Shown: one piece after another, positions 1-64,000 of the stretch
Numbering within the stretch: the first letter of the stretch is position 1
Layout of the letters: the number at the start of each line of letters is the position of its first letter
Source: Escherichia phage IME08
Sequence record: NC_014260.1
Reading direction: 5' to 3' (one strand)
DNA length: 64,000 bases
Notes under the pieces: model-generated
Told to the model about the DNA's origin: nothing
Database searches by the model: none
Seen by the model: only the letters and a program-made list of their open reading frames with translations
Position numbers and translations under genes: made by a program

Positions 1-447
<447 letters not shown>

Positions 448-476
448 ACAATAAAGCATAACCAAGAGGATTCAAA

Positions 477-2459
477 ATGGCTTTATTATCACCGGGCATT
501 GAGCTCAAAGAAACGTCCGTACAGAGTACTGTCGTTCGTAACGCAACGGGTCGTGCAGCGCTGGTTGGTAAATTCCAGTGGGGCCCTGCTTTCCAGGTAA
601 CTCAAATTACTAACGAAGTTGAACTGGTGGATTTGTTTGGAGGTCCTAATAACGAAGTAGCAGATTATTTTATGTCTGGTATGAACTTCCTCCAGTATGG
701 TAACGACCTTCGTACAGTTCGTGTTGTTAGTCGTGAGTTTGCTAAAAACGCATCTCCTGTTGCAGGTAATATCGAAACCACTATTACTACGGCTGGTTCT
801 AACTATGCGGTAGGCGATAAAATCAATATTAAATATAACCAAACTGTAATCGAATCTGAAGGCCGTGTGACTTCTGTAGATACGGATGGTAAAATTCTTT
901 CCGTGTTTATTCCATCGGCAAAAATTATTGCTTATGCACGTTCTTTAAACCAGTATCCTACCCTGGGTCCGGCTTGGACTGCTGAAGTTACTTCCGCTTC
1001 TTCTGGTGTTTCTGGTACTATTACTGTAGGCAAAATTGTTACCGATTCCGGTATTCTTTTGACCGAAGCCGAGAATAGTGAAGAAGCTATTACTTCTCTG
1101 GAATTCCAGGCCTCCCTTAAACAATTCGCTATGCCTGGCGTAGTCGCTCTTTATCCTGGCGAAATTGGTAGTACTCTAGAAGTTGAAATTGTTTCTAAAG
1201 CCGCTTATGATGCTGGTTCTACTAAAATGTTGGATATTTATCCAAATGGTGGTACGCGTGCTTCTGTTGCTAAAGCGGTATTCAACTACGGCCCACAATC
1301 AGAAGACCAATACGCTATTATTGTTCGTCGTGATGGCGCTATCGTAGAATCTGTAGTACTTTCTACCAAAGAAGGCGAAAAAGACGTTTACGGTAATAAC
1401 ATTTATCTCGATGACTATTTCGCTAAAGGCACTTCTAATTATATTTTTGCTACCTCTTTGAACTGGCCTAAAGGCTTCAGCGGTATCATTAATCTGATGG
1501 GCGGTGTTTCTGCCAACGATAAAGTTACCGCAGGTGATTTGATGCAGGGTTGGGATTTGTTTGCCGACCGCGAAGCATTACATATCAACCTTTTGATTGC
1601 CGGTGCTGTTGCTGGTGAAGGTGACGAAGTTGCTTCTACCGTTCAGAAACACGTGGTGAGCATTGCCGATGAACGTCAGGATTGCTTGGCATTTATTTCT
1701 CCTCCTAAAGGCCTGTTGGTTAACGTTCCATTGACTCGTGCAGTAGATAACCTTATCGACTGGCGTACAGGTTCTGGTAATTTTGATACCAACAACATGA
1801 ACATTAGCACCACTTATGCTGCTATTGATGGTAACTATAAATATCAGTATGACAAATATAATGACGTAAACCGTTGGGTGCCTCTGGCCGCCGATATGGC
1901 TGGTTTGTGTGCACGTACTGATGATGTTTCTCAGCCTTGGATGTCTCCAGCTGGTTATAACCGTGGCCAGATTCTTAACGTTCTGAAATTGGCAATTGAA
2001 CCTCGTCAAGCTCAACGTGACCGCATGTACCAAGAAGCTATTAACCCAGTTGTAGGTTTTGCCGGCGGTGATGGCTTCGTATTGTTTGGTGATAAGACTG
2101 CAACTAAAGTTCCATCTCCGATGGACCACATTAACGTTCGCCGTCTGTTCAACATGCTTAAGAAAAATATCGGCGATGCCTCTAAATATAAACTGTTTGA
2201 ATTGAACGACAACTTCACTCGTTCAAGCTTCCGTATGGAAGTTTCTCAGTACTTAGATGGTATTAAGGCACTTGGTGGGATTTATGAAGGACGTGTGGTT
2301 TGTGATACTACAGTGAACACCCCTGCGGTTATCGACCGTAATGAGTTTATTGCTAATATATACATCAAACCGGCGAGATCGATAAATTATATCACTCTTA
2401 ATTTCGTGGCTACTTCTACCGGTGCAGATTTTGACGAGTTGATTGGACCTTTAGTATAA
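477..2459 (+). CDS. 18: Tail sheath protein gp18
   Basis: 660 aa ORF, length and sequence match recalled T4 gp18; RBS AGAGGA upstream. Confidence 0.95.
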   Translation: MALLSPGIELKETSVQSTVVRNATGRAALVGKFQWGPAFQVTQITNEVELVDLFGGPNNEVADYFMSGMNFLQYGNDLRTVRVVSREFAKNASPVAGNIETTITTAGSNYAVGDKINIKYNQTVIESEGRVTSVDTDGKILSVFIPSAKIIAYARSLNQYPTLGPAWTAEVTSASSGVSGTITVGKIVTDSGILLTEAENSEEAITSLEFQASLKQFAMPGVVALYPGEIGSTLEVEIVSKAAYDAGSTKMLDIYPNGGTRASVAKAVFNYGPQSEDQYAIIVRRDGAIVESVVLSTKEGEKDVYGNNIYLDDYFAKGTSNYIFATSLNWPKGFSGIINLMGGVSANDKVTAGDLMQGWDLFADREALHINLLIAGAVAGEGDEVASTVQKHVVSIADERQDCLAFISPPKGLLVNVPLTRAVDNLIDWRTGSGNFDTNNMNISTTYAAIDGNYKYQYDKYNDVNRWVPLAADMAGLCARTDDVSQPWMSPAGYNRGQILNVLKLAIEPRQAQRDRMYQEAINPVVGFAGGDGFVLFGDKTATKVPSPMDHINVRRLFNMLKKNIGDASKYKLFELNDNFTRSSFRMEVSQYLDGIKALGGIYEGRVVCDTTVNTPAVIDRNEFIANIYIKPARSINYITLNFVATSTGADFDELIGPLV

Positions 2460-2584
2460 TCTATTATCCCAGGCTGTAATATAAAGAACCTAAAACCATT
2501 ATACCATGAGTTTGGTTACAGCGTACATCACGCAGAATTGCGCCTGGGATTGATTATTCTCTCAGAATATGATTTATCAACTGT

Positions 2585-2592
2585 TATAAATA
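2585..2592 (+). promoter_or_regulatory. Late promoter TATAAATA upstream of gp19
   Basis: Exact TATAAATA motif. Confidence 0.55.
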
Positions 2593-2605
2593 AATTAATC
2601 AGAAC

Positions 2606-2626
2606 GTTCCTGGTGTGTCCAGGAAC
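2606..2626 (+). promoter_or_regulatory. RNA hairpin in gp19 5' leader
   Basis: Perfect inverted repeat GTTCCTGG-TGTGT-CCAGGAAC between late promoter and start codon. Confidence 0.45.
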
Positions 2627-2644
2627 TGACTTATGAGGCATCCC

Positions 2645-3136
2645 ATGGAGTTGACAGATATCACTCGTGCATTTGAGTCAGGTGACTTTGCACGCCCTAA
2701 CCTTTTCGAAGTGGAAATTCCATTTCTTGGTAAAAACTTTAGCTTTAAATGTAAAGCAGCACCTATGCCAGCAGGCATTGTAGAAAAAGTACCGGTTGGC
2801 TACATGAACCGTAAAATTAACGTAGCTGGTGACCGTACGTTTGATGATTGGACCATTACCATTTATAACGATGATGCACATGACACTCGTCAAGCAATTG
2901 TTGATTGGCAGAATCTCTGCCATGGTATGACCAATGAAATTACGGGCGCAGCACCTGCAGAATATAAGAAACAAGCAGTAGTTCGCCAGTTCCATCGTGA
3001 CGGCAAGACTGTGACCAAAGAAGTTACAATTTACGGCTTATGGCCTACTAACGTTGGTGAAGTCCAGATGGATTGGGATTCGAACAACGAAGTTGAAACG
3101 TTTGAAAGTACGTTCGCTATCGATTGGTGGGAATGA
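2645..3136 (+). CDS. 19: Tail tube protein gp19
   Basis: Start chosen at second ATG (GAGG RBS 6 nt upstream); about 164 aa, matches recalled T4 gp19 including motif RAFESGDFARPNLF. Confidence 0.9.
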   Translation: MELTDITRAFESGDFARPNLFEVEIPFLGKNFSFKCKAAPMPAGIVEKVPVGYMNRKINVAGDRTFDDWTITIYNDDAHDTRQAIVDWQNLCHGMTNEITGAAPAEYKKQAVVRQFHRDGKTVTKEVTIYGLWPTNVGEVQMDWDSNNEVETFESTFAIDWWE

Positions 3137-3137
3137 G

Positions 3138-3145
3138 TATAAATA
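3138..3145 (+). promoter_or_regulatory. Late promoter TATAAATA upstream of gp20
   Basis: Exact TATAAATA. Confidence 0.55.
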
Positions 3146-3153
3146 GAATTATC

Positions 3154-3171
3154 AAGGAGCTTCGGCTCCTT
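3154..3171 (+). terminator. Hairpin AAGGAGC-TTCG-GCTCCTT (gp19 terminator / gp20 leader structure)
   Basis: Perfect stem with TTCG tetraloop followed by T-containing tract. Confidence 0.45.
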
Positions 3172-3193
3172 ATCCCATTCATCGGAGACTCTA

Positions 3194-4768
3194 ATGGCAA
3201 ACTTTAATACAATATTAAGTTTTCTTAAGCCATGGGCTAATGAAGACGAAAAAGAATATAAACAACAAATTAATAACAATTTAGAGTCTGTCACCGCACC
3301 TAAGCTTGATGATGGCGCTCGCGAAATTGAGACACAAGAGCAAAATATTCCTTATAATGCTCTTATGCAACAGATGTTTGGTAGTAATGAGCCTGAAGTT
3401 AAAAATACCAGGGAACTTATTGATACCTACCGTAATTTAATGAACAACTATGAAGTCGACAACGCCGTACAGGAAATTGTGTCTGACGCTATTGTCTATG
3501 AGGATGATAAAGAAGTAGTTGCATTGAATTTAGACGGGACAGAATTTAGCCAAGCAATTAAAGATAAAATCTTGGCCGAATTCAGTGAAGTTTTAAACCT
3601 TTTAAATTTCCAACGTAAAGGCACTGACCATTTCCAACGCTGGTATGTAGACTCAAGAATTTTCTTTCATAAAATTATAAACCCTAAAAAAATGAAAGAT
3701 GGCGTACAAGAGCTTCGTCGCTTAGACCCGCGCCAAGTCCAATATATTCGTGAAATCGTTACACGTATGGAAGATGGTGTTAAAATTGTAGACGGATATC
3801 GTGAGTTTTTCGTTTACGACACAGGTCATGAAAGCTATTGCGCAGATGGACGCATTTATTCAGCCGGGACTAAAGTTAAAATTCCTCGTGCTGCTGTGGT
3901 TTATGCCCATTCAGGATTATTAGATTGTTGTGGTAAAAACATCATTGGCTATTTGCAACGTGCTATTAAGCCTGCAAACCAGCTTAAATTGATGGAAGAC
4001 GCAATGGTCATCTACCGTATTACCCGTGCTCCTGACCGTCGTGTATTTTATATCGATACAGGTAATATGCCTTCACGTAAGGCTGCAGCACAAATGCAAC
4101 ATATAATGAACACGATGAAAAACCGTGTAGTGTATGATGCTTCGACAGGTAAAATTAAAAACCAACAACACAATATGTCCATGACTGAAGACTATTGGTT
4201 GCAACGTCGTGACGGTAAAGCGGTTACAGAAGTTGATACAATGCCAGGTGCTACTGGTATGAGTGATATGGATGACGTTCTTTATTTCCGCACAGCACTT
4301 TACCGTGCACTGCGTATTCCAGAATCACGTATCCCTAGTGAATCTAATTCAGGTGTTATGTTTGATGCCGGTACAGCTATAACTCGTGACGAGTTGAAAT
4401 TTGCTAAATGGATTCGCCAGCTCCAAAATAAATTTGAAGAAATTTTCTTAGACCCATTAAAAACAAACCTCATTCTTAAAAAGATTATTACAGAAGATGA
4501 GTGGGAAAGAGAAATAAATAATATTAAAGTTACGTTCAATCGTGATAGCTATTTCAGTGAAATGAAAGATGCGGAAATCATGGAACGCAGAATCAATATG
4601 CTAACGATGGCTGAACCATTTATTGGTAAGTACATTTCACATCAAACGGCTATGAAAGATTTCCTTCAGATGACTGACGAAGAAATTAATCAAGAAGCTA
4701 AGCAAATTGAAGAAGAGTCTAAAGAGGCTCGTTTCCAAAACCCAGATGAAGAAGAAGAGGATTTCTAA
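3194..4768 (+). CDS. 20: Portal vertex protein gp20
   Basis: 524 aa, T4 gp20 length and order. Confidence 0.95.
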
Positions 4769-5037
4769 TGGAAGATTTAATCGAAGCTATTAAATCAAAC
4801 GACCTCGTAGCAGTTCGTAAAGCAGCAGCCCCGCTTATCGAATCTCGAGTAGCCGCTTTGATTGAAGCCCGTAAAGCAGAAATTGCTCGCTCCGTTATGA
4901 TTGAAGGCGAAGAAGCTGACGAAGATGACGAAGACGAAGATGACAAAAAATCCGATAAAGCAGATAAGAAAGACAAAAAAGAATCTGACGACGCGGATGA
5001 AGGTGATGATGGCGATGACGACGAGGACGATGAATAA
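4768..5037 (+). CDS. 67: Prohead core protein gp67 (acidic C-terminus)
   Basis: 89 aa with poly-acidic tail; ATGA overlap with gp20 stop; T4 order. Confidence 0.8.
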
Positions 5038-5465
5038 TGTTCCTTATCCCTGATGATTACGAATTAACTCTTGAAAGCGTAGAGGCCAAAATTCTAGAAG
5101 CACAGGGACGTTTTGCTATTCTTTCTGAAGCACTCGAGAAAAGCGATATAAATAATCTTGTAGAGAACATGATTGCTGATGGTGATATCGATACAGCTAT
5201 TGCCATTGCTTCTTTGAATGAAAATATGGCTCTTAACGAATTTATCGTTAAGCATGTCTCCTCTAAAGGTGAGCTTACTCGTACTAAAGATATTAAAACC
5301 CGTCAACGCAATGCTTATCAAACGACTGGGTTATCTAAAGCAAAACGCCGTCAGATTGCTCGCAAAGCATCTAAAACCAAACGTGCTAATCCGTCTACTC
5401 AAGTACGTGCTGAACGTAAGCGTAAAAAAGCTCGTTCTAAACGTAAAGCCTTTGGACTTAACTAA
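5037..5465 (+). CDS. 68: Prohead core protein gp68
   Basis: 142 aa, basic C-terminus, T4 order. Confidence 0.8.
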
Positions 5466-6100
5466 TGAAACCTGAATTGCTCATCGAACATTGGGGACAA
5501 CCAGGTGAAATTATCGATGGGGTTCCTATGTTGGAATCTCATGATGGGAAAGATTCTGGACTTGCCCCAGGCCTTTATATAGAAGGCATTTTCATGCAAG
5601 CCGAAGTAGTTAACCGTAATAAACGTCTTTACCCAAAACCTATTTTGGAAAAAGCCGTTGCCGATTATATGGCAGAACAAGTTGCTACTAAACAAGCTTT
5701 AGGAGAATTAAATCATCCGCCTCGTGCTAACGTCGACCCTATGCAAGCCGCTATTATTATAGAAGATATGTGGTGGAAAGGTAATGACGTTTATGGACGT
5801 GCACGTATCATCGAAGGTGACCATGGTCCAGGTGATAAACTAGCTGCAAATATTCGAGCAGGTTGGGTTCCTGGTGTTAGTTCTCGTGGTCTTGGTTCTT
5901 TAACCGAAACCAACAAAGGATATAAGCGTGTAAACGAAGGTTATAAATTAACCGTCGGTGTTGATGCAGTATGGGGACCATCTGCTCCTGATGCTTATGT
6001 AACTCCAAAGCAAATTACAGAATCACAAACGGTAGAAACCGATACCAGTGCCGATGACGCCTTTATGGCTCTCGCAGAGGCCATGAAAAAAGCGTTATAA
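5465..6100 (+). CDS. 21: Prohead core scaffold protease gp21
   Basis: 211 aa; T4 order and length. Confidence 0.9.
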   Translation: MKPELLIEHWGQPGEIIDGVPMLESHDGKDSGLAPGLYIEGIFMQAEVVNRNKRLYPKPILEKAVADYMAEQVATKQALGELNHPPRANVDPMQAAIIIEDMWWKGNDVYGRARIIEGDHGPGDKLAANIRAGWVPGVSSRGLGSLTETNKGYKRVNEGYKLTVGVDAVWGPSAPDAYVTPKQITESQTVETDTSADDAFMALAEAMKKAL

Positions 6101-6103
6101 ATA
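6096..6103 (+). promoter_or_regulatory. Late promoter TATAAATA upstream of gp22
   Basis: Exact TATAAATA overlapping gp21 stop. Confidence 0.55.
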
Positions 6104-6130
6104 TTATTATCTAAACAACAGGACTACAAA

Positions 6131-6946
6131 ATGCTTAAAGAACAACTGATTGCCGAAGCACAGAATATTGATGCTTCCGTTGCTCTTGATAGTATTTTCG
6201 AATCAGTTAATATTTCTCCGGAAGCAAAAGAAACTTTCGGCACTGTATTCGAAGCTACCGTCAAGCAACACGCCGTGAAACTGGCTGAATCTCACATCGC
6301 TAAAATCGCTGAAAAAGCGGAAGAAGAAGTTGAGAAAAATAAAGAAGAAGCTGAAGAAAAAGCCGATAAGAAAATCCAAGAAGCTGCCGGTCGTTTCCTT
6401 GACCACGTTGCTAAAGAATGGATGGCTGAAAACCAGCTGGCTGTTGATAAAGGTATTAAAGCCGAACTGTTCGAATCCATGTTGATGGGTATGAAAGAAC
6501 TGTTTGTTGAACACAATGTGGTTGTTCCAGAAGAAGCAGTAGATGTTGTTGCTGAAATGGAAGAAGAATTGGCTGAACAGAAAGCCGAAACCGCTCGCCT
6601 GTTCGAAGAAGTTGGTAAGCGTGATTCTTATATCAATTACGTACAGCGTGAAGTTGCTGTTACGGAAGCAACCAAAGACCTGACCGAATCTCAGAAAGAA
6701 AAAGTTAGTTCTCTGGTAGAAGGCATGGATTATTCCGATGCATTTGGTAAAAAAATTAGCGCTATCGTTGAAATGGTTAAAGGTCAGTCTGACGTTGAAA
6801 AACCAATCACCGAAGCCGCTATAAATAAAACTGAAGACGATGCTGCAGCACTGAATTACATTTCGGAAGCAGTTGAAGAAAAAGGCGCTAAGCCTACCCT
6901 GTCCTTCGCGGACCTGTCTGCAATCGCAGCATCACGAATTTCTTAA
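6131..6946 (+). CDS. 22: Prohead core scaffold protein gp22
   Basis: 271 aa, acidic coiled-coil-rich, T4 order. Confidence 0.9.
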   Translation: MLKEQLIAEAQNIDASVALDSIFESVNISPEAKETFGTVFEATVKQHAVKLAESHIAKIAEKAEEEVEKNKEEAEEKADKKIQEAAGRFLDHVAKEWMAENQLAVDKGIKAELFESMLMGMKELFVEHNVVVPEEAVDVVAEMEEELAEQKAETARLFEEVGKRDSYINYVQREVAVTEATKDLTESQKEKVSSLVEGMDYSDAFGKKISAIVEMVKGQSDVEKPITEAAINKTEDDAAALNYISEAVEEKGAKPTLSFADLSAIAASRIS

Positions 6947-6967
6947 TTTAATAAGGTTATACAACAC

Positions 6968-8527
6968 ATGAAAAAGAATGCATTAGTTCAAAAATGGTCC
7001 GCTCTGCTGGAAAACGAAGCTCTTCCTGAAATCGTTGGTGCTTCTAAACAAGCTATCATCGCTAAAATTTTCGAAAACCAGGAACAAGACATCCTGACTG
7101 CTCCAGAATATCGTGACGAAAAAATCTCCGAAGCATTTGGTTCTTTCCTGACTGAAGCTGAAATCGGTGGTGACCACGGTTATGATGCTACCAATATCGC
7201 AGCTGGCCAGACCTCTGGTGCTGTAACTCAGATTGGGCCGGCAGTAATGGGTATGGTTCGTCGTGCTATTCCTCATCTGATTGCTTTTGATATTTGTGGT
7301 GTTCAGCCTCTGAATAACCCTACTGGTCAGGTATTTGCACTGCGTGCAGTATACGGTAAAGACCCTATCGCTGCAGGCGCTAAAGAAGCTTTCCATCCGA
7401 TGTATGCTCCGAACGCTATGTTCTCTGGTCAGGGTGCTGCTGAAACTTTCGAAGCACTGGCTGCAAGCAAAGTTCTGGAAGTTGGTAAAATTTATTCTCA
7501 CTTCTTCGAAGCTACCGGTGCTGCACACTTCCAGGCTGTTGAAGCTGTGACCGTTGATGCAGGCGCTACTGATGCCGCTAAACTGGATGCTGCTGTTACC
7601 GCTCTGGTTGAAGCTGGTCAACTGGCTGAAATCGCTGAAGGTATGGCTACTTCTATCGCTGAACTTCAGGAAGGTTTCAACGGTTCTACCGATAACCCGT
7701 GGAACGAAATGGGCTTCCGCATCGACAAACAAGTTATCGAAGCTAAATCCCGTCAGCTGAAAGCAAGCTACTCTATCGAACTGGCACAGGACCTTCGTGC
7801 AGTACACGGTATGGATGCAGATGCTGAACTGTCCGGTATCCTTGCTACCGAAATTATGCTCGAAATCAACCGTGAAGTTATCGATTGGATTAACTACTCT
7901 GCACAGGTTGGTAAATCTGGTATGACCAACACCGTTGGCGCTAAAGCTGGTGTGTTTGACTTCCAGGACCCGATTGATATCCGTGGTGCTCGTTGGGCCG
8001 GTGAGAGCTTTAAAGCCCTTCTGTTCCAGATTGATAAAGAAGCAGCCGAAATCGCTCGTCAGACCGGTCGTGGTGCTGGTAACTTCATCATCGCTTCCCG
8101 TAACGTAGTTAACGTACTGGCTGCAGTTGATACTTCTGTAAGTTATGCAGCTCAAGGTTTGGGTCAGGGTTTCAACGTTGACACAACCAAAGCAGTATTT
8201 GCCGGTGTTCTTGGTGGTAAATATCGTGTTTACATCGACCAGTATGCTCGTTCCGATTACTTCACCATCGGTTATAAAGGTTCTAACGAAATGGACGCAG
8301 GTATCTACTATGCTCCGTACGTTGCACTGACTCCGCTGCGTGGTTCCGATCCGAAGAACTTCCAACCGGTAATGGGCTTCAAAACTCGTTACGGTATCGG
8401 TATTAACCCGTTCGCTGACCCAGCTGCTCAGGCGCCTACCAAACGTATTCAGAATGGTATGCCTGACATCGTTAACAGCCTCGGTCTGAATGGTTACTTC
8501 CGTCGCGTTTACGTTAAGGGAATTTGA
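6968..8527 (+). CDS. 23: Major capsid protein gp23
   Basis: 519 aa; recalled T4 gp23 similarity, position after gp22. Confidence 0.97.
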   Translation: MKKNALVQKWSALLENEALPEIVGASKQAIIAKIFENQEQDILTAPEYRDEKISEAFGSFLTEAEIGGDHGYDATNIAAGQTSGAVTQIGPAVMGMVRRAIPHLIAFDICGVQPLNNPTGQVFALRAVYGKDPIAAGAKEAFHPMYAPNAMFSGQGAAETFEALAASKVLEVGKIYSHFFEATGAAHFQAVEAVTVDAGATDAAKLDAAVTALVEAGQLAEIAEGMATSIAELQEGFNGSTDNPWNEMGFRIDKQVIEAKSRQLKASYSIELAQDLRAVHGMDADAELSGILATEIMLEINREVIDWINYSAQVGKSGMTNTVGAKAGVFDFQDPIDIRGARWAGESFKALLFQIDKEAAEIARQTGRGAGNFIIASRNVVNVLAAVDTSVSYAAQGLGQGFNVDTTKAVFAGVLGGKYRVYIDQYARSDYFTIGYKGSNEMDAGIYYAPYVALTPLRGSDPKNFQPVMGFKTRYGIGINPFADPAAQAPTKRIQNGMPDIVNSLGLNGYFRRVYVKGI

Positions 8528-8557
8528 TAACATAAGTTATTAATTCTTAAATTATTT

Positions 8558-8575
8558 GGGAGACTTCGGTCTCCC
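8558..8575 (+). terminator. Rho-independent terminator after gp23
   Basis: GGGAGAC-TTCG-GTCTCCC hairpin followed by T-rich tract. Confidence 0.6.
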
Positions 8576-8585
8576 ATTCTTGTTT

Positions 8586-9257
8586 CTATAACTTATAGCA
8601 ATCGTCAAATTGAGGCCTTGTTTCTTTAATCCAATTACGAATGGTAGCTCCGGTAACATTAAAAAATTCGGCGGCGGTTTCGTATCTGTCAAATCTATAT
8701 CCTTTAATCATTATATCAACAAATACAAATTTCTTACCTTTATTAGAGTTCTCTCTAATTTTGGCTTTATGTTCTTCCGATAGTTTCCTACCTTTAAGAT
8801 GAGAATCCCTATTCTCATAAAACTTTTTATTAGCTATAGATTTGTTTTCTCGGTGCTCTTTGGATTCTTTAGAACCTGTTTTCGATTTAGACATTTTGGC
8901 CCTTACTTCCTTGGTCATACCTGCCTTGGTCTTTTCGGATAACATCTCACGATACCCAGGTTCCTGTAAAGCTACTATAACAGGATTACCCTTACCACCT
9001 AAAGCTGCATTATAAGTATCTGTTCTCATAACAAAAGCCTCGTCAACTAGTTCGGCTTCCTTAGCATACATCTCTTCAGATGTTTCGAAATTGAAAAGGA
9101 TTTCCTTTTTAAAATTCTCTAAGCCGTATTTCTTTATGGATTTTACTATGTTAACCCCGGAGCCCATATAAGAATCATTAACATCTGTAGTGGCATGGGC
9201 TCCAACATAAATCTTGTTATTAATGAGATTGGTTATTTTGTAAATTAAATAATTCAT
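8586..9257 (-). CDS. segD: GIY-YIG homing endonuclease, SegD-like (free-standing mobile gene)
   Basis: N-terminal LIYKITN...NKIYVGA GIY-YIG motif; T4 segD occupies same position between 23 and 24. Confidence 0.8.
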   Translation of the reverse strand: MNYLIYKITNLINNKIYVGAHATTDVNDSYMGSGVNIVKSIKKYGLENFKKEILFNFETSEEMYAKEAELVDEAFVMRTDTYNAALGGKGNPVIVALQEPGYREMLSEKTKAGMTKEVRAKMSKSKTGSKESKEHRENKSIANKKFYENRDSHLKGRKLSEEHKAKIRENSNKGKKFVFVDIMIKGYRFDRYETAAEFFNVTGATIRNWIKETRPQFDDCYKL

Positions 9258-9260
9258 ATT

Positions 9261-9527
9261 TTACGCTGCTTTGACACGACGGTTGATGATATCACGGAAG
9301 TCAATACGATTTTCTTGGATTTTCAGCCAGTTACCAGATTTGTCTTTGGTATGGGTAGAGTATTCACCGTTCCACCAGAAGTCGGTAGCATAAGCCATGG
9401 CTTCGTATTTCTTAACTAGTGCATTCACTGCATTACCGTTAGGATTGGAACCATATTTTTCTACCAGGGCTTTGATGTCTTTATCAAGAGCGGAAAGAGT
9501 AGTACGAATAAAGTTTAACTTGTTCAT
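9261..9527 (-). CDS. Hypothetical early protein upstream of segD-like gene
   Basis: ORF with AGGAG RBS; start set to MNKLNF because upstream ATG overlaps promoter; preceded by early promoter. Confidence 0.5.
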   Translation of the reverse strand: MNKLNFIRTTLSALDKDIKALVEKYGSNPNGNAVNALVKKYEAMAYATDFWWNGEYSTHTKDKSGNWLKIQENRIDFRDIINRRVKAA

Positions 9528-9556
9528 TTTTAATCTCCTCATGTTTTGATAGGTCT

Positions 9557-9586
9557 ATAGTAACATGTGATAACCTTGCTGTAAAC
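9557..9586 (-). promoter_or_regulatory. T4-type early promoter (GTTTAC-N18-TACTAT)
   Basis: Minus strand reads GTTTACAGCAAGGTTATCACATGTTACTATAGACC. Confidence 0.55.
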
Positions 9587-9592
9587 AACTTT

Positions 9593-9600
9593 TATAAATA
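9593..9600 (+). promoter_or_regulatory. Late promoter TATAAATA upstream of gp24
   Basis: Exact TATAAATA about 28 nt before ATG. Confidence 0.6.
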
Positions 9601-9628
9601 AACATATACCCTCAATAAGGAAAGCGCA

Positions 9629-10909
9629 ATGGCAAAGATTAACGAATTACTGCGCGAGTCAACAACTACTTCTAGCAACTCATTGGGTCGCCCTAATCTT
9701 GTTGCTTTGACCCGTGCTACAACCAAATTGATTTACCGTGATATTATTGCTGAACAACGTACTAGCCAGCCTATTGCTGCATTGTATGGTGTCAAATATC
9801 TTACCCCTGATAATGAATTCAGTTTCCAAACTGGTGCTGTTTATGGCGGTGAAGTTGGTTCTAAAGACCGTGAAACTATCCCAGAACTCACAGATAAGGC
9901 CCAGGCGATTGCCAAGGGTGAATATTTCAAGTATCAGAATATTGTTTATAAGGCTCTTCAAGCAAGCCCACTCGCATCCACTAGCGCTACAGAATTGGCT
10001 GATGCCCTTCAAGAAGGTTTGGTGTCATTAACATGTCGTCTGGTTCCTGATGCGGCTCACACAGAGAAATTCGAAGCAGGTGATGTTGAAATTAGCAATG
10101 CAGTATTCCAGGTTAATAAATGGAACGCACCTGTTAAGTCTCGTAAACTTAAAACCGCTTTGACTGTAGAACTAGCCCAAGACATGGAATCCAATGGCTT
10201 CGACGCCCCTGCATTCTTAGAAGACCTCCTGGCTACAGTAATGGCAGATGAAATTAATAAAGACGTTCTGCAGTCTCTAATAACTGTATCTAAACGCTAT
10301 AAAGTTACCGGTGTATCTGATAACGGTATTGTCGATTTGTCTTATGACAGTGCTCCGGAATCTGCACGTAAACTTTATGAAATGGTTTGTGAGATGAATT
10401 CTGAAATTCAGAAAACCACTTCTTATTCAGGTACGTTTGTTGTCGCATCTAGTCGTGTAGCTGCAATGCTTGCTGGTTCAGGTTGGTTGAAACATAAACC
10501 AGAAGATGAAGCTTGGCTCCCAGAAACCGCTTATGGTTATTTGATTAACGGATTGCCTGTATTCTGTGATGTTAATAGTCCTTTAGATTATGTTATCGTG
10601 GGCGTTAAAGAAGATTACGGCGGTAATGAAGTGGTTGGTTCTATTTTCTATGCTCCGTATACCGAAGGTCTGGATTTAGACGACCAAGAACATGTTGGTG
10701 CCTATAAAGTTATTGTAGACCCTGATAGTTTGCAACCGGCTATTTCTCTGATGGTTCGTTATGCACTTTCAGCAAACCCATATACCGTTGCTAAAGATGA
10801 TAAAGAAGCTCGTGTTATAGACGCAACTAATATGGATTTAATGGCAGGGCAGAGTAACATGTCTTATCTGCTTGGTGTTAAACTTCCTCCAATTATTTAC
10901 GAGGCATAA
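9629..10909 (+). CDS. 24: Head vertex protein gp24
   Basis: 426 aa; close to recalled T4 gp24 (MAKINELLRESTTT...). Confidence 0.95.
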   Translation: MAKINELLRESTTTSSNSLGRPNLVALTRATTKLIYRDIIAEQRTSQPIAALYGVKYLTPDNEFSFQTGAVYGGEVGSKDRETIPELTDKAQAIAKGEYFKYQNIVYKALQASPLASTSATELADALQEGLVSLTCRLVPDAAHTEKFEAGDVEISNAVFQVNKWNAPVKSRKLKTALTVELAQDMESNGFDAPAFLEDLLATVMADEINKDVLQSLITVSKRYKVTGVSDNGIVDLSYDSAPESARKLYEMVCEMNSEIQKTTSYSGTFVVASSRVAAMLAGSGWLKHKPEDEAWLPETAYGYLINGLPVFCDVNSPLDYVIVGVKEDYGGNEVVGSIFYAPYTEGLDLDDQEHVGAYKVIVDPDSLQPAISLMVRYALSANPYTVAKDDKEARVIDATNMDLMAGQSNMSYLLGVKLPPIIYEA

Positions 10910-12193
10910 ATGAAAAAGATTAATGCATTAATACAAGAATCAACTTTGACGGCGGCCAACCAGGTCGCCCGTCCTAATCTTCTTTCATATACCCAGGCAA
11001 CTAATAAAAGAATTTTTAAAGCCCTTGTTGCTGAACAAAAAACTACTCAACCTGTTGCAGCATTATATGGTGTCCGTGTTTTAAACCCAGACGATAAAAT
11101 GACTTATCTCGGCGGAGCCACTTTTGCAGGCGAAATTGGTATGTTCGAACGTAAAAACATTCCTGAATTCACCGATAAAGACGAAGCATATGCTGTTGGT
11201 GATATGTTCCAATTCGAAAGTGTGGTTTTCAAGGTATTAGAAGCTTCTCCGTTTGCAGGAACAACTGAAACCGATTTGGGCGAAGTTATTTCAGAAGCTA
11301 TTGCCGCAGGCCATATTCGTATGATGTCTGATGCAGCCTTTACCAATAAATTTGAAAAAGGCCATCCTGAGATTGCTGAAGCAGGATTCCGTATTGATAA
11401 GTGGCAGACTGAAGTTAAATCGCGTAAACTTAAAACTTCTTTGACTGTAGAACTGGCCCAGGATTTAGAATCCAACGGGTTTAATGCACCAGACTTTATA
11501 GACAATATTTTGGCTATTCAAATGGCCGAAGAAATTAATAAAGACGTATTACAGTCCTTAATTACGGTAAGTTCTCGTTTTAAAGTCCAAGGAGTTTCCG
11601 AGAAAGGCGTCTTGAACTTAACAGACCCACAATATGATAACGCCCAAGACCGAGCGCGTACCTTGTATTACTATATGTGTGAAATGAATTCTGCTGTTCA
11701 ACGCCAGACTTCGTTTGCAGGTACTTATGCAGTAGCTTCTTCTCGTTGCGCCGCTATTTTAGCTGCATCCGGTTGGGTTGAGAAAAAAGAAGACCAAGAC
11801 GAATTAGCTTATGGCATATTAAAGAACGGTCTACCACTTTATGCTGATATGAATAGTCCGTGTGATTATGTTATTGTCGGTGTAAATGCTCAGATGGGTG
11901 AAGGGCAGACGGTCGCATCTTTGTATTATGCGCCTTATACGGAAGGGCTCGAAGAAGTTGATGATGAAGGTGATACTTCAGTAGGTGAATTCAAGGTTAT
12001 TGTAGACCCAGATTCATTGCAACCTACCATATCTTTATTGGCTCGGTATGCATTGACTGCGAATCCTTATACCGTCGCTAAAGACGACAAAGAAGCTCGT
12101 ATTATTGACGGTGCGGATATGGACAAAATGGCTAATCAAAGTCAATTGAGTTCTTATCTTGGTGTTAAACTTCCTCCACTTGAAAAAAGCTAA
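10910..12193 (+). CDS. gp24 paralog (second vertex-protein-like gene, diverged)
   Basis: 427 aa colinear with gp24 along full length but substantially diverged; start ATG directly follows gp24 stop. Confidence 0.9.
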   Translation: MKKINALIQESTLTAANQVARPNLLSYTQATNKRIFKALVAEQKTTQPVAALYGVRVLNPDDKMTYLGGATFAGEIGMFERKNIPEFTDKDEAYAVGDMFQFESVVFKVLEASPFAGTTETDLGEVISEAIAAGHIRMMSDAAFTNKFEKGHPEIAEAGFRIDKWQTEVKSRKLKTSLTVELAQDLESNGFNAPDFIDNILAIQMAEEINKDVLQSLITVSSRFKVQGVSEKGVLNLTDPQYDNAQDRARTLYYYMCEMNSAVQRQTSFAGTYAVASSRCAAILAASGWVEKKEDQDELAYGILKNGLPLYADMNSPCDYVIVGVNAQMGEGQTVASLYYAPYTEGLEEVDDEGDTSVGEFKVIVDPDSLQPTISLLARYALTANPYTVAKDDKEARIIDGADMDKMANQSQLSSYLGVKLPPLEKS

Positions 12194-12205
12194 TAGGAGA
12201 AATAT

Positions 12206-12412
12206 ATGGTAGATGAAACCCTGTTTGGTCATGACGGAAGAGGCAACTTTAGTGGCAAATCCTTAATTCAGCCAGAAGAGTCTATTATAATTCCGTTTTC
12301 GAACATCAGAATTTCTACAGAAAAGATAAAGTTAAATGAAGTTGAAGTTAACAATTTAGCAAAAAGTATTTTAGAATCAACAACCCAAGAAGAGGTTCAT
12401 AGTGTGTTTTAG
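12206..12412 (+). CDS. Small ORF A (68 aa) with N-terminal LFGHDGRG motif; probable N-terminal segment of the collagen-like protein
   Basis: ATG with AGGAG RBS; ends at TAG 12410-12412 three codons after the collagen-like frame opens. Confidence 0.5.
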
Positions 12413-13602
12413 GAATAAACAATTCCCAGATAGAGCCAATAGAGGGTCCGCCGGGCCCTCAAGGAGACCCGGGCCCACAAGGTATTCAAGGCCCGCCCGG
12501 CCCTCAAGGAGACCAAGGTCCACAAGGTATTCAAGGCCTTAAAGGAGATAAAGGAGATACAGGTCCACAAGGTATTCAGGGCCTACAAGGACCCAAAGGA
12601 CCTAAAGGAGACCAGGGTCCACAAGGCATTCAAGGGCCTATAGGTCCTATAGGTCCCGCAGGGCTAATATGGAAAGGAGAATGGGATGTAGATACACTTT
12701 ACTCTGTCGATGATGCTGTTGGATATGCAGGTGCATCATATTTTTGTATAGCCGAAAATACCGGTAATATACCCACAGAATCGCCGGAAAACTGGGCCTT
12801 ATTAGCATCGCAAGGAGCTAGAGGAGAATCAGGGGCCCAGGGCCTACAAGGACCCAAAGGGGATAAAGGAGATACGGGTCTTCAAGGTATTCAAGGACCC
12901 AAAGGGGATAAAGGAGATACAGGTCTTCAAGGACCTATAGGGCCTATAGGACCTAAAGGAGACCAGGGTCCTCAAGGTTCTAGAGGTATTCAAGGTATTC
13001 AAGGTCCCCAAGGAGACCAGGGCCCACAAGGTTCTAGAGGTATTCAAGGTATTCAAGGACCTCAAGGAGACCAAGGTCCGCAAGGCCTTCAAGGACCCCA
13101 AGGAGATAAAGGAGAGGATGGATTCGGAATTGATTCTAAAATAAGTGGGGTATATAAAATTCCTGCATCCGGAACCAAAGGACAATTTTATATAAACTTA
13201 CCTGGGGCAGGTGGTCTTAGATTGATTGTATCAACGGCTGGGACAGGTAATGCTGTTAAAATAGGATACGGAGGTAACTCTAGCACTGTTCAAAGAACAT
13301 TTACTATAGGATATAATTTAACAGCTAATTATACCGATTTGGCAAAAATAAAAACCGGTAGGATAAATTATACAGGGTATACTTCGGTTTCATATAGTAG
13401 CGATACAACGGCTCTAGTCGGATATGGGGATATGTATACAGCAATAGCCTCTAATAAAGATACTTTAGATTCATGGCATATAGTAATATCAGGCGTAGTG
13501 GCAAAATCATCTGCTTCGGCCACTGATGGAAGATTACTTATATCTGTAACTAAAGTTTTTGATTCCGAAACTCAACAGATTCAAACAGGTGAAATATATT
13601 AA
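12403..13602 (+). CDS. Collagen-like fibre protein (two Gly-X-Y blocks, CBM5/12-like linker, C-terminal globular domain); no canonical start codon
   Basis: Continuous open frame of about 400 codons; 24 and 34 Gly-X-Y triplets; first ATG/GTG/TTG in frame is TTG at 13222. Confidence 0.75.
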
Positions 13603-13608
13603 AACATA

Positions 13609-13626
13609 AAGGGCCGCAAGGCCCTT
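13609..13626. terminator. Bidirectional hairpin terminator between collagen-like gene and rnlB
   Basis: AAGGGCC-GCAA-GGCCCTT perfect stem between convergent genes. Confidence 0.6.
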
Positions 13627-13631
13627 ATCAT

Positions 13632-14639
13632 TTATTTGGATACTAGTTCAATCCAAACATGTCTTAATGTTTCTTTTACACACTCAATGAGCTGCTTTTT
13701 AACTTCAACAGGATTTTCAGCGTCAGTTAATTCTAATTCTTCACGGGCAGCTTCTTCAAGGATATCTTGGACCGTCAAGCCCATTACCTTTCCAAAATCC
13801 TTTTTGGAAACTTCGCCAATCTTACTGATAACATTGTTAATACGGTTAACAGTCACATAATCAGTGAATTGCCACATCAAATCCATATCGTCTTGGGATA
13901 AAACTACCGCAGCCTTAATAGGCTTATCAGACTTTTTCTTCTCGCTGAATTTAGAGTTCTTACATTTAATCGCTACACGATTTCCGTTTGGAAGCCAGGT
14001 AGGAATATCAGGTTTAAGTACAAAGCCTTCAGCCGTGAATACTTTACCTTCTACCTTAGGAATAAAGTCTGTAGAGTTTGCAATAGTTAGGCCGGCGTTA
14101 TCCACCGCAAAATTATAATCAGGAATAACTGAATCAAAGTCATTAGGTAATTTAATAAGGTCTTCAAAGCTACCTGTAGCCAGACATGGGGCTACCTTAA
14201 ACTTATGGATAATACAGAAGGCTTCCATCAATGTATCGGTTAGAACAGATTCTGAACCGTCTTCCTTAGTAACTCGGATATCGAACACATAAAAGTCTTT
14301 ATCACCGTAGTCCACATTCTTCTGGATACCTGGTCCAGCGAATTCGCCATAAATCTGGTACGACTGATAATTAATCGATTCAATTAGATGTTGAACAGAT
14401 TTAATAGAATCAGCATAGTTCTTAAGTACAATTTCATAACCATAGAAATCTTCAGCAGGGAGGATAGGGCCAGTGCGCTTGGCGCATGTGACTGCGTCAC
14501 GTTCTATGATTAAACTAAAGTTGGTCCCGTGAATCTTCTCACGTGCAACCCATTCACCACCAGTCAAACCGTTGATACGGAGTTTTTCGATAAACTTACT
14601 GTTGTAGTGGTTTTCGAGACTGCTATATTTCTTGAACAT
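13632..14639 (-). CDS. rnlB: RNA ligase 2 (RnlB, gp24.1)
   Basis: 335 aa; matches recalled T4 Rnl2 N-terminus [16 protein letters not shown] and KIHGTN nucleotidyltransferase motif. Confidence 0.93.
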
Positions 14640-14753
14640 AAATCACCATAATAAATATAATTAAATAGAAGAGCTAGTATTCTTCTGTCACCAAGCCAAA
14701 TGGTTTAACGGAAGGACCTAGACCCATTATAACACATCTAAATTTAAAGCATA

Positions 14754-14963
14754 TTACTTTGAACTAGAACGCGCTTTGCGCCGAACCTTGTTGTTCAATC
14801 TTTTACGATAGACAATCTTTTCTTTCGCTTTAAATTTGGCCTTAGCATTCTCAACTTCGGTCCAAGCTTTAGCCATATCTCTGGCGGTTCCGCCAATCTT
14901 TTTAGCAATATCAATAAAATTCATACCCGATTCATGTAAAAAATGTACTTTAATCTTATCCAT
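14754..14963 (-). CDS. Small basic protein (24.2/24.3-like), possible DNA-binding
   Basis: 69 aa ORF preceded by early promoter; lysine/arginine-rich C-terminus. Confidence 0.5.
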   Translation of the reverse strand: MDKIKVHFLHESGMNFIDIAKKIGGTARDMAKAWTEVENAKAKFKAKEKIVYRKRLNNKVRRKARSSSK

Positions 14964-14991
14964 AACAATTCTCTTGTGATTTGACTATTCA

Positions 14992-15021
14992 ATAATAACA
15001 TGAGAATTTTAACTTGTAAAC
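14992..15021 (-). promoter_or_regulatory. Early promoter GTTTAC-N18-TATTAT
   Basis: Minus strand GTTTACAAGTTAAAATTCTCATGTTATTAT. Confidence 0.5.
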
Positions 15022-15031
15022 AGGAGATTTT

Positions 15032-15106
15032 ATGCCAGACAATCCATTATACGGGCATGACGGTAGAGGTGTATCATTAGAACTCACTAGTGAAAGCACC
15101 TTTTAA
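15032..15106 (+). CDS. Mini-ORF B (24 aa) sharing the LYGHDGRG N-terminal motif with ORF A
   Basis: ATG with CAGGAGA RBS; MPDNPLYGHDGRG...; two in-frame stops before the Hoc-like ATG. Confidence 0.35.
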   Translation: MPDNPLYGHDGRGVSLELTSESTF

Positions 15107-15115
15107 GGAGGTTAA

Positions 15116-15982
15116 ATGATTGCACTTAAAATAAATGGTCCTAGATATGAATTGGTTGGTAAGACTGTAACGTTGTATACCGCATTTGTATTACCAGCAG
15201 GTTTGACTCTAGATGATATAGAAATTAATTGGTATAAAAATAATGTCCATGTCCCACAACTTCCTATTGAAGACCCTTTTGAATTGAATTTATGGGATGT
15301 TGGATATCCGGCGGCAGGAACATTTTATGCAACTATAACAAACAAGAAAAGTGGTGAAATAACAAAGAGTAATGAAATAGAACTTGAAATAGGTGTCATT
15401 CCAAGAAGAGTAATCCTGGATATAAGCTCTAGGGAATTAATATATGCCGATATAGGAGAAACCGTTTCACTTCGCCCGTCGTGTAGAGTAGAACCTACTT
15501 ATGCCGTACGTGATTGTAGATGGTATAGAAATGGAGTAGAATTATCTAACGATGAAGATATTGATATAACAATAGATAGTTCTGATAAATTCGGTACATA
15601 CATGTTGAAATCTATAGCGACCTGCGAAGGAGCGTATATCCCTGCTTCTGAAGAACTTTTAGTTGAAATAAAACCTAGAGGGGGTGTATTGCAGTGCCCG
15701 TTCATATATGATAACGACCTTAATGCCTATTTACCATATGGCGGCGGAAGAAATGAATCTTATATGTGGATAGGTTGGTGGGTGTGGGACGAAATAAGAG
15801 AAGCCGTTAGATTAGGAGAAGATTGGACGTTGGATATAAACAACAGCCGTTACAAGTATAAATGTGAGTTACAAAAAGTAGCCGACCTTTTGTCTAAGTA
15901 TCATGAAGTAGAGATACAAGAATCTAGAAACGGATATATTCTGGGGCGTAAAGACTTGCTTTATGTTCCGCCTGTACCATAA
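15116..15982 (+). CDS. Hoc-like capsid decoration protein paralog (two Ig-like domains plus Hoc-type C-terminal capsid-binding domain)
   Basis: C-terminus ESYMWIGWWVWDEI...EVEIQESRNGYI parallels Hoc SAYIWCGWWVMDEI...EVDVQESRNGRI; AAGGAGG RBS. Confidence 0.85.
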   Translation: MIALKINGPRYELVGKTVTLYTAFVLPAGLTLDDIEINWYKNNVHVPQLPIEDPFELNLWDVGYPAAGTFYATITNKKSGEITKSNEIELEIGVIPRRVILDISSRELIYADIGETVSLRPSCRVEPTYAVRDCRWYRNGVELSNDEDIDITIDSSDKFGTYMLKSIATCEGAYIPASEELLVEIKPRGGVLQCPFIYDNDLNAYLPYGGGRNESYMWIGWWVWDEIREAVRLGEDWTLDINNSRYKYKCELQKVADLLSKYHEVEIQESRNGYILGRKDLLYVPPVP

Positions 15983-15990
15983 AAAAATAA

Positions 15991-16012
15991 AGGGACCCGA
16001 AGGTCCCTTTTT
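15991..16012. terminator. Bidirectional terminator between Hoc-like gene and hoc
   Basis: AGGGACC-CGAA-GGTCCCT hairpin with T-run on both strands. Confidence 0.65.
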
Positions 16013-16014
16013 AA

Positions 16015-17148
16015 TTAATAAACGTAATCGTAAATAATTCCAGCATCCAAAGCGGTTCTGTGAATAATTCTACCATTACGAGATTCCTGTACATCAACCT
16101 CCGGATAGTCAGTAATCATTTTTTGAAGAGTATAACGATGGAGATAGAAATCACTATCAGGGTCATCGGTTTTCCAGTCTTTGCCTTCAAGAGTCATTTT
16201 CTGGATTTCGTCCATAACCCACCAACCACACCAGATATAAGCTGAATTGCGAACTGGTAGCGGATGAACGTAAGGTAGTTCGCCCTCTGGAACTGGTGCG
16301 ACTTTAGCCGTGACTGTTACATTACCAGTTTTGGTAACAGTCGTAGGGTTATAATCGGCGGCCGAAACAACAGCAGAAACTTCAATAACCTGTGAACCTT
16401 CAGCGCTTGTGTCAATTACTAATGTATCTGTAGCACCCACAACAGGTGAACCGTCTTTCTTCCAAGAATAAGCAAAAGTGGCACCACTAGGCGCACCTGC
16501 TACGGTAGCTTTAAAAGAAGCCGGAGTTCCTTCAGGTACATTAATAGAGGCTGGCGTTAAATTAACAGAAACCCCAGACATTGTTTTCTTAACAAAAGAA
16601 ACCGTTACGCCTTTAGCAGCAGTTGCTGAACCGTATTCCGGAGAGGTAACAGTAACTTCACAATTCAAGGTATAATTTGCTTCGGCTGCTTCAGTTAGTG
16701 TAATAGTTTTAGAGGTTTGGCCTGAAATTACGGTGGTATTTCGTTTCCAAACATAATTAATTGTTGCACCAGCAGGAGCACCGGTTACATTAGCCGTAAC
16801 AACTTGGGATTGGCCGACTTCTTTAGAAACGGAAGTAGGGTCCAAAGCCAAAGAGATATCCATAGTTTTATTAGATACAGTAACTTCAAAGGTGTCTTCG
16901 GCTGTCTCAAGAGGACCCGCATCGCCAGGGTCAGAAGTTACTACTACTTTTATAACTTTCTTACCCGCAGGAGCAGCACCCGTATATCTCAAAACATTAG
17001 TGGTTTCTGGGTTAGCAGCTCCATCAACGGTCCATACATATGCAATGGTTCCACCTGTTACAACTGCGTCGGTTGCGGTAGCAGTGTAGTTAGCGCTTTC
17101 GCCTATTTTCATAGACGCTGCGCCGGCTATACTTACAGTAAAGGCCAT
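16015..17148 (-). CDS. hoc: Highly immunogenic outer capsid protein Hoc
   Basis: 377 aa; near-identical to recalled T4 Hoc C-terminal half (LPYVHPLP...YIWCGWWVMDEIQKMT). Confidence 0.92.
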   Translation of the reverse strand: MAFTVSIAGAASMKIGESANYTATATDAVVTGGTIAYVWTVDGAANPETTNVLRYTGAAPAGKKVIKVVVTSDPGDAGPLETAEDTFEVTVSNKTMDISLALDPTSVSKEVGQSQVVTANVTGAPAGATINYVWKRNTTVISGQTSKTITLTEAAEANYTLNCEVTVTSPEYGSATAAKGVTVSFVKKTMSGVSVNLTPASINVPEGTPASFKATVAGAPSGATFAYSWKKDGSPVVGATDTLVIDTSAEGSQVIEVSAVVSAADYNPTTVTKTGNVTVTAKVAPVPEGELPYVHPLPVRNSAYIWCGWWVMDEIQKMTLEGKDWKTDDPDSDFYLHRYTLQKMITDYPEVDVQESRNGRIIHRTALDAGIIYDYVY

Positions 17149-17157
17149 AGTTTACCC

Positions 17158-17835
17158 TTATTTTAAAGTGACAAAAGATGAATTACGCGTTTCACGTACT
17201 AATACTGAGCCATTACGATTGATGTAATAAATCAGACTGAATAATGTTTGGTGGGCTGAAGGATGTTGGAAATCTTTAGGACGTTCTTTCCAATCAGGGG
17301 TTTCAGAAATCCATTGATAAATCCACCAAGGAACAGTACAGTAACCTGGGTTTTTACCAATAAGCAAAAGATTGGGACTAAAGTTTTCAGGGAGTTCAAA
17401 TTTAGGTTTTTCTGATTCTTTAACCAAGGTTATAGCTTGATTGAATTTCTCTTCGACAAACGGAACAACTTCTTCAATAATCTCGACCTTAGGAAGTTCG
17501 ACTACCTCAACGACTTCAACTACAGCCTCAGGGGCATCGAACAACAGGGTTGCTTCTTCTTTAGCAGGTTCGGCTCCATCAATAAATTCATTAGAACCTG
17601 TAAGTTCGTCAGCAGCATCAATCAAATCAGAAATGGACAAACCTTCGGTTTCTGGAAGTGGTTCGTCGGCCAGGGCTTTAAGACCTTCAGTGATATCGAT
17701 AATCAAATTATCAAACGAACGGGTTTTCTTAAGTTTTAAACCGAACTGTTCGCCGTATTCGATTAACTTAGCTTTAGCTTCTTTTTTATCTTCGAGTGCA
17801 CGAAGCTCTTCAATATATTGGCGGTCCATAATCAT
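17158..17835 (-). CDS. inh: Inh-like protein (inhibitor of prohead protease), acidic
   Basis: 225 aa between hoc and uvsW as in T4; assignment by position and size only. Confidence 0.55.
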   Translation of the reverse strand: MIMDRQYIEELRALEDKKEAKAKLIEYGEQFGLKLKKTRSFDNLIIDITEGLKALADEPLPETEGLSISDLIDAADELTGSNEFIDGAEPAKEEATLLFDAPEAVVEVVEVVELPKVEIIEEVVPFVEEKFNQAITLVKESEKPKFELPENFSPNLLLIGKNPGYCTVPWWIYQWISETPDWKERPKDFQHPSAHQTLFSLIYYINRNGSVLVRETRNSSFVTLK

Positions 17836-17849
17836 TCTCTTTTCTAGTG

Positions 17850-17857
17850 TATAAATA
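17850..17857 (+). promoter_or_regulatory. Late promoter TATAAATA (plus strand, toward uvsW)
   Basis: Exact TATAAATA in inh-uvsW divergent intergenic region. Confidence 0.45.
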
Positions 17858-17863
17858 TAACTA

Positions 17864-17871
17864 TATTTATA
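17864..17871 (-). promoter_or_regulatory. Late promoter TATAAATA (minus strand, toward inh/hoc)
   Basis: Reverse complement of TATTTATA. Confidence 0.45.
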
Positions 17872-17885
17872 ACTGAGAATTACTT

Positions 17886-19382
17886 ATGCAAATTCAAGTA
17901 CATTTCGATAATTTTAGTCATGTTCGTATTGAGTGTGATGAATCCACATTCTACGAACTCAGAGACTATTTTAGCTTTGAAGCTGATGGATATAAATTCA
18001 ACCCTAAATTTCGTTATGGTCAATGGGACGGACGTATTCGCCTTCTGGATTATAATCGTAAACTTCCTTATGGATTGGTTCCGCAGATTAAAAAATTCGC
18101 TGAACAATTTGAATACTCTCTGTGGATTGACCCACGTATTCTTGAACAGGAAGATATTTCTCGTGAAGATTTTGACTCATGGGTGGCATCTCAAGAAATT
18201 TATTCAGGGTCTACCAAGATTGAGCCCCATTGGTATCAGAATGAAGCCGTATACAACGGTCTAACAAAACGTCGCGCAATTCTGAATTTACCTACATCTG
18301 CAGGTAAATCATTAATCCAGGCGCTCCTGAGTCGATACTACGTTGAGAACTATGAAGGTAAAATTCTTATCTTAGTTCCTACTACTGCACTCGTTGACCA
18401 GATGATTAATGACTTCATCGATTATCGGTTGTTCCCTAAAGCCGCAATGCTTGGAATTCGTTCAGGTACTGCTCGTGATTCTGATGCAATGATTTACGTT
18501 TCGACTTATCAAACTGCTATTAAGCAACCTAAAGAATGGTTTGCTCAGTTTGGTATGTTTATGAACGATGAATGTCATTTGGCTACAGGTAAATCTATTT
18601 CTACCATCATCGAAGGCCTAACCAACTGTATGTTTAAATTCGGTTTGTCTGGTTCTTTAAAAGATGGTAAAGCTAATTTAATGCAATATATGGGTTTGTT
18701 TGGTGATGTGTTTAAACCTGTTTCCACCTCCCAATTGATGGAAGAAGGACAGGTTACAGACCTTAAAATCAACAGTATTTTCCTTCGATACCCAGACGAA
18801 TTCACTGTTAAGATGAAAGGTAAAGATTACCAATCAGAAATTAAAGTCATTACTAAGGCTACTCGTCGTAATAAATGGGTTGCTAATTTAGCTGTTAAAC
18901 TCGCTAAGAAAGAAGAGAACGTATTCCTGATGTTTAAAAACATCGAACACGGTAAAACTCTTTTTGAAATGGTTAAAGAGCAACATAAAGAAGTTTATTA
19001 CGTATCAGGTGAAGTTAATACCGAAACGCGTAATGCTCTGAAAGTAATGGCGGAAAATGGTAAGGGTATTATTGTTGTGGCAAGTTATGGTGTGTTCTCT
19101 ACTGGTATTTCTGTTAAGAACCTTCATCACGTTGTATTTGCTCACCCAGTAAAATCCAAAATCATTGTACTCCAGACAATTGGTCGTGTACTCCGTAAAC
19201 ATGCTTCCAAATCAACAGCGCAAGTATGGGATATCATCGACGACATGGGTGTTAAGCCTAAATCAGCTACGGCTAAAAAGAAATATGTTCATTTGAACTA
19301 CGCCCTCAAACACGCTTTAGAACGTATTCAACGTTATGCTGATGAGAAATTTAATTACGTAATGAAACAGGTGGATTTATGA
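17886..19382 (+). CDS. uvsW: UvsW helicase
   Basis: 498 aa; matches recalled T4 UvsW N-terminus and helicase motif NLPTSAGKS. Confidence 0.93.
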   Translation: MQIQVHFDNFSHVRIECDESTFYELRDYFSFEADGYKFNPKFRYGQWDGRIRLLDYNRKLPYGLVPQIKKFAEQFEYSLWIDPRILEQEDISREDFDSWVASQEIYSGSTKIEPHWYQNEAVYNGLTKRRAILNLPTSAGKSLIQALLSRYYVENYEGKILILVPTTALVDQMINDFIDYRLFPKAAMLGIRSGTARDSDAMIYVSTYQTAIKQPKEWFAQFGMFMNDECHLATGKSISTIIEGLTNCMFKFGLSGSLKDGKANLMQYMGLFGDVFKPVSTSQLMEEGQVTDLKINSIFLRYPDEFTVKMKGKDYQSEIKVITKATRRNKWVANLAVKLAKKEENVFLMFKNIEHGKTLFEMVKEQHKEVYYVSGEVNTETRNALKVMAENGKGIIVVASYGVFSTGISVKNLHHVVFAHPVKSKIIVLQTIGRVLRKHASKSTAQVWDIIDDMGVKPKSATAKKKYVHLNYALKHALERIQRYADEKFNYVMKQVDL

Positions 19383-19606
19383 AAACCTTTAAAGAAGTTA
19401 TTCAGGAAGCATCTATTGAAAGCTTCATGTCTAAAATTAGTTCGTGTCAGACCATGGAAGGTCTGGAGGAATTAGAGAAGTATTACAAAACTCGTAGTAA
19501 GGAAGCCGAACTTCGTGATTCGGATGATATCAGCGTACGCGATGCATTGGCTGGTAAGAGAGCTGAATTGGAGTCGATGGACGACGAGGAAGAGGAAGAT
19601 TTCTAA
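19379..19606 (+). CDS. uvsW.1: UvsW.1 small acidic protein
   Basis: 75 aa, ATGA overlap with uvsW stop. Confidence 0.7.
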   Translation: MKTFKEVIQEASIESFMSKISSCQTMEGLEELEKYYKTRSKEAELRDSDDISVRDALAGKRAELESMDDEEEEDF

Positions 19607-19666
19607 ACAAAAAAGGCCCAACCTTTCGGAAGGGCCAATAACCATAAAATGGCTATACACACTAGA

Positions 19667-19834
19667 CTAAATTAATAATTGGGTTTCGTTCAGCTGTTCT
19701 TCAGTGTTTTCCGTAACCGGCAAGCTTTGAACGTAATTATAGCATGGACCCGGGTGAACCGGACCTTTTTCTGTTTCAACAACCAATGCAGCATCGATTG
19801 GAGTTTTACAGACAACGCAAATCTTATCTGACAT
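19667..19834 (-). CDS. Small Cys-containing protein (about 55 aa), not in ORF track
   Basis: Own translation MSDKICVVCKTPID...; below 60 aa cutoff; position corresponds to uvsY.-2 region. Confidence 0.4.
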   Translation of the reverse strand: MSDKICVVCKTPIDAALVVETEKGPVHPGPCYNYVQSLPVTENTEEQLNETQLLI

Positions 19835-19862
19835 GATTGTCTCCTTAGTTTAACTTACATAT

Positions 19863-20561
19863 CTATTTATTAGCCAAATTCTTTTCAAATGTTTTAACCA
19901 TATAACCTACATCTAAATCAGGAAATCCATTCTCAACTATTATGCGTTGAAATTTCCTTCTTTTAGGCATTCCTTCCTTTATCCAAAGTTCACGGATTTC
20001 CTTTTCAAATTCCCATAATTTACTTCTCATAGAAAGCTTAGGCTGTGAATGTTTACCTATATGGGCCTCATTAGCCTCTTTGGTACGTTTCTTACCTAAT
20101 TTGGCTAATGACATAGCTTTTTTAGCTTCTTCTGTATGAGAATATGGATTTCTTTTATGACCCGCACTTATGGCTTGTTTGGTGGATTCAGACCTTGGAA
20201 TACCTCGTATTTTCGACGCACTCTTTTCAATAGATTCAGGAGAACGAGTAGTACAACTACCTCCTTCACCACCAGGTTTCATATTCATACAGCGAATACC
20301 TTTACCAAACTTATCCCAAGCCTCTTCTATCAAAAGCTCTTCGAATTCATAAGCAAGTTGTTCGGTATCGAAAAAAGTCCTATCGACTATTTCAATTCGG
20401 TATTTTAATCTTTTTGCATAATAGATGTAATTACCAGACCCTACATACTTGTCAGATATTTTATCAGAAGAATGCTTACCAAAATATCGCCTAGTTCCGT
20501 TAGGCGAGTATACTAAAGTTTGGTAGCACATATGGTACTTTTTATTTTTCACCTGCTTCAA
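19863..20561 (-). CDS. GIY-YIG-type homing endonuclease (Seg-like)
   Basis: N-terminal YxxxNG...YVGSG pattern, basic C-terminal half typical of Seg DNA-binding domains. Confidence 0.7.
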   Translation of the reverse strand: MKQVKNKKYHMCYQTLVYSPNGTRRYFGKHSSDKISDKYVGSGNYIYYAKRLKYRIEIVDRTFFDTEQLAYEFEELLIEEAWDKFGKGIRCMNMKPGGEGGSCTTRSPESIEKSASKIRGIPRSESTKQAISAGHKRNPYSHTEEAKKAMSLAKLGKKRTKEANEAHIGKHSQPKLSMRSKLWEFEKEIRELWIKEGMPKRRKFQRIIVENGFPDLDVGYMVKTFEKNLANK

Positions 20562-20979
20562 ATTTCCTGAGCTCCAACATATTCTTTAATGAGAAACCTC
20601 TGGCTTTGACTGCGTCTAAAGCCGAACTACAGAAGTCCTGTAATAAAGCCCAATACTGGATTGACGTATCGATTTTAATTACACTAGAATCTGCAGCCAT
20701 TACGGTCTTTAATTCAGACTTCTCATATTGGTCCATACAAACCTCATCACCAGGCTCTCCACGTCCCGTGTAGAAATCTAATCGCTTCTTAAGTGAGGTC
20801 TTTTTCTGGATTTCTAATCTCATTATTTCTTTCTTACAATTCGTATACAGTCTTAGCCATTTGCTGTGCAGCAAAACGTTGTTCTGTACTTCATACTGTA
20901 AACGAGTCCCATCAATCTTCAAATCTTCATCCAAAGCATCTTGAAACGACTCTAATTTATATTCAATCTCTTTACTCAT
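20542..20979 (-). CDS. uvsY: Recombination mediator UvsY
   Basis: Matches recalled T4 UvsY (KLQYEVQNNVLLHSKWL...); start set to MSKEIEY with AGGAAA RBS. Confidence 0.85.
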   Translation of the reverse strand: MSKEIEYKLESFQDALDEDLKIDGTRLQYEVQNNVLLHSKWLRLYTNCKKEIMRLEIQKKTSLKKRLDFYTGRGEPGDEVCMDQYEKSELKTVMAADSSVIKIDTSIQYWALLQDFCSSALDAVKARGFSLKNMLELRKFEAGEK

Positions 20980-21037
20980 CGCATGTTTCCTGTGTAATAA
21001 CCATAGGACCATTATACACTATTCATTTGAACAGCAA

Positions 21038-21427
21038 TTAACCACTCTGGGAGAGCTGAATTCTAATTTGCTCTAATGTATCCGGGTCATCAACGATACT
21101 AAACTGAACAGTCACGATAATCGAGTTATCATCGTACACAGGTGTCACACCTACAGCCAGGGCAGAAATTCTGGGTTCGAAGTTCCGCACAGCGGAAACT
21201 ATATTACGCTTAATGGTGTCTGTGATTAATGGAGTAATATTCTCAAACAATTGGTTGCTGATGTCACAACCGAATTCAGGCATAAAAGGGCGTGAACCTT
21301 TGCGAGTAGTAATAATACCTAACAAGCTATTTTTTACTGCACGAGCGCCTATAGCTTTAGCAACGTCTCTATTCCAAGACGTCCTCATTTCAGGGTCTAA
21401 ATCCGAATACATTTTATTGATATTCAT
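21038..21427 (-). CDS. 25: Baseplate wedge protein gp25
   Basis: 129 aa, matches recalled T4 gp25 (ITTRKGSRPF.PEFGCD). Confidence 0.9.
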   Translation of the reverse strand: MNINKMYSDLDPEMRTSWNRDVAKAIGARAVKNSLLGIITTRKGSRPFMPEFGCDISNQLFENITPLITDTIKRNIVSAVRNFEPRISALAVGVTPVYDDNSIIVTVQFSIVDDPDTLEQIRIQLSQSG

Positions 21428-22050
21428 TACATCACCTTAAAGAACTCTTTAAGTCCCTCAATAACGTGGACAGTATGTTCACCACATTCACAAGAAATAG
21501 GTATGGCCAAAATAGGCTTAGGGGCAACTAGTGCATCATAAACTTCTTTTATATCTTTTTCTGTTATCACAGAATAAAGGTCATCAAGTTCCACATCGCT
21601 TAAATCTGAAAGAAAAAGCTTTTCGCCTGTAGAAGTTAAAATATAATCGATACACCCTGCGACCATCATAGCCCTATTTTTATCTTCAAAGAGTTTAGGG
21701 TATCTGAAAACAATTTTAAAGTTGCCAAAGTCTTTAATAACATCAGGCTCTTTACCCAATGTTGCGCGAGTTAGTGTCATAGGGACAACCTGTGAGCGAC
21801 CACAACTACAAACCCACTCACGTTCTATATTCACTTCAGCTAATGAATGGGCCCACAGGTTTATCACTAGGAGCTCAGATTCTTGCTTGTTTAAATCACG
21901 AGCATCTGTGCAATTCGAAATGAGTTCATTGATAAAGGACTCTATTCTGCCTTCTAATTTAGCTTGGAGCAAGTCCTTATACTCTCTGAGGGTAAATGCT
22001 CTGCATTTTATGGTTTTGTTTTTAATTTTTACGTCAAAAGTATAATTCAT
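21427..22050 (-). CDS. 26: Baseplate hub protein gp26
   Basis: 207 aa, T4 order and length. Confidence 0.85.
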   Translation of the reverse strand: MNYTFDVKIKNKTIKCRAFTLREYKDLLQAKLEGRIESFINELISNCTDARDLNKQESELLVINLWAHSLAEVNIEREWVCSCGRSQVVPMTLTRATLGKEPDVIKDFGNFKIVFRYPKLFEDKNRAMMVAGCIDYILTSTGEKLFLSDLSDVELDDLYSVITEKDIKEVYDALVAPKPILAIPISCECGEHTVHVIEGLKEFFKVM

Positions 22051-22068
22051 TGTCTTCTCCTTTAAGCT

Positions 22069-22080
22069 TATTTATAAATA
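22069..22080. promoter_or_regulatory. Palindromic bidirectional late promoter TATTTATAAATA (serves gp26 on minus strand and gp51 on plus strand)
   Basis: 12-nt perfect palindrome containing TATAAATA on both strands between divergent late genes. Confidence 0.55.
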
Positions 22081-22100
22081 CATCAATAAGAGGACACCCT

Positions 22101-22853
22101 ATGGCTAATATCGTACGTTGTGAAATGCCTGATGGAGTCCACCGATTTAAACCTTTTACAGTAGCTGATTATCGTGATTTTATTTTGATTCGAAATGACA
22201 TGAATAATAAATCGCCTGAAGAGCAAAAACAAATTTTAGATGAGTTACTGGAAGAATACTTCGGTGAATATCCTATGTCATGGCGCCCGTATATGTTCAT
22301 TGAACTTTACACGTCATCACTCGGCAAGACCAAAATTCCTATCCGATACACTTGCAGTAAGTGTGAAAAGGATAGACAAGTTTTATTCAATTTGAAACAG
22401 GCCAAGTTAGATAATCCCACAATTGAAGTGGCAGGCTTGAAGCTAACATTCAAATTTCCGGAAATAGAATATCAAGACAAATCTGAATTGATTTTGAACA
22501 CCCTCCAAACCGTAGAAGATGAAAACGGAAAATATAATTGGACTGACCTTTCTGAAGAAGACCAATTAGCCGTAATAGATGCTATAGACTTATCCACTTT
22601 AGAGGATATAGTCAAACAAACCGGCCCTATCCACTTTGAGCTTAAATATGGGTGCTGTAATCGTAGAACAATTATGTATACCGATATTTTAGAGGTGTTT
22701 AAGCTTATAGTCAATCCGGATGAGATATTTTTATTTTACCAAATAAACCATTTATTGGTAAAGAACAATTATTCATTAGAAAGCATTATGCAGATGATTC
22801 CAATCGAACGCGGTATTGCTTTGTCTTTGGTTGAAAAGGACCTTAAGAAATGA
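22101..22853 (+). CDS. 51: Baseplate hub assembly protein gp51
   Basis: Start at MANIVRC with AAGAGGA RBS, 250 aa. Confidence 0.85.
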
Positions 22854-24019
22854 GTTCAAAAACTATGCAACGTGAAGGCTTTCCTAATATTAGTATACGC
22901 CTTTACGAAGATTATGACGCCTGGTTAGAGCATCGTTTTGTTGAACTAGGCGCAACATTTACTACCCTAACAATGAGGGATGGACTTTACGGTAGTAATG
23001 AAGGATTACTCCAGTTTTATGATGCAAAAAACCTTCATACTAAAATGGATGGCGAGCAGATTATCCAAGTTTCCGTTAAGAACGCTAACTCAGAACGTAC
23101 CCAATCAAGAATTTATGGAAGCAAACACTTTGCTGTAGGAGTGGATTCGAAGGGCGACAATATCATAACAATACAACTCGCCCCAATCCACTTTTTAGAA
23201 AATCTTAAATTCGGACGTATGTTCTTCCCTAGTGTTCAAGAAACATTAACAGAAATGATTGGTGTTATTTACCAAGACCGACCACTTCTTGCACCTCCGT
23301 TGAACGGAATAAACGTTTACGTTCCTAATGTTCCTTGGTGTGATTCAATGGACCGTTATATGGAATTTGTACGAGAAGTAGGTATGGCAGTTGAATCTGA
23401 TAAATTTGTATTTGTCTGGGAAGATATAGATGGTATTTCTATCATGGACTACGAATTTATGGTTAATCAAGAGCCAATTAATTTTGTGGTAGGTGAGCCT
23501 CGTTTAATAGGCCAATACGTCCAAGATATGGACACCCCTATCGCATTTGATTTTGAATGGCTAACTAAAGCTAACCAGCATACCAGAAAGCCGTACGAAA
23601 ATGCTACAGTATATGCCCATTCCTTCTTGGATAAAAACGCCACACGAATTACTTTTGGTGATGGACAAAACAGTATATTAGTTTCTCGTTCAGGTGGATA
23701 TTCTGATTATACCTACCGAAACGGATTTGAAGAAGCTGATAGATTGGTTACTATGGCTCAGTATGATGGTTATGCTCATTGCAAAGTATATGGGAACTTT
23801 GAATTAACCCCAGGTGATAAGATTAATTTCTATGACCCTAAAAACCAGTTCCAATACGATTTTTATGTAGACGAAGTTATTCACGAAGTGAGTAACAATA
23901 CATCAATTACAAACCTTTATATGTTTACTAATGGTAAGCCTATTAAGATTGAAGAACCACCGAAGGTTAAAAATGAACTTAAAACTGATACTCCCGATCA
24001 AGAAAATAACGCTGGGTGA
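22850..24019 (+). CDS. 27: Baseplate hub protein gp27
   Basis: 389 aa, T4 gp27 length. Confidence 0.9.
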
Positions 24020-24500
24020 TAAAGAGATTTCTATTCCTAAATTGGGCCTTAAACACCAGAAACTGGTTAAAGATGAAAAAGACCCTTATAAGGCTCTTCA
24101 CATATTAATGAATTCCATTTATAAAGGTTTATCCGCGGCAGAGACCGATTTTGCCGCTCTTCATCTTTTAGAATTCAATGGAAGATTAAAAAGTAAAGTA
24201 ACCAAAGACGGGTTTACTTATAATTTAAACGACCTTTATATTTGTCAACGACTTGAATTCCAGTTCCAAGGTAAAACGTTTAAATTTAAATCACACGAAC
24301 CATTTCAAACATTTGGCCCTGTTGATAGTGTATTACAATCTCTTTACCTTGGTGATGATGTACCAGATTTTCTGGATATGCCTGCCTTTGTTGCTACATG
24401 GGCCGACGATATAACTTCTACTGTAGCTATCCCTGGTCCTAATGGTCCTATCAAAGGATTGCTTAAAATCATGGATATCTTAAATGAAGAACGAATCTAA
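23973..24500 (+). CDS. 28: Baseplate hub distal protein gp28
   Basis: Start at MNLKLILPI with GAAGG RBS; 175 aa. Confidence 0.8.
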
Positions 24501-26220
24501 TCAGAATAGTTTTCGTCGCAATAAACTGATTGAAGAAATGGCTCCTCAGCGTCGTGCTGAGGCGCTAGCCCAAACTCAGAACGACGAATTAGGAAATATA
24601 TCAGATGTTTTATCCGATTCCCAGGCGGCGTCTGAATTGCTCTCTGAAGTGGTTGAGACAAAGTCTAATCAGATTATTAGTTCTGTAGACCGAGTAGATA
24701 AAAGCGTCCAAGATGTTGTCGCTGGAACAGAATTAACAGCTGAAGCTATATCAGAACAAACCCAACAATCTAAAGCTCTTTCGGACGCATTAAACGAAAA
24801 GATTAATAAGCTTTCTAATATGTTGGAGGCTAAATTTTCTGGTATTTCTATTCCACCTGAAGGGAGCTCATTAAAGGTTATTGAAGACTCTATTCCGGAA
24901 GAACCTAAGGCCGAAACTCCTAAAGTTCCTGCTGTTGTTGAAGATATTCTTCCACCGGAAGACAATAAACCTGACGCTGAATTTGTTCCCGAGCCTCCTA
25001 AAAATTCAGATGAAGGTAAAGAAGGCGCTAAGTCTCCTCTTTCCGAGAAAATTGAAGCCCTTACTAAAATAACTGAAAAGGGATTTAAAGCTTCTGTAGG
25101 CGTTGCTGATAGAATTTCAGGTATGCTTTTTAAGTATACCATTACTGCCGCCGCTGAAGCTGCTAAACTCGCTGCAGGTTTAGTTCTTTTAATATTTGGT
25201 ATAGATGCTATTCGTGTTTACTTCCAATATTTCATGGACCAATTTGAGGCAGGGTGGAAAGAATTTAACGATAAGTTTAAAGAGTGGGGCCCGTTACTTG
25301 AAGGGCTAATGACATGGGCCAAGAATGCCGAGGCTATGTTTAGTGAAGGGAACTGGTTAGGCCTGGCCGAAGCTATTATTCGCGGTATGGTTAATCTTAC
25401 TAAAAATATGGCTCAGCTTTTAATGGTCGGTATTTCTAAGTTGATTTCTGCTATTTTAAGCAAAATACCTGGTATGGGTGAGTTGGCTGAAAACGTAGAG
25501 GCTTCCGCTTTAATGTCATATCAGCAAAATACTGGAGCCACTTTAGATGACGAAGACCAAACTAAAGTAGCCAAGTACCATGATAGACGTTCTGCTGAGG
25601 CTTTAGAAACAGCCGAGAAAATGAATAAGAAGTATAAGAATAAACCTGAGCTTATAAACCAGGCAGAGAAATACGGTAATCTTACTAAAGAACAAGCTGA
25701 CCAATTACGCGCAGGTGGAATTGACACAAGCTTCCGTGACCTCCCTGAAGAAGAACGTTTGGAGTATTTCAAGAAACGTGATAAAGCCCAGGCCGATATT
25801 ATTCGTTTGACTCAAACTGCTGATAATATAATGAAGCCTGATTCTAAAGATATCGAAAATGCTAAAGCATATAAAGCTGATATCGAGAAACAATTGGCTG
25901 ACCCTATTATGGCTAAAGGTGGAGCACCGAAGGACCTTAATATCCAGCAATTACTTGATAAGATGAATAAATCTTTAGAGAAATTTAACGAAGCCGAAAA
26001 GCCTAAACCTGCCTCTGTAGCGGAATCCCCTGAAAATACTCAGGTTAAAAAGGTTGACGAACAAATGAGAGCAAAGGAAAATGCTAAATATAGTCAGCAA
26101 GCTCCAACTCAAATAAATCAGCAAACGAATATCAAGAAAACGAGTAAGACCAGTTATAATTTACCTCCACAGTCTTCTACTCCTGCTCCTGGTATGCGTC
26201 AAGCTACTAAAGTTAATTAG
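24484..26220 (+). CDS. 29: Baseplate hub / tail length determinant gp29
   Basis: 578 aa, T4 gp29 length and order. Confidence 0.85.
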   Translation: MKNESNQNSFRRNKLIEEMAPQRRAEALAQTQNDELGNISDVLSDSQAASELLSEVVETKSNQIISSVDRVDKSVQDVVAGTELTAEAISEQTQQSKALSDALNEKINKLSNMLEAKFSGISIPPEGSSLKVIEDSIPEEPKAETPKVPAVVEDILPPEDNKPDAEFVPEPPKNSDEGKEGAKSPLSEKIEALTKITEKGFKASVGVADRISGMLFKYTITAAAEAAKLAAGLVLLIFGIDAIRVYFQYFMDQFEAGWKEFNDKFKEWGPLLEGLMTWAKNAEAMFSEGNWLGLAEAIIRGMVNLTKNMAQLLMVGISKLISAILSKIPGMGELAENVEASALMSYQQNTGATLDDEDQTKVAKYHDRRSAEALETAEKMNKKYKNKPELINQAEKYGNLTKEQADQLRAGGIDTSFRDLPEEERLEYFKKRDKAQADIIRLTQTADNIMKPDSKDIENAKAYKADIEKQLADPIMAKGGAPKDLNIQQLLDKMNKSLEKFNEAEKPKPASVAESPENTQVKKVDEQMRAKENAKYSQQAPTQINQQTNIKKTSKTSYNLPPQSSTPAPGMRQATKVN

Positions 26221-26228
26221 GATTAATA

Positions 26229-27317
26229 ATGAAAGTAAAAGAACTTGACTTTGATGTAGCCTCCTTGTTTAAAGGAGGTTCAAAGACCTCCGCCGGCCAG
26301 TCTAAAGCTAAACCGATACAAACTACAGTAACGGCCCAATACCCGGCAGAAAGGGCCTCCGGTAATGACACCTCTACAGATATGGTGTTAAGCGATTTAT
26401 ATAAAAATGGCTTACTTTTTACGGCATATAATTTTAGCTCTCGTGTATCACCTGATTTGCGTAACGACCGTTCAAGTCAAATGACTAAAAAGTTTTCAAA
26501 GGCTACTGGTAAACTTACCGGTAATACCGGAGGATTCAGTGCGGTTAAAAACTTGTTTAGTAATAACTCCAAGGGAGTTAAATTTGACAACCAAGCTTTG
26601 GCAAATATTTTACTCCCACGTTCTAAATCTGACGTAGATTCGGTCACCCATAAATTTAATGATGTCGGTGAATCATTAATTACTAAAGGTGGTGGTACTG
26701 CTACGGGTATTTTAAGTAACGTTGCCAGTACTGCTGTATTTGGTGCGTTGGAATCCGTGACTAATGGCGTAATGGCCGATTCAGGTGAGCAGATATACAC
26801 TACCGCCCGTAGTATGTACGCAGGTCCGGATAACCGTACTAAGGTATTCACTTGGGAAATGACCCCGCGAAACGCCCAAGACCTTATTCAGATTATTAAA
26901 ATATATGAAATCTTTAACTACTATTCTTACGGCGAAACAGGCAACTCGGCCTTCGCTGGCGAATTAAAAGAGAAGATTGATACTTGGTATCGTTCTACGT
27001 TTAAAAAAGAAGCTATTGACAAGTTTGACGGTAAGCTATTAGGGGAAAGTATTACAAGCTTCCTTTCTAATGTTATTGTGGTAAGTAACCCGACCATTTG
27101 GTATATCAGAAACTTTGGCGATAGCAGTTCATATGATGGTCGTGAAGATATTTTTGGTCCATGCCAAATCCAGAGTATCCGTTTTGATAAAACTCCGGAT
27201 GGCCATTTTAACGGATTGGCTATTGCTCCTAACTTACCATCTACATTTAGTTTAGAAGTTACTTTCCGTGAAATCATTACTCTGAACCGTGGCTCACTTT
27301 ATACGGAAGGATTCTAA
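26229..27317 (+). CDS. 48: Baseplate tail-tube junction protein gp48
   Basis: 362 aa, T4 order. Confidence 0.85.
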   Translation: MKVKELDFDVASLFKGGSKTSAGQSKAKPIQTTVTAQYPAERASGNDTSTDMVLSDLYKNGLLFTAYNFSSRVSPDLRNDRSSQMTKKFSKATGKLTGNTGGFSAVKNLFSNNSKGVKFDNQALANILLPRSKSDVDSVTHKFNDVGESLITKGGGTATGILSNVASTAVFGALESVTNGVMADSGEQIYTTARSMYAGPDNRTKVFTWEMTPRNAQDLIQIIKIYEIFNYYSYGETGNSAFAGELKEKIDTWYRSTFKKEAIDKFDGKLLGESITSFLSNVIVVSNPTIWYIRNFGDSSSYDGREDIFGPCQIQSIRFDKTPDGHFNGLAIAPNLPSTFSLEVTFREIITLNRGSLYTEGF

Positions 27318-28270
27318 TGTATACTTTACAAGAATTTCAGAACCAGGCAATTAATATTGACCTACAGAGGAATAATCTGTTTAGTGTAGTATTTGCTACA
27401 GTTCCTTCTTCTAAATCCCAAGCGCTCCTCGACCAGTTCGGTGGAGCTTTATTTAACAATATCCCATTGAATAGCGATTTGTTTGGTATTACACAAGGAG
27501 AGTTGACCCAAGGTGTTACGACATTAGTGACAGCGGGCACTCAGAAGCTCATTCGTAAGTCAGGCATAAGTAAATATCTGATTGGAGCTATGTCATCCAG
27601 GGTTGTGCAGAGCTTACTAGGAGAGTTTGAAGTAGGTACATATCTGATGGATTTTTTCAATATGGCTTATCCTACAGCAGGTCTTTTAGTCCATGCCGTT
27701 AAAATCCCGGATAATACTTTGAACTATGAAATGGATTTGAACCACAACTCGCCTAATATCAAAATTACCGGAAGAGAATATTCTCCTCTGGTATTAAGCT
27801 TCCGTATGGATTCTGAAGCTGCCAACTACCGTGCTTTTAATGATTGGGTCAATAGTGTCCAAGACCCTATTACACAATTAAGAGCATTACCCGAGGATGT
27901 TGAAGCTGATATTCAAGTCAACCTTCATTCTCGTAATGGGCTACCTCATACAGTAGTAATGCTTAACGGTTGTGTTCCTGTGGGTGTTTCATCGCCTGAA
28001 TTATCTTATGACGGTGATAACCAAATTGCTTCGTTTGATGTTACATTTGCTTATAGAAGTGTGCAGACGGGTGCAGTTGGTAAACAGGCTGCTTACGAAT
28101 GGCTGGAAGATAAAGTCCTTAAAGGAGTGGCGGGCATAAGTGAGAGTAATTCACTGAGTTCTTCAGTAGCTAAATTAAGCCGACTTTCAGGAGCTTCTAG
28201 TGGATTGACCGGATTGGTTAACACATTTGGCGGGCGTACTATTAATAATGGAATATCGAGGTTGTTATAA
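27317..28270 (+). CDS. 54: Baseplate tail-tube initiator gp54
   Basis: 317 aa, T4 order. Confidence 0.85.
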   Translation: MYTLQEFQNQAINIDLQRNNLFSVVFATVPSSKSQALLDQFGGALFNNIPLNSDLFGITQGELTQGVTTLVTAGTQKLIRKSGISKYLIGAMSSRVVQSLLGEFEVGTYLMDFFNMAYPTAGLLVHAVKIPDNTLNYEMDLNHNSPNIKITGREYSPLVLSFRMDSEAANYRAFNDWVNSVQDPITQLRALPEDVEADIQVNLHSRNGLPHTVVMLNGCVPVGVSSPELSYDGDNQIASFDVTFAYRSVQTGAVGKQAAYEWLEDKVLKGVAGISESNSLSSSVAKLSRLSGASSGLTGLVNTFGGRTINNGISRLL

Positions 28271-28277
28271 CAAAAAA

Positions 28278-28295
28278 GGAGAGCGTATGCTCTCC
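28278..28295. terminator. Bidirectional terminator after gp54
   Basis: GGAGAGC-GTAT-GCTCTCC hairpin between convergent genes. Confidence 0.6.
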
Positions 28296-28305
28296 TTTAG
28301 GGGGT

Positions 28306-28596
28306 TTACTTACGGAACGAAATGAAACCTGCCGCCGTCATTAGCGGTTGCTTTTTAACAAATACCGTAACTGAAATAGGAGCTTCGGATTCAAGCTGAC
28401 CAGTCACTACACCATTAAAGATATTTTCAGTTTGTTCCGGCTGAGAAAAGTTCTCAACAGGGCGGATATCAAATTGCTTATCTTCACCGAAAACTCGACG
28501 CAATTCATTACCAATGGCACTGTCAAACTCTTCGGAAGCAGGGATAACGTTTTCAACTACCAGTTCTTGACCATTAAAACGGAATGCAGATTTCAT
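28306..28596 (-). CDS. Hypothetical protein (alt-downstream small gene)
   Basis: 96 aa ORF with GAGGAG RBS and early promoter upstream. Confidence 0.5.
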   Translation of the reverse strand: MKSAFRFNGQELVVENVIPASEEFDSAIGNELRRVFGEDKQFDIRPVENFSQPEQTENIFNGVVTGQLESEAPISVTVFVKKQPLMTAAGFISFRK

Positions 28597-28624
28597 AATG
28601 TTCTCCTCATGTTTGTGTAAGGTA

Positions 28625-28654
28625 ATAGTACCACATCCATGTGGTGTTGTAAAC
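28625..28654 (-). promoter_or_regulatory. Early promoter GTTTAC-N18-TACTAT
   Basis: Minus strand GTTTACAACACCACATGGATGTGGTACTAT. Confidence 0.5.
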
Positions 28655-30777
28655 TACATTTTGAATTTATTTGGCAGAGCAGAGATATCCAAAGATGCAG
28701 CAAGGATTTCCATAGCCTCGTTGCTTTCAGAAACAGATTCACTAACCAAGAACTGTTTAAAGCCATCCATCGGACGAACTTCACCGGTTTCCATCAGATG
28801 GTCGCCGTCATAAACAGATTCACTGAGCTCTGAAGGAGACATCACAGTAGCTTCCATAAGATATTTGTGAGATACCCTATCATTCATAGCAAAAGCCGCT
28901 ACTTTATCAACCTTCATCAATAATCCGCGCGGAAGGATAATTTCTGCTTCTTCAGCGTATTCTGTAAGGTCACCAGGAGCGATAACTTTAACTGCTTCAG
29001 CACCTCGAATAACCATACCAATTTCAGCAATTCTATCCGCAGGGCCTTCAGGTGCAATTGGATTACCAAACTCGTCTTCTTCCCATTCTACCTCTTCATC
29101 GTCGACTTCACCTACATCAGATGAACTACCGCTAGCCAATTTAAACAACTCATCAGCGGAGGATAAAGAACCTTCACCACCAACAAAAACGGCTTGGTTG
29201 TCGAGGGCCATATAATTTTTACCGAATTCACCAAAGATGTTAGGCTTTAGTGAGGCGGACACAAAGTTCTTAAAGTAAAATGTTTTGTTATCGATATTAT
29301 GACGCAGAATTTTGTATGGCAAATCCTGACCACGATACAAAATAGTACCCTTAGGAAGTTTAATACCCTTAGTAAATGCCGAGTCTAAATCCTTAATCAA
29401 TCTAATAGCCGTTGTATTGTTTTCGGATTCAGGTTTACCTAAAAGGAATAAGTTCATAGGAGCATATTCAGCTGCGCAATATTCAATAATAGCATTGCTT
29501 TCGTCTTTGGTTAGGTCCTTAGGTTTAATGAGCTCGCCTGAATAAGCATATGCATCACCAATAGAATCGTTAATCAGTTTATAAACGGCTTCCATAGCGA
29601 AAGCAATTCGAGATGCCTTTTCTGAAGGGGAGCCATTAAAACGGGCACTCAGGTTATTAACAATTCTCTTAATAATATCCAGACTATTGGTAGTATTGAT
29701 TTGCGAAAGGCCGCTTAAAAGTCTATCGACTTCTGTATTAAAAAATGCCATATTTTTAGAGTAAATTTCAAACCCTTGTTTATCTCTATTAGCATAATTT
29801 AGTTTAAATTTACTATCAGTCATTAAAGCATGTGTGAGAGCAATAGTGTATCTAAAGTTAGCAAGGTCCTCGCTCTTAGATTTAAACTGAGAAGCCTGGC
29901 GCATTTTGGTAATAGCACCTTTTTTAAAGTTCTGACTAATCTGTTCAATACCTTCGTTCTCAGGGCCTTCGGCAGTGTGAACCGGTACAGAAGCTTCAAA
30001 CTCGTTATAAACCTGCAATTCTTTAGGGGACAAAGTTTCAGGCTCAGCAGTAGAATACTGCGCGGCAGCCGCCATACGACGGGAAATCTTAGTACGAGTA
30101 ATGACAGCCTTATCGGTACGTTTCTCTTCAACCTGTGCAATAGATGCCGCTACGGCTTCGACCTTACTTACGGCCTGGCCGGTTTTCTTAGAAACATACA
30201 CTTCGCCGACTTTAGAATCGACTTTGGTATAAAGGTCGGCATCAATTTCAGGCATGCCTTTGATATCTTCGATATTGGAACCACGACGTACTAAAAGAAC
30301 GTAGGTATGTTTTCCACTGAACTGGAACATGCTATCAACAACTTTAAACTTACCGCCAGTACGAGCCATCGCTAAACGTGCCAATACGCGCTGAACAGTA
30401 GGACCCTTACCTTTCATTTTCTTGGTAGGGAAACGGAATAAAACTGCATCCATTTTAAGTTTGTTTACTTGTTCGTATACAGTATCGAAAATGGTATTCA
30501 GTGTACCAAGTGGGTCAGAACCAAGGCCACCCTTAAGTTCAGCCGGAGCACCCTTGCTTGACAAACTCATTAGAATAACATGAATGTATTTGTCGCCTGG
30601 CTTAACCATTTTAATAGCGTCTCCTTGAGACGCATAAGATACCATACGAGCAACCAGGTTATCATTACCTGGTGCATGGATAGAGAAAATCTGTGGAATA
30701 CCGGAACCCGGTTTAAGATTTGTTACTGGATAGTTTTTAGCGGAATCACTATCAAAAACCTCGTTTAAATTTTCCAT
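28654..30777 (-). CDS. Alt-family mono-ADP-ribosyltransferase paralog 1
   Basis: 707 aa; conserved N-terminal roughly 240 aa shared with neighbour; ART-like motifs YRGQ, FVSAS, EEAEI. Confidence 0.8.
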   Translation of the reverse strand: MENLNEVFDSDSAKNYPVTNLKPGSGIPQIFSIHAPGNDNLVARMVSYASQGDAIKMVKPGDKYIHVILMSLSSKGAPAELKGGLGSDPLGTLNTIFDTVYEQVNKLKMDAVLFRFPTKKMKGKGPTVQRVLARLAMARTGGKFKVVDSMFQFSGKHTYVLLVRRGSNIEDIKGMPEIDADLYTKVDSKVGEVYVSKKTGQAVSKVEAVAASIAQVEEKRTDKAVITRTKISRRMAAAAQYSTAEPETLSPKELQVYNEFEASVPVHTAEGPENEGIEQISQNFKKGAITKMRQASQFKSKSEDLANFRYTIALTHALMTDSKFKLNYANRDKQGFEIYSKNMAFFNTEVDRLLSGLSQINTTNSLDIIKRIVNNLSARFNGSPSEKASRIAFAMEAVYKLINDSIGDAYAYSGELIKPKDLTKDESNAIIEYCAAEYAPMNLFLLGKPESENNTTAIRLIKDLDSAFTKGIKLPKGTILYRGQDLPYKILRHNIDNKTFYFKNFVSASLKPNIFGEFGKNYMALDNQAVFVGGEGSLSSADELFKLASGSSSDVGEVDDEEVEWEEDEFGNPIAPEGPADRIAEIGMVIRGAEAVKVIAPGDLTEYAEEAEIILPRGLLMKVDKVAAFAMNDRVSHKYLMEATVMSPSELSESVYDGDHLMETGEVRPMDGFKQFLVSESVSESNEAMEILAASLDISALPNKFKM

Positions 30778-30780
30778 TAT

Positions 30781-32865
30781 TTACCCTTGGATGAATTTTT
30801 CTGGGATGTCATAGAGGTCTATGCATGAAGCCAAAAGAGGCAGTACATCAAACCGTGTAGATTTGACAAATGAATCAAAAGATACAGGGCTTTCGGAAGT
30901 ATCGAAGTCATCTTGATATACGACCAACTCGCCGGTTTCCATTAGTACGTCACCATCATACACCACAGATTCTTGAAGCTCATCTGTCGTCATAACTTCA
31001 GCTTGGATGAGTTTTGTATTATTAGATGTTGTTCCGTCATTATTAGAAGCATCTGTTATTTTATTAACTTTGACCATCAATCCGCGCGGTAGAATAACTT
31101 CAGCTTCTGTTGCTATTCCGAGACTTCCTGGATATACAACATTGACTTTATGAGCCCCATCAATCGCCCATCCTATTTGAACTTTAACGTAATCAGGATT
31201 TTCTTTATACGCTCTTATTTCATTAGGATTAATAGTTATTCCTTCTTCATTTTTATCGACTGTCAATTCATCGCGAACTTCCGGTTCTAAAAGACCAATA
31301 CCAGCGTGTGTAACACCAAATCGTCCAAAAATGATAGGGGTTAAAGAAGTAGATACAAAATTTCTGAAATAGAACACTTTATTTTTAACTAGTGCTTCGT
31401 ATATAGGAGCAGTCATACTCTGTGCACGATAAACTGTGATGCCTTCTGGTATACGGTCACCGTTTTCAAAAGCAGAATCCAAATTATTGACTGCAGATTC
31501 AATAGATTTTTCGTTCATTACATCATAGTTATGAGGATTATAGCGTCCTAAAAGAAGATTATTGATGTCTGTATATCCAGAACCACAATATTCTCTGATG
31601 CCGCGCTTTTGTGATGGGGTATATTTAGAGCCCTCACGAGCAATAGTAATATCGACCATAATACCGCCGCCCACACCAGCAAAACTATATACGCGTTTTT
31701 TAATGAATTTGGTCTTGGCTGCTTTCCACTTGGACTCGGTCAATTCATTCCAGAGGTCGTCGGGTTGGCCTTTACGAGTTTTGTTATGCTGGGCCAACCA
31801 TTCGCCTTTGTATTCTTCGAAAACGGTATTAATAACAGAGGCATATTTTTCTAGAGCTTTAACAGATGTCAAAGGTTCGTTTTTGATGGCTGTAAGAATT
31901 TTCTCTTTAATTTTCTCTTGGATTTCACCTATACCATGAAGAGGAAACATTTTATAATCGTAATGCAACTCTTCAGCAGTGCCTTCGGCTACTATATTAG
32001 CCACCTTATTTTTAGCCGCAGGAGAATTGTTATTAGTAACCATTTCCTGAGCCTCAGGGATTAATGGAGCTGTTGCCGGTTTATTAAAATCTACGGCAGT
32101 TGCTTCATATTTCTTAAACAGTTCACTTTCATTACGATAAGATTCTAACGATTGACTTGCTGCAATGGCACGACGAGAAATCTTAGTCTTGGTTATAACC
32201 ATTTTATCAGTGCGACGTTCTTCAACTTTAGCAATACTGCCGGCAATAGCAGTTTCTTTAGTAACCTGCACACCTTCTTTTTTAGAAATATAAACTTCAC
32301 CGACATCAGAATCTACCTTAGTGTATAATTCGGCATTAATTCCTGGCATACCTTTGATATCTTCGATATCAGCTTGTTTACGAACTACTAAGATATAAGT
32401 ATGTTTACCAGTAAATTGGTACATAGCCGGAACTACTTTAAAACGTCCACCGGTTTTCTGTGCTACCAAACGTTGGATAATACGTTGGACAATAGGGCCT
32501 TGTCCTTTCATTTTCTTGGTAGGAAAACGGAACATGATGGCATCCATACGAAGCTTTTTAACTTGTTCGAATACTACGTCGAAAATGGTATTAATGGCAT
32601 CAATAGGAGTAGGGCCTAAGCCGCCTTTAAGTTCAGCAGGAGAACCTTTAGCCGAAAGGCTCATAAGGATAACGTGGGCATATTTGTCACCTAATTTAAC
32701 TTGTTTAATGGCATCGCCTTCAGAAGCGTAGGACACCATACGCGCCACTAATTGAGACTCTACGTCTCCAATCTTCCAAATCTGTGGTACTTTAAGTTTA
32801 GGGTTCAAGTTTACTGTAGGCAGTGTGCCTTCGGACTCAAACACTTCATTTAATTGTTCGGTCAT
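30781..32865 (-). CDS. alt: Alt-family mono-ADP-ribosyltransferase paralog 2
   Basis: 694 aa; motifs YRAQ, FVSTS, TEAEV; adjacent to DNA ligase gene region as T4 alt. Confidence 0.8.
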   Translation of the reverse strand: MTEQLNEVFESEGTLPTVNLNPKLKVPQIWKIGDVESQLVARMVSYASEGDAIKQVKLGDKYAHVILMSLSAKGSPAELKGGLGPTPIDAINTIFDVVFEQVKKLRMDAIMFRFPTKKMKGQGPIVQRIIQRLVAQKTGGRFKVVPAMYQFTGKHTYILVVRKQADIEDIKGMPGINAELYTKVDSDVGEVYISKKEGVQVTKETAIAGSIAKVEERRTDKMVITKTKISRRAIAASQSLESYRNESELFKKYEATAVDFNKPATAPLIPEAQEMVTNNNSPAAKNKVANIVAEGTAEELHYDYKMFPLHGIGEIQEKIKEKILTAIKNEPLTSVKALEKYASVINTVFEEYKGEWLAQHNKTRKGQPDDLWNELTESKWKAAKTKFIKKRVYSFAGVGGGIMVDITIAREGSKYTPSQKRGIREYCGSGYTDINNLLLGRYNPHNYDVMNEKSIESAVNNLDSAFENGDRIPEGITVYRAQSMTAPIYEALVKNKVFYFRNFVSTSLTPIIFGRFGVTHAGIGLLEPEVRDELTVDKNEEGITINPNEIRAYKENPDYVKVQIGWAIDGAHKVNVVYPGSLGIATEAEVILPRGLMVKVNKITDASNNDGTTSNNTKLIQAEVMTTDELQESVVYDGDVLMETGELVVYQDDFDTSESPVSFDSFVKSTRFDVLPLLASCIDLYDIPEKFIQG

Positions 32866-32887
32866 AATAATTCCTCTTTAATAACCT

Positions 32888-32895
32888 TATTTATG
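32888..32895 (-). promoter_or_regulatory. Late-promoter-like CATAAATA upstream of Alt paralog 2
   Basis: One mismatch to TATAAATA, about 22 nt before ATG, followed by AGAGGA RBS. Confidence 0.3.
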
Positions 32896-32901
32896 CCAGA
32901 A

Positions 32902-32917
32902 AAGGCCCGAAGGCCTT
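32902..32917 (-). terminator. Hairpin terminator downstream of the small gene at 32916-33089
   Basis: AAGGCC-TTCG-GGCCTT on minus strand followed by TTTCT. Confidence 0.45.
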
Positions 32918-33089
32918 AAAGTGGTAGCAACGTACGGTATACTTCGAATGTCGGGCCTTTTTCGTAGCCATCAAAGACCTCAATAAATTTATTATATGCG
33001 GCTTCATCTATGAATTCTAAAATGGTTTGAGAAACGGCTGGGGCAGCCGTAGTATGCGATATTACAATTGTTTCTAAATAAGCTTTCAT
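32916..33089 (-). CDS. Hypothetical small protein
   Basis: Start set to internal Met just past ligase stop; 57 aa. Confidence 0.35.
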   Translation of the reverse strand: MKAYLETIVISHTTAAPAVSQTILEFIDEAAYNKFIEVFDGYEKGPTFEVYRTLLPL

Positions 33090-33090
33090 A

Positions 33091-34596
33091 TTATAGTCCA
33101 GTTTGAGACCAATCACCGAATACATCTTCAAATGTATCAGCTTCTGTTTTATCGAAACGCCAACCTTTAATGATTGGAAGGAAAATACCTACAGTATCTG
33201 TACGTCCTTTAGAATGAACCCAACCATTACATTCACAGTCAGCAATACGTCCAATCAACTTACCTTCACGAGCTTGTTTCATAAGAAGTTCACGGTCTAA
33301 ATCAGGACGGTCTTCCAATGGAATCAATACCTTTTTACCTGATTTATCTTTCTTATGGGTGGTATCTTTAAAGCCTGAACCACAGTCACTTGTAATTCGT
33401 CGACAACGTGATACCAACTCGACCCCACCTAGTTTGTTAGGGTCCTTCGAGTGTTCATAATAACCTACTACTTCTAAAGCGATATCGATTACTTCTTTGA
33501 ACTTGATAAGATTCTTAGAACGGCGGTTTTCCCAGTAGGAGTCCATGTTCTTAAGGATAATGCCTTCCAGACCTTGGTCGACATATTTTTTATAAACGAC
33601 TTTAGCTTCTTCAAGATTATTAACCCATTGCGTTTCGATAGGCTCGACACGTGTAAAGCCTTCAGCCATTTGTACTAATGCCGCTAAACGAACATCGTAT
33701 TTTTGACCTTTAATTTTGCCTTCAGAATAAACTTCATCCAGTGGAACAAAGTCCCATGCCTGTAATACCATACCATCGGCTTCAGCCGGAGTAATAGTTC
33801 CTTGAAGAGCCTTGTTAGCCAAGCCGTTTGAAGTAGAACGATCAGCGACAGTTTGGAATTCCTTAGCCTTACTTAATTCAGGAAGTTCCTCATCAAACAT
33901 ACTAAACAAATCATTAGATGCTTTAGGTTCTACTTTAGGAGTATGGTAAACTAATTCACCATCAATCATAACCCCATTAGGATGGCGTTGTCGAGCTTCT
34001 TCGGTCATTTTAATAAGTTCGGCTGCAAGCTTAGTAAGCCCTTGATATTCATTACCACCACGAGTAAGGAATGTCACCCCATCGTTACGAACTTCGGCAA
34101 AACAACGAGCACCGTCAGCTTTTAATTGAGCAAACGCTGGCCATTTAATATTTTTCTTAATTAAAGCTTCATCATAAGAACTAGCTAACATTTGAGGTTG
34201 TTCAGGGATTAAACCTTTCCAAACCTTGTTAGCAATAGAAATCGATGCACCGCATTCAAGGTCACGCATCATTACACGACGTAATACCTCGGCATCCGAG
34301 GCCTTAGCATCAGCAATGATTTGAGCCAGTTCTTCAATAGCCGCATTACCCGTAATCTTACGGGTGGCTAATGTGAACTCTGCGAAATCAAGAAGGTCTT
34401 CAAGAGTAATCATACCAAAGGATTGAGACGTAAATCCAGGTTCTGGCCACTTTTTAATGCCATAGTTTAAACGACGGGTATAAGCCATACGATAAACACG
34501 TTTCAGAAGCTCATCGTCCTTTTCACGAGCAATAATGGCTTCTTTAGCTTTAGTAGAATCAATAGCAGCAATTTCGTTTAAGATATCTAAAATCAT
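33091..34596 (-). CDS. 30: ATP-dependent DNA ligase gp30
   Basis: Matches recalled T4 ligase; KADGARC adenylation motif; start at MILDILNEIA. Confidence 0.93.
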   Translation of the reverse strand: MILDILNEIAAIDSTKAKEAIIAREKDDELLKRVYRMAYTRRLNYGIKKWPEPGFTSQSFGMITLEDLLDFAEFTLATRKITGNAAIEELAQIIADAKASDAEVLRRVMMRDLECGASISIANKVWKGLIPEQPQMLASSYDEALIKKNIKWPAFAQLKADGARCFAEVRNDGVTFLTRGGNEYQGLTKLAAELIKMTEEARQRHPNGVMIDGELVYHTPKVEPKASNDLFSMFDEELPELSKAKEFQTVADRSTSNGLANKALQGTITPAEADGMVLQAWDFVPLDEVYSEGKIKGQKYDVRLAALVQMAEGFTRVEPIETQWVNNLEEAKVVYKKYVDQGLEGIILKNMDSYWENRRSKNLIKFKEVIDIALEVVGYYEHSKDPNKLGGVELVSRCRRITSDCGSGFKDTTHKKDKSGKKVLIPLEDRPDLDRELLMKQAREGKLIGRIADCECNGWVHSKGRTDTVGIFLPIIKGWRFDKTEADTFEDVFGDWSQTGL

Positions 34597-34606
34597 AATC
34601 ACCTCA

Positions 34607-34885
34607 TTAGTCATGGATTCTATTATAAGCCACATCGGCCAAAAGCAAGTCTAATCGCTTATGATAAGAGAACACAAATCTCATTCGCCCGTCAGATTTA
34701 ATTTTGGACATAAAATGGACATAAATGAATCCCTGTTCGACGCATTCGCGCCAAACAGGATGGTCTTTAGCCGGATTTACATCAAATGAGTAATCATGAT
34801 TCACATGACGAATAAACTGGTTTACATGACCATAATCCATTGTAGTGGTAGGACCATAGTCTGAAATTGTATGAACTACAAACAT
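34607..34885 (-). CDS. Hypothetical protein (30.1-like)
   Basis: ORF, start adjusted to avoid 32-nt overlap. Confidence 0.45.
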   Translation of the reverse strand: MFVVHTISDYGPTTTMDYGHVNQFIRHVNHDYSFDVNPAKDHPVWRECVEQGFIYVHFMSKIKSDGRMRFVFSYHKRLDLLLADVAYNRIHD

Positions 34886-34886
34886 A

Positions 34887-35525
34887 TTAACCTCGAGCAA
34901 TCCATTCAACTGCGGCATTATTACGAAGGGATTCGATTGCTGCGATATCGTCCCATGAATTAACCTTTACGGCTAAATTAGGTTTAAAGTCACGTTCACC
35001 ACGAGCTAACCAATAAACTTGGATATCCATGAGAACATTAGATGCTGCATCGCAGTGGTGAGCCAAATCATCAACATAAAACTTAATACGTTTACCGTAT
35101 GTATTTTTAGCTCTTATGAACAAGTCTTCTTTTGATTCTGAATGACCACACATCAGAATCTCCTTGAATGCGCCAGGGAACAAAGCATTCAAATTGAATT
35201 GTCTATTCAGCAGGGCATCAATTGAGTCGCCTAGCGCAGTCACGGCTACAAAATCGAAGTCTTTTTTGAGCTTGTTGATATGTTTTAATGCGTCCATGTA
35301 AGGAGACAGATAACGAATAAAATCCGACTGATTATATTTCTCGATTAAACGAGCGCCCAATTCATTATCACAATTAAACAGCTCGCCTGGAGATAAGAAA
35401 CGTTCGTCCTGAATCATATTCAAAATATGTTCTAAAGGCAAATTATATTTCTGTGCGAAATAAGGCAAGCCGGACTGCCAACTTAAACATACTCCATCGA
35501 TATCTGTTAAGATAACTGGTTTCAT
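34887..35525 (-). CDS. HAD-superfamily hydrolase-like protein (30.2-like)
   Basis: N-terminal ILTDIDGV matches HAD motif I (DxDG). Confidence 0.5.
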   Translation of the reverse strand: MKPVILTDIDGVCLSWQSGLPYFAQKYNLPLEHILNMIQDERFLSPGELFNCDNELGARLIEKYNQSDFIRYLSPYMDALKHINKLKKDFDFVAVTALGDSIDALLNRQFNLNALFPGAFKEILMCGHSESKEDLFIRAKNTYGKRIKFYVDDLAHHCDAASNVLMDIQVYWLARGERDFKPNLAVKVNSWDDIAAIESLRNNAAVEWIARG

Positions 35526-35989
35526 AATAAATCTCTCAATTTGTTTAGGATGTCGATAAACTCTTTTTCAGTTAGTATTGTATCACATTCTGTAAGGTGG
35601 CTTGCCATCGAATGCTTTAAAACTTTACCTTTAGTGGCTTGTAACGCATCGCGGAATCCTTTGTTCTGGAGCGCTGCTTCAAAATACGCACTTTCGTAAA
35701 GCTCTTTCCACGCTGTGGAATATCTTGAAAACGGAGTTCCAAGCCAGAACAACGTACCACGGTCCTGAGCTCTAGCATAAGCTCGTCCAGCTTGCTGAGC
35801 GGCCAACCCGGACATCCCAAATATACGTCTTTGTTGTTCAACATTTTTCACCTTACACCCTTGGAGGAATCCTTCGAGTCCACCAAATTGGATACCATCC
35901 ATAACGAAAGGCCATTTAGCAAAGTTACTTAATGCGCATGATGGCCACGGAAAGTTGCTTCTGATTTCTAACTCAGACATCTTTGACAC
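35522..35989 (-). CDS. NADAR/YbiA-like (DUF1768-type) domain protein (30.3-like)
   Basis: SNFxxWPF...GxxFxxxEgxxQ pattern typical of YbiA/NADAR family; assignment from motif recall only. Confidence 0.5.
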   Translation of the reverse strand: MSKMSELEIRSNFPWPSCALSNFAKWPFVMDGIQFGGLEGFLQGCKVKNVEQQRRIFGMSGLAAQQAGRAYARAQDRGTLFWLGTPFSRYSTAWKELYESAYFEAALQNKGFRDALQATKGKVLKHSMASHLTECDTILTEKEFIDILNKLRDLL

Positions 35990-36185
35990 TTACTACATCA
36001 ACGTTTGCCCAATGTCCATAACTAGGTAGACGGTCTTTAATAGATAATCCACCGTCAGATTTCAGCATTTTAATTGTTTTAGTATATGGTTCAATATTTC
36101 GGGCCCATGGACTCCCGTCTGTTACGCGATAAGTCACTTCGACCATTTCCGTACCTAATAATTTCTGAATCAATTTCTTAACCAT
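35973..36185 (-). CDS. Hypothetical protein
   Basis: 70 aa ORF in operon context. Confidence 0.4.
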   Translation of the reverse strand: MVKKLIQKLLGTEMVEVTYRVTDGSPWARNIEPYTKTIKMLKSDGGLSIKDRLPSYGHWANVDVVSVKDV

Positions 36186-36186
36186 A

Positions 36187-36381
36187 TTATCCTCGCTTTA
36201 AACATTTGATTACAGACAGTTCACCACCCATACGAACATCTTCAGTTCCATCGACCCATAGGACGGTGTAGGCTTCTTTAATAGTAACATTACCTAATTT
36301 AAAAGCAGGTATAACCTTTGAAATCATGCCAGGAATACCTACACCTTTTAATTGGACTGTTTGCGATAAGAATAGTTGCAT
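36187..36381 (-). CDS. Hypothetical protein
   Basis: 64 aa ORF in operon context. Confidence 0.4.
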   Translation of the reverse strand: MQLFLSQTVQLKGVGIPGMISKVIPAFKLGNVTIKEAYTVLWVDGTEDVRMGGELSVIKCLKRG

Positions 36382-36668
36382 TAGAACCTCATCTGAAAGC
36401 CATGTGATTTAACATTACCGCCATAGATGTCAGATGTATTGACTTCACGTGCAGCGCTCGGGTCGATATTGATATCATGGTTGAGCTTAGTGATTGCTAG
36501 GGTATCACGACCATTAACAGTACGGAATTCTACTGGGCACACAGCATCAGCATAAGCCTTAATAGATTCACGAGTAGGTTGTTTGTCGGCAGGAACGTCT
36601 TTACCTGCTTTAGAGAAAACAACTTCACAGAAATTTTTACGAGTATCAAAATAAGTGGTCATAAACAT
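36381..36668 (-). CDS. Hypothetical protein
   Basis: Start set to MFMTT with GAGGA RBS; upstream extension overlaps terminator hairpin. Confidence 0.45.
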   Translation of the reverse strand: MFMTTYFDTRKNFCEVVFSKAGKDVPADKQPTRESIKAYADAVCPVEFRTVNGRDTLAITKLNHDINIDPSAAREVNTSDIYGGNVKSHGFQMRF

Positions 36669-36683
36669 AATATTTTCCTCAAA

Positions 36684-36699
36684 GGAGGCCGAAGCCTCC
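36684..36699 (-). terminator. Intercistronic hairpin
   Basis: GGAGGC-TTCG-GCCTCC then TTTGAGG. Confidence 0.4.
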
Positions 36700-36709
36700 A
36701 TTTTTAAGA

Positions 36710-37075
36710 TTAGATATCGAATTCGTTCAGAACTACATCAAAGATTGCTTCCAGGTGTTCAGGTTTAGCTCGGTTGCTCAGGATGTGACGAATCCAAGTT
36801 TTAACCAGAAGCTTACGATTATCACCGTTCCAGCAAGGATGGGTACCTAAATCACGTTGACGGAAATCGTCATCTAAAGCGATTTTAAAAGTAGAACCTT
36901 CCATTGTGATTGAAACCGTAATACCATTTTCAAAGCGCATATAAACGTAGTTAGGAGTCATGCACTGTTCGATTTCGCACACTGTACCGTTGTTGTGTTT
37001 CCACAGGCAAATAACTTCAGAAGAACCAGCGATACCGTTAGAAACATATTTACGTTCGAAGTTGATGTAGTTCAT
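36710..37075 (-). CDS. Hypothetical early protein
   Basis: 121 aa ORF with own early promoter and GGAGAA RBS. Confidence 0.55.
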   Translation of the reverse strand: MNYINFERKYVSNGIAGSSEVICLWKHNNGTVCEIEQCMTPNYVYMRFENGITVSITMEGSTFKIALDDDFRQRDLGTHPCWNGDNRKLLVKTWIRHILSNRAKPEHLEAIFDVVLNEFDI

Positions 37076-37116
37076 TTTATTCTCCAGTTTGTTTTCGTAT
37101 TATTTGGTACAGGTCT

Positions 37117-37145
37117 ATAATAACACAACCTGTACCAAAGTAAAC
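37117..37145 (-). promoter_or_regulatory. Early promoter GTTTAC-N17-TATTAT
   Basis: Minus strand GTTTACTTTGGTACAGGTTGTGTTATTAT. Confidence 0.5.
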
Positions 37146-37149
37146 TGTT

Positions 37150-37518
37150 TTATGCAACTTTAATCCAATTATCTAAATTTAATTCACCTTTGGCTTTCAT
37201 TTTTTCAATCAAATCATCGGCAGTGGTGCGACCATTTTGATACCATGTAACATCTTCAGAATAACCGGTTTCTTCATCTTCATAGGTCTTACAACGAATC
37301 TTACCGGTTATGATAGTTTTCAGTTCGTAGGTATCACCGGTAAAAAAGTTTGTTACCATAATTTTCCAAGAGAAGTCATCAGAAGGACCTTCCGGAGTCA
37401 TGCAACCTACAAATTCAAATTGTTCTTTGTACAAGCGCCATTGCATTTCTTTAGTTTCGATTGCTTTGTAACCGTCGTGGTCTTTACATTTGATATATGA
37501 GTTAAGATTGATTTTCAT
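37150..37518 (-). CDS. Hypothetical early protein
   Basis: 122 aa ORF with own promoter, same leader sequence as neighbour. Confidence 0.55.
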   Translation of the reverse strand: MKINLNSYIKCKDHDGYKAIETKEMQWRLYKEQFEFVGCMTPEGPSDDFSWKIMVTNFFTGDTYELKTIITGKIRCKTYEDEETGYSEDVTWYQNGRTTADDLIEKMKAKGELNLDNWIKVA

Positions 37519-37559
37519 TTTATTCTCCAGTTTGTTTTTGTATTATTTGGTACATGTCT

Positions 37560-37589
37560 ATAGTATCATGCCTACCGGAGATGTACACC
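37560..37589 (-). promoter_or_regulatory. Early promoter (GTGTAC-N18-TACTAT)
   Basis: Same architecture and downstream ATAGAC element as other early promoters. Confidence 0.4.
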
Positions 37590-37616
37590 CTTTTTTAAAG
37601 ATTTAGAAACAAAAAT

Positions 37617-37634
37617 GGGACTCCGAAGAGTCCC
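37617..37634 (-). terminator. Rho-independent terminator
   Basis: GGGACTC-TTCG-GAGTCCC followed by ATTTTTG on minus strand. Confidence 0.6.
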
Positions 37635-37639
37635 ATAAC

Positions 37640-37801
37640 TTATGCCTGAGGCTTACCAAAGCAAGCAGCATCTGCACGCAATACTGCACGAGCACGAGCT
37701 TGAAGCTTATCAACTACCTGATTGATACGCTTGTTGGACGCACGCTTGTAACCAGCGCGTTTAGAGGTACCGTCAACTACTTTAACTTCTTTCTTGGCCA
37801 T
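37640..37801 (-). CDS. Small basic protein (53 aa; 30.9-like), not in ORF track
   Basis: Own translation MAKKEVKVVDGTSKRAGYKRASNKR...; directly followed by terminator. Confidence 0.4.
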   Translation of the reverse strand: MAKKEVKVVDGTSKRAGYKRASNKRINQVVDKLQARARAVLRADAACFGKPQA

Positions 37802-38128
37802 TTTAAATCTCTTAAATTAGAATGCAGGACTTATTGGCGTTGCCTGCGCAAGCCCTCAAGGGGAACATAGGTTTCGGATATTTAACGACAGGATAACCAT
37901 AAACCTCGTCATCATACCAACCACGGCTTAGACAGATAACCTTTTTCTGACGCGTGATAGTACAAAATACATTCAAGAGGTACACCGTAAAACTGTCGGG
38001 GTCTTAAAACTATAATGATTCGCAAATCATTAATCAAACAGTTCGACGGCTCCTCGGATGATATTAAAGACAACATACAAGCAGGTATCATATTATAGTG
38101 GAGGTACCTGCCAACATCCACTTAAAAC

Positions 38129-38377
38129 TTACTTCAGGGTAATAATAAAATGACGTACTGCTTTACGAGCTGCTGAAGCCAAAGGCTTAGCAAATTTCAG
38201 TTCATCTTTAGCTTCCAGTTCAGCAGCCAGAGTAGCCTGAGCAGGATTCAGATGTTTGAAATAACGCAGGATTTCCAGTGCTTCGGCTTCAACATCAATA
38301 GATGCGCCGTAGTTTTCGTGACCGTTGTTCCAAGCGTTGCGTTGCAGTTCAAGAGCGTGATTCAGTTGTTTGTTCAT
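38129..38377 (-). CDS. rIII: rIII lysis inhibition accessory protein
   Basis: 82 aa, position downstream of gene 31 as in T4. Confidence 0.7.
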   Translation of the reverse strand: MNKQLNHALELQRNAWNNGHENYGASIDVEAEALEILRYFKHLNPAQATLAAELEAKDELKFAKPLASAARKAVRHFIITLK

Positions 38378-38514
38378 TTTAGTTTCTCAATTCGAGATAA
38401 AGATTGGCGAGCACGTTCGTCTCAGTATTCCAGCTGAGTTGTATCTCGCCGTATGGAAGAGGCTAACCCCATACACCAACCGAAGTTCTGTATGACATCA
38501 ACCTCTTCGTAATT

Positions 38515-38838
38515 TTATTTATACAAGCAAGGAATTGCTTTATAGTGGCAGGTAACGAATTTTTGTTTAATTTCTTTAGGCTGTTTAATACCCAATGCAA
38601 CTAAAGGATGAGGCACGTTAGCAATCTTACCAACAGGAAGTGGAGTCAAATCGCCTACTTCACAAAAACCTTCAGGGACATCAGGTCCTACAGAATAAAT
38701 TTCACAAAGTTCAGGGATTTCACCTTGATGAAGTTTGCCAATAACGATACCAGATGCAGTAGTTTCTTCATCACCAGCTTGTTTTGGTTCGGAAACGAGA
38801 ATAACATATTCTCCGACCGCTTTAATAGGAAGTTCCAT
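38515..38838 (-). CDS. 31: Co-chaperonin gp31 (GroES analogue)
   Basis: Matches recalled T4 gp31 almost throughout ([18 protein letters not shown]...[15 protein letters not shown]). Confidence 0.93.
38516..38523 (-). promoter_or_regulatory. Late promoter TATAAATA upstream of rIII
   Basis: Minus strand TATAAATA immediately after gp31 stop. Confidence 0.4.
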
Positions 38839-38896
38839 ATTTAATCCATATTGTTTTGTTGATAGATTAATAATAACACGCTATTCTTAAAGCATA

Positions 38897-39193
38897 TTAC
38901 AGGACAAGCAGAGTTTCGGTCTGAAGCCCATTAACAGAAATCAGCTTATCGAAACGGAATGAGCGCCATTGTTGAAGGTCGACATCAAAAACATATAGAG
39001 AATTACGTGGGCCCTGTTTACCTGTTTGAGATTTGAAGTCTTCCTTTTTAGGAAGAAGGTCTAAGTCCCGAGTACATTTAAGACGACGAATATTACCATT
39101 AATCTTTTCAAACACCACTTCGTGAGTGCCTACAGACAGGATGGTTTTTACTTTTTCACATAGACGAATTGTTTCTTGTTCAGTTAAAATCAT
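38897..39193 (-). CDS. Hypothetical protein
   Basis: 98 aa ORF. Confidence 0.45.
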   Translation of the reverse strand: MILTEQETIRLCEKVKTILSVGTHEVVFEKINGNIRRLKCTRDLDLLPKKEDFKSQTGKQGPRNSLYVFDVDLQQWRSFRFDKLISVNGLQTETLLVL

Positions 39194-39195
39194 AA

Positions 39196-39429
39196 TTATT
39201 CCAGAATAGTTTTGATAGTGGTTGCATTACGCTCTTTTAGAGCTCTTAATAGATTATGACAATTATCAAGAATAGGCACCGTTTTATATTTCATTTCGGC
39301 GCGAACCCACTCGGATTTATAGTACGATTTCCAACGAGAGAAAAAGTACTTTTTATATTCTACTGAATAGGCTATCAGGTTTTCACCTTTTGAGTTCAGG
39401 CCTGAAAATTTAACTAGACGAAATTTCAT
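39196..39429 (-). CDS. Hypothetical protein
   Basis: 77 aa ORF. Confidence 0.45.
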   Translation of the reverse strand: MKFRLVKFSGLNSKGENLIAYSVEYKKYFFSRWKSYYKSEWVRAEMKYKTVPILDNCHNLLRALKERNATTIKTILE

Positions 39430-39974
39430 TATTCACCACAATAGTTTTGAATTGATTCCCAGTTCAAAGAACGGAGACCTGTACGATTATACTGGATAAC
39501 TTCGATGCCTGATTCACGGAGGATATCGTCCCAACCTTCAGGATTTCGGTCATAGAGCTCAGCATAAACCAGTGTTTTAATTCCGGACTGCGCAATAGAC
39601 TTAGCACAATCAGCGCACGGAGATAACGTCACGTACATCGTAGCGCCATCAATAGAACTTCCGGTACGAGCTGCAAACAAAATAGCATTCAGTTCAGCAT
39701 GGATTTCATTTTTAGATGACCATGCAGCGTGAGCCATACGGTGTTCTTTAAGAAGAACCGATTTATGCGACATTCGAGCTGGGTCATACACAACACGAGT
39801 CCAGTCCTGTTCCACAGCGTGGTCGCAACAGTTAACACCACCGGATGGTGAACCATTATAGCCTGTAGAGATAATGCGACCATTCTTTTCGATAACCGCA
39901 CCCACTTTCCATGAACAACATTTTGATTCTTGAGAAATCAGATATGCAATCTGAAGGTATGTGCTTGCTTTCAT
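39429..39974 (-). CDS. cd: dCMP deaminase
   Basis: HAELNAI and SPCADC zinc-binding motifs of cytidine/dCMP deaminases. Confidence 0.92.
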   Translation of the reverse strand: MKASTYLQIAYLISQESKCCSWKVGAVIEKNGRIISTGYNGSPSGGVNCCDHAVEQDWTRVVYDPARMSHKSVLLKEHRMAHAAWSSKNEIHAELNAILFAARTGSSIDGATMYVTLSPCADCAKSIAQSGIKTLVYAELYDRNPEGWDDILRESGIEVIQYNRTGLRSLNWESIQNYCGE

Positions 39975-40312
39975 TACATCACCACTAGATAAGCTGTATT
40001 ATTGGTTTCGACACGATATAAATCGGTACGAAGTTTAGTGATAGATTTCACACGTGAGGTTAATATACCATAACCGTCTGGGAAGCGTTTTTGTTTATCG
40101 AAAAATACCGCCGCCGGAATTCGATCACCAATTTCAACCGGAAGAACAGTAGCCAGCACAGCATCATATGTTGAAGTATGGATGCTTTGGAAATCTTCAC
40201 TCAGTTTAAAAAGGTCTTTGATGTACTGAGTAGCCTTTTCAGAGAGACCTCGATGGTCTCCGTCTTCGTCAGATTGTAAGGTGGCATTAACTTCTAGTTT
40301 TAAATTAAGCAT
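39974..40312 (-). CDS. Hypothetical protein
   Basis: ORF, start adjusted. Confidence 0.4.
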   Translation of the reverse strand: MLNLKLEVNATLQSDEDGDHRGLSEKATQYIKDLFKLSEDFQSIHTSTYDAVLATVLPVEIGDRIPAAVFFDKQKRFPDGYGILTSRVKSITKLRTDLYRVETNNTAYLVVM

Positions 40313-40541
40313 CAATATACACCCGCTGCGCTTCGACCAAACCATCTGAACCGAGTTTTAACTGGGTAACCTGGCCACCATTTTTAAGATTAACTATAAC
40401 CAATACCGCGCGGGGTGTTTCCTGGATTACTCGCAGAGTTGCGTCAGGAAAACGTACAGAAACCTTATTAATCAGGGCCTGAGCAAATTCTTTAACTTTA
40501 ACTTGGAACTGCTCTACAGTAATAGGTTGTTCGCTCAGCAT
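40305..40541 (-). CDS. Hypothetical protein
   Basis: 78 aa ORF. Confidence 0.4.
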   Translation of the reverse strand: MLSEQPITVEQFQVKVKEFAQALINKVSVRFPDATLRVIQETPRAVLVIVNLKNGGQVTQLKLGSDGLVEAQRVYIDA

Positions 40542-41095
40542 TAGATTGTCTCCAACTTAAGTTGTTTGGTAGTGGTAGCTTGGGTAACATCGCCTTTAAC
40601 AATATAACACACTTGTTGGAACGAACTGGTCAAAAGCTCTTCAGCCTGACGATCGGCTTGTTCCTTTGTGTTATGGCGAGAATGAACTTCAATCTTACCA
40701 TTTTTAACAATAAGCACTTTCCAATCGGCCGGAGTTTTAATAGGTTTGATTTCAGGGTTCTGGAAAACTAACTGCAGTTCTTTAGGGTCTACCACTTCGA
40801 TAAAGTATTCGAATTCATGGCTAAAAAAGCCCGCTGAATTAAAAAGAACACTATTTGCATCGTCAGGATTACCTGTCATTTTGCTCGGGTCGACAAACAT
40901 CATCTCGTCATATACACGAATTCGGCTTACACGTTCACGCCCATTATGGTAATCAATTTCAACTTCAAACGGATTCATACCCACATACTTAGCAAAAGCT
41001 GTATTGAGGCCATAAGCACCGTTATTAGTGAATTTGTTTTTAGTGTATTCACCAACGAACTTGTAAAACTTACGCTCTTCAAAGAACTTACTCAT
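40541..41095 (-). CDS. Hypothetical early protein
   Basis: 184 aa with early promoter and GAGGAAA RBS. Confidence 0.55.
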   Translation of the reverse strand: MSKFFEERKFYKFVGEYTKNKFTNNGAYGLNTAFAKYVGMNPFEVEIDYHNGRERVSRIRVYDEMMFVDPSKMTGNPDDANSVLFNSAGFFSHEFEYFIEVVDPKELQLVFQNPEIKPIKTPADWKVLIVKNGKIEVHSRHNTKEQADRQAEELLTSSFQQVCYIVKGDVTQATTTKQLKLETI

Positions 41096-41125
41096 TTCGA
41101 TTTCCTCATTTGTTTCGGTAAGGTC

Positions 41126-41155
41126 ATCATATCACCGTCCTTGGTGAAAGTAAAC
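41126..41155 (-). promoter_or_regulatory. Early promoter GTTTAC-N18-TATGAT
   Basis: Minus strand GTTTACTTTCACCAAGGACGGTGATATGAT. Confidence 0.5.
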
Positions 41156-41157
41156 AC

Positions 41158-41436
41158 TTAAATTGCTTCGACAACTACCGTTTGTTTCTGGAAGTCCATT
41201 TTGCATGAAATAGCCAAAATGTGGTTATCAATTTTAAATGGAACAATTGCAAATGCTGCACCAGGTGTGAGTTGAACAGTGATTGCATCAACTGCATCTG
41301 GGAACATGATTTCCAGAATAGCAGACAAACGAGCGTGTACTTTTAGTTCAGTCGACGTGTCGACGGTTTCGTATAGATAATCAGATACAATCTGACTAAA
41401 AACAGTTTTAACAATTTGAGAATAAGTAGGGAACAT
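41158..41436 (-). CDS. Hypothetical protein
   Basis: 92 aa ORF. Confidence 0.45.
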   Translation of the reverse strand: MFPTYSQIVKTVFSQIVSDYLYETVDTSTELKVHARLSAILEIMFPDAVDAITVQLTPGAAFAIVPFKIDNHILAISCKMDFQKQTVVVEAI

Positions 41437-41443
41437 AATTACC

Positions 41444-41659
41444 TCAGTGTACTGTATGGACCTTCACGTTAACAATAAACCGGTCAACGACTTCAGTCAG
41501 AGGAACGAACTCAACATAGTATTCGCCTTTGTAACGTTCATTGAGGTCATTACGAAGGGCCGCTAGTGAGTTAATGAGGGTAGGAGACATATTCTGACCT
41601 ACCAGTTTCTGAAGCTCTTTATAAGCTTCTTCTTCAACTTCATGGTGTTTGTTATACAT
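41444..41659 (-). CDS. Hypothetical protein
   Basis: Start uncertain; internal Met chosen to limit overlap. Confidence 0.35.
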   Translation of the reverse strand: MYNKHHEVEEEAYKELQKLVGQNMSPTLINSLAALRNDLNERYKGEYYVEFVPLTEVVDRFIVNVKVHTVH

Positions 41660-41848
41660 AATGTTCTTCCAAGAAGGCAAGGAGTTCAGGCGCGGATTTA
41701 AAAATACCACCATCGACCTTGTCTTCATCTTTATAGTCCATAACATCCAGGCCAATACGTCCGTCAGTTAAAGGCCATACGCCGAAGAAAAAGCATTTAC
41801 GTTTTTCAATTTCTTCGATTGTACGAAAAATCTTTTCGATATTATTCA

Positions 41849-41849
<1 letters not shown>
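41652..41849 (-). CDS. Hypothetical protein
   Basis: Start at MNNIEK, abuts pnk stop. Confidence 0.4.
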
Positions 41850-43049
<1,200 letters not shown>

Positions 43050-43053
<4 letters not shown>

Positions 43054-43532
43054 ACGTCAAGTTCCTTATAAAGTTCTTCACGGCAGGTTTTAAGGGTTTT
43101 ACCCGATTCGTAAGCAACACTTTCAGGAACATCGCCAAGGGTTACTGCGGATTGCATTTGACCATGGCGTTTAGCCGCATATTCAAAACTTTTCACCAAT
43201 TCACGAATACGTTCTTTTTCATTATACTCTTCAATGAATTCAGGGTATTCCCAAACTGGGCGCATCATACGATACCAATGCTGAATAGTAATATAATTAC
43301 TTCCATCCAGATTAATAATTTGCGAAGGCTTAATAGCGCCCGGAGCATAAAAAGTTACCTGTCTTACTACATCAATACCGTCCACCATAGCCCAAGCAAA
43401 ATCAAAAGTTGCCTTCTTTTCAAGTGGTGTACTTGCACAGGACCCTAGCTTAAGGAGCTTTTGTAATGCAGGCGATTTAACGCCTGAAATGTACTCAGGA
43501 TTAGCCACAAAACTGTTATCACGTAATGTCAT
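43050..43532 (-). CDS. Hypothetical early protein
   Basis: Start set at MTLRDN after GAGGAA RBS; upstream ATG lies inside promoter -10. Confidence 0.5.
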
Positions 43533-43566
43533 AGTCATTTCCTCAAATTTTATAATCCGTAGGAGC

Positions 43567-43596
43567 ATTATACTCTGCTCCCAAGAGTTTGTAAAC
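43567..43596 (-). promoter_or_regulatory. Early promoter GTTTAC-N18-TATAAT
   Basis: Minus strand GTTTACAAACTCTTGGGAGCAGAGTATAAT. Confidence 0.55.
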
Positions 43597-43700
43597 TACT
43601 TTCCAAAAAGACCATCAATACACATACTGAAAGCAATCCCGAAGCAAAAGAATGCGATAGCTAATCTAACGGCATCCCAACCAAGACTACACTCAATCAT
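43596..43700 (-). CDS. Possible small hydrophobic protein (34 aa)
   Basis: Own translation MIECSLGWDAVRLAIAFFCFGIAFSMCIDGLFGK; ATGA overlap with o-spanin stop. Confidence 0.25.
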   Translation of the reverse strand: MIECSLGWDAVRLAIAFFCFGIAFSMCIDGLFGK

Positions 43701-43987
43701 TTGCACTTCTCCTCTTTTAACCCGGAACGATAATAACATAACATAGATTTCTGGTCTTGTACATATCTTTTTACGTCATTCAACCAAATACGATGTTCTT
43801 GGGAATCTTCAAATGGCATTCCAACCCAAGCTTTACCATCGATTACCTTAACCTGCCATTTAACATTATGTTCGGCAATAGGTTGTGGCCATGAAGGATG
43901 TAGTTGTTGTTTAGGCACTACAGGAAGCTCCTGAGCACACCCAACTAACAAGCCAATAGATAATACTACCACAGATAATTTAATCAT
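43697..43987 (-). CDS. Outer-membrane spanin lipoprotein (o-spanin, PseT.2-like)
   Basis: Signal peptide with lipobox LLVGC, paired with upstream i-spanin. Confidence 0.8.
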   Translation of the reverse strand: MIKLSVVVLSIGLLVGCAQELPVVPKQQLHPSWPQPIAEHNVKWQVKVIDGKAWVGMPFEDSQEHRIWLNDVKRYVQDQKSMLCYYRSGLKEEKCK

Positions 43988-44337
43988 TCTGTAATGCTCC
44001 TGAAGTCTTCTGTAAAGGAATCGAAGGACTTGTTGATTTGTTTTTCGACCAGTCCTGGCTTACTTGCCACCACGTGCGCCTTCTTCGAATCTTTACGGAG
44101 CTTTTCATTTTCTACCTTAATTTTATCCATTCGGGCATTCATTTCAGTAGTACGGAATTCAATATCAGAGTATTGACCACGAAGGTCCTCTACAGCTTCG
44201 GCGTTCTGTTTTGCCGTTTGCTGGGTTGTTTTCAGTTCTTCAGTAAGGGTATCAATACGGCTTGATTGATACGAAATAAAACCGTAAGCACCTACTGCAA
44301 TGGCTCCAGCTAAAAGGTAAATACTTAATTTAGACAT
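43984..44337 (-). CDS. Inner-membrane spanin (i-spanin, PseT.3-like)
   Basis: N-terminal transmembrane helix followed by charged coiled-coil region. Confidence 0.8.
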   Translation of the reverse strand: MSKLSIYLLAGAIAVGAYGFISYQSSRIDTLTEELKTTQQTAKQNAEAVEDLRGQYSDIEFRTTEMNARMDKIKVENEKLRKDSKKAHVVASKPGLVEKQINKSFDSFTEDFRSITE

Positions 44338-44825
44338 TTGGTAATAATCTCGATGATGTCATCACGTGACAGGGAATTAATAAGAACTGTTTTAGGATTT
44401 TCACACTGAATTTTGTACGTTTCGAACATAAAACACAATTCTTCAGCGGTATGGTAAGGACTTGAAATGCCAAGGCGATTAAACTTGTCGCTTAATGGGT
44501 CACAAATCAAATAGAAAGTGATGCCTGAGATTTTAACATTAGGTTGGCTAATATTAATGAACACCTCGGCATCGTACTTGGAAAGGTTGTTTCGGAGAAA
44601 CTCAACCATAGAGTTAACAGCTTCGGGCATGGCTTCACGCTTTTCTTCTGCATAACGGGTAGAGTATTCTTTTTGCTTGATTTTCTTTTTAGCATTTTTG
44701 GCTAAAGTAACACGAAGATCGGTCAGGTAACCTACTGCACGAGAACCTTTAAAAACTTGGATACCGTCAGTAGAGTCACCAAAAGCCTTAACAACCATTT
44801 CGTTAGTAATCATTTGCATATTCAT
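44325..44825 (-). CDS. Alc-like protein (by position between rnlA and spanins)
   Basis: 166 aa ORF with early promoter; T4 Alc is of similar size at this position. Confidence 0.45.
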   Translation of the reverse strand: MNMQMITNEMVVKAFGDSTDGIQVFKGSRAVGYLTDLRVTLAKNAKKKIKQKEYSTRYAEEKREAMPEAVNSMVEFLRNNLSKYDAEVFINISQPNVKISGITFYLICDPLSDKFNRLGISSPYHTAEELCFMFETYKIQCENPKTVLINSLSRDDIIEIITKCLN

Positions 44826-44855
44826 TTTGTTTTCTCCTCATTAGTTGGTAAGTCT

Positions 44856-44884
44856 ATACTAACACATCATGAGGAGATGTAAAC
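44856..44884 (-). promoter_or_regulatory. Early promoter GTTTAC-N17-TAGTAT
   Basis: Minus strand GTTTACATCTCCTCATGATGTGTTAGTAT. Confidence 0.5.
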
Positions 44885-46032
44885 TACTCTACCACAATTT
44901 CTTTCAAATATTTTTCAGGGATTTGGGCTTTATGGTTTTTCAAGAACACCGAGTTAATCTGGTCTACAACCGTATCATAATTAATACCGCCTACGTACGC
45001 CTGCATAAGAATAGAGAACAACCCTGGGAAGTCCTTAAGGATTAGCTGTCCGGTAACGGCATAGTCTTTACGGTCGCGGCCCTTGAGTTGGGAATACGCT
45101 GCTTCCAACAAAGCCAATGATTGTTCTAGGTAATCTAAATGGATGCGTTCAAAGGCATCGATTTTCTCGATAGCAAACGAATCTGTACTGAACAGACCAC
45201 GAAGGTCGTCAGTTCCACCTGCCACTACAACTTCAAACAAACGTTCGTTATTGTTAATGGAATCTTTGGTATGATGCAATGCACTGTACCAGGCAGTTTT
45301 GAGTTTAAAGAACGTACCATCTTTCAGTACAAAGATGAAACCTTCAATACCCTCTTGTTTACGGATGTTTTCTACGAAATCACCTTCAGTGAGGTCATAA
45401 CTTTCAACCAAATGCTTACGCAGGGCCCCATCTTTAAACAGTTCGGCATACGGAATATATTCACCTGTTTCATTATTACGAACATTCAACAGGATGAGGT
45501 TTGTTTCTTGGTAAGCCAGCACGATACGGTTGGTAGGTGCAACATATTCAAGGTTGCAGGTATACCCAGCTTTGGTGATTTCTTCTAGACGTGCGGCAAA
45601 AGCCTCGTTCTCAGGGAGACGAAGGAAGCGTAAAGAATCATGCACCATTGATGAATGGATAGAGCCTTTAGATTTAACAGAAAGATACTGTCGGTCCATG
45701 AATGTAGAAATCAGAGAACCATCTTCCTTAGCCATTACGAGGTCGATATTTTCTGGCGACAAATCTAGACCGATAGTCAGTGGGTTTTCGTCAAGGTTAA
45801 AGAACTTTTGCATAGGACGAGCAGCAATACGTACCGGACCGTTCTCGTCCATTTCAAACATAATGCCACGGCACTCTAGTGCGCCGTCTTCCAACCAATC
45901 ACTGTACGATGCATAGTTATAACTAAAGATGCGATAGTTGACTCCTAGCGCACTCTGAAAGTCTTTAAAGAAGAACTTAGATTTAGTCGAGTTTTTAACC
46001 AGGGCCATCAAGTTATCATATAATTCAATCAT
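44884..46032 (-). CDS. rnlA: RNA ligase 1 (RnlA)
   Basis: 382 aa; KEDGSL adenylation motif; T4 order. Confidence 0.92.
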   Translation of the reverse strand: MIELYDNLMALVKNSTKSKFFFKDFQSALGVNYRIFSYNYASYSDWLEDGALECRGIMFEMDENGPVRIAARPMQKFFNLDENPLTIGLDLSPENIDLVMAKEDGSLISTFMDRQYLSVKSKGSIHSSMVHDSLRFLRLPENEAFAARLEEITKAGYTCNLEYVAPTNRIVLAYQETNLILLNVRNNETGEYIPYAELFKDGALRKHLVESYDLTEGDFVENIRKQEGIEGFIFVLKDGTFFKLKTAWYSALHHTKDSINNNERLFEVVVAGGTDDLRGLFSTDSFAIEKIDAFERIHLDYLEQSLALLEAAYSQLKGRDRKDYAVTGQLILKDFPGLFSILMQAYVGGINYDTVVDQINSVFLKNHKAQIPEKYLKEIVVE

Positions 46033-46442
46033 TGCTTTATCCTATGTTGGGTATTCCAAGGTGGATTAAATTTCTTTATGAACATTGGCTCTTCAAGAGA
46101 CATGGTCTCAACTGACATAGTTCCAAGTTCGTTAGTCATCGACAGATTAAAGCACTGCCGTGCATAGAACTCTACCTTTTTACCTGCCATTAACGCTTCA
46201 TGAATCAGAATGGACTTAGTCGAATCTGACGTTTGGTCCTTACGATTAATAGCGGTTCGGTAGTAGTTGATGCGCTTACGAAGATTTTTAGTCTTCCCGA
46301 TGTAGACTAGTATATCATCAACCGCTATAGCATATATGACATTTTGTTTATTTGGTACTGTGAGTGGAGCTATGGTGGCGTCATCTTGGAGTTCTAGGGT
46401 GACGTACTTGATAAAGCTAAATTCGTCTGCGATTTCTTTCAT
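46029..46442 (-). CDS. denA: Endonuclease II (DenA), GIY-YIG-like
   Basis: VIYAIAVDDILVYIGKT motif; start set after terminator hairpin. Confidence 0.8.
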   Translation of the reverse strand: MKEIADEFSFIKYVTLELQDDATIAPLTVPNKQNVIYAIAVDDILVYIGKTKNLRKRINYYRTAINRKDQTSDSTKSILIHEALMAGKKVEFYARQCFNLSMTNELGTMSVETMSLEEPMFIKKFNPPWNTQHRIKQ

Positions 46443-46450
46443 AGCAATAA

Positions 46451-46464
46451 GGGGCCGAAGCCCC
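46451..46464 (-). terminator. Hairpin terminator after nrdB
   Basis: GGGGC-TTCG-GCCCC on minus strand. Confidence 0.5.
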
Positions 46465-46469
46465 ATTCC

Positions 46470-47639
46470 TTAAAAATATTTCTTGTACGATGCCATTACT
46501 TTTTCATCAACATCGTTATCAATTTGTGCTACAAGGTAAGAACTGATTTCCACTTCCTGAGGAGCAGCCTGTACAGCATCAGAGTTCAGGTATTCGCGAA
46601 TCCAAGGATAAGGATGGCGAGTAGGGGCATCAGTAATAGGACATGGTAAGCCACATTGTTTCATACGAGAAACTGTCAGGTAATCGACAAAAGCACCCAT
46701 GTTCTGAGTATTTAATCCAGGGCAAGTACCGTCTTTGAACAGGTGAGTGGCCCATTCTTTTTCTTGGCGGTTAACTTCCATGAAAATATCAACTGCTTCT
46801 TGTTCGCACTCTTGAGCAATTTTAACCCATTCGTCGCCATCAGTACCAAGTTGAAGCTGACGAATAATGTACTGGGTGCCTTTAAGGTGGAGCTGTTCAT
46901 CACGTGCAATGAACTTCATAATCTTAGCATTACCTTCCATGATTTCCATGTTCTTATGGAAGTTAAAGGTACATGCGAAAGATACATAAAAACGAATAGC
47001 TTCTAGGGCGTTGATTACATGCAGGCAAAGATAAAGAGAACGCATTAGTTCGTATTTGGCCTGTTTTACGCCTTCGCTAAACTCATGATATTCTTCTAAA
47101 GCATTCTGATAAAGGCGAGTTTTATCAATAACGTCATCATAATAACGACCAATAGATTCAGCACGTTTCATGATGGCGTCATCTAACAGAATTTCATCAA
47201 ATACCTTAGATGGGTCTGTATAGAGGTTACGCATGATATGGGTATATGAACGAGAGTGAATGGTTTCACTAAAGGTCCATGTTGCCACCCAAGTATCAAG
47301 GCTAGGGTCTGAAATCAAGGCTTGGAGAGCTGCAGAAGGAGCACGACCCTGAATACTATCCAGAAGTGATTGATACTTCAGGTTATTGGTAAAAATATTT
47401 TGCTGGAATTGTGGAAGCTTATTAAATTGAGCAGCATCCATCATCAAGTTGACTTCTTCTGGACGCCAGAAAAAACTCAACTGCTTCTCACAAAGCTCTT
47501 CGAACACTTTATGACGTTGGATATCATAACGAGCAATACCCAATCCTGAACCAAAGAACATCGGCTCGACTAAAACATCAACTGGGGTGGTATTAAAAAC
47601 TGTAGACATATTATTCTCATTTGTTAGTGACTCATCCAT
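46470..47639 (-). CDS. nrdB: Ribonucleotide reductase small subunit NrdB (uninterrupted)
   Basis: 389 aa continuous ORF. Confidence 0.95.
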   Translation of the reverse strand: MDESLTNENNMSTVFNTTPVDVLVEPMFFGSGLGIARYDIQRHKVFEELCEKQLSFFWRPEEVNLMMDAAQFNKLPQFQQNIFTNNLKYQSLLDSIQGRAPSAALQALISDPSLDTWVATWTFSETIHSRSYTHIMRNLYTDPSKVFDEILLDDAIMKRAESIGRYYDDVIDKTRLYQNALEEYHEFSEGVKQAKYELMRSLYLCLHVINALEAIRFYVSFACTFNFHKNMEIMEGNAKIMKFIARDEQLHLKGTQYIIRQLQLGTDGDEWVKIAQECEQEAVDIFMEVNRQEKEWATHLFKDGTCPGLNTQNMGAFVDYLTVSRMKQCGLPCPITDAPTRHPYPWIREYLNSDAVQAAPQEVEISSYLVAQIDNDVDEKVMASYKKYF

Positions 47640-47662
47640 GAGTCAATTATAATCAGATTTTA

Positions 47663-49918
47663 TTAAAGCTTACAAGCTGCACAATCGTCGGCTTTAGGAG
47701 TTTCGATTTCGTAGTCATCAGTACCGGAGCCATCACGGGTGTTATGATAATAGAGATTTTTTCCACCATAATACCAGAAATATAGCAGGTCATCAAGCAT
47801 TACAGACATCGGAACTTTTCCTTTTGGAAAAATCTGCGGGTCGTAATATGTATTCGCTGATGCCGATTGACAAACCCATTTCAACATAATCACTACCTGC
47901 GTAAGATAAGGTTTATTACCTTTCTTAGCAAGGGTCCAAGCGTAATCATACAGCCCTTGGTTATGTTCTACATTAGGAACTACCTGACGGAAGTTACCTT
48001 CTTTAGATTCTTTAATACTTACCGGGCCACGCGGAGGTTCGATACCGTTTGTAGAGTTGGAAACCTGGCTGCTTGATTCGCATGGCATAAGTGCTGATAA
48101 TGTGCTATTACGGATGCCATGTTTAGCCAAGTCTTCCCGCAACGACGTCCAGTCACAAACATAGTTAGGGGCTGCGATTTGGTCAATCTTTTTATTGTAC
48201 CAGTCGATAGGTAGTTCGCCTCGAGACCATTTAGTGTCTGAATAATACTCGCAAGGTCCTTTTTCTTCGGCCAGCTTGATTGATGCTCGGATAAGTCCAT
48301 ATTGTAATCTCTCAAACAGTTCATGAGTTAAATCGTTTGCGTCTTCATAAGAAGCAAAGTTGCTTGCTAACCAAGCAGCGTAGTTCGTAACACCAACACC
48401 CAGGTTACGACGTTTCTTAGCCTTCAGAGCTTCAGGAACAGGATAATCTTGGTAGTCTAACAGGTTATCAAGTGCACGTACTTGTACTTCAGCAAGTTCG
48501 TTGATTTTGTCTTGGTCCTGCCAATCGAAGTTATCCAGCACAAATGCAGACAATGTACACAAGCCAATTTCAGCGTCCGGACTATTCACATCAGTGGTCG
48601 GGATAGCAATTTCACAACATAAGTTGCTCTGGCGAATAGGAGCTTTCTCACGAATAAATGGTGTGAAGTTGTTAGTGTTATCGACGAACTGAGGATAAAT
48701 TCGTGCAGTGCCTGAACGTTCAGTCATGAACAATTCGAAGAGGTCACGTGCCTTAATACGTTTCTTACGAATACTAGGGTCTTTTTCTGCAGCTTCATAC
48801 AATTCACGGAAACGGTCTTGGTCTTCGAAATAAGAATGGTAAAGCTCACCGCTCATTTCATGAGGACTAAACAGAGTAATGTAATCATTCTTACCGAAAC
48901 GTTCCATCATCAGGTCATTCAACTGGATTCCGTAGTCCATATGTCGAATACGGTTTTCATCAACGCCCTTGTTATTTTTCAGAACGAGCAGATTTTCAAC
49001 TTCCAAATGCCAAATAGGATAATAAGCAGTAGCAGCGCCGCCACGGATTCCACCTTGTGAACATGATTTAACAGCAGTCTGGAAATGTTTCCAGAATGGA
49101 ATAACACCGGTATGTTTGACTTCACCCATGCCAATACGAGAACCTTCAGCACGAATCATACCAACGTTGATACCAATACCTGCACGTTTAGAAATGTATT
49201 CAATTATCGAGTTAGCAGTTTTGTTAATAGATTTCAGCGAGTCGCCTGCTTCAATAACCACACAAGAACTAAATTGGCGAGTCGGTGTACGCGCTCCAGC
49301 CATAATAGGGGTAGGCAACGAAACCTGACGAGTACTTACAGCATCATAAAAACGAATAATATGTGCTAAACGATTACCGGGTTCTTCTTGGTGTAAGGCC
49401 ATACCAATACACATGATAGCGAACTGAGGGGTTTCATAGATTTTACCGGTTGTTTTATCTTTAACCAGATATTTCTCTTTCAGCTGCATTGCGCCTGCAT
49501 AGGTCAATTCAAAGTCACGTTCATGCTTGATATGAGATTCTAAGAAAGTAATTTCTTCTGCAGAATATCGAGACAGCAATTCAGGGTCATATTTACCTTC
49601 GTTAACACAATAGGAAATATGGTCGATAAAACTACGTGGTTCGAATTGGCCATAAACTTCTTTACGCAGTGCAAACATCAATTGCTTTGCAGCAACATAT
49701 TGGTAATCAGGCTCTTCAACCGAAATAAGGTTGGCTGCGACCTTAACAGTCAGATTCTGGATATCTTTGGTAGTCATACCATCACGAAGATGAGATTTGA
49801 TTTCTTCGTATAATTCATAGGGGTCGATTTGGGTTCCTTCACAGCCCCAAGTCAGAACTTTAATAATTTTTTGTGCGTCAAAATCTTGGGATACACCGCT
49901 ACTTTTTTGTACTTGCAT
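47663..49918 (-). CDS. nrdA: Ribonucleotide reductase large subunit NrdA
   Basis: 751 aa; T4 order. Confidence 0.95.
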   Translation of the reverse strand: MQVQKSSGVSQDFDAQKIIKVLTWGCEGTQIDPYELYEEIKSHLRDGMTTKDIQNLTVKVAANLISVEEPDYQYVAAKQLMFALRKEVYGQFEPRSFIDHISYCVNEGKYDPELLSRYSAEEITFLESHIKHERDFELTYAGAMQLKEKYLVKDKTTGKIYETPQFAIMCIGMALHQEEPGNRLAHIIRFYDAVSTRQVSLPTPIMAGARTPTRQFSSCVVIEAGDSLKSINKTANSIIEYISKRAGIGINVGMIRAEGSRIGMGEVKHTGVIPFWKHFQTAVKSCSQGGIRGGAATAYYPIWHLEVENLLVLKNNKGVDENRIRHMDYGIQLNDLMMERFGKNDYITLFSPHEMSGELYHSYFEDQDRFRELYEAAEKDPSIRKKRIKARDLFELFMTERSGTARIYPQFVDNTNNFTPFIREKAPIRQSNLCCEIAIPTTDVNSPDAEIGLCTLSAFVLDNFDWQDQDKINELAEVQVRALDNLLDYQDYPVPEALKAKKRRNLGVGVTNYAAWLASNFASYEDANDLTHELFERLQYGLIRASIKLAEEKGPCEYYSDTKWSRGELPIDWYNKKIDQIAAPNYVCDWTSLREDLAKHGIRNSTLSALMPCESSSQVSNSTNGIEPPRGPVSIKESKEGNFRQVVPNVEHNQGLYDYAWTLAKKGNKPYLTQVVIMLKWVCQSASANTYYDPQIFPKGKVPMSVMLDDLLYFWYYGGKNLYYHNTRDGSGTDDYEIETPKADDCAACKL

Positions 49919-50046
49919 AATTTCCTCAATGTGTTAGGTTCTACAATTATTCTATCATAGAACCTGTTAAGCATGGACTGATATTTATAGAATGAAATTC
50001 AGTCCGACCATAATAACCAAAAACAGAGTACAGATTATTTGAATTT

Positions 50047-51735
<1,689 letters not shown>

Positions 51736-51760
51736 TTTATTCTCCTTAGTTGACAAGGCT

Positions 51761-51790
51761 ATAGTATCACTACCATAGCCTGAGGTAAAC
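51761..51790 (-). promoter_or_regulatory. Early promoter GTTTAC-N18-TACTAT
   Basis: Minus strand GTTTACCTCAGGCTATGGTAGTGATACTAT. Confidence 0.55.
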
Positions 51791-52018
51791 TTATTTTTGA
51801 ATTAGGCCCATATAAAATTTAGCGTCTTCCGGGTGCATACCGTCACAATACTCGACAGCCATAAAGCGGGTAAGGTCTTCAAGAGGACCTTGGACTTCAA
51901 TTTGCATACTACAGAATTGCGTATCTTTAATATGGGTCATAACTAAAGAAGGATAACGATTACGGATAACTTCGTAAGTGTATTCAAAATCAACGATATC
52001 AATATTAACCTTAGCCAT
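51791..52018 (-). CDS. Hypothetical protein (frd.2-like)
   Basis: Start MAKVNI after GAGGAAA RBS. Confidence 0.5.
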
Positions 52019-52050
52019 TTTATTTTCCTCACTCATTAGTTGATAGGTCT

Positions 52051-52080
52051 ATAGTATCATGTTTAAAGCAGATGTAAACA
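52051..52080 (-). promoter_or_regulatory. Early promoter GTTTAC-N18-TACTAT
   Basis: Minus strand GTTTACATCTGCTTTAAACATGATACTAT. Confidence 0.55.
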
Positions 52081-52081
52081 C

Positions 52082-52342
52082 TTATTTTTGAATTTTATCA
52101 AGCCATTTACCAAGCTTAATCATTTCTTTGGTAGCTTTTTCCATACTTCTGAATTTAACCAGTAAAGGTTGTGCATCAACACCCATAACTAAAGTGGTTA
52201 CAAGACTATGTTCACCTACAAGCCATAACGAATACGTTTGGATATCGAGCCCGTAATTTCGGTCTTTATGAACTCGTACACCCATCACTTCAAATTTCTC
52301 ACTGGCTTTTTCTACTGCATCCAGGAAATCATCTTTAGTCAT
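52082..52342 (-). CDS. Hypothetical protein
   Basis: Start adjusted to internal Met abutting upstream gene stop. Confidence 0.45.
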   Translation of the reverse strand: MTKDDFLDAVEKASEKFEVMGVRVHKDRNYGLDIQTYSLWLVGEHSLVTTLVMGVDAQPLLVKFRSMEKATKEMIKLGKWLDKIQK

Positions 52343-52343
52343 A

Positions 52344-52730
52344 TTAGGCCTTAAAAGTTTTTTGCAAAAGTTCAATGATTTGGTCAACGTTCTGTTCGGT
52401 GACAATGCAATGGATTTGAGTCACGCCCGCCTTAGTAACGGGTTCGTCAACTTCGTCTTGTTCAGCACATTCACGGAAGCAATAGAATTCATCTTCGTGC
52501 AATTCAAAATAATTTGGCACCAACCCAACTTCATTATAAGTCTCGCCGTTAGCGCATTCGATTTCAGTCACAAATTTGTCGCCATCCATAGTCAACATAT
52601 CCTTTACTTCAAACCAACCGCCGTTGTCTTGGATAAGGTCGACCATGCTTTTATTATTTTCATATTCGTCCATTTCAATAAAGTCTTTAATGCATTCAGG
52701 ACGAAGTTCATATTTTTTACCGATTTCCAT
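52344..52730 (-). CDS. Hypothetical acidic protein
   Basis: 128 aa with early promoter and GAGGAAA RBS. Confidence 0.55.
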   Translation of the reverse strand: MEIGKKYELRPECIKDFIEMDEYENNKSMVDLIQDNGGWFEVKDMLTMDGDKFVTEIECANGETYNEVGLVPNYFELHEDEFYCFRECAEQDEVDEPVTKAGVTQIHCIVTEQNVDQIIELLQKTFKA

Positions 52731-52759
52731 TTTTATTTCCTCATGTAGTTGATAGGTCT

Positions 52760-52789
52760 ATAGTATCATGTTTAAAGGCATTGTAAACC
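52760..52789 (-). promoter_or_regulatory. Early promoter GTTTAC-N18-TACTAT
   Basis: Minus strand GTTTACAATGCCTTTAAACATGATACTAT. Confidence 0.55.
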
Positions 52790-52804
52790 ATTAAATGCCA
52801 AAAA

Positions 52805-52824
52805 GGGAAGACCGAAGTCTTCCC
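52805..52824 (-). terminator. Rho-independent terminator after gene 32
   Basis: GGGAAGAC-TTCG-GTCTTCCC followed by TTTTTGG on minus strand. Confidence 0.65.
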
Positions 52825-52840
52825 ATTATAAATCAATAAC

Positions 52841-53746
52841 TTATAGACCAGCTAACAGGTCGTCCAGACCATCGTCATCAGAAGGACTTACTGACGGCTC
52901 AGGAGTAGTGGAACGAGTTGGTGTAGACGGTTTAGAATCATATGCATCAAGGTCTGCACTGAAGGCGTCCAGGTCATCACCAATCTTATCAGCGGCTGCA
53001 GAAGCTTTAGCGGCAGCACCACCAAGAGCAGCTGTACCAACAACTTTCTTAAACTTGGCTTCGTTAGTTTCGAATGATTTGAAATCGAGCAGTTTAGAAA
53101 GGTCGTGCATTTCTTCCATCAATTTAGCTTGGTAAGCTTCATCATTGATGTTAGGAATTTCAGACTGACCCATGAATTTGGAATCATCGTAGTTCTTGAA
53201 GTCGCCAACTTTCTTAGATTTCAGTACGAAGTTCGCACCATCAAACGGACATGTTACGTCAACCGGCACTTCACCAATATCAGTATCAACTTCAACCATC
53301 TGGTTGATTTTATCCATAATTTTCTGACCGAAACGGAATTTAAACACTTTACCTTCGTTAGCAGGCACTGCACTATCCTTAATAACAAGGATGTTAGCCC
53401 AGAAGGAAGTTTTACGTTTCATCAGTTTGTATTCGGCATTATTAGTATTAAAGGTATCATTCTGGTTCATGTATTTACATACAGGACACGAATCGAAATC
53501 ACCGTGAGTAGACGTACAGTTTTCAATGTACCATTGACCATTTTTCTTAAAACCGTGGTTAACGAGCTTAATGAATGGAGATGGATTTTCTTCGTTTTTC
53601 GAAGGTAGGAAACGAATTACCGCAGTACCAACACCGTTGTCATCTTTCAATTTCCATTCAGCTTTATCATCGGAAGAGAAAGAAGAACCACCTTTCATTG
53701 CGGACAGTTGAGCAGCCAGTTGGGAAGGGTCTTTACGTTTAAACAT
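52841..53746 (-). CDS. 32: Single-stranded DNA-binding protein gp32
   Basis: 301 aa; matches recalled T4 gp32 (MFKRK...VIRFLPSK...DSCPVC...LLAGL). Confidence 0.95.
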
Positions 53747-53835
53747 TTTATTTACCTTAGCAGATTTAGCAGTTGTATTTTATTAACAGTTTTTAACAGA
53801 TTGAGTTAGTATATTAACACAGTTTATTTGGAGCA

Positions 53836-54489
53836 TTAAAACTTACAAGATTTGATAGTTTCAATGAACAATTTACGAGCTTCTAAATTATCAATTATAA
53901 GGATTTTCTTATAAGCATTTAATTTAGTCGAATACTTAGACCACACTAAATCGTTGGTCTGTTCATCATGTTTATTTATTATATCCATAAATGAATCAAG
54001 CAAAATAAACGTTTCGAATGAAATAACATTCGATTGAAGGAGCTTAAAAATATAGCTCGAGTTAACTTTTTTATTATAATCAAAAATTTCAGAAAGCGCT
54101 TGAACTTCCACTTTCTTACTAAAATAATAAATGTTTTTGATATCATCCTCAAAAACTTGTTTTATTCTTTTAAGTCTACCGATATATTCTCGGTAAAAGA
54201 CTAAGGCGTCAGCATCACTGATGTCGCCAATCCATGCGTCTTGGTTAGCCACCAAGTTACTCATGAAGATAAGAGCAAGCTCTTTCAAAGTGTATTTATC
54301 ACTCAATTTCTCAAAGAAATATTTGTCACGACGTTTTTGATAAGCCGTATCAGAGATTCGCATGACCCAGTTATATTTTATAACGTCGTATTTGGCATTG
54401 AAGTGATGTTTGAGCATTAAGTATAGTGAATATACGCTCTTACCATTCACCATACGGTTATTGTTTGGTGGCATGCGAATCTTAATCAT
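53836..54489 (-). CDS. 59: Helicase loader gp59
   Basis: 217 aa, T4 order. Confidence 0.88.
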   Translation of the reverse strand: MIKIRMPPNNNRMVNGKSVYSLYLMLKHHFNAKYDVIKYNWVMRISDTAYQKRRDKYFFEKLSDKYTLKELALIFMSNLVANQDAWIGDISDADALVFYREYIGRLKRIKQVFEDDIKNIYYFSKKVEVQALSEIFDYNKKVNSSYIFKLLQSNVISFETFILLDSFMDIINKHDEQTNDLVWSKYSTKLNAYKKILIIDNLEARKLFIETIKSCKF

Positions 54490-54788
54490 AACAAGAAATC
54501 CAGGGTATTAGTCTTTTGCGTTCGGGCCATTGAAGGTCGAAGCAAGTTATCATCAATGGCTTCGTTCATAATTTTATCAATAATTCCTGCAGGCAAATAA
54601 CGAGCAAAGTTACCTTCAGGGATGCTGTTCTCTTCCAACCATGCGGTAGCCGCTTCGAGATAGCTACATCCTTCAGCCTCAACAAAGGCCTCAATATCAA
54701 GGCCATTCTGTTGTTTGTTCACCAATACATGGACAGGTTCGGAAGCGGTATTAACCGCTCCATCAAAATCATTCAAAGATTGTGTCAT
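54486..54788 (-). CDS. 33: Late transcription co-activator gp33
   Basis: C-terminus LLRPSMARTQKTNTLDFLL resembles recalled T4 gp33 end. Confidence 0.8.
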   Translation of the reverse strand: MTQSLNDFDGAVNTASEPVHVLVNKQQNGLDIEAFVEAEGCSYLEAATAWLEENSIPEGNFARYLPAGIIDKIMNEAIDDNLLRPSMARTQKTNTLDFLL

Positions 54789-55047
54789 ACAGTTCTACCA
54801 CTTCAGTTTTTTCGTCTTCGAAACGTTCACGAGTGCCTTTATGATACAGGGAGAACAGTTGGTTAAACATTTTACCGTCTACACCAAGTTCAGTCTTAGC
54901 ACGGTCTTTGATATCTTTAATTTCGTCACCGTAAGCTTCCATTTTTAATTTAGTATCGGAAGCCGACTTAATCAGTTGTGCCAATGTGTTGCCATGTTCT
55001 TCTTGATTGAATTCAACTTTCACTTTTTCTTTAGCCATTATATTCAC
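54769..55047 (-). CDS. dsbA: DsbA-like dsDNA-binding protein
   Basis: 92 aa, position between gp33 and rnh. Confidence 0.65.
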   Translation of the reverse strand: MNIMAKEKVKVEFNQEEHGNTLAQLIKSASDTKLKMEAYGDEIKDIKDRAKTELGVDGKMFNQLFSLYHKGTRERFEDEKTEVVELYDTIFE

Positions 55048-55048
55048 C

Positions 55049-55996
55049 TTAATAAAAATCAGCTACTGTAGCGGTTAGTTTAGACAAACCGGATTTAACG
55101 AAATAAGGATAAACTTTAGATTTCGAAGGTTTGTTATACGTATTATATCTTTCAGTAATTAAAGCAACAATATCATCCGGAATAAAGTCCATATCAATTA
55201 AGATTTGGTTTTCACAGAAACGTTCATATTGTTCTTCAGTAAGAAGTGTTTTAATTATATCATGGTCATAATAATTAAGAGCAATTGCTTCAAGTTCCTT
55301 AGCACGAGTGCTAGGAGTACGTTCACCTTCAACCATTGTCAACCAGTAATCACCACGAACTTTAATACTCGCGACGTTATCTTTACGGTCGCCTTTAACT
55401 ACTTTAGTTACGCAATCAAGCAAGGCATCACCAGATTTCGTTTTGACGAATTTTTTCTGCATTGGAGACCATTGTTTCACCCCAGGGAATTTATGGAGTT
55501 GGGTAAAGTCACCATCAGAAGAACCAATCATAACCGGATGGCCTAAAGCCGTGAGGATTCGGGTTAAAACAGCAATATGGTCATCAGCTTCGATTGTATC
55601 GATGTTCATAACAATATAAGGCATGTTTTGTTCCAGTTCATCAACAATAATATGCATTGCTGTGAATAAACCTTCCCAATCAAATGGTGATTCGTCACGT
55701 GCCTTAGCACGGTTTTTCTTATAATAAGAAGAATAACGACGACGCCAATAACCTGATTTAGAGTTATCAACACAAATAATCAGTTGGTTGTAACCTTGTT
55801 TTTTAAAGTCTTTAATGTTTTTCTTAATTGAATTCAACACAAGGTGTCGAAGCATTGCTGTAGTTACTTTAGGAAATCCAGCATTTTCACCAAATTCTTG
55901 GAATGCGGCAGCCATAATGATTTGGCTAAAGTCTAACAACAAGAATCCATCTTTTTGACGTTCTTCTTCAGGAAGTAAAAAATCTAAATCGTTCAT
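55049..55996 (-). CDS. rnh: RNase H (5'-3' exonuclease / flap endonuclease)
   Basis: Matches recalled T4 RNase H; start at MNDLDFLL because upstream ATG lies in promoter -10. Confidence 0.9.
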   Translation of the reverse strand: MNDLDFLLPEEERQKDGFLLLDFSQIIMAAAFQEFGENAGFPKVTTAMLRHLVLNSIKKNIKDFKKQGYNQLIICVDNSKSGYWRRRYSSYYKKNRAKARDESPFDWEGLFTAMHIIVDELEQNMPYIVMNIDTIEADDHIAVLTRILTALGHPVMIGSSDGDFTQLHKFPGVKQWSPMQKKFVKTKSGDALLDCVTKVVKGDRKDNVASIKVRGDYWLTMVEGERTPSTRAKELEAIALNYYDHDIIKTLLTEEQYERFCENQILIDMDFIPDDIVALITERYNTYNKPSKSKVYPYFVKSGLSKLTATVADFY

Positions 55997-56027
55997 ATGA
56001 ACCTCTGTCCAATTAGTGTAGAGGTTC

Positions 56028-56056
56028 ATTATATCATGACCCTAGAAGAAGTAAAC
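56028..56056 (-). promoter_or_regulatory. Early promoter GTTTAC-N17-TATAAT for rnh
   Basis: Minus strand GTTTACTTCTTCTAGGGTCATGATATAAT. Confidence 0.55.
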
Positions 56057-56063
56057 ACTTTGC

Positions 56064-56071
56064 TATAAATA
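56064..56071 (+). promoter_or_regulatory. Late promoter TATAAATA upstream of gp34
   Basis: Exact motif about 32 nt before ATG. Confidence 0.6.
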
Positions 56072-56103
56072 GTTCTATACCCTGAAAACGAAAAGGAAAT
56101 AAA

Positions 56104-59100
56104 ATGGCTGATATTTTAAAACCTGCATTCCGTGCTACATCCGGACTCGATGCTGCGGGCGAGAAAGTTATCAATGTTGCCAAAGCCGATTACAATGTAT
56201 TAGATGATGGCGTCAACGTTGAATTCTTTATAGATGAGAACACCATCCAGGCGTACGACGAGACGCGCGGATATAAGAAAGGGTTTGCAGTAATCCATGA
56301 CCAACGTATCTGGGTTGCTCAACGTGATATCGATGCTCCTGCAGGAACCTTTGTACCTGGTTATTGGACTGCTACCCGTACTGACCCTAAATGGATTACC
56401 GTAGCGTCTCCTACACGCCAGCTGGCTTCCGGTGAATATATTGCAGTAGATTCTGCTGCTAGCTTTACTACATTTACCCTGCCTCCTAACCCTACTGATG
56501 GCGATACCGTTGTAATTAAAGATATTGGCGGACGTGTTGGTTATAACGAAATCAAGGTCCAATCTAGTTCTGCTCCTGGCGGCGGTAACCAGAAAATTGT
56601 TCGTTTTGGTAATCAGTTTACTGAGACCTTAATTACGAAGCCTTTTTCTTATAACATGCTTATCTTTGCTAACCGTCTTTGGCATTTCTGGGAAGCAGGT
56701 AATGAAGAACGTGGTATCCGTGTAGAACCAAACATGGCCCAGTTCCAATCACAAGCAGGTGATAACGTTCTCCGTCGTTATACTTCAGGTGCAATAATTA
56801 AGTTTACTCTTCCTAAGTATGCAAACCAAGGTGATATGATTAAAACCGTTGATATCGATGGTTTAGGAAGTAAGTTCCACTTAATCGTTGAAACGTTTGA
56901 TGCTTCATCTTCATTAGGTAAGCTTGGTCAGCATAGCATGGAATTCCGTACCTCAGGTGATGGATTCTTTGTTTATAACTCTACCGAAAAATTATGGTAT
57001 GTTTGGGACGGCGACCGTCAAACTCGTTTACGTGTAATTCGTGACGATGTTGAGCTCTTGGCTAATGAAAGTGTTATTGTTTTTGGCCCTAATAATACAA
57101 CACCACAGACGATTAATATCACATTACCCACAAGCGTAGCCCAGGGTGATGTCGTTAAGATTGCTCTGAACTATCTCCGTAAAGCTCAGACGGTAAATAT
57201 TAAGGCAGCCGTAGGAGATAAAATAGCTTCTTCGGTTCAATTGCTCCAGTTCCCTAAACGTTCTGAATATCCGCCGGATACCGAATGGGTATTGAATGAT
57301 GTATTGACTTTCAATGGTAACTTAAGTTATACTCCGGTTATTGAACTGAGTTATATCGAAGACTCAACCACAGGTGGCAAATATTGGGTTGTTGCCCAGA
57401 ACGTTCCTACTGTAGAACGTGTGGATTCTAAGGATGATTTAACTCGCGCGCGTCTCGGTGTTATTGCTCTGGCGTCACAGACCCAAGCAAACGTCGACCA
57501 TGAAAATAATCCTGAAAAAGAACTGGCTATCACCCCACAGACTTTAGCTAATCGTGTAGCGACTGAATCACGACGTGGTATTGCTCGTATTGCTACAACT
57601 GCTCAGGTAAACCAGAATACTGGATTTGCATTCCAGGACGATTTGATTATTTCTCCTAAGAAATTAAACGAACGTACTGCTACCGAAACTCGTCGTGGTG
57701 TCGCTGAAATTGCTACGCAACAGGAAACTGATGCAGGTGTTGATGATACAACCATTATCACTCCTAAGAAGCTACAGACGCGCCAGGGAACCGAAACCCT
57801 GTCAGGTATAGTAAAATACGTATCCACCACAGGAACCACTCCTGCGGACTCTAGAGCAACTGTAGGTACTAACGTTTATAATAAGAACACAACTACTTTA
57901 GTTATTTCTCCTAAAGCTTTGGACCAATATAAAGCTAACTATGAGAACCAAGGCGCTGTATATCTTGCTACGCAAGCCGAAGTTAACGCTGGTGCTACTA
58001 ACCAAGGTTTTAGTAACTCAGCTGTTACACCTGAAACATTAGGTGCTCGTCGTGCTACTGATACTAATCACGGTTTAATTGAAATTGCTACGCAAGCAGA
58101 GACTGATGCTGGAACTGATTATACTCGTGCGGTAACGCCTAAGACGTTAAATGACAGGAATGCTACTCAAACACTTACTGGTATTGCTCGTATTGGTACT
58201 CAAGTAGAATTTGATGCAGGTGTATTAGATAATGTTATTTCAACTCCGTTGAAAATTAAAACACGTTTTAATAATACTGCTAGAACTTCTGTCTCAGCAG
58301 CCAGTGGTTTGGTTGAATCAGGAACCTTATGGAACCATTATACACTAGATATCCGAGAAGCAAGTAATACTCAACGTGGTACGGCTCGTTTGGCTACCCA
58401 AACTGAAGTTAATACTGGTACCGATGACAAAACAATCATCACTCCGCTTAAGCTTCAAGCTAAAAAGGCTACCGAAAACGCTGAAGGTATTATCCAACTC
58501 GCTACTCAGGCCGAAGTTATTGATGGTACGGTAAGTAATAAAGCGTTTAGTCCTAAGCATTACAAATATATCGTTCAACAGGAAAAATCCTGGGAAGCTA
58601 CTTCTGCTCGTAGAGGATATGTTAAATTAACCACAGGTACAGCCACTTGGGAAGGTGACGACACTAATGGTTCTGTTGCTAACCTGGCTAAATTTGAAGA
58701 TTCCGGCTTTGCTATTTCCCCTCTTCAAATGAACACCGCTTTAACTCATTATCTTCCGATTAAAGGTAAGGCTTTTGACTCTGATAAATTGGACAACCTG
58801 GATAGCTCTCAGTTCGTCAGGAGAGATATTGACCAAATAGTTGAAGGAACATTAACCCTTCGTAAAAACATCAGAGTGGATGGCCAGTTGGCTACAGGCG
58901 GTACTGGTGAATTTGGTGGTTCTTTAGCTGCTAATAGCACATTTACCCTCCGTAATACAGGAACGGCTACGCGTATAATATTTGAAAAGGGTCCTCAAAC
59001 AGGAACCAACCCTGCCCAATCTATGAGTATTCGCGTATGGGGTAACCAATTTGGCGGCGGGTCCGACCAAACCCGTTCTACAGTGTTTGAAGTTGGCGAT

Positions 59101-60003
59101 GAAACCTCTAACCACTTCTATAGCCAGCGTAACAATTTAGGTAACATTACCATGAGTATTAATGGTACTGTCCAACCTATTAATGTTAACGCTTCAGGTT
59201 CATTGAACGCTTCCGGTGTTGCAACATTTGGTAGTTCAGTTACGGCCAATGGTGAATTCATTAGCAAGTCTGCAAACGCATTTAGAGCAATTAGTGGTGA
59301 TTACGGATTCCTTATTCGCAATGATGGCACTAATACCTATTTTTTGCTAACCCATCCAGGAGGCCAGACTGGCGGATTTAGTGGATTGCGTCCTTTAGCT
59401 ATTAATAATACATCCGGCCAGGTTACAATTGCCGAAGGGCTTGTTATTGCTAAAGGTGCTACTATAAACTCAGGTGGTTTAACTGTTAATTCTAGAATTC
59501 GTTCACAGGGTTCTAAACCTGCTGACCTTTATTCGAGAAAACCTGATGCAGATAATACAGGCTTCTGGTCTGTTGACGTTAATGATTCAGCCACATATAA
59601 CCAGTTCCCAGGTTATTTTAAAATGGTTGAAAAGACCAACGAAGTAACCGGACTGCCGTATCTGGTCCGCGGTGAAGAAGTTAAATCTCCTGGTACGTTA
59701 ACTCAGTTCGGTAACACTCTGAATTCGCTTTACCAAGATTGGATTACCTATCCAAATACTGCAGACGGAAGCACTACTCGTTGGACTCGTACTTGGCAGC
59801 AAAATAAAAATGCTTGGTCTGGATTTGTTCAGGTATTTGATGGCGGTAACCCACCACAACCGTCCGATATCGGTGCTTTGCCTTCTGACAACGCTTCAAT
59901 GAGTAACTTGACCATTCGTGATTGGTTACGTATCGGTAACGTACGTATGGTTCCGGACCCGGTAACTCGTTCTGTTAAATTCGAATGGATTGATACACCA
60001 TAA
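56104..60003 (+). CDS. 34: Long tail fibre proximal subunit gp34
   Basis: 1299 aa; T4 gp34 size and position. Confidence 0.95.
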   Translation: MADILKPAFRATSGLDAAGEKVINVAKADYNVLDDGVNVEFFIDENTIQAYDETRGYKKGFAVIHDQRIWVAQRDIDAPAGTFVPGYWTATRTDPKWITVASPTRQLASGEYIAVDSAASFTTFTLPPNPTDGDTVVIKDIGGRVGYNEIKVQSSSAPGGGNQKIVRFGNQFTETLITKPFSYNMLIFANRLWHFWEAGNEERGIRVEPNMAQFQSQAGDNVLRRYTSGAIIKFTLPKYANQGDMIKTVDIDGLGSKFHLIVETFDASSSLGKLGQHSMEFRTSGDGFFVYNSTEKLWYVWDGDRQTRLRVIRDDVELLANESVIVFGPNNTTPQTINITLPTSVAQGDVVKIALNYLRKAQTVNIKAAVGDKIASSVQLLQFPKRSEYPPDTEWVLNDVLTFNGNLSYTPVIELSYIEDSTTGGKYWVVAQNVPTVERVDSKDDLTRARLGVIALASQTQANVDHENNPEKELAITPQTLANRVATESRRGIARIATTAQVNQNTGFAFQDDLIISPKKLNERTATETRRGVAEIATQQETDAGVDDTTIITPKKLQTRQGTETLSGIVKYVSTTGTTPADSRATVGTNVYNKNTTTLVISPKALDQYKANYENQGAVYLATQAEVNAGATNQGFSNSAVTPETLGARRATDTNHGLIEIATQAETDAGTDYTRAVTPKTLNDRNATQTLTGIARIGTQVEFDAGVLDNVISTPLKIKTRFNNTARTSVSAASGLVESGTLWNHYTLDIREASNTQRGTARLATQTEVNTGTDDKTIITPLKLQAKKATENAEGIIQLATQAEVIDGTVSNKAFSPKHYKYIVQQEKSWEATSARRGYVKLTTGTATWEGDDTNGSVANLAKFEDSGFAISPLQMNTALTHYLPIKGKAFDSDKLDNLDSSQFVRRDIDQIVEGTLTLRKNIRVDGQLATGGTGEFGGSLAANSTFTLRNTGTATRIIFEKGPQTGTNPAQSMSIRVWGNQFGGGSDQTRSTVFEVGDETSNHFYSQRNNLGNITMSINGTVQPINVNASGSLNASGVATFGSSVTANGEFISKSANAFRAISGDYGFLIRNDGTNTYFLLTHPGGQTGGFSGLRPLAINNTSGQVTIAEGLVIAKGATINSGGLTVNSRIRSQGSKPADLYSRKPDADNTGFWSVDVNDSATYNQFPGYFKMVEKTNEVTGLPYLVRGEEVKSPGTLTQFGNTLNSLYQDWITYPNTADGSTTRWTRTWQQNKNAWSGFVQVFDGGNPPQPSDIGALPSDNASMSNLTIRDWLRIGNVRMVPDPVTRSVKFEWIDTP

Positions 60004-60011
60004 GAGGTAAT

Positions 60012-61136
60012 ATGGAAAGATTTATGGCTGAATTTGGACAAGATTACGTTCAAATTCCTGTACTATCTGAAAATAATGCCGTTAGTTATAAACTTAGTAT
60101 AGCAGGGAGCTGTACTAAGTCCACTAAAAAGGCTTATATTAAATTTCAAGATGAGGACTTAGGTCCTCAGAATTTCCAATCTGGCCTAAATTTGGTTGAA
60201 ATAGACCCGACCAATAACACAATAGTGACTACAAAATCATACGCCTTTACTAAAGACCATGATGTTATTTCCCAAGCGTTTATAACTTATATTTCGTCTA
60301 TACCCGCCGGTAGAATTGTTTGCTTTATTTCTTCCGGTAAATTAAACGCCTCACAGGTATTAATTGATTGGTTTAGAGCTTCCGGTTCTACAGCGTTTCC
60401 AGATAAATGGCTCATTGATAAAGTGGATACTTCTTATTCAGCTTTTTATGTTTCAGGAAGGAATGCTATAGTAATGGAACACGTGCTTTATAACGACGGC
60501 GTTTTGGTAGAAGACGTTTCCACCCCATTAGAAGTCGTTTATGACAACTTTAATGATGTAGGAGGAACTGGGTTCCCTGTTAGAGTCATTGAAGATGAAA
60601 ACACTTACTATAGTGGAGCTACTCAAGAAATTAAAAGGTTTCCTACCGAATCCACTATAACTCCTTGTGCCGGTTATAATATGGTTCCTGGAGATTTCTT
60701 TTATCTCAAATTTCAAATGACCTACGACCAGGCTTTAAAAGATTTAGGAACGACCCAGATGTCCATACGATTTTTTAATGGCCAGGAAATGATTCAATCC
60801 ACTGATATCAATATTCCTGTAGGAGCGGGCTCTCCACCAGCAGGTGCATGGATGTCTTTTGAGCGCGTAATAGAAGTTCCGCCGAATGCCAATGGTTTTA
60901 CATTATATTGTAGAAAAACTGTCTCAGGCGGAGTAGGAGGTGTTAGGAATGTTATGTTTGGTGAAATAGCTAGACCTGAAGATACTCCTAAATCCGCTGA
61001 AATTGGTGTTAACGGTATTCGTATGAGCTACGGTACTGAAACCCGTTCAATGGGTAATGTTATTGCACAATTGAATGACAAATCATCTGGTAATGCAGGT
61101 AAAGTATTTGTTCAAGAATTTAAAGAAAAATATTAA
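60012..61136 (+). CDS. 35: Long tail fibre hinge protein gp35
   Basis: 374 aa, T4 order. Confidence 0.9.
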   Translation: MERFMAEFGQDYVQIPVLSENNAVSYKLSIAGSCTKSTKKAYIKFQDEDLGPQNFQSGLNLVEIDPTNNTIVTTKSYAFTKDHDVISQAFITYISSIPAGRIVCFISSGKLNASQVLIDWFRASGSTAFPDKWLIDKVDTSYSAFYVSGRNAIVMEHVLYNDGVLVEDVSTPLEVVYDNFNDVGGTGFPVRVIEDENTYYSGATQEIKRFPTESTITPCAGYNMVPGDFFYLKFQMTYDQALKDLGTTQMSIRFFNGQEMIQSTDINIPVGAGSPPAGAWMSFERVIEVPPNANGFTLYCRKTVSGGVGGVRNVMFGEIARPEDTPKSAEIGVNGIRMSYGTETRSMGNVIAQLNDKSSGNAGKVFVQEFKEKY

Positions 61137-61158
61137 GGGACCTTACGGTCCCTTTTTT
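61135..61158 (+). terminator. Rho-independent terminator after gp35
   Basis: AAGGGACC-TTAC-GGTCCCTT followed by TTTTTG. Confidence 0.65.
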
Positions 61159-61160
61159 GC

Positions 61161-61168
61161 TATAAATA
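61161..61168 (+). promoter_or_regulatory. Late promoter TATAAATA upstream of gp36
   Basis: Exact motif. Confidence 0.6.
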
Positions 61169-61193
61169 CGTTATCTAATAAAGAGGAATAACT

Positions 61194-61853
61194 ATGGCTG
61201 ATTTAAAATTAGGCTCAACCGCTGGAGGTTCCGTTATATGGCACCAAGGCAATTTTCCGCTGACGCCGGTATCAAATGATATTTTATATAAGACCTACAA
61301 AATCTATACTGAATTTAATAAGCCTCAAGCCGCTGATAACGATTTTGTTTCTAAGGCCAACGGTGGGAATTATTTAGGTACAGTAAACTTTGATAAAGAC
61401 TTGCAATTTAAAGATTCTGATGGATACTGGGTTAAATTAGGTAGAAAAACCAATACAACTCCAATGTCATCCACGTATTCTTTCTCATTCAGAATGAGTA
61501 AAGGCATGGGTCTTGAAACTGAAACAGGAACCCCATTTGTAATCTTTGACCCTAGCACTACAGTAGGAGCTAACCGTCTTACAGTAATGGGTGATATCCT
61601 TGGACGTCAAATTAAAGACGAATCCGGAAGAGTATTTTCTCCAGGGAATACTCCGACAAAAGCCCAGGTGGGTTTAAGCGATGTAGATAACGCAAAACAG
61701 GTCCAAATAAATAATAGTAACATACAATCTATGGCTGGCGTTCTTTCAGCCCCGAATTTTATATCTAGGAACCCAGGTACATTGAACGAACACGTTCCTC
61801 GTATCGACCAGGTTGTTCTTAGAGGTACATCTGAAGATTTTGGATATTATTAA
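61194..61853 (+). CDS. 36: Long tail fibre distal connector gp36
   Basis: 219 aa, T4 order. Confidence 0.9.
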
Positions 61854-61861
61854 GAGGCATT

Positions 61862-64000
61862 ATGGCTACTTTAAAATCGATACAATTTAAAAGAAGTAAA
61901 ACACCAGGAGCCAAGCCTACTGCAGCTCAGTTAGATGAAGGCGAACTGGCTATTAACTTGCGTGACCGCACTATTTTTACTAAGTCAGACCAGGGACAGA
62001 TTATTGATTTAGGCTTTGCTAAAGGTGGCCAGGTTGATGGTGACGTGACTATTAACGGCCGTTTGACTTTAGAAGGCGAACTTGTCCAAACTAGTACTGC
62101 GGGTATGAGAACTGAAGGTAGTATTACCGCACCTGTCTTCCGAGCTAGTAAGGGCTCATTTTATTCTAGAGCATCTAATGATACTGCTAATGCTCATTTG
62201 TGGTTTGAAAATACCAACGGTTCTGAACGCGCTGTATTATATGCCAAACCACAGCTTGAAAATGAAGGCGTAATTACAATGCGTGTTCGACAAGGAACCG
62301 CAGCCGGCGCACAGAATTCAGAGTTCCATTTTATTTCTAATGATGGTGGTATCTTCCAGGCACGCAAATTAACTGCTTTAACTTCTATTAGTACACCAAC
62401 TATTAGTGTTAATTTAATTAATCATGATTCTAAAGCCTTTGGACAATACGATTCACAATCATTAGTTCAGTATGTTTATCCAGGCACCGGTGAAACGAAT
62501 GGTGTAAACTATCTTCGTAAAGTTCGTGCTAAATCCGGCGGCACCATGTGGCACGAGCTTTGCACCGCCCAATTAGGTCAAGCTGATGAACTGTCTTGGT
62601 GGACAGGTAATACTCCGTCATCTAAACAATATGGCATTCGTAATGACGGACGAATGGCAGGCCGTAATAGCCTTGCATTAGGTACATTCACTACAGATTT
62701 CCCGTCTAGTGATTATGGTAACGTCGGTGTAATGGGCGATAAGTATCTTGTTCTAGGTGACACTGTAACTGGTCTGAAATATATTAAACAAGGTAATTTT
62801 GATTTAGTAGGTGGAGGTTATTCTGTCGCTTCTGTTACTTCCGACGGCTTCCGTGGGACTAGTAAAACCATATTTGGCCGTAGTAATGACCAAGGTCTTA
62901 CTTGGCTTCTGCCTGGCCAGAACTCTTCTATGGTTTCTATTAGAACCGAAATAGACGGTAATAACTCTGGGGATGGTCAAACCCATTTAGGTTATAATTC
63001 TAATGGTAAACTTTATCATTATTTCCGTGGTACAGGTCGTGTAGCCATTTCTATGGCAGAAGGCATGATTATTGAACCGGGTATTTTGAATATTAAGACC
63101 GGGGTCAATGAACTGAATCTTAGAGCAGATGGCACAGTTTCTACCACCCAACGTCTGCAAATTAATAATGGCCTTGTTCTTAATTCTAATAATAATACTT
63201 CAGCCTTAGCTTTCACTGCTCCTACAGCCGTTGACGGGACAAAAACCCTTAATTGGGATTCAGGTACTCGCGCAGGTCAGAACAAAAACACTGTTATTCT
63301 TAAAGCATGGGGTAACTCATTTAATGCTGAAAAAGGTAATCGTGAAACGGTATGGGAAGTTTCAGATTCACAAGGTTATTATTTTTATGCCCAACGAACC
63401 AATCCAGCTGTTGCTGGTGGTGTGGGACCTGTTAATTTTAAGTTTAACGGAACTGTTGAAACAGGCCATATCATAGGCCTTGGTAATATAAGTGCCTCTG
63501 GTACAGGTTCTTTTGGTGGCAATGTTACCATGACTAATGGCCTGTTTGTCCAAGGTGGTGCTTCAATTAACGGACAAGTTAAAATGGGTGGTACCGCTGA
63601 CGCATTAAGAATTTGGAATGCCGAATACGGTATGATTTTCCGTCGTTCAGAAACAGGTTCTTCTGCTTCATTACATCTTATTCCTACCCTTCAGAACGCT
63701 GGTGAAAACGGTGGAATAAGTGACCTTCGCCCGCTTTCCATTAATTTGGCTAATGGCACGGTTATAATGGGTAATAAAAGTGCTGGATATGGTCCACTTT
63801 TTACAGTAGACAACGTAAGCAAATTTGTTCAGACCGACTGTCGACTGCGTGTTAATATGGATTCCGACGCCATTGTGGTAAATGCTTCATCCCAGGCGGC
63901 ATCTAACTTTATCCAAGGACGTAAAGCCGATGTTACAAAATGGTATTTAGGTATTGGCGACGGTGGTAACGTTGTTCGTTTACATAACTATACTTATTCA
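61862..64000 (+). CDS. 37: Long tail fibre distal subunit gp37, N-terminal part (3' end outside window)
   Basis: Open frame to window end; matches recalled T4 gp37 N-terminus MATLK.IQFKRSK. Confidence 0.9.

Follow-up and report, generated by a model that had tools for sequence, protein, structure and literature searches.

Paralogous vertex protein genes 24a and 24b lie side by side in the head-gene cluster of Escherichia phage IME08

The DNA analysed here, a stretch of 64,000 nucleotides from Escherichia phage IME08 (NC_014260.1; hereafter the window), carries two consecutive genes of the capsid vertex protein type. They lie within the late head-gene cluster, between gene 23 and rnlB. The gene order in the window is 23, segD-like, orf, 24a, 24b, (insert), rnlB, compared with 23, segD, 24, rnlB in T4. 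The features of the locus are as follows.

6968..8527, + strand: gene 23, major capsid protein (519 aa; PF07068 E=6e-123), more distantly paralogous to the two vertex genes
8557..8576, + strand: terminator-like hairpin 3' of gene 23, with an 8-bp stem (5 GC pairs) and then a T-rich tail
9593..9600, + strand: T4-type late promoter consensus TATAAATA, exact match, its first base 36 nt before the 24a ATG
9617..9621, + strand: Shine-Dalgarno AAGGA of 24a, read from the sequence, 7 nt before the ATG
9629..10909, + strand: gene 24a, T4-type capsid vertex protein (426 aa, ATG start; ORF listing, PF07068, JS98 24a 99%)
9629..9658, + strand: predicted 10-residue propeptide of 24a (MAKINELLRE) with an L-x-E end, the same ten residues as at the T4 gp24 N-terminus
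10901..10904, + strand: Shine-Dalgarno GAGG of 24b, within the last 24a codons, 5 nt before the 24b ATG
10910..12193, + strand: gene 24b, diverged second vertex-protein paralogue (427 aa, ATG start; PF07068, JS98 24b 99%)
10910..10939, + strand: predicted 10-residue propeptide of 24b (MKKINALIQE) with an I-x-E end, the motif being conserved in b copies
13609..13626, strand not assigned: terminator-like hairpin, the first downstream of 24b, bidirectional and common to rnlB

The two genes had been described in the original prediction as adjacent, colinear frames of 426 and 427 aa, and both were found intact. In a BLASTP alignment spanning residues 1-422 of 24a and 1-424 of 24b, 239 of 428 positions were identical (56%) and 76% were positives, with 10 gap positions and E=6e-180, a match far above chance. 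The junction reads GAGGCATAA followed by ATG; the TAA of 24a occupies 10907-10909 and the ATG of 24b 10910-10912, so that the second start directly follows the first stop with a spacer of 0 nt, as had been noticed. At the nucleotide level the copies were 62% identical, the longest identical run was 21 nt, and synonymous sites were saturated. Gene conversion between the copies was ruled out by this identity, the short run and the mirrored topologies of the two clades. The calculated masses of the mature proteins were 45.3 and 45.7 kDa, with a pI of 4.6 each. Three small indels were found in 24b. In the first alignment of seven two-copy genomes, 46 positions were fixed differently in 24b and 24a, and at 16 of these 24a has the residue common to four single-copy reference gp24s. 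The fixed differences, among them T4 positions 25-36, 56-57, 66-68, 244-245 and 288, concentrate N-terminally (7/46 at T4 residues 21-40). Conservation was highest in the C-terminal regions common to both copies, where T4 residues 361-400 showed 80-85% a-b identity. The dN/dS values (NG86, 7 genomes) were 0.04-0.15 for 24a and 0.04-0.10 for 24b. Both genes are under strong purifying selection, and the low values of 24b ruled out a decaying copy.

Both products matched PF07068 (Gp23 family, HK97-like fold) at profile positions 3-376 of 376, with E=1.5e-98 for 24a and E=6e-98 for 24b, and PHROG 138 with E=4e-132 and E=2e-124, respectively. The first copy had been judged by eye to be close to T4 gp24 and the second to be diverged. 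This could now be quantified as full-length identities of 70% (with one gap) for 24a and 56% for 24b. Both are genuine paralogues of the gene for the T4 vertex protein, 24a being the orthologue of T4 gp24. 24b matched the T4 gp24 structure 1YUE over residues 1-424 against 1-423 (E=5e-150), and also 5VF3 and 8GMO, whereas its match to gp23 chains reached just E~1e-11, at residues 156-390. Each copy shared 28% identity with gp23 over about 250-280 C-terminal residues. By these comparisons both are T4 gp24-type vertex proteins, nearer to gp24 than to gp23. Because 56-70% identity to a solved structure extends over the full length, the gp24-family fold of both copies is not in doubt. The PDB capsid structures that were matched came from T4 only, and none from a two-copy phage. 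T4 gp24 (PDB 1YUE, 5VF3, 7VS5, 8GMO) agrees with the window proteins in family and length, and its gene in genomic position and in having a late promoter; an N-terminal propeptide like that of T4 gp24 is predicted for both copies. T4 has one vertex gene, however, and the window phage two. It was reported that a duplication of the major capsid protein gene gave rise to the vertex protein of T4-like phages (PMC9958956). The 24a/24b pair looks like another duplication round of an HK97-fold capsid gene in the same late cluster. Nevertheless, gp23 and gp24 are no more than about 21-28% identical and differ in role, hexamer against pentamer, whereas 24a and 24b are 56% identical and gp24-like throughout.

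The cleavage consensus of the gp21 prohead protease is (L/I)xE. This motif was found at residues 8-10 of 24a, 24b and all orthologues, and every b copy examined, the FBB1-like and metagenomic ones included, has (L/I)-x-E-S there. In T4, gp21 removes the first 10 residues of gp24 (PMC9958956), and the alignment with the mature T4 chains 5VF3 and 8GMO begins at query residue 11. We infer that the propeptides of 24a and 24b would be cleaved by gp21 as well.

The window contained 16 exact matches to TATAAATA, where shuffles gave an expectation of 6.1. The late promoter was conserved at -33 to -36 in 23/23 two-copy loci examined; in all 23 the gap from the 24a stop to the 24b start was -1 to +2 nt, and GAGG or GTGAG stood 5-8 nt before the 24b ATG. 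No late-promoter site with one mismatch or fewer was observed inside 24a in the window or in seven of nine relatives, which ruled out a late promoter of 24b's own; the other two relatives had a late-promoter-like site inside 24a, almost 1 kb upstream of 24b. Because it has no promoter of its own, 24b would come under late control only via co-transcription. It had been proposed that both copies are expressed from the same late promoter, and this was supported by the promoter before 24a, the lack of a site inside 24a and the GAGG before 24b: the two genes are almost certainly expressed from one predicted late promoter, and they appear positioned for translational coupling. The hairpin at 8557..8576 is predicted to separate transcription of gene 23 from that of the vertex cassette. 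Between 12193 and 13609 the + strand showed no terminator-like site, and the hairpin at 13609..13626 is likely the end of the late transcript.

Positions 9000-12193 of the window were 97-98% identical to IME341 and JS98, and its gp23 was 99.8% identical to that of JS98; the window was assigned to a JS98-like Dhakavirus. The 24a and 24b of JS98 (GenBank EF469154 / NC_010105) showed 99% amino acid identity per copy, and the order, the abutting junction, the promoter position and the site between gene 23 and rnlB were alike. With a gap of 0 nt and each copy in the matching clade at 100% bootstrap, the cassette is of the JS98 type. JS98 is without the SegD-like homing endonuclease that the window has between genes 23 and 24a, and without the 1.4-kb collagen-like gene between 24b and rnlB. 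A collagen-like fibre gene recurs directly downstream of 24b. Public records for JS98 and JS10 name the pair "24a/24b", the VR5 record has "capsid vertex protein I/II", and a "head vertex protein I" is given for CGG4-1. The finding is not new, because the JS98, JS10 and VR5 records already annotate the pair, and the novelty that the original prediction implied did not hold. Public annotation of the pair goes back to the record of the JS98 genome, and calling it has become routine, with about 90 phage genomes covered; it has little weight as a discovery. A second copy universally present and already annotated in close relatives had been named as an outcome that would refute the prediction, and the annotations in JS98, JS10 and VR5 count as this outcome. 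Nor is the pair universal, as some Dhakaviruses have a single, different gp24. No paper on the duplication, or on virion proteomics of any two-copy phage, was found in the open-access literature.

A 24b-type gene was located directly behind a 24a-type gene at 28/28 loci with a readable neighbourhood, namely all 16 24b-type loci of IMG/VR, 7 from GenBank and the window, and 5 with divergent 24b-like genes (66-69%). The two-copy state was seen in Dhakavirus, Gelderlandvirus, Kanagawavirus, a Klebsiella phage, Erwinia FBB1-like contigs and metagenomes. No single-gene 24b-like phage or contig was found in a 50,697-record phage collection or in IMG/VR, nor any 24b-only genome among the context-read 66-69% 24b-like matches of a 5.8-billion-protein search; a single-copy 24b-only donor lineage was rejected on these searches. 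The a-a and b-b identities co-varied (r=0.94, 36 genome pairs), and the a-b identity within a genome was steady at 54-57%. All 24b-type genes formed one clade with a long stem of about 0.21 substitutions per site. 24a clustered with the gp24s of T4, Karamvirus and AnYang, without 24b, at 94-99% bootstrap across gamma shapes, and "a sister to b" appeared in 0/200 bootstrap replicates; the copies are not each other's closest relatives, as recent in-situ tandem duplicates would be. Thus the alignment and phylogeny that had been suggested as a check gave paralogues with an old split and 24a on the T4 gp24 side, contradicting the recent origin that had been implied. The pair is ancient, and 24b, a far-diverged paralogue, has apparently stayed beside 24a from then on. 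By the trees, the single-copy state of T4 may be secondary, with moderate support.

In the Dhakaviruses AnYang, MX01 and KIT01 the place of the pair is taken by one foreign gp24, while gp23 is essentially unchanged. The gp23 of AnYang was 98.3% identical to that of the window and had no private residue in 161-519, and none of the residues in this region co-varied with cassette type. The flanks of the AnYang locus were 94-96% identical in nucleotides to the window, whereas its single-gene interior was 73% identical. The AnYang gp24 shared 68% identity with 24a and 53% with 24b, and it branched outside both clades, which ruled out a deletion chimera of 24a and 24b. Dhakavirus includes both one- and two-gene phages, and so does Kanagawavirus, in which PEi20 has one gene and Q7622 two. 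Since a single foreign gp24 goes together with a near-identical gp23 shell, the pair seems to be no architectural necessity, but exchangeable, and such replacement weakens the case for models in which two proteins are structurally required. A similar flexibility of T-even vertex composition is known from the bypass-24 mutants of T4, in which gp23 point mutants fill the vertices without gp24 (PMC3012670; PMC10580926); there, however, the vertex protein was removed, whereas at the 24a/24b locus one was added.

As to the origin of 24b, a recent lineage-specific tandem duplication of gene 24 with a fast-diverging downstream copy is very improbable and largely refuted. Such an event would account for adjacent genes of the same orientation and almost equal length, for the long stem of the b clade, and for the 1.7-1.9x more unique substitutions of the 24b lineage over 24a (Tajima test, outgroups PspYZU05 and Berthold, chi-square 10.7 and 6.8), but not for the grouping of 24a with single-copy gp24s, the saturated synonymous sites, or a pair present in several genera and metagenomes at constant a-b identity. 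It is conceivable, though we regard it as unlikely, that 24b is a xenologue, a gp24 from a distant T-even phage that was inserted behind the resident gene, the cassette then having spread horizontally. The exchangeable gene-24 module of AnYang and the coexistence of one- and two-gene states in two genera would fit such a history. At the deepest split the b-b identity (66-71%) exceeded the a-a identity (62-64%), with the order reversed at shallow splits, and this switch with depth suggests reticulation; moreover, the gp23 tree recovered the two-copy phages as a monophyletic group in no more than 2 of 300 bootstraps, though its deep nodes were weak. However, no genome with only a 24b-like vertex gene was found in the phage collection, in IMG/VR or among the context-read matches of the protein search, the weak support that placed 24b near Jiaodavirus-like gp24 dropped from 62-72% to 22-23% when taxa were added, and the GC3 of 24b followed that of 24a in every genome compared. 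The xenologue origin would be compatible with the functional model of the cassette given below, as it touches origin alone.

Taken as a whole, the locus is probably best explained as a vertex cassette of two genes that is conserved in JS98-like T-even phages and covers 9593-12193. A single late mRNA would carry 24a and 24b, and translation of 24b would be coupled to that of 24a, with the two proteins made in comparable amounts. After the gp21 protease had stripped the 10-residue propeptide from both, they would take up, as pentamers, the 11 vertices of the prolate head other than the portal vertex, which makes about 55 vertex subunits per head. Both proteins most likely build pentameric vertices; as to arrangement and stoichiometry, purely by inference, separate homopentamers of 24a and 24b, with the vertices divided between them, would be expected. 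The pair would raise fitness without being an architectural necessity.

Two other roles were weighed against this cassette model. We think it rather improbable that 24b is not a stable virion component but a spare or conditional vertex protein, an assembly factor (e.g. a protease activation trigger) or a decoy. An essentially identical gp23 shell gets by with one vertex protein, and in T4 gp23 point mutations can bypass gp24, whose attachment was suggested as the trigger of protease activation (PMC9958956; PMC3012670). Yet the whole length of 24b is under purifying selection with the C-terminal region closest to 24a, its propeptide motif and its near-identical size and charge have been kept, coupled translation implies abundance at the structural level, and the copies have been co-retained long-term across many lineages. 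Slightly less probable still are mixed heteropentamers of 24a and 24b at every vertex. Coupled and presumably near-equimolar synthesis, strict co-inheritance and the co-divergence of the copies would agree with them, as would the 7 fixed differences at T4 residues 21-40, the N-terminal region in which T4 gp24 makes inter-subunit contacts after expansion (PMC9958956). But a five-fold ring offers no symmetric fit for two subunit types, and the pair could be replaced by one heterologous gp24.

An extension of the homopentamer arrangement is speculative and improbable: the two-gene state would be ancestral for a large share of the enterobacterial T-even phages, the T4 lineage would have lost 24b, and distinct homopentamers of 24a and 24b would occupy non-equivalent vertices, apical versus shoulder. 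If true, this split would make 24a and 24b the first tailed-phage penton paralogues to be position-specific. In addition, 24b might serve as an attachment point for the product of the downstream collagen-like fibre gene. CsoS4A and CsoS4B, the vertex proteins of alpha-carboxysomes, are likewise encoded by neighbouring paralogous genes and form pentamers capping the vertices of an icosahedral shell, an analogy for redundant or shared occupancy; their fold is unrelated, they belong to a cellular organelle and not a virus, and no homology is implied.

JS98-like phages have been used in phage-therapy cocktails. The robustness of the T4 capsid was tied to vertex composition (PMC10580926). Given both, a defined role of 24b would therefore be of some practical interest. 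For the biology of these phages, the analysis sharpens the question of why two vertex proteins are kept under strong selection although a near-identical gp23 shell works with one. It also sharpens the questions of whether the single gp24 of T4 may be derived and whether the vertex cassette may be a horizontally exchangeable module.

Two adjacent, colinear ORFs of 426 and 427 aa were found downstream of gene 23, both intact and on the same strand, and their proteins could be aligned end to end with 239/428 identical residues (56%, E=6e-180, three small indels). It was calculated that the product of the first ORF, 24a, was 70% identical to T4 gp24 and that of the second, 24b, 56%, so the original prediction of one copy near T4 gp24 and one diverged, judged by eye at the time, held when computed. 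Both proteins matched PF07068 (Pfam, E~1e-98), and 24b gave full-length matches to the solved T4 gp24 structures 1YUE, 5VF3 and 8GMO. The identity of gp23 to each of the two copies was ~28%, in the C-terminal half only. The second start directly followed the first stop, as had been noticed, and the paired vertex-gene feature is real, was described correctly and makes biological sense. The features of the region were as follows.

Features of the vertex-gene region (window positions)
6968-8527, gene 23 (gp23), upstream of 24a and 24b
8557-8576, terminator-like hairpin after gene 23
8586-9257, - strand, GIY-YIG homing endonuclease gene
9593-9600, T4 late-promoter consensus TATAAATA, 36 nt before the 24a ATG
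9629-10909, + strand, 24a, 426 aa; stop TAA at 10907-10909, then directly the 24b ATG
5 nt before the 24b ATG, Shine-Dalgarno GAGG, within the last 24a codons
10910-12193, + strand, 24b, 427 aa
12194-13631, insert between 24b and rnlB
12206-12412, 68-aa ORF with a conserved N-terminus (…FGHDGRG…), first piece of a collagen-like gene
-1 frame, open to a stop at 13602, collagen part of that gene, lacking its own start codon ahead of a TTG at 13222
13609-13626, next terminator-like hairpin on the same strand after that at 8557-8576

The TATAAATA motif was absent from the inside of 24a even when one mismatch was allowed, and no terminator-like hairpin was found between the two genes. In 23/23 examined loci of phages carrying both genes (two-copy phages), the late promoter lay at -33 to -36, the stop/start gap between the copies was -1 to +2 nt, and GAGG or GTGAG preceded the second ATG. 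Because of this pattern of promoter, ribosome-binding site, hairpins and gap in the window and the 23 loci, co-transcription and translational coupling of 24a and 24b are well supported at the sequence level, and the predicted use of a single late promoter by both copies agrees with these signals. Exact TATAAATA sites numbered 16 in the whole window versus 6.1 expected from shuffles, and 8 of them were on the + strand within the head-gene cluster (first 9.6 kb).

The region 9000-12193 was 97-98% identical to the coliphages IME341, MN04 and JS98 (genus Dhakavirus), and ~90 phage records matched each copy at 80% identity or more. The novelty implied for 24b did not survive this comparison: the GenBank record of JS98 names the genes 24a and 24b (‘gp24 head vertex protein’), that of JS10 uses the same names, and that of VR5 lists ‘capsid vertex protein I’ and ‘II’. 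The pair is already known at the annotation level; an open-access literature search returned no paper discussing it and no virion proteomics of any two-copy phage. In the record of Enterobacter phage Q7622, a 487-aa gene downstream of rnlB (6788-8251, - strand) was labelled ‘capsid vertex protein’ and the real 24a ‘major capsid protein’, and gp24 genes in several other records were labelled ‘major head protein’. With labels this inconsistent across the family, copies will be miscounted by simple searches on names.

A fresh duplication was contradicted by the phylogeny. In a neighbour-joining tree of 24 sequences, 24a orthologues (a copies) nested with the gp24 of T4, Karamvirus and AnYang to the exclusion of 24b (99% bootstrap), and 24b orthologues (b copies) formed their own clade with a long stem (100%). 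The grouping of 24a with T4-type gp24 was stable at gamma shapes from 5 to 0.6 (94-99%), and ‘a sister to b’ appeared in 0/200 bootstrap replicates. Against intermediate outgroups 24b had evolved somewhat faster than 24a (~1.7-1.9x unique changes), which is not enough by itself to account for the topology. A large protein collection yielded more divergent 24b-like proteins (66-69% identity), one from Erwinia phage FBB1; in every contig read, their gene lay directly behind an a-like gene, itself after gp23. In the tree enlarged by these and their a partners to 47 sequences, the b copies all remained together in a single clade (100%), split into two sub-clades. At the base of an ‘a-type’ group (97%) lay the FBB1-like a copies; the group also held T4, Moonvirus, Karamvirus, EcS1, PEi20, PM2, AnYang and the 24a clade. 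The branch placing the FBB1-like a copies outside T4 plus 24a had 78% support, and the relation of the b clade to Jiaodavirus/Tegunavirus gp24 had 22-23%.

Across 36 genome pairs, a-a and b-b identities were correlated (r=0.94), and a-versus-b identity within a genome was always 54-57%. At deep but not at shallow splits b-b identity exceeded a-a identity, suggesting that some recombination took place as the pair evolved. Judged from these sequences, the pair is ancient, and the simplest reading is one duplication, or capture, before the radiation, followed by co-inheritance and by secondary loss or replacement in the lineages with one copy, among them that of T4, in which the single-gene state may be derived. 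Lateral capture is a rival origin to duplication; in every genome the GC3 of 24b followed that of 24a, and by this measure neither copy appears newly arrived.

Several neighbouring genes were also inspected. The 1.4-kb insert behind 24b, lacking in JS98 and IME341, had no phage record match above about 70%. It codes for a ‘tail-fibre-like’ protein with collagen repeats (Pfam Collagen E=4e-29; PHROG 5073 E=8e-106), whose gene (12206-13602) is split in the window; lengthening the run at 12407-12410 by a single T would join the pieces. Homologues in JS10 and metagenomic contigs were single ORFs of ~330-350 aa, and a sequencing error, a pseudogene or a programmed frameshift could each account for the split. 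The ‘FGHDGRG’ gene directly followed 24b on the same strand in FBB1-like and metagenomic two-copy contigs, a Hoc-like gene coming next (L041 2676-4506, L042 4890-6427 and L045 5326-6841). The window ORF 15116-15982 was homologous to this Hoc-like gene and to the capsid-binding C-terminal part of T4 Hoc (43% identity over 77 aa). For the window’s collagen-like gene neither a late promoter nor a terminator of its own was found; speculatively, its product may decorate the head and be co-expressed with the vertex genes instead of forming a tail fibre. The homing endonuclease was 56% identical to T4 SegD and occupied the segD position of T4, with gene 23 on one side and gene 24 on the other. IME341 and UP19 carry it, JS98, VR5 and JS10 lack it, and it appears to be a patchily distributed mobile element adjoining the vertex cassette.

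Pairwise Nei-Gojobori dN/dS values among seven two-copy genomes were 0.04-0.15 for 24a and 0.04-0.10 for 24b, indicating that both genes are functional. At 46 positions the a and b clades were fixed differently; 16 were b-derived, with 24a matching all four single-copy references, and only 2 were a-derived. Residues 61-140, which we take to be the surface-exposed insertion domain, varied within both clades. The fixed a/b differences clustered in two T4 segments, residues 21-40 with 7 sites and residues 281-300 with 6, the latter also carrying a 4-residue deletion in b. After expansion, the N-terminal region of T4 gp24 is an ordered arm touching neighbouring subunits (PMC9958956), and by analogy the differing sites might map to interfaces in IME08. 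Both copies kept an (L/I)-x-E-S motif at residues 8-11, the site at which gp21 protease removes 10 residues from T4 gp24 (PMC9958956); the alignment to mature T4 gp24 chains began at residue 11. The predicted mature masses were 45.3 (24a) and 45.7 kDa (24b) with a pI of 4.6 for both, so the proteins would co-migrate on gels.

The genes, their conservation, selection and signals were observed directly, and we infer virion incorporation, stoichiometry and arrangement. One late mRNA starting at about 9600 would carry both genes, their translation would be coupled, and both products would be processed by gp21 and form the pentamers of the vertices; the likeliest arrangement is separate homopentamers divided among the 11 vertices. 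Heteropentamers are a rival arrangement, and a non-virion or conditional role is a rival to incorporation itself.

The cassette was replaced in AnYang, an Escherichia phage classified in Dhakavirus, whose gp23 was 98.3% identical to that of the window and whose flanks showed 94-96% nucleotide identity. Between gene 23 and rnlB (L008, the AnYang record, 1132-2781, compared with window 8528-12193) it carried a single gp24 with 73% DNA and 68% aa identity to 24a. This type was found in ~19 records, including MX01, KIT01 and Shigella phage SP18. Kanagawavirus also held both states (two genes in Q7622, one in Edwardsiella phage PEi20), indicating that vertex-gene number is polymorphic within a second genus. 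These comparisons show that the vertex cassette is exchangeable and that AnYang represents a natural replacement. No residue in AnYang gp23 161-519 was absent from the gp23s of two-copy Dhakaviruses, and the near-identity of this gp23 implies that essentially the same shell protein works with one or two vertex proteins, which speaks against two being strictly required by the structure. Since T4 data link gp24 to environmental resistance (PMC10580926), capsid robustness is a candidate fitness benefit of the pair.

Follow-up and report, generated by a model that had tools for sequence, protein, structure and literature searches.

Positions 12206-13602 of the analysed window, a 64,000-nt stretch of the genome of Escherichia phage IME08 (NC_014260.1), hold an ORF (ORF A) and a collagen frame which, judged by homology, are the two halves of one fibre gene broken by a one-base lesion. 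The finding is real but ordinary in kind, namely a frameshift-split member of a database-annotated family of collagen-like fibres. The collagen frame opened after the TAG at 12400-12402 and ran from 12403 to 13602, ending at the TAA at 13600-13602 (400 codons including the stop), in the -1 frame relative to ORF A. As described in the original prediction, its first in-frame ATG, GTG or TTG was the TTG at 13222, and the good ribosome-binding site claimed for ORF A was present. It had also been stated that no Shine-Dalgarno sequence precedes the collagen frame; an AGGA was detected at 12411-12414, but no usable start codon came after it. The parts of the gene were located as follows.

12195-12199, plus strand: Shine-Dalgarno sequence AGGAG, 6 nt before the ATG of ORF A.
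12206-12412, plus strand: ORF A, with ATG start, 68 codons (68 aa) and TAG stop; the N-terminal domain of the fibre family.
12403-12410, plus strand: frameshift window TGTGTTTT, the only stretch with both frames open.
12409-12444, plus strand: end of the N-terminal domain in the -1 frame, with the invariant G-I; profile positions 67-77.
12445-12669, plus strand: Gly-X-Y block 1, with 24 full triplets and one extra G-x-x unit, in 45-nt tandem repeats.
12661-12813, plus strand: CBM5/12-like insert (GLIWKGEWD...NWALLASQG) of about 50 aa, rich in W and Y, between the collagen blocks.
12814-13128, plus strand: Gly-X-Y block 2, with 34 full triplets and one extra G-x-x unit, in 45- and 54-nt tandem repeats.
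13111-13602, plus strand: C-terminal domain of about 160 aa and the stop codon, all-beta in a mediocre AlphaFold model.

The relationship of the two halves was revealed by their homologues. In tblastn, ORF A aligned with the beginnings of collagen-like proteins that are encoded by a single ORF in Erwinia phage Cronus, E. coli phage TH15, Salmonella phage ABTNLsp5, Aeromonas phage 65 and GomatiRiver_11, and a search of 1.84 billion representative proteins with a profile of the N-terminal domain returned 21 clusters at E<=1e-10. In about 20 of the profile matches the domain began within the first few residues of a protein of 155-610 aa, and the other short matches besides ORF A (45-78 aa) were a deletion remnant (L022, a family member that consists of a 78-aa N-terminal stump) or unexamined fragments. 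The family comprises the collagen-like "tail fiber" proteins of PHROG 5073, which are widespread in T4-like phages outside Tequatrovirus. Its full-length members share one plan, in which about 75 residues with an invariant G-H-D-G-x-G and a helical motif running to (aromatic)-L/I-G-I are followed by Gly-X-Y repeats. All 22 aligned homologues carried the N-terminal domain and the collagen repeats in one ORF, with no shift at the break position; one family member (L023) was frameshifted elsewhere, inside the second collagen block.

A test profile of 77 positions was rebuilt from these 22 homologues with the window sequence excluded. Scored against the background of the window's 1,606 stop-to-stop segments, ORF A matched positions 1-66 of the 77 with 58.5 bits (E=5e-17). 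The fused versions reached position 77, with 62.6 bits when one base was added and 67.7 bits when two T's were taken out. The domain started at residue 1 of ORF A, in which the invariant columns of the G-H-D-G-x-G motif (G-H-x-G-x-G) and F31 were kept. Neither the (aromatic)-L/I-G-I end nor the Gly-X-Y repeats were found in ORF A's own reading frame; both sit in the -1 frame and are joined to ORF A only after repair. Since the homology of the family crosses the break, the missing start of the collagen frame is the ATG of ORF A. Recoding, a non-canonical start and a split by an indel had been offered as the three possible explanations, and the indel split is the one that stands, because homology runs across the break; the non-canonical start gives way to the ATG of ORF A, and recoding appears unlikely.

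The deposited sequence across the break reads TGTGTTTTAGG, GTGTTTTAGG, with TTTT at 12407-12410 and ORF A's terminating TAG beginning at 12410. A single ORF of 464/465 codons was restored by one inserted or two deleted bases in 12403-12410. The prediction that one extra T in the TTTT run fuses the two ORFs was correct, the product being a fusion protein of 465 aa, but the repair does not require a T. Insertion of one base of any kind in 12403-12410 joins the frames, for example an A giving TTT ATA GGA (F-I-G). This version of the junction is the one found in TH15 and ABTNLsp5, the DNA of which is TTTATAGGAAT (TTT ATA GGA ATT) where the window has TTT-TAGGAAT. Removal of two T's also joins the frames, and it gave the best score against the family profile among the repairs. 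Within 12403-12410, either one base has been deleted or two have been inserted, and a lost base need not be a T. No exact record was found for the fused protein or for the 126-aa ORF started at the TTG, and the only exact record of ORF A was a UniParc/MetaClust entry.

After G-H-D-G-x-G, ORF A contained one copy of a helical '...AR..LGI' fibre-repeat motif, truncated by the frameshift. The corresponding motif "YGRxxL...AR..LGL", of which the second half of the domain is one copy, occurs in 4-12 copies in large fibre-like proteins without a Pfam family. In a structural model of the domain (pTM 0.35) the first half was extended, and a helical hairpin at residues 50-68 ended exactly at the break. 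Downstream, the two Gly-X-Y blocks of 24 and 34 triplets were confirmed, and the Pfam Collagen family was matched at E=1.1e-28. As in other family members, the collagen repeats were interrupted by a conserved W/Y-rich module of about 50 aa, which matched positions 211-264 of phrog_5073 (E=1.8e-18), PHROG 5073 being labelled "tail fiber protein". The description of this module as CBM5/12-like held at the level of the family. The gathering threshold of Pfam CBM_5_12 (PF02839), 26.2 bits, was passed by the ABTNLsp5 homologue at 33.8 bits, but the IME08 module remained below it, scoring 21.8 bits when isolated and 16.7 bits within the full protein. The best PDB sequence match of the module was the chitin-binding domain of chitinase A1 (1ED7, E=0.08).

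The C-terminal domain had the predicted length of about 160 aa after the repeats, and it was 36-42% identical over about 155 aa to the C-termini of collagen-like tail fibres of Vequintavirinae, including LTH01, CR3/CR8, PBES 02 and Pectobacterium phages. An assignment of the domain as LHCI-like was rejected, as the PDB sequence matches looked like compositional noise. The complete protein would thus be built from an N-terminal attachment domain of about 78 aa, collagen, the CBM5/12-like module, collagen again and a C-terminal beta-domain as the tip. Such a product would be a modular fibre with a lineage-specific anchor and an exchangeable tip, presumably trimeric, and it may be displayed on the virion and bind glycans. 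The rV5-like proteins of Vequintavirinae (CR8 gp011, LTH01 WWT49286.1 and P7_Pc orf011) resembled it in overall architecture and in the homologous C-terminal domain. The first half of their N-terminal domain was weakly similar to that of the IME08 fibre (hhalign probability 66%), but the rV5-type N-terminus (GVYFGYxLYDL) had neither the GHDGRG motif nor the helical LGI motif. The rV5-like genes sit in a tail-fibre cluster, and the annotated flanking genes in LTH01 and CR8 include no Hoc-like gene.

The flanks of the fibre gene were Dhakavirus-like, with 96-98% identity to phage IME341 over most of the window. The features around the gene were as follows.

9593-9600, plus strand: T4-type late promoter consensus TATAAATA, upstream of gp24a.
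9629-10909: gp24a.
10910-12193, plus strand: gp24b, the second capsid vertex paralogue, with a protein exactly matching ADI55497.1.
12194-13602, plus strand: 1.4-kb gene cassette missing from IME341, Bp7 and WG01.
13609-13626, no strand assigned: bidirectional terminator hairpin, common to the fibre gene side and the convergent rnlB.

The order gp24a, gp24b, fibre gene was confirmed, in agreement with the predicted place directly after gp24 and its paralogue in the late capsid operon, and was followed by rnlB on the opposite strand. Going upstream from the fibre gene, the first late-promoter consensus was the one at 9593, none being located directly before ORF A. With this consensus and the terminator at 13609-13626, the fibre gene is thus carried on the late capsid transcript. 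In IME341, Bp7 and WG01, gp24b was followed by the terminator and the convergent rnlB with nothing between, so the stretch from 12194 to about 13602 was identified as an insertion. Its left edge was the gp24b stop codon, and the cassette was placed exactly between this codon and the terminator hairpin that is also present in the relatives.

Other members of the family, such as JS10 YP_002922525.1, Cronus AWD90325.1, Aeromonas phage 65 ST65p147 and ABTNLsp5 QPI13310.1, shared with the IME08 gene the GHDGRG N-terminal domain ending in LGI, the succession of collagen, CBM5/12-like module, collagen and variable tip, and the location in the gene 24 - rnlB - hoc region. The IME08 gene differed from them in being split by a frameshift, in its N-terminal domain, which was only 25-38% identical to theirs, in its Vequintavirinae-type tip, and in its position after gp24b and not abutting a Hoc I-like gene. 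Neither end of the fibre protein was matched in T4 (Tequatrovirus) records, in line with the statement in the original prediction that T4 has nothing comparable at this locus.

A linkage to Hoc was observed throughout the intact loci. In 12 of 12 of them (Cronus, TH15, ABTNLsp5, Aeromonas 65, GomatiRiver_11, JS10, CGG4-1, CLBP2 and four metagenomic or other contigs), the collagen-like gene abutted a second, short Hoc paralogue on the same strand, with a gap of at most 12 nt or a 4-nt overlap, and this paralogue was additional to the normal hoc gene. The adjacency is our own observation and not a published criterion. One contig (L011) contained two pairs of collagen gene and Hoc, the second with an rV5-type N-terminus. 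A 2023 review of Hoc that discusses second Hoc proteins makes no mention of the linkage with collagen genes (PMC10385173). In IME08, rnlB and a DUF2774 gene lay between the fibre gene and the Hoc I-like gene, and two features were found at the latter.

15032-15106, plus strand: 24-codon remnant MPDNPLYGHDGRGVSLELTSESTF (with stop) of the canonical family gene, just upstream of the Hoc I-like gene.
15116-15982, plus strand: Hoc I-like second Hoc paralogue of 288 aa with capsid-binding C-terminal motifs, 88.5% identical to that of CLBP2.

At the same position in Dhakavirus CLBP2, immediately upstream of Hoc I, a collagen-like gene of 501 aa was present. The remnant in IME08 retained its own Shine-Dalgarno sequence and start, together with the initial 13 codons and the last ones, and about 1,455 nt were deleted relative to CLBP2. 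IME341 carried neither the collagen gene nor Hoc I. By this comparison of gene order, the canonical copy has been lost from IME08, and a divergent mosaic one, now the frameshifted gene, sits at a new site.

With regard to the origin of the frameshift, a real, ordinary and non-programmed lesion of the gene is the explanation we prefer with modest confidence, ahead of an assembly error, and the lesion would then lie in the phage itself and not only in the assembly. The IME08 genome was read on an Illumina GA at about 4,300x; for the final sequence, 73-75-nt reads were assembled with Velvet (k=27-31) in subsets of 20-100x (PMC3105952). If the break were an artefact of assembly or sequencing, which we consider possible but rather unlikely, the true gene would be intact (465 or 464 codons), and the deposit would lack one base or hold two extra ones at 12403-12410. 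An artefact would agree with the presence of a single lesion in 465 codons, the rest of which is open and family-like, yet the absence of a second lesion fits a very recent mutation equally well. The break also lies about 35 nt upstream of the 45-nt tandem repeats, which are awkward for de Bruijn assemblers with 73-75-nt reads and k=27-31, but the junction itself is unique sequence outside the repeats, and Illumina sequencing at about 4,300x is not indel-prone in a run of 4-5 bases. Over most of the window, no other ORF was broken in comparison with IME341, and the isolated 1-nt indels were all intergenic. The comparison with TH15 further suggests that the lost base may be an A between T's and not a miscounted homopolymer. 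Of the proposal that a homopolymer indel might be a sequencing error, the split by an indel is retained, while the error is made less probable by the Illumina depth and by the fact that the lost base need not be a T.

The gene content of the lineage bears on the same question. That the extra copy stayed when the canonical one was deleted suggests a need for it and agrees with an artefact; since it was gained while the canonical copy was deleted, the new copy could be a functional replacement and hence should be intact. The function appears dispensable in the lineage, because the canonical family gene has already been deleted and IME341 lacks both genes. No close relative with which to compare the break site was found in any collection searched. 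In IMG/VR, the exact junction pattern with a variable gap gave no match, peptide patterns from the N-terminal and C-terminal parts gave none besides ORF A, and a profile scan yielded Cronus and phage 65 alone. Among 5.8 billion proteins, a word-indexed search by means of the 80-aa N-terminus and the C-terminal domain likewise recovered nothing but ORF A.

The break lies at the last helix of the N-terminal domain, and translation from the ATG of ORF A stops at the TAG at 12410. With a real, non-programmed lesion, a 68-aa stump would be made with little or no full-length fibre, and the gene would be a young pseudogene of a dispensable decoration or adhesin. A similar case would be stf of laboratory lambda PaPa, which was reportedly split by a frameshift, as proven by Hendrix and Duda in 1992 by comparison with Ur-lambda. 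There too a dispensable fibre gene was divided into two ORFs by a single-base frameshift and first read as two genes. The two differ in protein family and in that lambda has an intact relative (Ur-lambda), whereas no close one was found here.

Recoding at the junction, by contrast with a real lesion, is improbable, and a programmed event was poorly supported. In such a case the TTTT would be genuine, and the peptidyl-tRNA-Phe would slip by -1 from UUU (12407-12409) to GUU with UAG in the A site. The product, ...V-F-L-G-I..., would be made either in small amounts by leakage or in a regulated proportion to the stump. This product fits the family consensus (aromatic-L-G-I). Slippage in the P site is favoured when a stop codon fills the A site, as the UAG would during the slip. 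The zero-frame codons, however, were GUG UUU UAG, and G UUU U is neither an X XXY YYZ heptamer nor a Z ZZN tetramer; re-pairing of tRNA-Phe on GUU mismatches at codon position 1, and the favoured slip at UUU-U is +1, into the third frame with a stop at 12542. About 12 nt upstream, GAAGAGG resembles a Shine-Dalgarno sequence, but it simply codes for a conserved Glu-Glu. A 5-bp hairpin at 12412-12426 begins at the stop codon, but it is weak, and a GC-rich hairpin followed only about 33 nt downstream. The fold of 12380-12500 was not significant (z=-1.53, with 15 of 200 shuffles folding equally well), and a shift at the break position occurred in 0 of the 22 aligned homologues. A hop of the gene-60 type was rejected, as its landing site, the UUC at 12423, lies in the same wrong third frame with the stop at 12542.

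Known systems of programmed -1 frameshifting, such as dnaX and the phage tail chaperone G/GT, resemble the junction in having overlapping ORFs offset by -1, the downstream one without its own start. The junction differs from them in that three hallmarks were missing, namely a slippery heptamer, a convincing stimulatory structure 5-9 nt downstream, and a shift that homologues share. The last alternative, two separate genes with ORF A as an independent small protein and the collagen protein started at a non-canonical codon or at the TTG at 13222, is very improbable: an AGGTGG-like stretch about 8 nt before this TTG makes a 126-aa C-terminal fragment possible in principle, but that product would be without collagen repeats and anchor domain, the candidate codons near the frame opening were only ATA (12415, 12430 and 12439) and none had a correctly spaced Shine-Dalgarno sequence, the family domain spans the break, and no homologue has a free-standing ORF A except deletion remnants.

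The most useful outcomes are the corrected gene model, the deletion remnant, and the lead that the family may be Hoc-associated head fibres. With the split read as a non-programmed lesion, 12206-13602 is to be annotated as one frameshifted fibre gene in place of a small ORF and unannotated DNA, 15032-15106 as a deletion remnant of the canonical paralogue, and a candidate recoding site is removed from consideration. In the literature, no paper was found on the PHROG 5073 collagen-like family or its Hoc linkage, and neither experimental characterisation nor a proteomic or structural report was found for any family member. A 112-kDa fibre with a collagen domain was detected in the virion proteome of CB7, and it is not an orthologue of the relatives of the C-terminal domain.

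The database label "tail fiber" was given to the family purely for its collagen repeats, and the pairing with Hoc suggests that its fibres may decorate the head instead. For the product of the IME08 gene, display on the virion as a capsid fibre is plausible, given the place of the gene in the late capsid operon and the family's linkage to Hoc I. In SPP1, gp12 is a collagen-like trimeric capsid decoration at the hexamer centres (PMC7602432). It provides a precedent for a collagen-like phage protein on the head and not on the tail; gp12 is a small protein with neither a CBM-like domain nor a C-terminal tip, and it is likened to the fibre by description, not by sequence. As a tentative and rather speculative model, the collagen-like, CBM-bearing trimeric fibre and the dedicated short Hoc paralogue might form a two-gene module for capsid decoration, in which Hoc or its hexamer site anchors the GHDGRG domain and the head fibres are exchangeable. 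IME08 would then be a case of this module being turned over, in which the canonical gene has been deleted and its mosaic replacement, with a Vequintavirinae-type tip, has been inserted after gp24b and is at present frameshifted. If this is true, T4-like phages would carry a swappable adhesin fibre on the capsid, which would bear on adherence to mucus and glycans and on phage display.

A second, short Hoc paralogue directly adjoined the collagen-like gene on the same strand in all of the 12 intact loci counted (L001-L005, L011, L012, L014, L015 and L019-L021), and the two genes were separated by a gap of at most 12 nt or overlapped by 4 nt. No description of this pairing was found in the literature searched. 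In the window, the Hoc I-like gene was preceded by a short ORF, and the features of the region were as follows.

Features around the collagen-like gene (window coordinates)
8586-9257, minus strand: GIY-YIG-type homing-endonuclease-like ORF of 223 aa (MNYLIYKITN...), just upstream of gp24a
9629-12193: two gp24 (capsid vertex) paralogues in tandem, 426 aa and 427 aa
12448-13113: tandem repeats making up the collagen blocks, units of 45 nt and 54 nt, matches up to 97%
15032-15106: mini-ORF of 24 codons, MPDNPLYGHDGRGVSLELTSESTF and a stop codon, with its own SD, 9 nt upstream of the Hoc I-like gene
15116-15982: Hoc I-like gene

Compared with the collagen-like gene of Dhakavirus CLBP2 (L021 3486-4991), about 1,455 nt were missing at 15032-15106, and the mini-ORF is what this deletion left of the canonical collagen-like gene. 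Lesions were also present in family members other than the window gene. The gene of L023 (1297-2848) carried a frameshift inside the second collagen block and its remainder ran on in a different frame, followed by a Hoc I-like gene, while a 78-aa N-terminal stump was all that remained of the family gene in L022 (3001-3237), from a 254-kb phage.

Two collagen-plus-Hoc pairs were located on a single T4-like contig (L011 7624-9993). The second collagen protein of this contig (498 aa) had an N-terminus of the rV5/CR8 type (GVFYGYSLYDL) instead of GHDGRG, and hhalign (probability 66%) suggested that the two types are distantly related. Within the N-terminal domain, the second half (YG..L....AR..LGI) was a single copy of a motif of about 35 aa, which was present 4-12 times per protein in large fibre-like proteins of 398-2180 aa (P0030, P0032, P0034, P0035 and P0038); the Pfam scan of four of them (P0032, P0034, P0035 and P0038) gave no family match.

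With reads of 73-75 nt, the deposited sequence may give an incorrect number of collagen repeat copies, although any such error would keep the reading frame. Between the window and its close relative IME341 (L008), isolated 1-nt differences were all intergenic (22101, 28304, 38430, 43552, 52082 and 61158) and mostly changes in the length of a run (for example TT/TTT, GGGGG/GGGG or TTTTTT/TTTTT); coding-region indels were either compensated or multiples of three.

The tandem gp24 arrangement was common to the window, Cronus, TH15, JS10-like phages and several metagenomic contigs, and the IME341 counterpart of the GIY-YIG-type ORF, located between the genes for the major head protein and gp24, carried a homing endonuclease annotation. 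The overall identity of IME341 to the window was 96-98%, but it contained neither the collagen-like gene nor the Hoc I-like gene (L008 14662-18205 versus window 13632-17148), and its main hoc encoded 472 aa versus 377 aa in the window. The decoration region differs greatly between near-identical phages.

Follow-up and report, generated by a model that had tools for sequence, protein, structure and literature searches.

Why do two small genes of a T4-type phage, both of them apparently placed before a larger decoration-type gene, begin with almost the same amino acids? The question is raised by the window, i.e. the whole 64-kb stretch of DNA analysed here, which belongs to a Dhakavirus, a JS98-like T4-type coliphage with a backbone 98.7% identical to that of IME341. 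A sequence-only reading had noticed the common beginning of these genes, called here ORF A and mini-ORF B (Table 1), and had suggested a cassette junction, a conserved leader peptide, or a recombination or targeting site. In our opinion, the two ORFs are very probably two decayed copies of a collagen-like fibre gene that is linked to hoc-2, a second Hoc-like gene, and the locus would display decay rather than a leader peptide or a recombination site.

Table 1. Positions in the window of the features discussed in the text.
Feature	Position	Strand	Remarks
ORF A, N-terminal (GHDGRG) domain of fibre gene A	12206..12412	+	68 codons, TAG end made by a frameshift
GHDGRG motif, copy 1	12227..12244	+	six-frame and DNA-core scans
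Frameshift site, aGTGTGTTTT	12401..12409	+	overlap of frame 2 (ORF A) and frame 1 (collagen body)
Body of gene A, -1 frame	12403..13602	+	collagen G-X-Y repeats, CBM5/12-like insert, C-terminal globular domain
Bidirectional terminator hairpin	13609..13626	.	common to gene A and rnlB
Conserved upstream region with AGGAG ribosome-binding site of the resident fibre/hoc-2 module	14996..15031	+	
Mini-ORF B, probable in-frame deletion remnant of a CLB_P2-type fibre gene	15032..15106	+	24 codons
GHDGRG motif, copy 2	15053..15070	+	six-frame and DNA-core scans
hoc-2, intact second Hoc-like head-decoration gene	15116..15982	+	PHROG 1149, E 1.9e-42

The motif and its fibre family

Translated in all six frames, the 64-kb window contains GHDGRG exactly twice, at 12206-12244 and 15032-15070, and the longer pattern M.D..[LIVM][FY]GHDGRG likewise has exactly two matches, at the same two sites. 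The DNA core GGKCATGACGGWAGAGG, searched for in the window with up to two mismatches, matches solely at 12227-12243 and 15053-15069 (2 observed against 0.02 expected; two or more matches in 0 of 100 shuffles), and the two copies are identical at 15 of 17 positions. When the N-termini of the 441 ATG-initiated ORFs of at least 20 aa were compared pairwise, only two of the 97,020 pairs had 9 of the first 14 residues in common: ORF A with ORF B, and the gp24a/gp24b paralogues. The shared motif is thus real, and the homology of the two N-termini, as well as the strong ribosome-binding sites that the sequence-only reading had described (AGGAG 5-6 nt 5' of the ATG in both ORFs), is confirmed. The proposal of a DNA recombination or targeting site did not hold: in the 13 genes compared, the motif codons are invariant at positions 1 and 2 only, third positions vary freely, and the Arg codon is AGA, CGA, CGT or CGC. 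Hence the motif is conserved at the level of protein and not of DNA.

The comparison of fused and split arrangements, proposed as a check together with the motif, was decisive. In CLB_P2, dhabil, JS10, ABTNLsp5, CGG4-1, Cronus, FBB1, phage 65, GomatiRiver_11 and Phynn, the motif opens one contiguous gene of 239-609 codons, where it lies at the extreme N-terminus of a domain of about 75 residues (the N-domain) that runs straight into collagen repeats. Proteins were assigned to the family if the domain started at residues 1-4 and contained [FY]GHDG[RL]G, then G..L, IPF..IL and LGIT.EML; outside the T4-type phages, no such protein was found. When 1.84 billion representative proteins were searched with a profile, there were 15 matches, with the domain starting at residues 1-4 in all 15; 13 of these proteins, 155-610 aa long, are collagen-like. 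A DNA-pattern scan of metagenomes yielded 41 matches, one of which was real, and a scan of IMG/VR with the N-domain alignment found nothing beyond Cronus, PspYZU05 and CGG4-1. The N-domain was not found in Pfam, PHROGs or, by sequence search, in the PDB. Similarity of the N-domains is significant in 210 of 210 pairs and that of the C-domains, which form at least five classes, in 85 of 210. The family layout is an N-domain, collagen triple-helix repeats with CBM5/12-like inserts, and a variable C-terminal knob. In GenBank, the family proteins are annotated as tail fibres.

The family genes have a constant neighbour. In the 50,697 phage records, wherever an intact family gene was examined, a full-length hoc-2 orthologue began no more than about 11 nt behind it. 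In the annotated loci, 10 of 10 of which have hoc-2 immediately downstream on the same strand, the distance from fibre stop to hoc-2 start varies between an 11-nt overlap and an 11-nt gap, with overlaps in phage 65, GomatiRiver_11, FBB1 and Phynn. Searched in the other direction, the N-terminal half of Hoc-2 matches 22 phage records, all of them among the 26 that contain the N-domain; the other four are remnants or Phynn, in which hoc-2 has diverged. Orthology of the hoc-2 genes extends from end to end: that of the window is 88% identical to hoc-2 of CLB_P2 and 38% identical over 283 aa to that of phage 65, whereas Hoc-2 and Hoc-1 of the window share just 29%, across Hoc-2 residues 114-281. 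The C-terminal 70 residues of Hoc-2, where a Hoc-like protein has its capsid-binding domain homologous to that of T4 Hoc, can be aligned with Hoc-1 both from the window and from phage 65, in agreement with the assignment to PHROG 1149. The mobility of the unit, and its recurrence beside head-decoration genes, had been correctly recognised in the sequence-only reading. Phages with two Hoc proteins have been noted (Fokine et al. 2023, PMC10385173); unlike the Hoc and second Hoc of that paper, hoc-2 forms a distinct orthologous lineage paired with the GHDGRG fibre gene, a pairing unmentioned there. The literature searched contained no mention of the fibre/hoc-2 pairing, nor of a collagen-like partner of Hoc in T4-type phages.

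Two broken copies in the window

Mini-ORF B, with the 24-residue translation MPDNPLYGHDGRGVSLELTSESTF, can be followed base by base in CLB_P2. Its conserved upstream region, the upstream part of which is identical to IME341, forms one ungapped block matching CLB_P2 together with the first 39 nt of the ORF. Window positions 14996-15070, 15071-15080 and 15081-15100 correspond to 2985-3059, 3072-3081 and 3121-3140 of CLB_P2 (L001), and from 15101 onward the window joins position 4521 onward of that sequence, reaching the last codon and the stop in frame. Relative to CLB_P2, the window lacks stretches of 12, 39 and 1380 nt, and the site of the longest one is an AGCAC microhomology. What remains is residues 1-13 of the family domain and fragments, the fibre body is wholly absent, and hoc-2 follows 9 nt downstream. 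In the search of phage records, the deletion junction was shared by none. All three gaps are multiples of 3, which could mean selection on the small ORF; two of the three may pre-date the inactivation.

All 68 residues of ORF A can be aligned with N-domains from 10 relatives, and BLASTP with the N-domain against 20 family proteins gave E values of 1e-9 to 1e-16. The frame behind it is open for 399 codons with no ATG, GTG or TTG until 13222. The Pfam Collagen model PF01391 matches at 12403-13599 with 100.8 bits against a cut-off of 27.2 (E 3.6e-29), PHROG 5073 matches the body with E of about 7.8e-106, and Certrevirus CR3 gp011 is 45% identical to it over 399 aa (E 4e-93). Since this body is the -1-frame continuation of ORF A itself and is startless before 13222, ORF A has no separate gene after it; the small ORF directly 5' of a larger decoration-type gene, as claimed for both, is thus true of ORF B (hoc-2) but not of ORF A. 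Nor does gene A, owing to its -1 break, run from N-domain into collagen and C-terminal domain in a single frame, and it is followed by the terminator, not by hoc-2. PHROG 5073 and CR3 gp011 resemble the gene A body in their collagen repeats, CBM5/12-like insert and C-terminal domain. However, the PHROG 5073 match starts at residue 75, and the GHDGRG N-domain is therefore outside it; CR3 gp011 has a different, shorter N-terminus, with only a weak G.[FY].G..L...IPF..I stretch in common, and its gene lies in a tail-fibre cluster and not beside hoc.

The overlap of the two frames is confined by a TAG in frame 1 at 12400-12402 and a TAG in frame 2 at 12410-12412. Removal of 2 nt in silico restores a gapless alignment to the family motif A.HLGIT.EML.P, and the frame break falls within the conserved LGIT motif. 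As judged from the sequence, a GT dinucleotide (2-nt) insertion would be the simplest and most likely cause of the break. At the junction (12380-12430), the frameshifted form reads GTGTGTTTT, and an intact form would read GTGTTTT. Both small ORFs do end in TTT and a stop followed by GAA or GGA, as had been pointed out, but this shared ending is a coincidence: ORF B ends with the native C-terminus (...STF*) and the Shine-Dalgarno sequence of hoc-2, while the ending of ORF A is a product of the frameshift. Since the small ORFs would have arisen by deletion (B) and frameshift (A), the detached leader peptide is not supported either.

Relatives of gene A are scarce. Word-indexed protein searches with ORF A, the gene A C-terminal domain and the N-domain alignment found only the PspYZU05 remnant and P0001 of a metagenome-derived set, an identical 68-residue protein with the same stop that is possibly not independent of this sequence. 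An exact look-up of ORF A in assemblies gave no record, a scan of IMG/VR for its close relatives gave none, and an exact DNA pattern spanning the frameshift site had 0 matches in IMG/VR and 0 in metagenomes. With no close relative of gene A in the collections searched, the ancestral sequence of the break could be deduced only from proteins about 30% identical. AlphaFold2 modelled ORF A, from a 14-sequence alignment, with pLDDT 68 and pTM 0.34 (51-63 pLDDT in the motif), and the C-terminal domain of gene A alone with pLDDT 37, both models being of a confidence too low for fold searches. PDB matches of the latter domain to light-harvesting proteins were compositional and were rejected as spurious. 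With regard to transcription, gp24a, gp24b and gene A are bracketed by a late-promoter consensus at 9593 and the terminator; no late-promoter consensus TATAAATA was found directly upstream of ORF A or ORF B, and the result of a sigma-70 promoter scan was no better than that of shuffles.

Broken copies were found elsewhere too. IME341 retains the promoter, the ribosome-binding site and, with a gap of 1 nt, 62 nt of N-domain sequence, after which it jumps past hoc-2; the start of its N-domain is lost. In PspYZU05 the remnant has 49 codons, ALDHLGIT stands in a different frame and hoc-2 is truncated, and in AP1 a 78-codon remnant is broken by a gene on the opposite strand. The same module has decayed independently in IME341, PspYZU05 and AP1.

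Alternative explanations of the short ORFs

A frame open for 399 codons in an AT-rich genome implies that the break is very recent, or is a sequencing error, or is somehow bypassed. If gene A were intact, the 2-nt surplus would come from faulty assembly or sequencing, or be peculiar to the stock that was sequenced, and a 464-residue fibre would functionally replace the resident one. The long open frame, the exact meeting of ORF A and the body in the LGIT motif and the retention of a whole hoc-2 speak in favour of this, as does the recent insertion of gene A, which follows from its absence in the 98.7%-identical IME341. We nevertheless consider it unlikely, as a 2-nt insertion in GTGTGT is atypical of homopolymer error, P0001 with its identical stop is on record (although it may not be independent), and the relatives commonly show decay of the fibre gene.

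A function of the short ORFs themselves seems less likely still. ORF B might serve as an upstream ORF coupling ribosomes to hoc-2, or a free N-terminal peptide might bind a partner in the virion; this would fit the strong ribosome-binding site of ORF B, its in-frame gaps, the native stop 9 nt before the hoc-2 ATG, the fibre/hoc-2 overlaps in phage 65, GomatiRiver_11, FBB1 and Phynn, and the recurrence of short N-terminal remnants in other phages. However, hoc-2 possesses its own perfect TAAGGAGGT Shine-Dalgarno sequence, and the recurrence carries an ascertainment bias, the remnants having been found by an N-domain search. Moreover, the start of the domain is gone in IME341, and the remnants vary in length and content, none being conserved between phages.

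Programmed -1 frameshifts occur in structural genes of phages, e.g. those of the lambda G/GT type, and gene A resembles them in being a late structural gene with overlapping frames in a -1 relationship. Such a frameshift, or a P-site slip, at GUG-UUU-UAG would give both the 68-residue protein and the full-length fibre; the intact downstream frame, the UUU codon with the stop immediately after it, and a local RNA fold slightly more stable than that of shuffles (z = -1.9) are consistent with it. Yet, unlike in the lambda G/GT type, there is no slippery heptamer X_XXY_YYZ (the overlap reads U_GUG_UUU / G_UUU_UAG), tRNA-Phe re-pairs with GUU at only two of three positions, and the stable GC hairpin lies about 32 nt past the stop instead of 5-9 nt. 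The split is not conserved either: all full-length relatives are contiguous through the LGIT motif, and the sole other split copy, that of PspYZU05, is plainly degraded. Programmed recoding is, consequently, very improbable. Other routes across the break were also tried and rejected: for bypassing of the T4 gene 60 style, there is a single UUC downstream to land on, and translation would continue from it in the wrong frame; slipping by +1 on UUU_U would take the ribosome into a 46-codon non-collagen frame; and for reinitiation, frame 1 offers no ATG, GTG or TTG before 13222.

Finally, the 15 of 17 matching nucleotides and the hyperplastic character of both loci might suggest a DNA-level element (a junction of cassettes, a hotspot of recombination or a homing target) by which decoration genes are guided to their insertion sites. 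This reading is effectively refuted by the free third positions and differing Arg codons. The motif is also 21 nt into the coding sequence, away from the two boundaries of insertion, which are the gp24 stop/terminator and the 24.3 promoter region, and no adjacent nuclease or integrase gene was found in the window.

Proposed history and role of the fibre

For the decay of two fibre gene copies, the following history may be proposed. The resident CLB_P2-type copy before hoc-2 would have lost its body by in-frame deletions, leaving mini-ORF B, which would consist of the promoter and ribosome-binding site, the first 23 codons and, joined to them, the final codon with its stop, just 5' of the hoc-2 Shine-Dalgarno sequence. 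ORF B may have been kept because its ends carry the expression signals of hoc-2. The second copy would be a chimera of a T4-type N-domain and a Certrevirus CR3-like collagen body, inserted between gp24b and the rnlB terminator, and a frameshift in LGIT, most simply the GT insertion, would have divided it into ORF A and a startless open frame. The fibre is probably not made in this phage. For annotation, the hyperplastic gp24-hoc region of the window thus contains three items: a remnant pseudogene, a fibre gene with a frameshift, and hoc-2, which is intact.

Regarding the function of the intact module, we tentatively predict from the sequences that a trimeric fibre is anchored to the virion by its N-domain, which would dock on the capsid through or beside Hoc-2, and that the knob is a variable adhesin. 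Such docking is suggested by the invariant pairing and the location among head genes. The GenBank annotation of the family proteins as tail fibres, and the tail-fibre cluster that surrounds the CR3 homologue of the gene A body, speak against it. That a phage head can carry a collagen fibre is shown by SPP1 gp12, a collagen-like trimer decorating the centres of capsid hexamers (cited in PMC7602432). As far as it is described in that citation, gp12 binds the capsid directly, with no Hoc-like partner, whereas capsid binding of the GHDGRG family is a prediction, and the likeness drawn here is one of architecture. A more elaborate arrangement, which we find rather doubtful, is a candidate two-component head fibre, in which a hexamer-seated Hoc-2 grips the collagen-like trimer by its N-terminal peptide, with a fibre swap under way in this phage. 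The resident fibre would then have been deleted and a chimeric fibre with a Certrevirus-type knob gained at a new site, and the GT-repeat frameshift would be either recent decay or an on/off switch. If true, T4-type phages would have an exchangeable, adhesin-tipped capsid fibre.

The literature searched had no account of a narrowly distributed N-terminal domain as the mark of collagen-like fibres whose genes, in several genera of T4-type phages, are strictly linked to a Hoc paralogue of their own. Within the family, this domain is conserved while the C-terminal knobs are swapped. A fibre mounted on Hoc-2, if it exists, would be a natural two-part system of capsid display, with a bearing on adhesion to mucus and cells and on the engineering of T4-based display.

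The shared motif and the fibre family that it heads

The region lies in the genome of a JS98-like T4-type coliphage (genus Dhakavirus). Its flanks show ~96% identity to IME341, and over the 4 kb starting at uvsW the identity to that phage is 98.7%. The tandem gp24 paralogues gp24a and gp24b, annotated likewise in JS98, JS10 and other relatives, are immediately preceded by a late-promoter consensus, TATAAATA, at 9593.

Gene order of the region (window coordinates)
Feature	Position	Strand	Remarks
gp24a	9629-10909	+
gp24b	10910-12193	+
ORF A	12206-12412	+	68 aa
Collagen-like open frame	12403-13602	+	-1 frame relative to ORF A
Terminator	13609-13626	both
rnlB	13632-14639	-
gp24.3-like (DUF2774)	14754-14963	-
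Mini-ORF B	15032-15106	+	24 aa
Hoc-like gene (hoc-2)	15116-15982	+
Hoc	16015-17148	-
inh	17158-17835	-
uvsW	17886 onward	+

The N-terminal motif that the sequence-only reading had reported for ORF A and mini-ORF B (ORF B) withstood a systematic search. In the six-frame translation of the window there are just two instances of GHDGRG and just two of the longer M.D..[LIVM][FY]GHDGRG, the 17-nt DNA core has two occurrences even when two mismatches are allowed (0.02 expected), and among 97,020 pairs of ORF N-termini only ORF A/ORF B and the gp24a/gp24b paralogues share 9 of the first 14 residues. As also described, both ORFs have a ribosome-binding site, here AGGAG, and are terminated by TTT and a stop codon. 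Within the motif, third codon positions vary freely and arginine is encoded by AGA, CGA, CGT or CGC; hence the conservation is at the protein level, and the motif is a conserved protein N-terminus. Its presence in ORF A and ORF B is the outcome of ordinary decay in a known kind of gene, the collagen-like phage fibre, an explanation that replaces the leader peptide, cassette junction or recombination site proposed earlier.

A comparison with related T4-like genomes, suggested in the same reading as a check for fused versus split arrangements, revealed the full-length contiguous gene. In CLB_P2, dhabil and JS10, a gene of 335-501 codons occupies the position of ORF B, between gp24.3 and the plus-strand Hoc-like gene; its product begins with M[SA]D..[LI][YF]GHDGRG and continues into collagen G-X-Y repeats. 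Among more distant T4-type phages, full-length genes headed by the motif were also found in ABTNLsp5 (Dhakavirus), CGG4-1 (Gelderlandvirus), Cronus and FBB1 (Roskildevirus), Aeromonas phage 65 (Emmerichvirinae), GomatiRiver_11 and Pantoea phage Phynn. The motif opens a domain of ~75 residues (the N-domain), with conserved [FY]GHDG[RL]G.[FY].G..L, IPF..IL, YG...L and A..[HY]LGIT.EML.PG, which passes straight into the first collagen repeat and matches no PHROG, Pfam or PDB entry. A profile built from ORF A and a remnant in phage PspYZU05 recovered 15 of 1.84 billion representative proteins: the N-domain begins at residues 1-4 in every one, and 13 are collagen-like (155-610 residues). When 241 million metagenome records were scanned with a degenerate DNA version of [FY]GHDGRGx[FY]xG, 41 matches came up, only one of them from a true family member, on a T4-like contig of 180 kb; IMG/VR yielded three already known phages and no new member.

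Across 21 family proteins, similarity is significant in 210 of 210 pairs for the N-domain and in 85 of 210 for the C-terminal part, the C-termini falling into at least five classes. The N-domain is thus conserved while the C-domains are exchanged. Phage fibres in general keep the attachment end and swap the distal one, and by this rule the N-domain would be the virion anchor, fixing the collagen trimer to the particle. In Phynn (L057 3489-5061), the N-domain (MNEVGHDGLGNFYG...) is joined directly to the common C-terminal domain with zero collagen repeats, and the fibre gene overlaps a diverged hoc-2 annotated 'capsid vertex protein'.

Gene A, a frame-split chimera

Gene A, which comprises ORF A and the collagen-like frame, is frame-split: it is a second copy of the fibre gene with a frameshift, and ORF A encodes its N-domain. 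The family N-domain alignment covers ORF A from end to end. The ORF A frame ends in ...EEVHSVF and a stop, and the frame of the collagen body, which opens past the TAG at 12400-12402, runs for 399 codons without a stop and lacks any ATG, GTG or TTG before 13222. The break falls within the conserved [HY]LGIT motif; when two nucleotides are taken out of aGTGTGTTTT, the product aligns gap-free to EGALAHLGITNEMLTP of CLB_P2. A GT dinucleotide insertion is the simplest reading of the lesion, and a 1-nt deletion is conceivable. Programmed recoding between the two frames is unlikely: an X_XXY_YYZ heptamer is absent at the break, the nearest stable hairpin starts ~32 nt past the stop, the local RNA structure is barely more stable than that of shuffled sequences (z = -1.9), and the full-length homologues are all contiguous. 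Since the frame downstream of the insertion or deletion is long and intact, the lesion is either recent or a sequencing artefact. An identical 68-residue protein occurs in a metagenome-derived set, which may not be independent of the window sequence.

Gene A is also a chimera at a new site. Over residues 83-464 its product shares 45% identity with gp011, a tail-fibre protein of Certrevirus CR3 (E 4e-93), whereas the N-termini differ, and the PHROG 5073 match starts at residue 75. A profile comparison linked the gp011 N-terminus to the N-domain only through one weak stretch at congruent positions, G.[FY].G..L...IPF..I. A targeted comparison of this N-terminus (GVYFGYALYDLVNEKLIPFDQI; L058 2060-2200) gave 12.7 bits against positions 12-38 of the T4-type domain; it lacks GHDGRG and the second half of that domain, and the resemblance may reflect a shared ancestral fibre N-terminus. 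Gene A lies between the gp24b stop and the terminator, a site that holds a complete fibre/hoc-2 module in Roskildeviruses and the terminator alone in IME341. The collagen region at 12448-13113 is made up of recent tandem duplications with 45- and 54-nt periods (two or three copies of each, 77-97% identity), such as an 18-residue unit repeated twice, and has a GC content of 0.45-0.51 vs ~0.38 in the flanks.

ORF B and other remnants of the module

ORF B is a deletion remnant. In a global alignment with CLB_P2 (L001), window 14996-15070, which covers the upstream region, the ribosome-binding site and the first 13 codons, corresponds to L001 2985-3059 with one mismatch; 15071-15080 corresponds to 3072-3081, 15081-15100 to 3121-3140, and 15101 onward, which spans the final codon, its stop, GGAGG and the beginning of the Hoc-like gene, to 4521 onward. 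The absent segments of 12, 39 and 1380 nt are all in frame, the largest with AGCAC microhomology, and the junction was found in no other phage record. The reverse scenario, insertion into an ancestral mini-ORF, is not parsimonious, as it must create a domain homologous across phage subfamilies. ORF B has probably persisted because the promoter and ribosome-binding site lie at one end of it and the native stop, just 5' of the hoc-2 Shine-Dalgarno sequence, at the other. A good sigma-70-like promoter match on the minus strand (14992-15020; TTTACA, 17-nt spacer, TG, TATTAT) is directed at gp24.3 and overlaps the region 5' of ORF B; divergent transcription from the 68-nt intergenic region is therefore probable.

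A different and independent wreck of the module is present in IME341 (L003 3334-3500), the closest relative in the backbone: what is left there is the promoter and ribosome-binding site, a 'AGCACCTTAG' fragment and a 62-nt piece of the N-domain (89% identity, 1-nt gap), the deletion extending past hoc-2 to the downstream terminator region. Between hoc-1 and hoc-2, or the place where hoc-2 used to be, IME341 (L003 3480-3760) and CLB_P2 (L001 5424-5627) have in common a ~280-nt segment containing a small ORF and a terminator of its own; this segment is absent from the window, where the terminator at 15989-16010 comes directly after hoc-2. Further independent remnants were found in PspYZU05 (L011 3995-4260) and Aeromonas phage AP1 (L012 3995-5500). 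The former has 49 codons with GHDGRG, then ...QTKEQALDHLGITR in another frame (the conserved LGIT motif, ALDHLGIT) and a Hoc-like gene truncated to 132 aa; this phage also has a homing-endonuclease gene between gp23 and gp24. The AP1 remnant, 78 codons of the N-domain, is interrupted by an opposite-strand block and has no hoc-2 after it; by eye, a 330-aa ORF in the block resembles a CCA-adding/poly(A)-polymerase family enzyme.

The hoc-2 partner and a possible docking point

In each of the ten annotated loci, a short Hoc-like gene comes next after the fibre gene in the same orientation; the two overlap by up to 11 nt or are separated by up to 11 nt. Orthology among the hoc-2 proteins extends along their entire length: window Hoc-2 is 38% identical to that of phage 65 over 283 aa (E 4e-54), and matches Hoc-1 of its own phage at residues 114-281 only (29%). 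Among 50,697 phage records, the Hoc-2 N-terminal half matches 22 and the fibre N-domain 26, with all 22 contained in the 26; the four records left over are of AP1 and PspYZU05, which carry remnants, and of Phynn, whose hoc-2 is more diverged and whose fibre lacks collagen repeats. Fibre gene and hoc-2 therefore constitute a strictly linked module.

As the pairing is invariant and the module is located among head genes, we tentatively favour Hoc-2 or the capsid surface as the most likely docking point of the fibre. SPP1 gp12 offers a precedent for a collagen-like trimer at capsid hexamer centres (PMC7602432). A site on the tail or neck is conceivable, and annotators name these proteins tail fibres. 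In the phage of the window, the fibre is probably not produced. A 2023 paper on Hoc structure (PMC10385173) noted phages with two Hoc proteins and did not mention a collagen partner, and nothing on the pairing was found in the literature searched. The fibre/hoc-2 module, with its unannotated N-terminal domain, is apparently undescribed, and the functional model, in which the fibre would dock through this domain, would be the more interesting part if experiments bore it out.

What the first reader, a model, noticed from the sequence alone, without database searches (positions are those of the whole stretch)
15032..15982. Second Hoc-like Ig-domain decoration gene, convergent with hoc
The ORF at 15116-15982 has two Ig-like domains and a C-terminal segment clearly homologous to the capsid-binding domain of Hoc (WIGWWVWDEI...EVEIQESRNGYI versus WCGWWVMDEIQ...EVDVQESRNGRI). 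It lies on the opposite strand from hoc, and the two genes share a bidirectional terminator. Two proteins with the same capsid-anchoring module may compete for the same site on gp23 hexamers, which would give a variable display scaffold.
Basis: partly seen in the sequence, partly recalled or inferred. Interest (0 to 1): 0.7.

Follow-up and report, generated by a model that had tools for sequence, protein, structure and literature searches.

The report
Second, fibre-linked Hoc capsid protein
This T4-like phage really does carry a second, shorter Hoc head-decoration gene; such genes are already annotated in relatives, but in every relative it follows a collagen-like fibre gene, which here has been deleted down to a 24-codon stub.

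Summary
ORF 15116-15982 (+, 288 aa) is a genuine Hoc paralogue. It has two Ig-like domains and a C-terminal domain homologous to the T4 Hoc capsid-binding domain, with most of the published capsid-contact residues kept. It converges on the resident hoc (16015-17148, -), and the two genes share one hairpin terminator.

This is not new as a kind. Relatives annotate the same gene (dhabil at 88.5% aa identity, JS10, CGG4-1 "Hoc I", Aeromonas phage 65 "hoc-2"). Fokine et al. 2023 describe second, shorter two-Ig Hoc proteins.

This "Hoc2" is an old paralogous lineage, not a recent copy of hoc. In all about 18 distinct intact examples it is the second gene of a two-gene cassette. The first gene encodes a collagen-like fibre with a conserved GH(D/N)GRG N-terminus, and its stop codon usually overlaps the Hoc2 ribosome-binding site.

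In this window that fibre gene is reduced to a 24-codon remnant (15032-15106). A paralogous fibre gene lies at 12206-13602 and is frameshifted as sequenced.

Hoc2 stays under purifying selection. It most likely docks on gp23 hexamer centres alongside Hoc. Whether it also anchors the fibre is an untested and apparently unpublished possibility.

The parts
15116..15982 (+). Hoc2: short Hoc paralogue, 288 aa, pI 4.7. Ig-like domain 1 is aa 1-95 (15116-15400). Ig-like domain 2 is aa 96-188 (15401-15679). The flexible linker is aa 189-195. The Hoc-type capsid-binding domain is aa 196-285 (15701-15970).
15032..15106 (+). 24-codon remnant (MPDNPLYGHDGRGVSLELTSESTF) of the collagen-like fibre gene that precedes Hoc2 in all relatives. 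Compared with dhabil it carries three in-frame deletions of 12, 39 and 1380 nt.
   Evidence: the same remnant occurs in the independent contig L013
15104..15118 (+). Junction TAAGGAGGTTAAATG. The stop codon of the fibre remnant overlaps the Shine-Dalgarno sequence of Hoc2. The same kind of junction is seen in intact cassettes.
15989..16010 (.). Shared two-way intrinsic terminator hairpin (AAAGGGACC-CGAA-GGTCCCTTT) with T/A runs on both sides.
16015..17148 (-). Resident canonical hoc (Hoc1), 377 aa, with three Ig-like domains plus the C-domain. It is inh-linked, as in T4.
17158..17835 (-). inh (prohead protease inhibitor), lying upstream of hoc in the same late transcription unit.
17864..17871 (-). 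Exact T4-type late promoter TATAAATA for inh-hoc.
14650..14657 (+). AATAAATA, one mismatch from the late-promoter consensus, 382 nt upstream of the cassette. It is the only candidate late promoter for Hoc2 in this window. The position is conserved in dhabil, JS10, KIT01 and VR5.
   Evidence: weak
14992..15020 (-). Sigma-70-like promoter (TTTACA, 17 nt spacer, TG-TATTAT) for the leftward 24.3/rnlB genes. It explains the conserved sequence just upstream of 15032.
12206..13602 (+). Second collagen-like fibre gene with the same class of N-terminus ([13 protein letters not shown]). It is interrupted by a frameshift in a T4 run at 12408-12411. One extra T restores a 465-aa ORF. It is the possible in-trans partner of Hoc2.
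7937..7993 (+). gp23 segment equivalent to T4 Gly326-Arg344, the Hoc docking site. It is 18/19 identical to T4, and D336 and R344 are kept.
   Evidence: PMC10385173

Best explanation
ORF 15116-15982 encodes a functional second member of the Hoc head-decoration family. I call it Hoc2 here.

Proposed mechanism:
- Its C-terminal domain docks into the centre of expanded gp23 hexamers, as T4 Hoc does. This step is inferred from conserved contact residues and a conserved gp23 site.
- Its two Ig-like domains then project from the head.
- Each hexamer offers one site, and the resident three-Ig Hoc keeps the same contacts. The two proteins must therefore share or compete for the same sites (inferred).

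Lineage and context:
- Hoc2 is not a recent copy of hoc. It belongs to an old paralogous lineage that is always encoded as the second gene of a two-gene cassette.
- The first gene of that cassette encodes a collagen-like fibre with a GH(D/N)GRG N-terminus. Its stop codon usually overlaps the Hoc2 ribosome-binding site.
- In this phage the adjacent fibre gene has been removed by in-frame deletion, leaving a 24-codon stub that preserves that junction. Hoc2 has since stayed intact under purifying selection.

What Hoc2 does for the fibre is left open here (see the first rival and the novel case).
For: Family membership:
- BLASTP to the resident Hoc gives E=1e-17. PHROG 1149 gives 1.9e-42. T4 Hoc in PDB gives 4e-13.
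- The AF2 model has pLDDT 86.9, with two Ig-like domains plus an alpha/beta C-domain. Its top Foldseek hit is RB49 Hoc, 3SHS.

Capsid contacts:
- T4 R300, Y304, W306, W309, W310, D313, Q354, ESRNG355-359 and Y360 are all identical in Hoc2 (R212, Y216, W218, W221, W222, D225, Q268, ESRNG269-273, Y274). This comes read against PMC10385173.
- The gp23 docking segment is 18/19 identical to T4.
- Hoc2 is acidic (pI 4.72), like Hoc.

Selection:
- dN/dS is 0.18 against dhabil, and 0.06 in the C-domain.
- dN/dS is 0.15 against L013, an independent metagenome contig that carries the same fibre deletion.

Old paralogy:
- In the C-domain tree, fibre-linked short Hocs separate from inh-linked Hocs.

Cassette:
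- The fibre N-terminal domain occurs in only 26 of 50,697 phage records. 25 of those are exactly the records that hold a full-length Hoc2 (one of them, PspYZU05, holds a truncated match), always just downstream on the same strand.
- The same arrangement appears in metagenome loci L010, L011, L060-L063.
- About 27 canonical Hoc genes in IMG/VR are instead preceded by inh, and none by a collagen gene.

Late expression in relatives:
- An exact TATAAATA lies 63 nt upstream of the fibre gene in L010 and L011. Exact copies lie further upstream in four other loci.
Against: - No virion proteomics or structure for any member of this lineage was found.
- This window has no exact late promoter upstream of Hoc2. 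There is only AATAAATA at -382, read antisense through gene 24.3.
- Two contact residues differ: Y293 becomes F196 and H295 becomes Y198. The beta1-beta2 loop carries a 9-residue insertion that the model predicts with low confidence. Site preference could therefore differ from Hoc.
- The cassette partner is deleted here, and the other fibre gene is frameshifted as sequenced. The module may be in decay.
Confidence: 0.75

Rival explanations
1. Adaptor model. This extends the best explanation rather than excluding it. Hoc2 is the capsid-side anchor of the collagen-like fibre. Its C-domain sits on a gp23 hexamer, and its distal Ig domain(s) hold the conserved N-terminal domain of the trimeric fibre, giving the head receptor-binding fibres. 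In this phage the cognate fibre gene was deleted. The fibre encoded at 12206-13602, which has the same N-terminal class and a C-terminal part related to rV5-like tail fibres, would be the replacement cargo.
For: - Strict pairing: every intact fibre gene of this class in the phage collection is followed by a Hoc2 gene, and every full-length Hoc2 is preceded by one.
- There are about 18 distinct cassettes across Dhakavirus, Gelderlandvirus, Roskildevirus, Aeromonas phages and metagenomes. The gap is at most about 10 nt (Aeromonas 65 overlaps by 4 nt, Cronus has a 1-nt gap), and in most of the junctions examined the stop codon overlaps the SD.
- Contig L010 carries two pairs in tandem (fibre+Hoc2, fibre+Hoc2), so the pair duplicates as a unit.
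- In Cronus the pair sits at a different locus, after gp24b, but is still a pair.
- Within one genus there are two alternative cassette types. In these the fibre N-terminus and the Hoc2 Ig domains are replaced together, while the Hoc C-domain is retained.
- The distal Ig1 is more conserved than Ig2 (52% against 44% mean identity), unlike the fast-evolving distal domains of canonical Hoc.
- The fibre has a conserved N-terminus and a mosaic, variable C-terminus, as expected for a fibre attached by its N-terminus.
Against: - No direct evidence of interaction exists.
- Covariation could simply reflect inheritance of linked genes as a block.
- Hoc2 remains under purifying selection in two lineages that lack the adjacent fibre (window and L013), so it has value without that fibre.
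- A monomeric anchor for a trimeric fibre needs a symmetry mismatch or three converging Hoc2 molecules.
Confidence: 0.4
2. Hoc2 is a fibre assembly or chaperone protein, analogous to tail-fibre assembly genes that lie just downstream of fibre genes. On this view it is not a stable capsid component.
For: - It sits immediately downstream of a fibre gene with a coupled junction.
- That arrangement is typical of fibre-chaperone pairs (general knowledge).
Against: - The domain under the strongest constraint is the Hoc capsid-binding domain, with most capsid contacts intact.
- There is no similarity to any chaperone family. Pfam gives only weak Ig hits.
- Hoc2 is retained intact where the adjacent fibre is deleted.
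Confidence: 0.07
3. Hoc2 is a decaying leftover. The cassette is being lost in this lineage, and Hoc2 is no longer expressed or useful.
For: - The adjacent fibre gene is deleted.
- The other fibre gene is frameshifted as sequenced.
- Decayed cassettes exist elsewhere: PspYZU05 has a 49-aa fibre stub plus a truncated Hoc2, and AP1 has only a 78-aa stub.
- There is no exact late promoter nearby.
Against: - The 288-codon ORF is intact with a strong SD.
- dN/dS is 0.15 since divergence from L013, which shares the deletion. The 14 substitutions comprise 9 synonymous and 5 non-synonymous.
- All three deletions are in frame and keep the native stop/SD junction.
Confidence: 0.06
4. Hoc2 is a recent duplication of the resident hoc gene in this genome.
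For: It lies adjacent to hoc and shares its domain plan.
Against: - C-domain identity to the resident Hoc is only about 37%. It is 64-96% to the closest fibre-linked Hocs (JS10, CGG4-1, dhabil) and 42-56% to more distant ones. The two groups form separate clades.
- The Ig domains show no significant similarity to those of Hoc1.
Confidence: 0.01

Closest known systems
T4 Hoc (highly immunogenic outer capsid protein; PDB 5VF3, 8T1X, 3SHS for RB49)
   Same: - It has a C-terminal capsid-binding domain with the ESRNG loop, the WW helix start and the R300/D313 equivalents.
- It has an N-terminal string of Ig-like domains.
- It is acidic.
   Different: - It has two Ig domains instead of three.
- It carries a 9-residue insertion in the beta1-beta2 loop, and Y293F and H295Y changes.
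- It has a family-invariant Cys pair (C194, C250) that Hoc lacks.
- It is not downstream of inh. It is encoded on the opposite strand in a fibre cassette.
Annotated orthologues: dhabil_241 and CLB_P2 'head decoration protein', JS10 EpJS10_0177, CGG4-1 'Hoc I', Aeromonas phage 65 'hoc-2'
   Same: - Same lineage, at 88.5%, 48%, 62% and 38% aa identity.
- Same position, convergent with hoc or near it.
- Same two-Ig plus C-domain plan.
   Different: All of them keep the upstream collagen-like fibre gene. The window, and the metagenome contig L013, have lost it to a 24-codon stub.
Second short Hoc of Serratia phage Muldoon (314 aa) and the Hoc-like proteins of Enterobacter phage PG7 (Fokine et al. 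2023, PMC10385173)
   Same: It is a second protein with the Hoc capsid-binding domain in one genome. The Muldoon protein also has two Ig-like domains.
   Different: - The Muldoon short Hoc lies in tandem directly after the 1174-aa Hoc, with no collagen-like gene (L026).
- It was not retrieved as part of the fibre-linked lineage.
SPP1 gp12 (collagen-like trimer at hexamer centres) and phi29 gp8.5 head fibres
   Same: These are precedents for fibres, including collagen-like ones, decorating phage heads and aiding adsorption (PMC7602432).
   Different: They bind the capsid directly. Here a separate Hoc-type protein would provide the capsid contact (hypothesis only).
Capsid fibres of Agrobacterium phage 7-7-1, proposed to be based on an Ig-domain link protein (PMC12796354)
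   Same: An Ig-type domain protein is proposed as the anchoring base for a long flexible head fibre.
   Different: - Those fibres sit at pentameric vertices.
- The proteins are unrelated.
- The fibre protein there is unidentified.

Membership tests
Hoc family (T4 Hoc-like head decoration proteins) | C-terminal domain homologous to the T4 Hoc capsid-binding domain (residues 281-376) | tested here: met
   phmmer against PDB T4 Hoc gives E=4e-13. BLASTP against the resident Hoc gives 1e-17. PHROG 1149 gives 1.9e-42.
Hoc family (T4 Hoc-like head decoration proteins) | Conserved capsid-contact residues: the ESRNG loop, R300, D313, W309 and W310 | tested here: met
   All are identical in the alignment, read against PMC10385173. 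Y293 and H295 are replaced by F and Y.
Hoc family (T4 Hoc-like head decoration proteins) | N-terminal string of Ig-like domains | tested here: met
   The AF2 model has pLDDT 86.9 with two beta-sandwich domains. The top Foldseek hit is 3SHS, RB49 Hoc. Pfam Ig_2 scores only below threshold.
Hoc family (T4 Hoc-like head decoration proteins) | One copy binds the centre of each expanded gp23 hexamer, and the protein is present in virions | not testable with these tools
   Only indirect evidence is available. The gp23 docking segment is 18/19 identical to T4. No proteomics was found.
Hoc family (T4 Hoc-like head decoration proteins) | Late-gene expression from a TATAAATA promoter | tested here: inconclusive
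   There is no exact motif between 13602 and 15116, only AATAAATA at 14650. Exact motifs lie upstream of the cassette in six related loci, at -63 in two of them.
Orthologue of T4 hoc (inh-hoc unit) | Located directly downstream of inh on the same strand, with its C-domain in the inh-linked clade | tested here: not met
   That position is taken by 16015-17148. Hoc2 is on the opposite strand and falls in a separate clade.
Fibre-linked short Hoc ('Hoc2') cassette (defined here) | Two Ig domains plus a Hoc C-domain, with the invariant Cys pair and the KYKC motif | tested here: met
   C194 and C250 are invariant in 13-14 family members.
Fibre-linked short Hoc ('Hoc2') cassette (defined here) | Immediately preceded by a collagen-like fibre gene with a GH(D/N)GRG N-terminus, whose stop codon usually overlaps the Hoc2 SD | tested here: inconclusive
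   Only a 24-codon remnant with the motif and the native junction is left. This shows ancestry, but the intact partner is missing at this site. A paralogous fibre gene lies at 12206-13602.
Tail-fibre assembly chaperones (Tfa / gp38-like) | Sequence or profile similarity to known chaperone families | tested here: not met
   Pfam and PHROG scans return only Ig and Hoc-like families.

The most novel reading that the evidence does not exclude
A subset of T4-like phages builds two-component head fibres. A short Hoc paralogue (Hoc2) docks on gp23 hexamer centres and uses its Ig domains to hold the conserved N-terminal domain of a trimeric collagen-like fibre with exchangeable, tail-fibre-like tips. 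The Hoc site would then serve as a socket for receptor-binding fibres.

Hoc2's two Ig domains are probably long enough (order of 80-90 A from typical Ig-domain dimensions; not measured on the model) for three molecules on neighbouring hexamers to reach a local three-fold axis and hold one trimer. That geometry is speculation.

The window would show cargo exchange: the cognate fibre gene deleted and a different fibre with the same N-terminal class encoded 2.9 kb upstream.
Probability: 0.35. Interest if true: 0.7.

Novelty: new member of a known kind. Interest (0 to 1): 0.4.

Why it matters
The gene itself is ordinary: a second Hoc-family protein that relatives already annotate.

The context adds value. 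A strictly conserved gene pair links a Hoc-type capsid anchor to a collagen-like fibre across several genera of T4-like phages. I found no paper describing this link.

If the link is physical, three things follow.
- It would give a concrete function to a Hoc paralogue, at a time when the natural role of Hoc itself is still debated.
- It would reveal head-borne adhesion fibres in well-studied coliphage groups that are used for phage therapy (JS10, CLB_P2).
- It would offer a natural two-part display system for T4-type capsid engineering.

The window also provides a natural "fibre-minus, Hoc2-plus" variant for comparison with dhabil or CLB_P2.

Tried and rejected
- Single-sequence AlphaFold2 gave a useless model (pLDDT 44.6). 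It was replaced by the alignment-based job.
- Pfam alone does not call the Ig domains.
- I looked for an exact late promoter upstream of Hoc2 and found none in the window. The conserved sequence just upstream of 15032 is better explained as the sigma-70-like promoter of the leftward 24.3/rnlB genes.
- I considered that the gp24 duplication (two vertex-protein genes) might go with the cassette. I rejected this because L060 has the cassette with a single gp24 gene.
- I considered a recent duplication of hoc. The C-domain tree rejects it.
- I considered PspYZU05 as a fibre-Hoc fusion ('Rosetta stone'). It is instead a decayed cassette with separate small ORFs.
- IMG/VR scans with the Hoc2 and fibre-N-terminus profiles returned only already known isolates.
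- Literature searches for virion proteomics of JS98/JS10, VR7, CGG4-1 and Cronus found nothing usable. The JS98 genome paper is not held.
- The T4 late-transcription review did not give promoter-variant data.
- I could not decide whether the frameshift at 12408-12411 is a sequencing error, a real mutation or recoding. The 4-T run is not a canonical slippery site.
Full report
**What is there**

The window is part of a T4-like phage close to the genus Dhakavirus. The local gene order is:
- gp23 (6968-8527)
- a small leftward ORF
- two gp24 paralogues (9629-10909 and 10910-12193)
- a collagen-like ORF (12206-13602)
- rnlB (13632-14639, -)
- a DUF2774/24.3-like gene (14754-14963, -)
- a 24-codon ORF (15032-15106, +)
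- the ORF in question (15116-15982, +)
- hoc (16015-17148, -)
- inh (17158-17835, -)
- uvsW (17886-, +)

The ORF is real, has a strong Shine-Dalgarno sequence (TAAGGAGGTTAAATG), and encodes 288 aa.

**Checking the observation**

Homology to Hoc is well supported:
- BLASTP against the neighbouring Hoc gives E=1e-17.
- PHROG 1149 'Hoc-like head decoration' matches at 1.9e-42.
- T4 Hoc chains in the PDB match at 4e-13 over residues 211-278.

Pfam Ig models are only sub-threshold, so I tested the two-Ig claim by structure.
- A single-sequence AlphaFold2 run failed (pLDDT 44.6).
- A run on a 19-sequence alignment gave pLDDT 86.9. It shows two beta-sandwich domains (about 1-93 and 97-187), a low-confidence linker, and an alpha/beta C-domain.
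- Foldseek against the PDB puts the Ig-domain string of RB49 Hoc (3SHS) first, at E=7e-13. Tandem-Ig adhesion molecules follow.

The 32-nt gap between the two stop codons holds a hairpin at 15989-16010. It is stable on both strands (-13.8 and -15.2 kcal/mol, no shuffle as good) and is flanked by T/A runs.

**Is the capsid-binding function plausible?**

Fokine et al. 2023 (PMC10385173) list the T4 Hoc residues that contact gp23.
- In the alignment, R300, Y304, W306, W309, W310, D313, Q354, the E355-G359 loop and Y360 are all identical in the new protein.
- Y293 and H295 are replaced by F196 and Y198.
- The beta1-beta2 loop is 9 residues longer, and this loop is modelled with low confidence.
- The gp23 segment that receives Hoc (T4 326-344) is 18/19 identical in this phage, and D336 and R344 are kept.
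- The protein is acidic (pI 4.72), like the resident Hoc (4.73).

Docking at hexamer centres is therefore a strong inference. Sharing or competing for those sites with the resident Hoc follows from it. Neither could be tested here.

**It is already known as a kind**

- The closest phage records (dhabil, dhaeg, CLB_P2; 88.5% aa identity) annotate two 'head outer capsid' or 'head decoration' genes at this locus.
- JS10 annotates two hoc genes. CGG4-1 annotates 'Hoc I' and 'Hoc II'. Aeromonas phage 65 annotates 'hoc-2, second copy of the hoc gene'.
- Fokine et al. 2023 explicitly discuss second, shorter Hoc proteins with two Ig-like domains (Muldoon) and other proteins that reuse the Hoc capsid-binding domain (PG7).

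In dhabil and CLB_P2 a 501-aa gene ends 9 nt before the short hoc gene. It encodes a collagen-like protein made of:
- a conserved ~80-aa N-terminal domain beginning M-x-D-x-x-L-[YF]-G-H-D-G-R-G
- Gly-X-Y runs interrupted by CBM5/12-like modules
- a variable C-terminal domain

The same pair is found in CGG4-1, JS10, Aeromonas phage 65 (where the genes overlap by 4 nt) and Erwinia phage Cronus.

tblastn with the fibre N-terminal domain finds only 26 of 50,697 phage records.
- 25 of these are exactly the records that hold a full-length short Hoc of this type (one of them, PspYZU05, holds only a truncated match). The Hoc gene is always just downstream on the same strand.
- The 26th, Aeromonas phage AP1, has only a 78-aa fibre stub and no Hoc2.

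Metagenome contigs carrying Hoc2 homologues show the same pair with gaps of 8-10 nt. The fibre stop codon overlaps or abuts the Hoc2 ribosome-binding site (L011, L060-L063). Contig L010 carries two pairs in tandem.

As a control I used a Hoc-profile scan of IMG/VR. About 27 canonical Hoc genes are preceded by inh, and none by a collagen gene. Muldoon's short Hoc follows the 1174-aa Hoc in tandem, which is a different arrangement.

Other Dhakaviruses (VR5, KIT01 and their relatives) carry a second cassette type at the same locus. Its fibre has a different N-terminus, and its short Hoc has unrelated Ig domains. The Hoc C-domain is recognisably the same (49% identity, ESRNG loop, the same Cys pair).

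**State of the cassette in this window**

Aligned to dhabil, the window has three in-frame deletions (12, 39 and 1380 nt) inside the fibre gene. These leave MPDNPLYGHDGRGVSLELTSESTF and the native stop/SD junction.

An independent 1,284-nt metagenome contig (L013) is collinear with 14781-15985 at about 98.6% identity. It carries the same deletion.

Selection on Hoc2:
- Between the window and L013, Hoc2 differs by 9 synonymous and 5 non-synonymous changes (dN/dS 0.15).
- Against dhabil, dN/dS is 0.18 overall. By domain it is 0.06 in the C-domain, 0.23 in Ig1 and 0.35 in Ig2.
- Hoc2 has therefore been kept functional after losing the adjacent fibre gene.

A second fibre gene of the same N-terminal class lies at 12206-13602, directly after gp24b. 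This is the locus where Cronus keeps its whole cassette.
- As sequenced it is split by a frameshift in a run of four Ts (12408-12411). One extra T restores a 465-aa ORF.
- Its C-terminal two-thirds resemble 'tail fibre' proteins of rV5-like phages at about 35% identity.
- It has no close DNA match in the phage collection.

**Age of the paralogy**

A tree of C-domains separates the inh-linked Hocs from the fibre-linked short Hocs.
- The inh-linked Hocs are 66-94% identical to each other.
- The fibre-linked short Hocs are only 37-45% identical to the Hoc of their own genome.

Hoc2 is thus an old lineage or a horizontally moving cassette. It is not a recent copy of hoc.

**Expression**

inh-hoc has an exact late promoter at 17864-17871. 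No exact TATAAATA precedes Hoc2 in the window. The only candidate is AATAAATA at 14650. It sits at a conserved position beside the rnlB start, and transcripts from it would run antisense through gene 24.3.

In relatives, exact late promoters lie on the cassette strand. They sit 63 nt upstream of the fibre gene in L010 and L011, and 630-1024 nt upstream in four other loci. Late expression is likely for the family but unproven here.

**Mechanism and alternatives**

My best-supported account is this. Hoc2 is a working second Hoc-family decoration protein. It docks on gp23 hexamer centres through its C-domain and shares those sites with the three-Ig Hoc. I put confidence in the capsid-binding decoration role at about 0.75.

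The most interesting extension is that its Ig domains hold the N-terminal domain of the collagen-like fibre, so Hoc2 would anchor head fibres. Evidence for it:
- the strict pairing
- the coupled junction
- duplication as a pair
- movement as a pair
- joint replacement of the fibre N-terminus and the Hoc2 Ig domains between cassette types
- the unusually conserved distal Ig1 (52% against 44% for Ig2)

Evidence against it:
- there is no interaction data
- linked genes covary anyway
- Hoc2 survives without the adjacent fibre

I put this extension at about 0.35-0.4.

A chaperone role (0.07), a decaying relic (0.06) and a recent duplication (about 0) are less likely, for the reasons given in the rival list.

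I found no paper that links Hoc paralogues with collagen-like fibres. The nearest precedents are SPP1 gp12, phi29 head fibres, and the Ig-domain-based capsid fibres proposed for phage 7-7-1.

**Verdict**

The finding is real and correctly identified, but it is a new member of a known kind. Its main value is the cassette context and the natural fibre-deletion variant seen here. Interest 0.4. If the adaptor reading proves true, about 0.7.

Noticed in passing
window 12206-13602 (+): Collagen-like fibre gene directly after gp24b, with Gly-X-Y runs and a CBM5/12-like module. Its N-terminus, [13 protein letters not shown], is of the same class as the fibres paired with Hoc2. It is split by a frameshift in a T4 run at 12408-12411, and one extra T gives an intact 465-aa ORF. 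Its C-terminal part is about 35% identical to rV5-like 'tail fibre' proteins. It has no close DNA match in the phage collection. I could not tell whether the frameshift is a sequencing error or real.
   Followed up: partly
window 9629-10909 and 10910-12193 (+): Two tandem gp24 (vertex protein) paralogues, 56% identical. The same duplication occurs in dhabil, JS10, VR5, CGG4-1 and Cronus. It is not strictly linked to the fibre+Hoc2 cassette, because L060 has the cassette with a single gp24.
   Followed up: partly
window 8586-9257 (-): A 223-aa ORF between gp23 and gp24a with sub-threshold GIY-YIG (SegE-like) and NUMOD3 matches. It is probably a seg-type homing endonuclease.
   Followed up: partly
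window about 16590, inside hoc: Mosaic breakpoint. DNA from 14700 to about 16591 is about 90% identical to dhabil/CLB_P2. From 15980 through the rest of hoc and inh, the best match is KIT01 at 92.8%. The resident Hoc has three Ig domains where dhabil's has four.
   Followed up: partly
window 13609-13626: A second two-way terminator hairpin, between the collagen-like gene (+) and rnlB (-).
   Followed up: yes
window 17850-17871: Back-to-back exact late promoters (TATAAATA): one on the + strand for uvsW and one on the - strand for inh-hoc.
   Followed up: partly
L010 1892-6861 (Logan SRR10097265, 118.9-kb contig): Two fibre+Hoc2 pairs in tandem (488+278 aa and 586+286 aa). They are followed by a convergent 932-aa Hoc and inh.
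   Followed up: yes
L003 5386-8220 (Salmonella phage CGG4-1, CGG41_168): A third protein with a Hoc-type C-domain in one genome. It is 944 aa, is annotated as hypothetical, and its C-domain is of the fibre-linked type (FKYPC). It lies between 'Hoc I' and 'Hoc II'.
   Followed up: partly
L006 2873-3537 (PspYZU05) and L055 3495-3731 (Aeromonas phage AP1): Decayed cassettes. PspYZU05 keeps a 49-aa fibre stub plus a truncated short Hoc. AP1 keeps only a 78-aa fibre stub.
   Followed up: yes
L008 3262-5391 (VR5) and L009 2993-5429 (KIT01): An alternative 'type B' cassette at the same locus. The collagen-like fibre has the N-terminus MTQTTGEKEGVFYGYSLYDL. It is paired with a short Hoc that has unrelated Ig domains but the same C-domain, and both genes are annotated as hypothetical.
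   Followed up: partly
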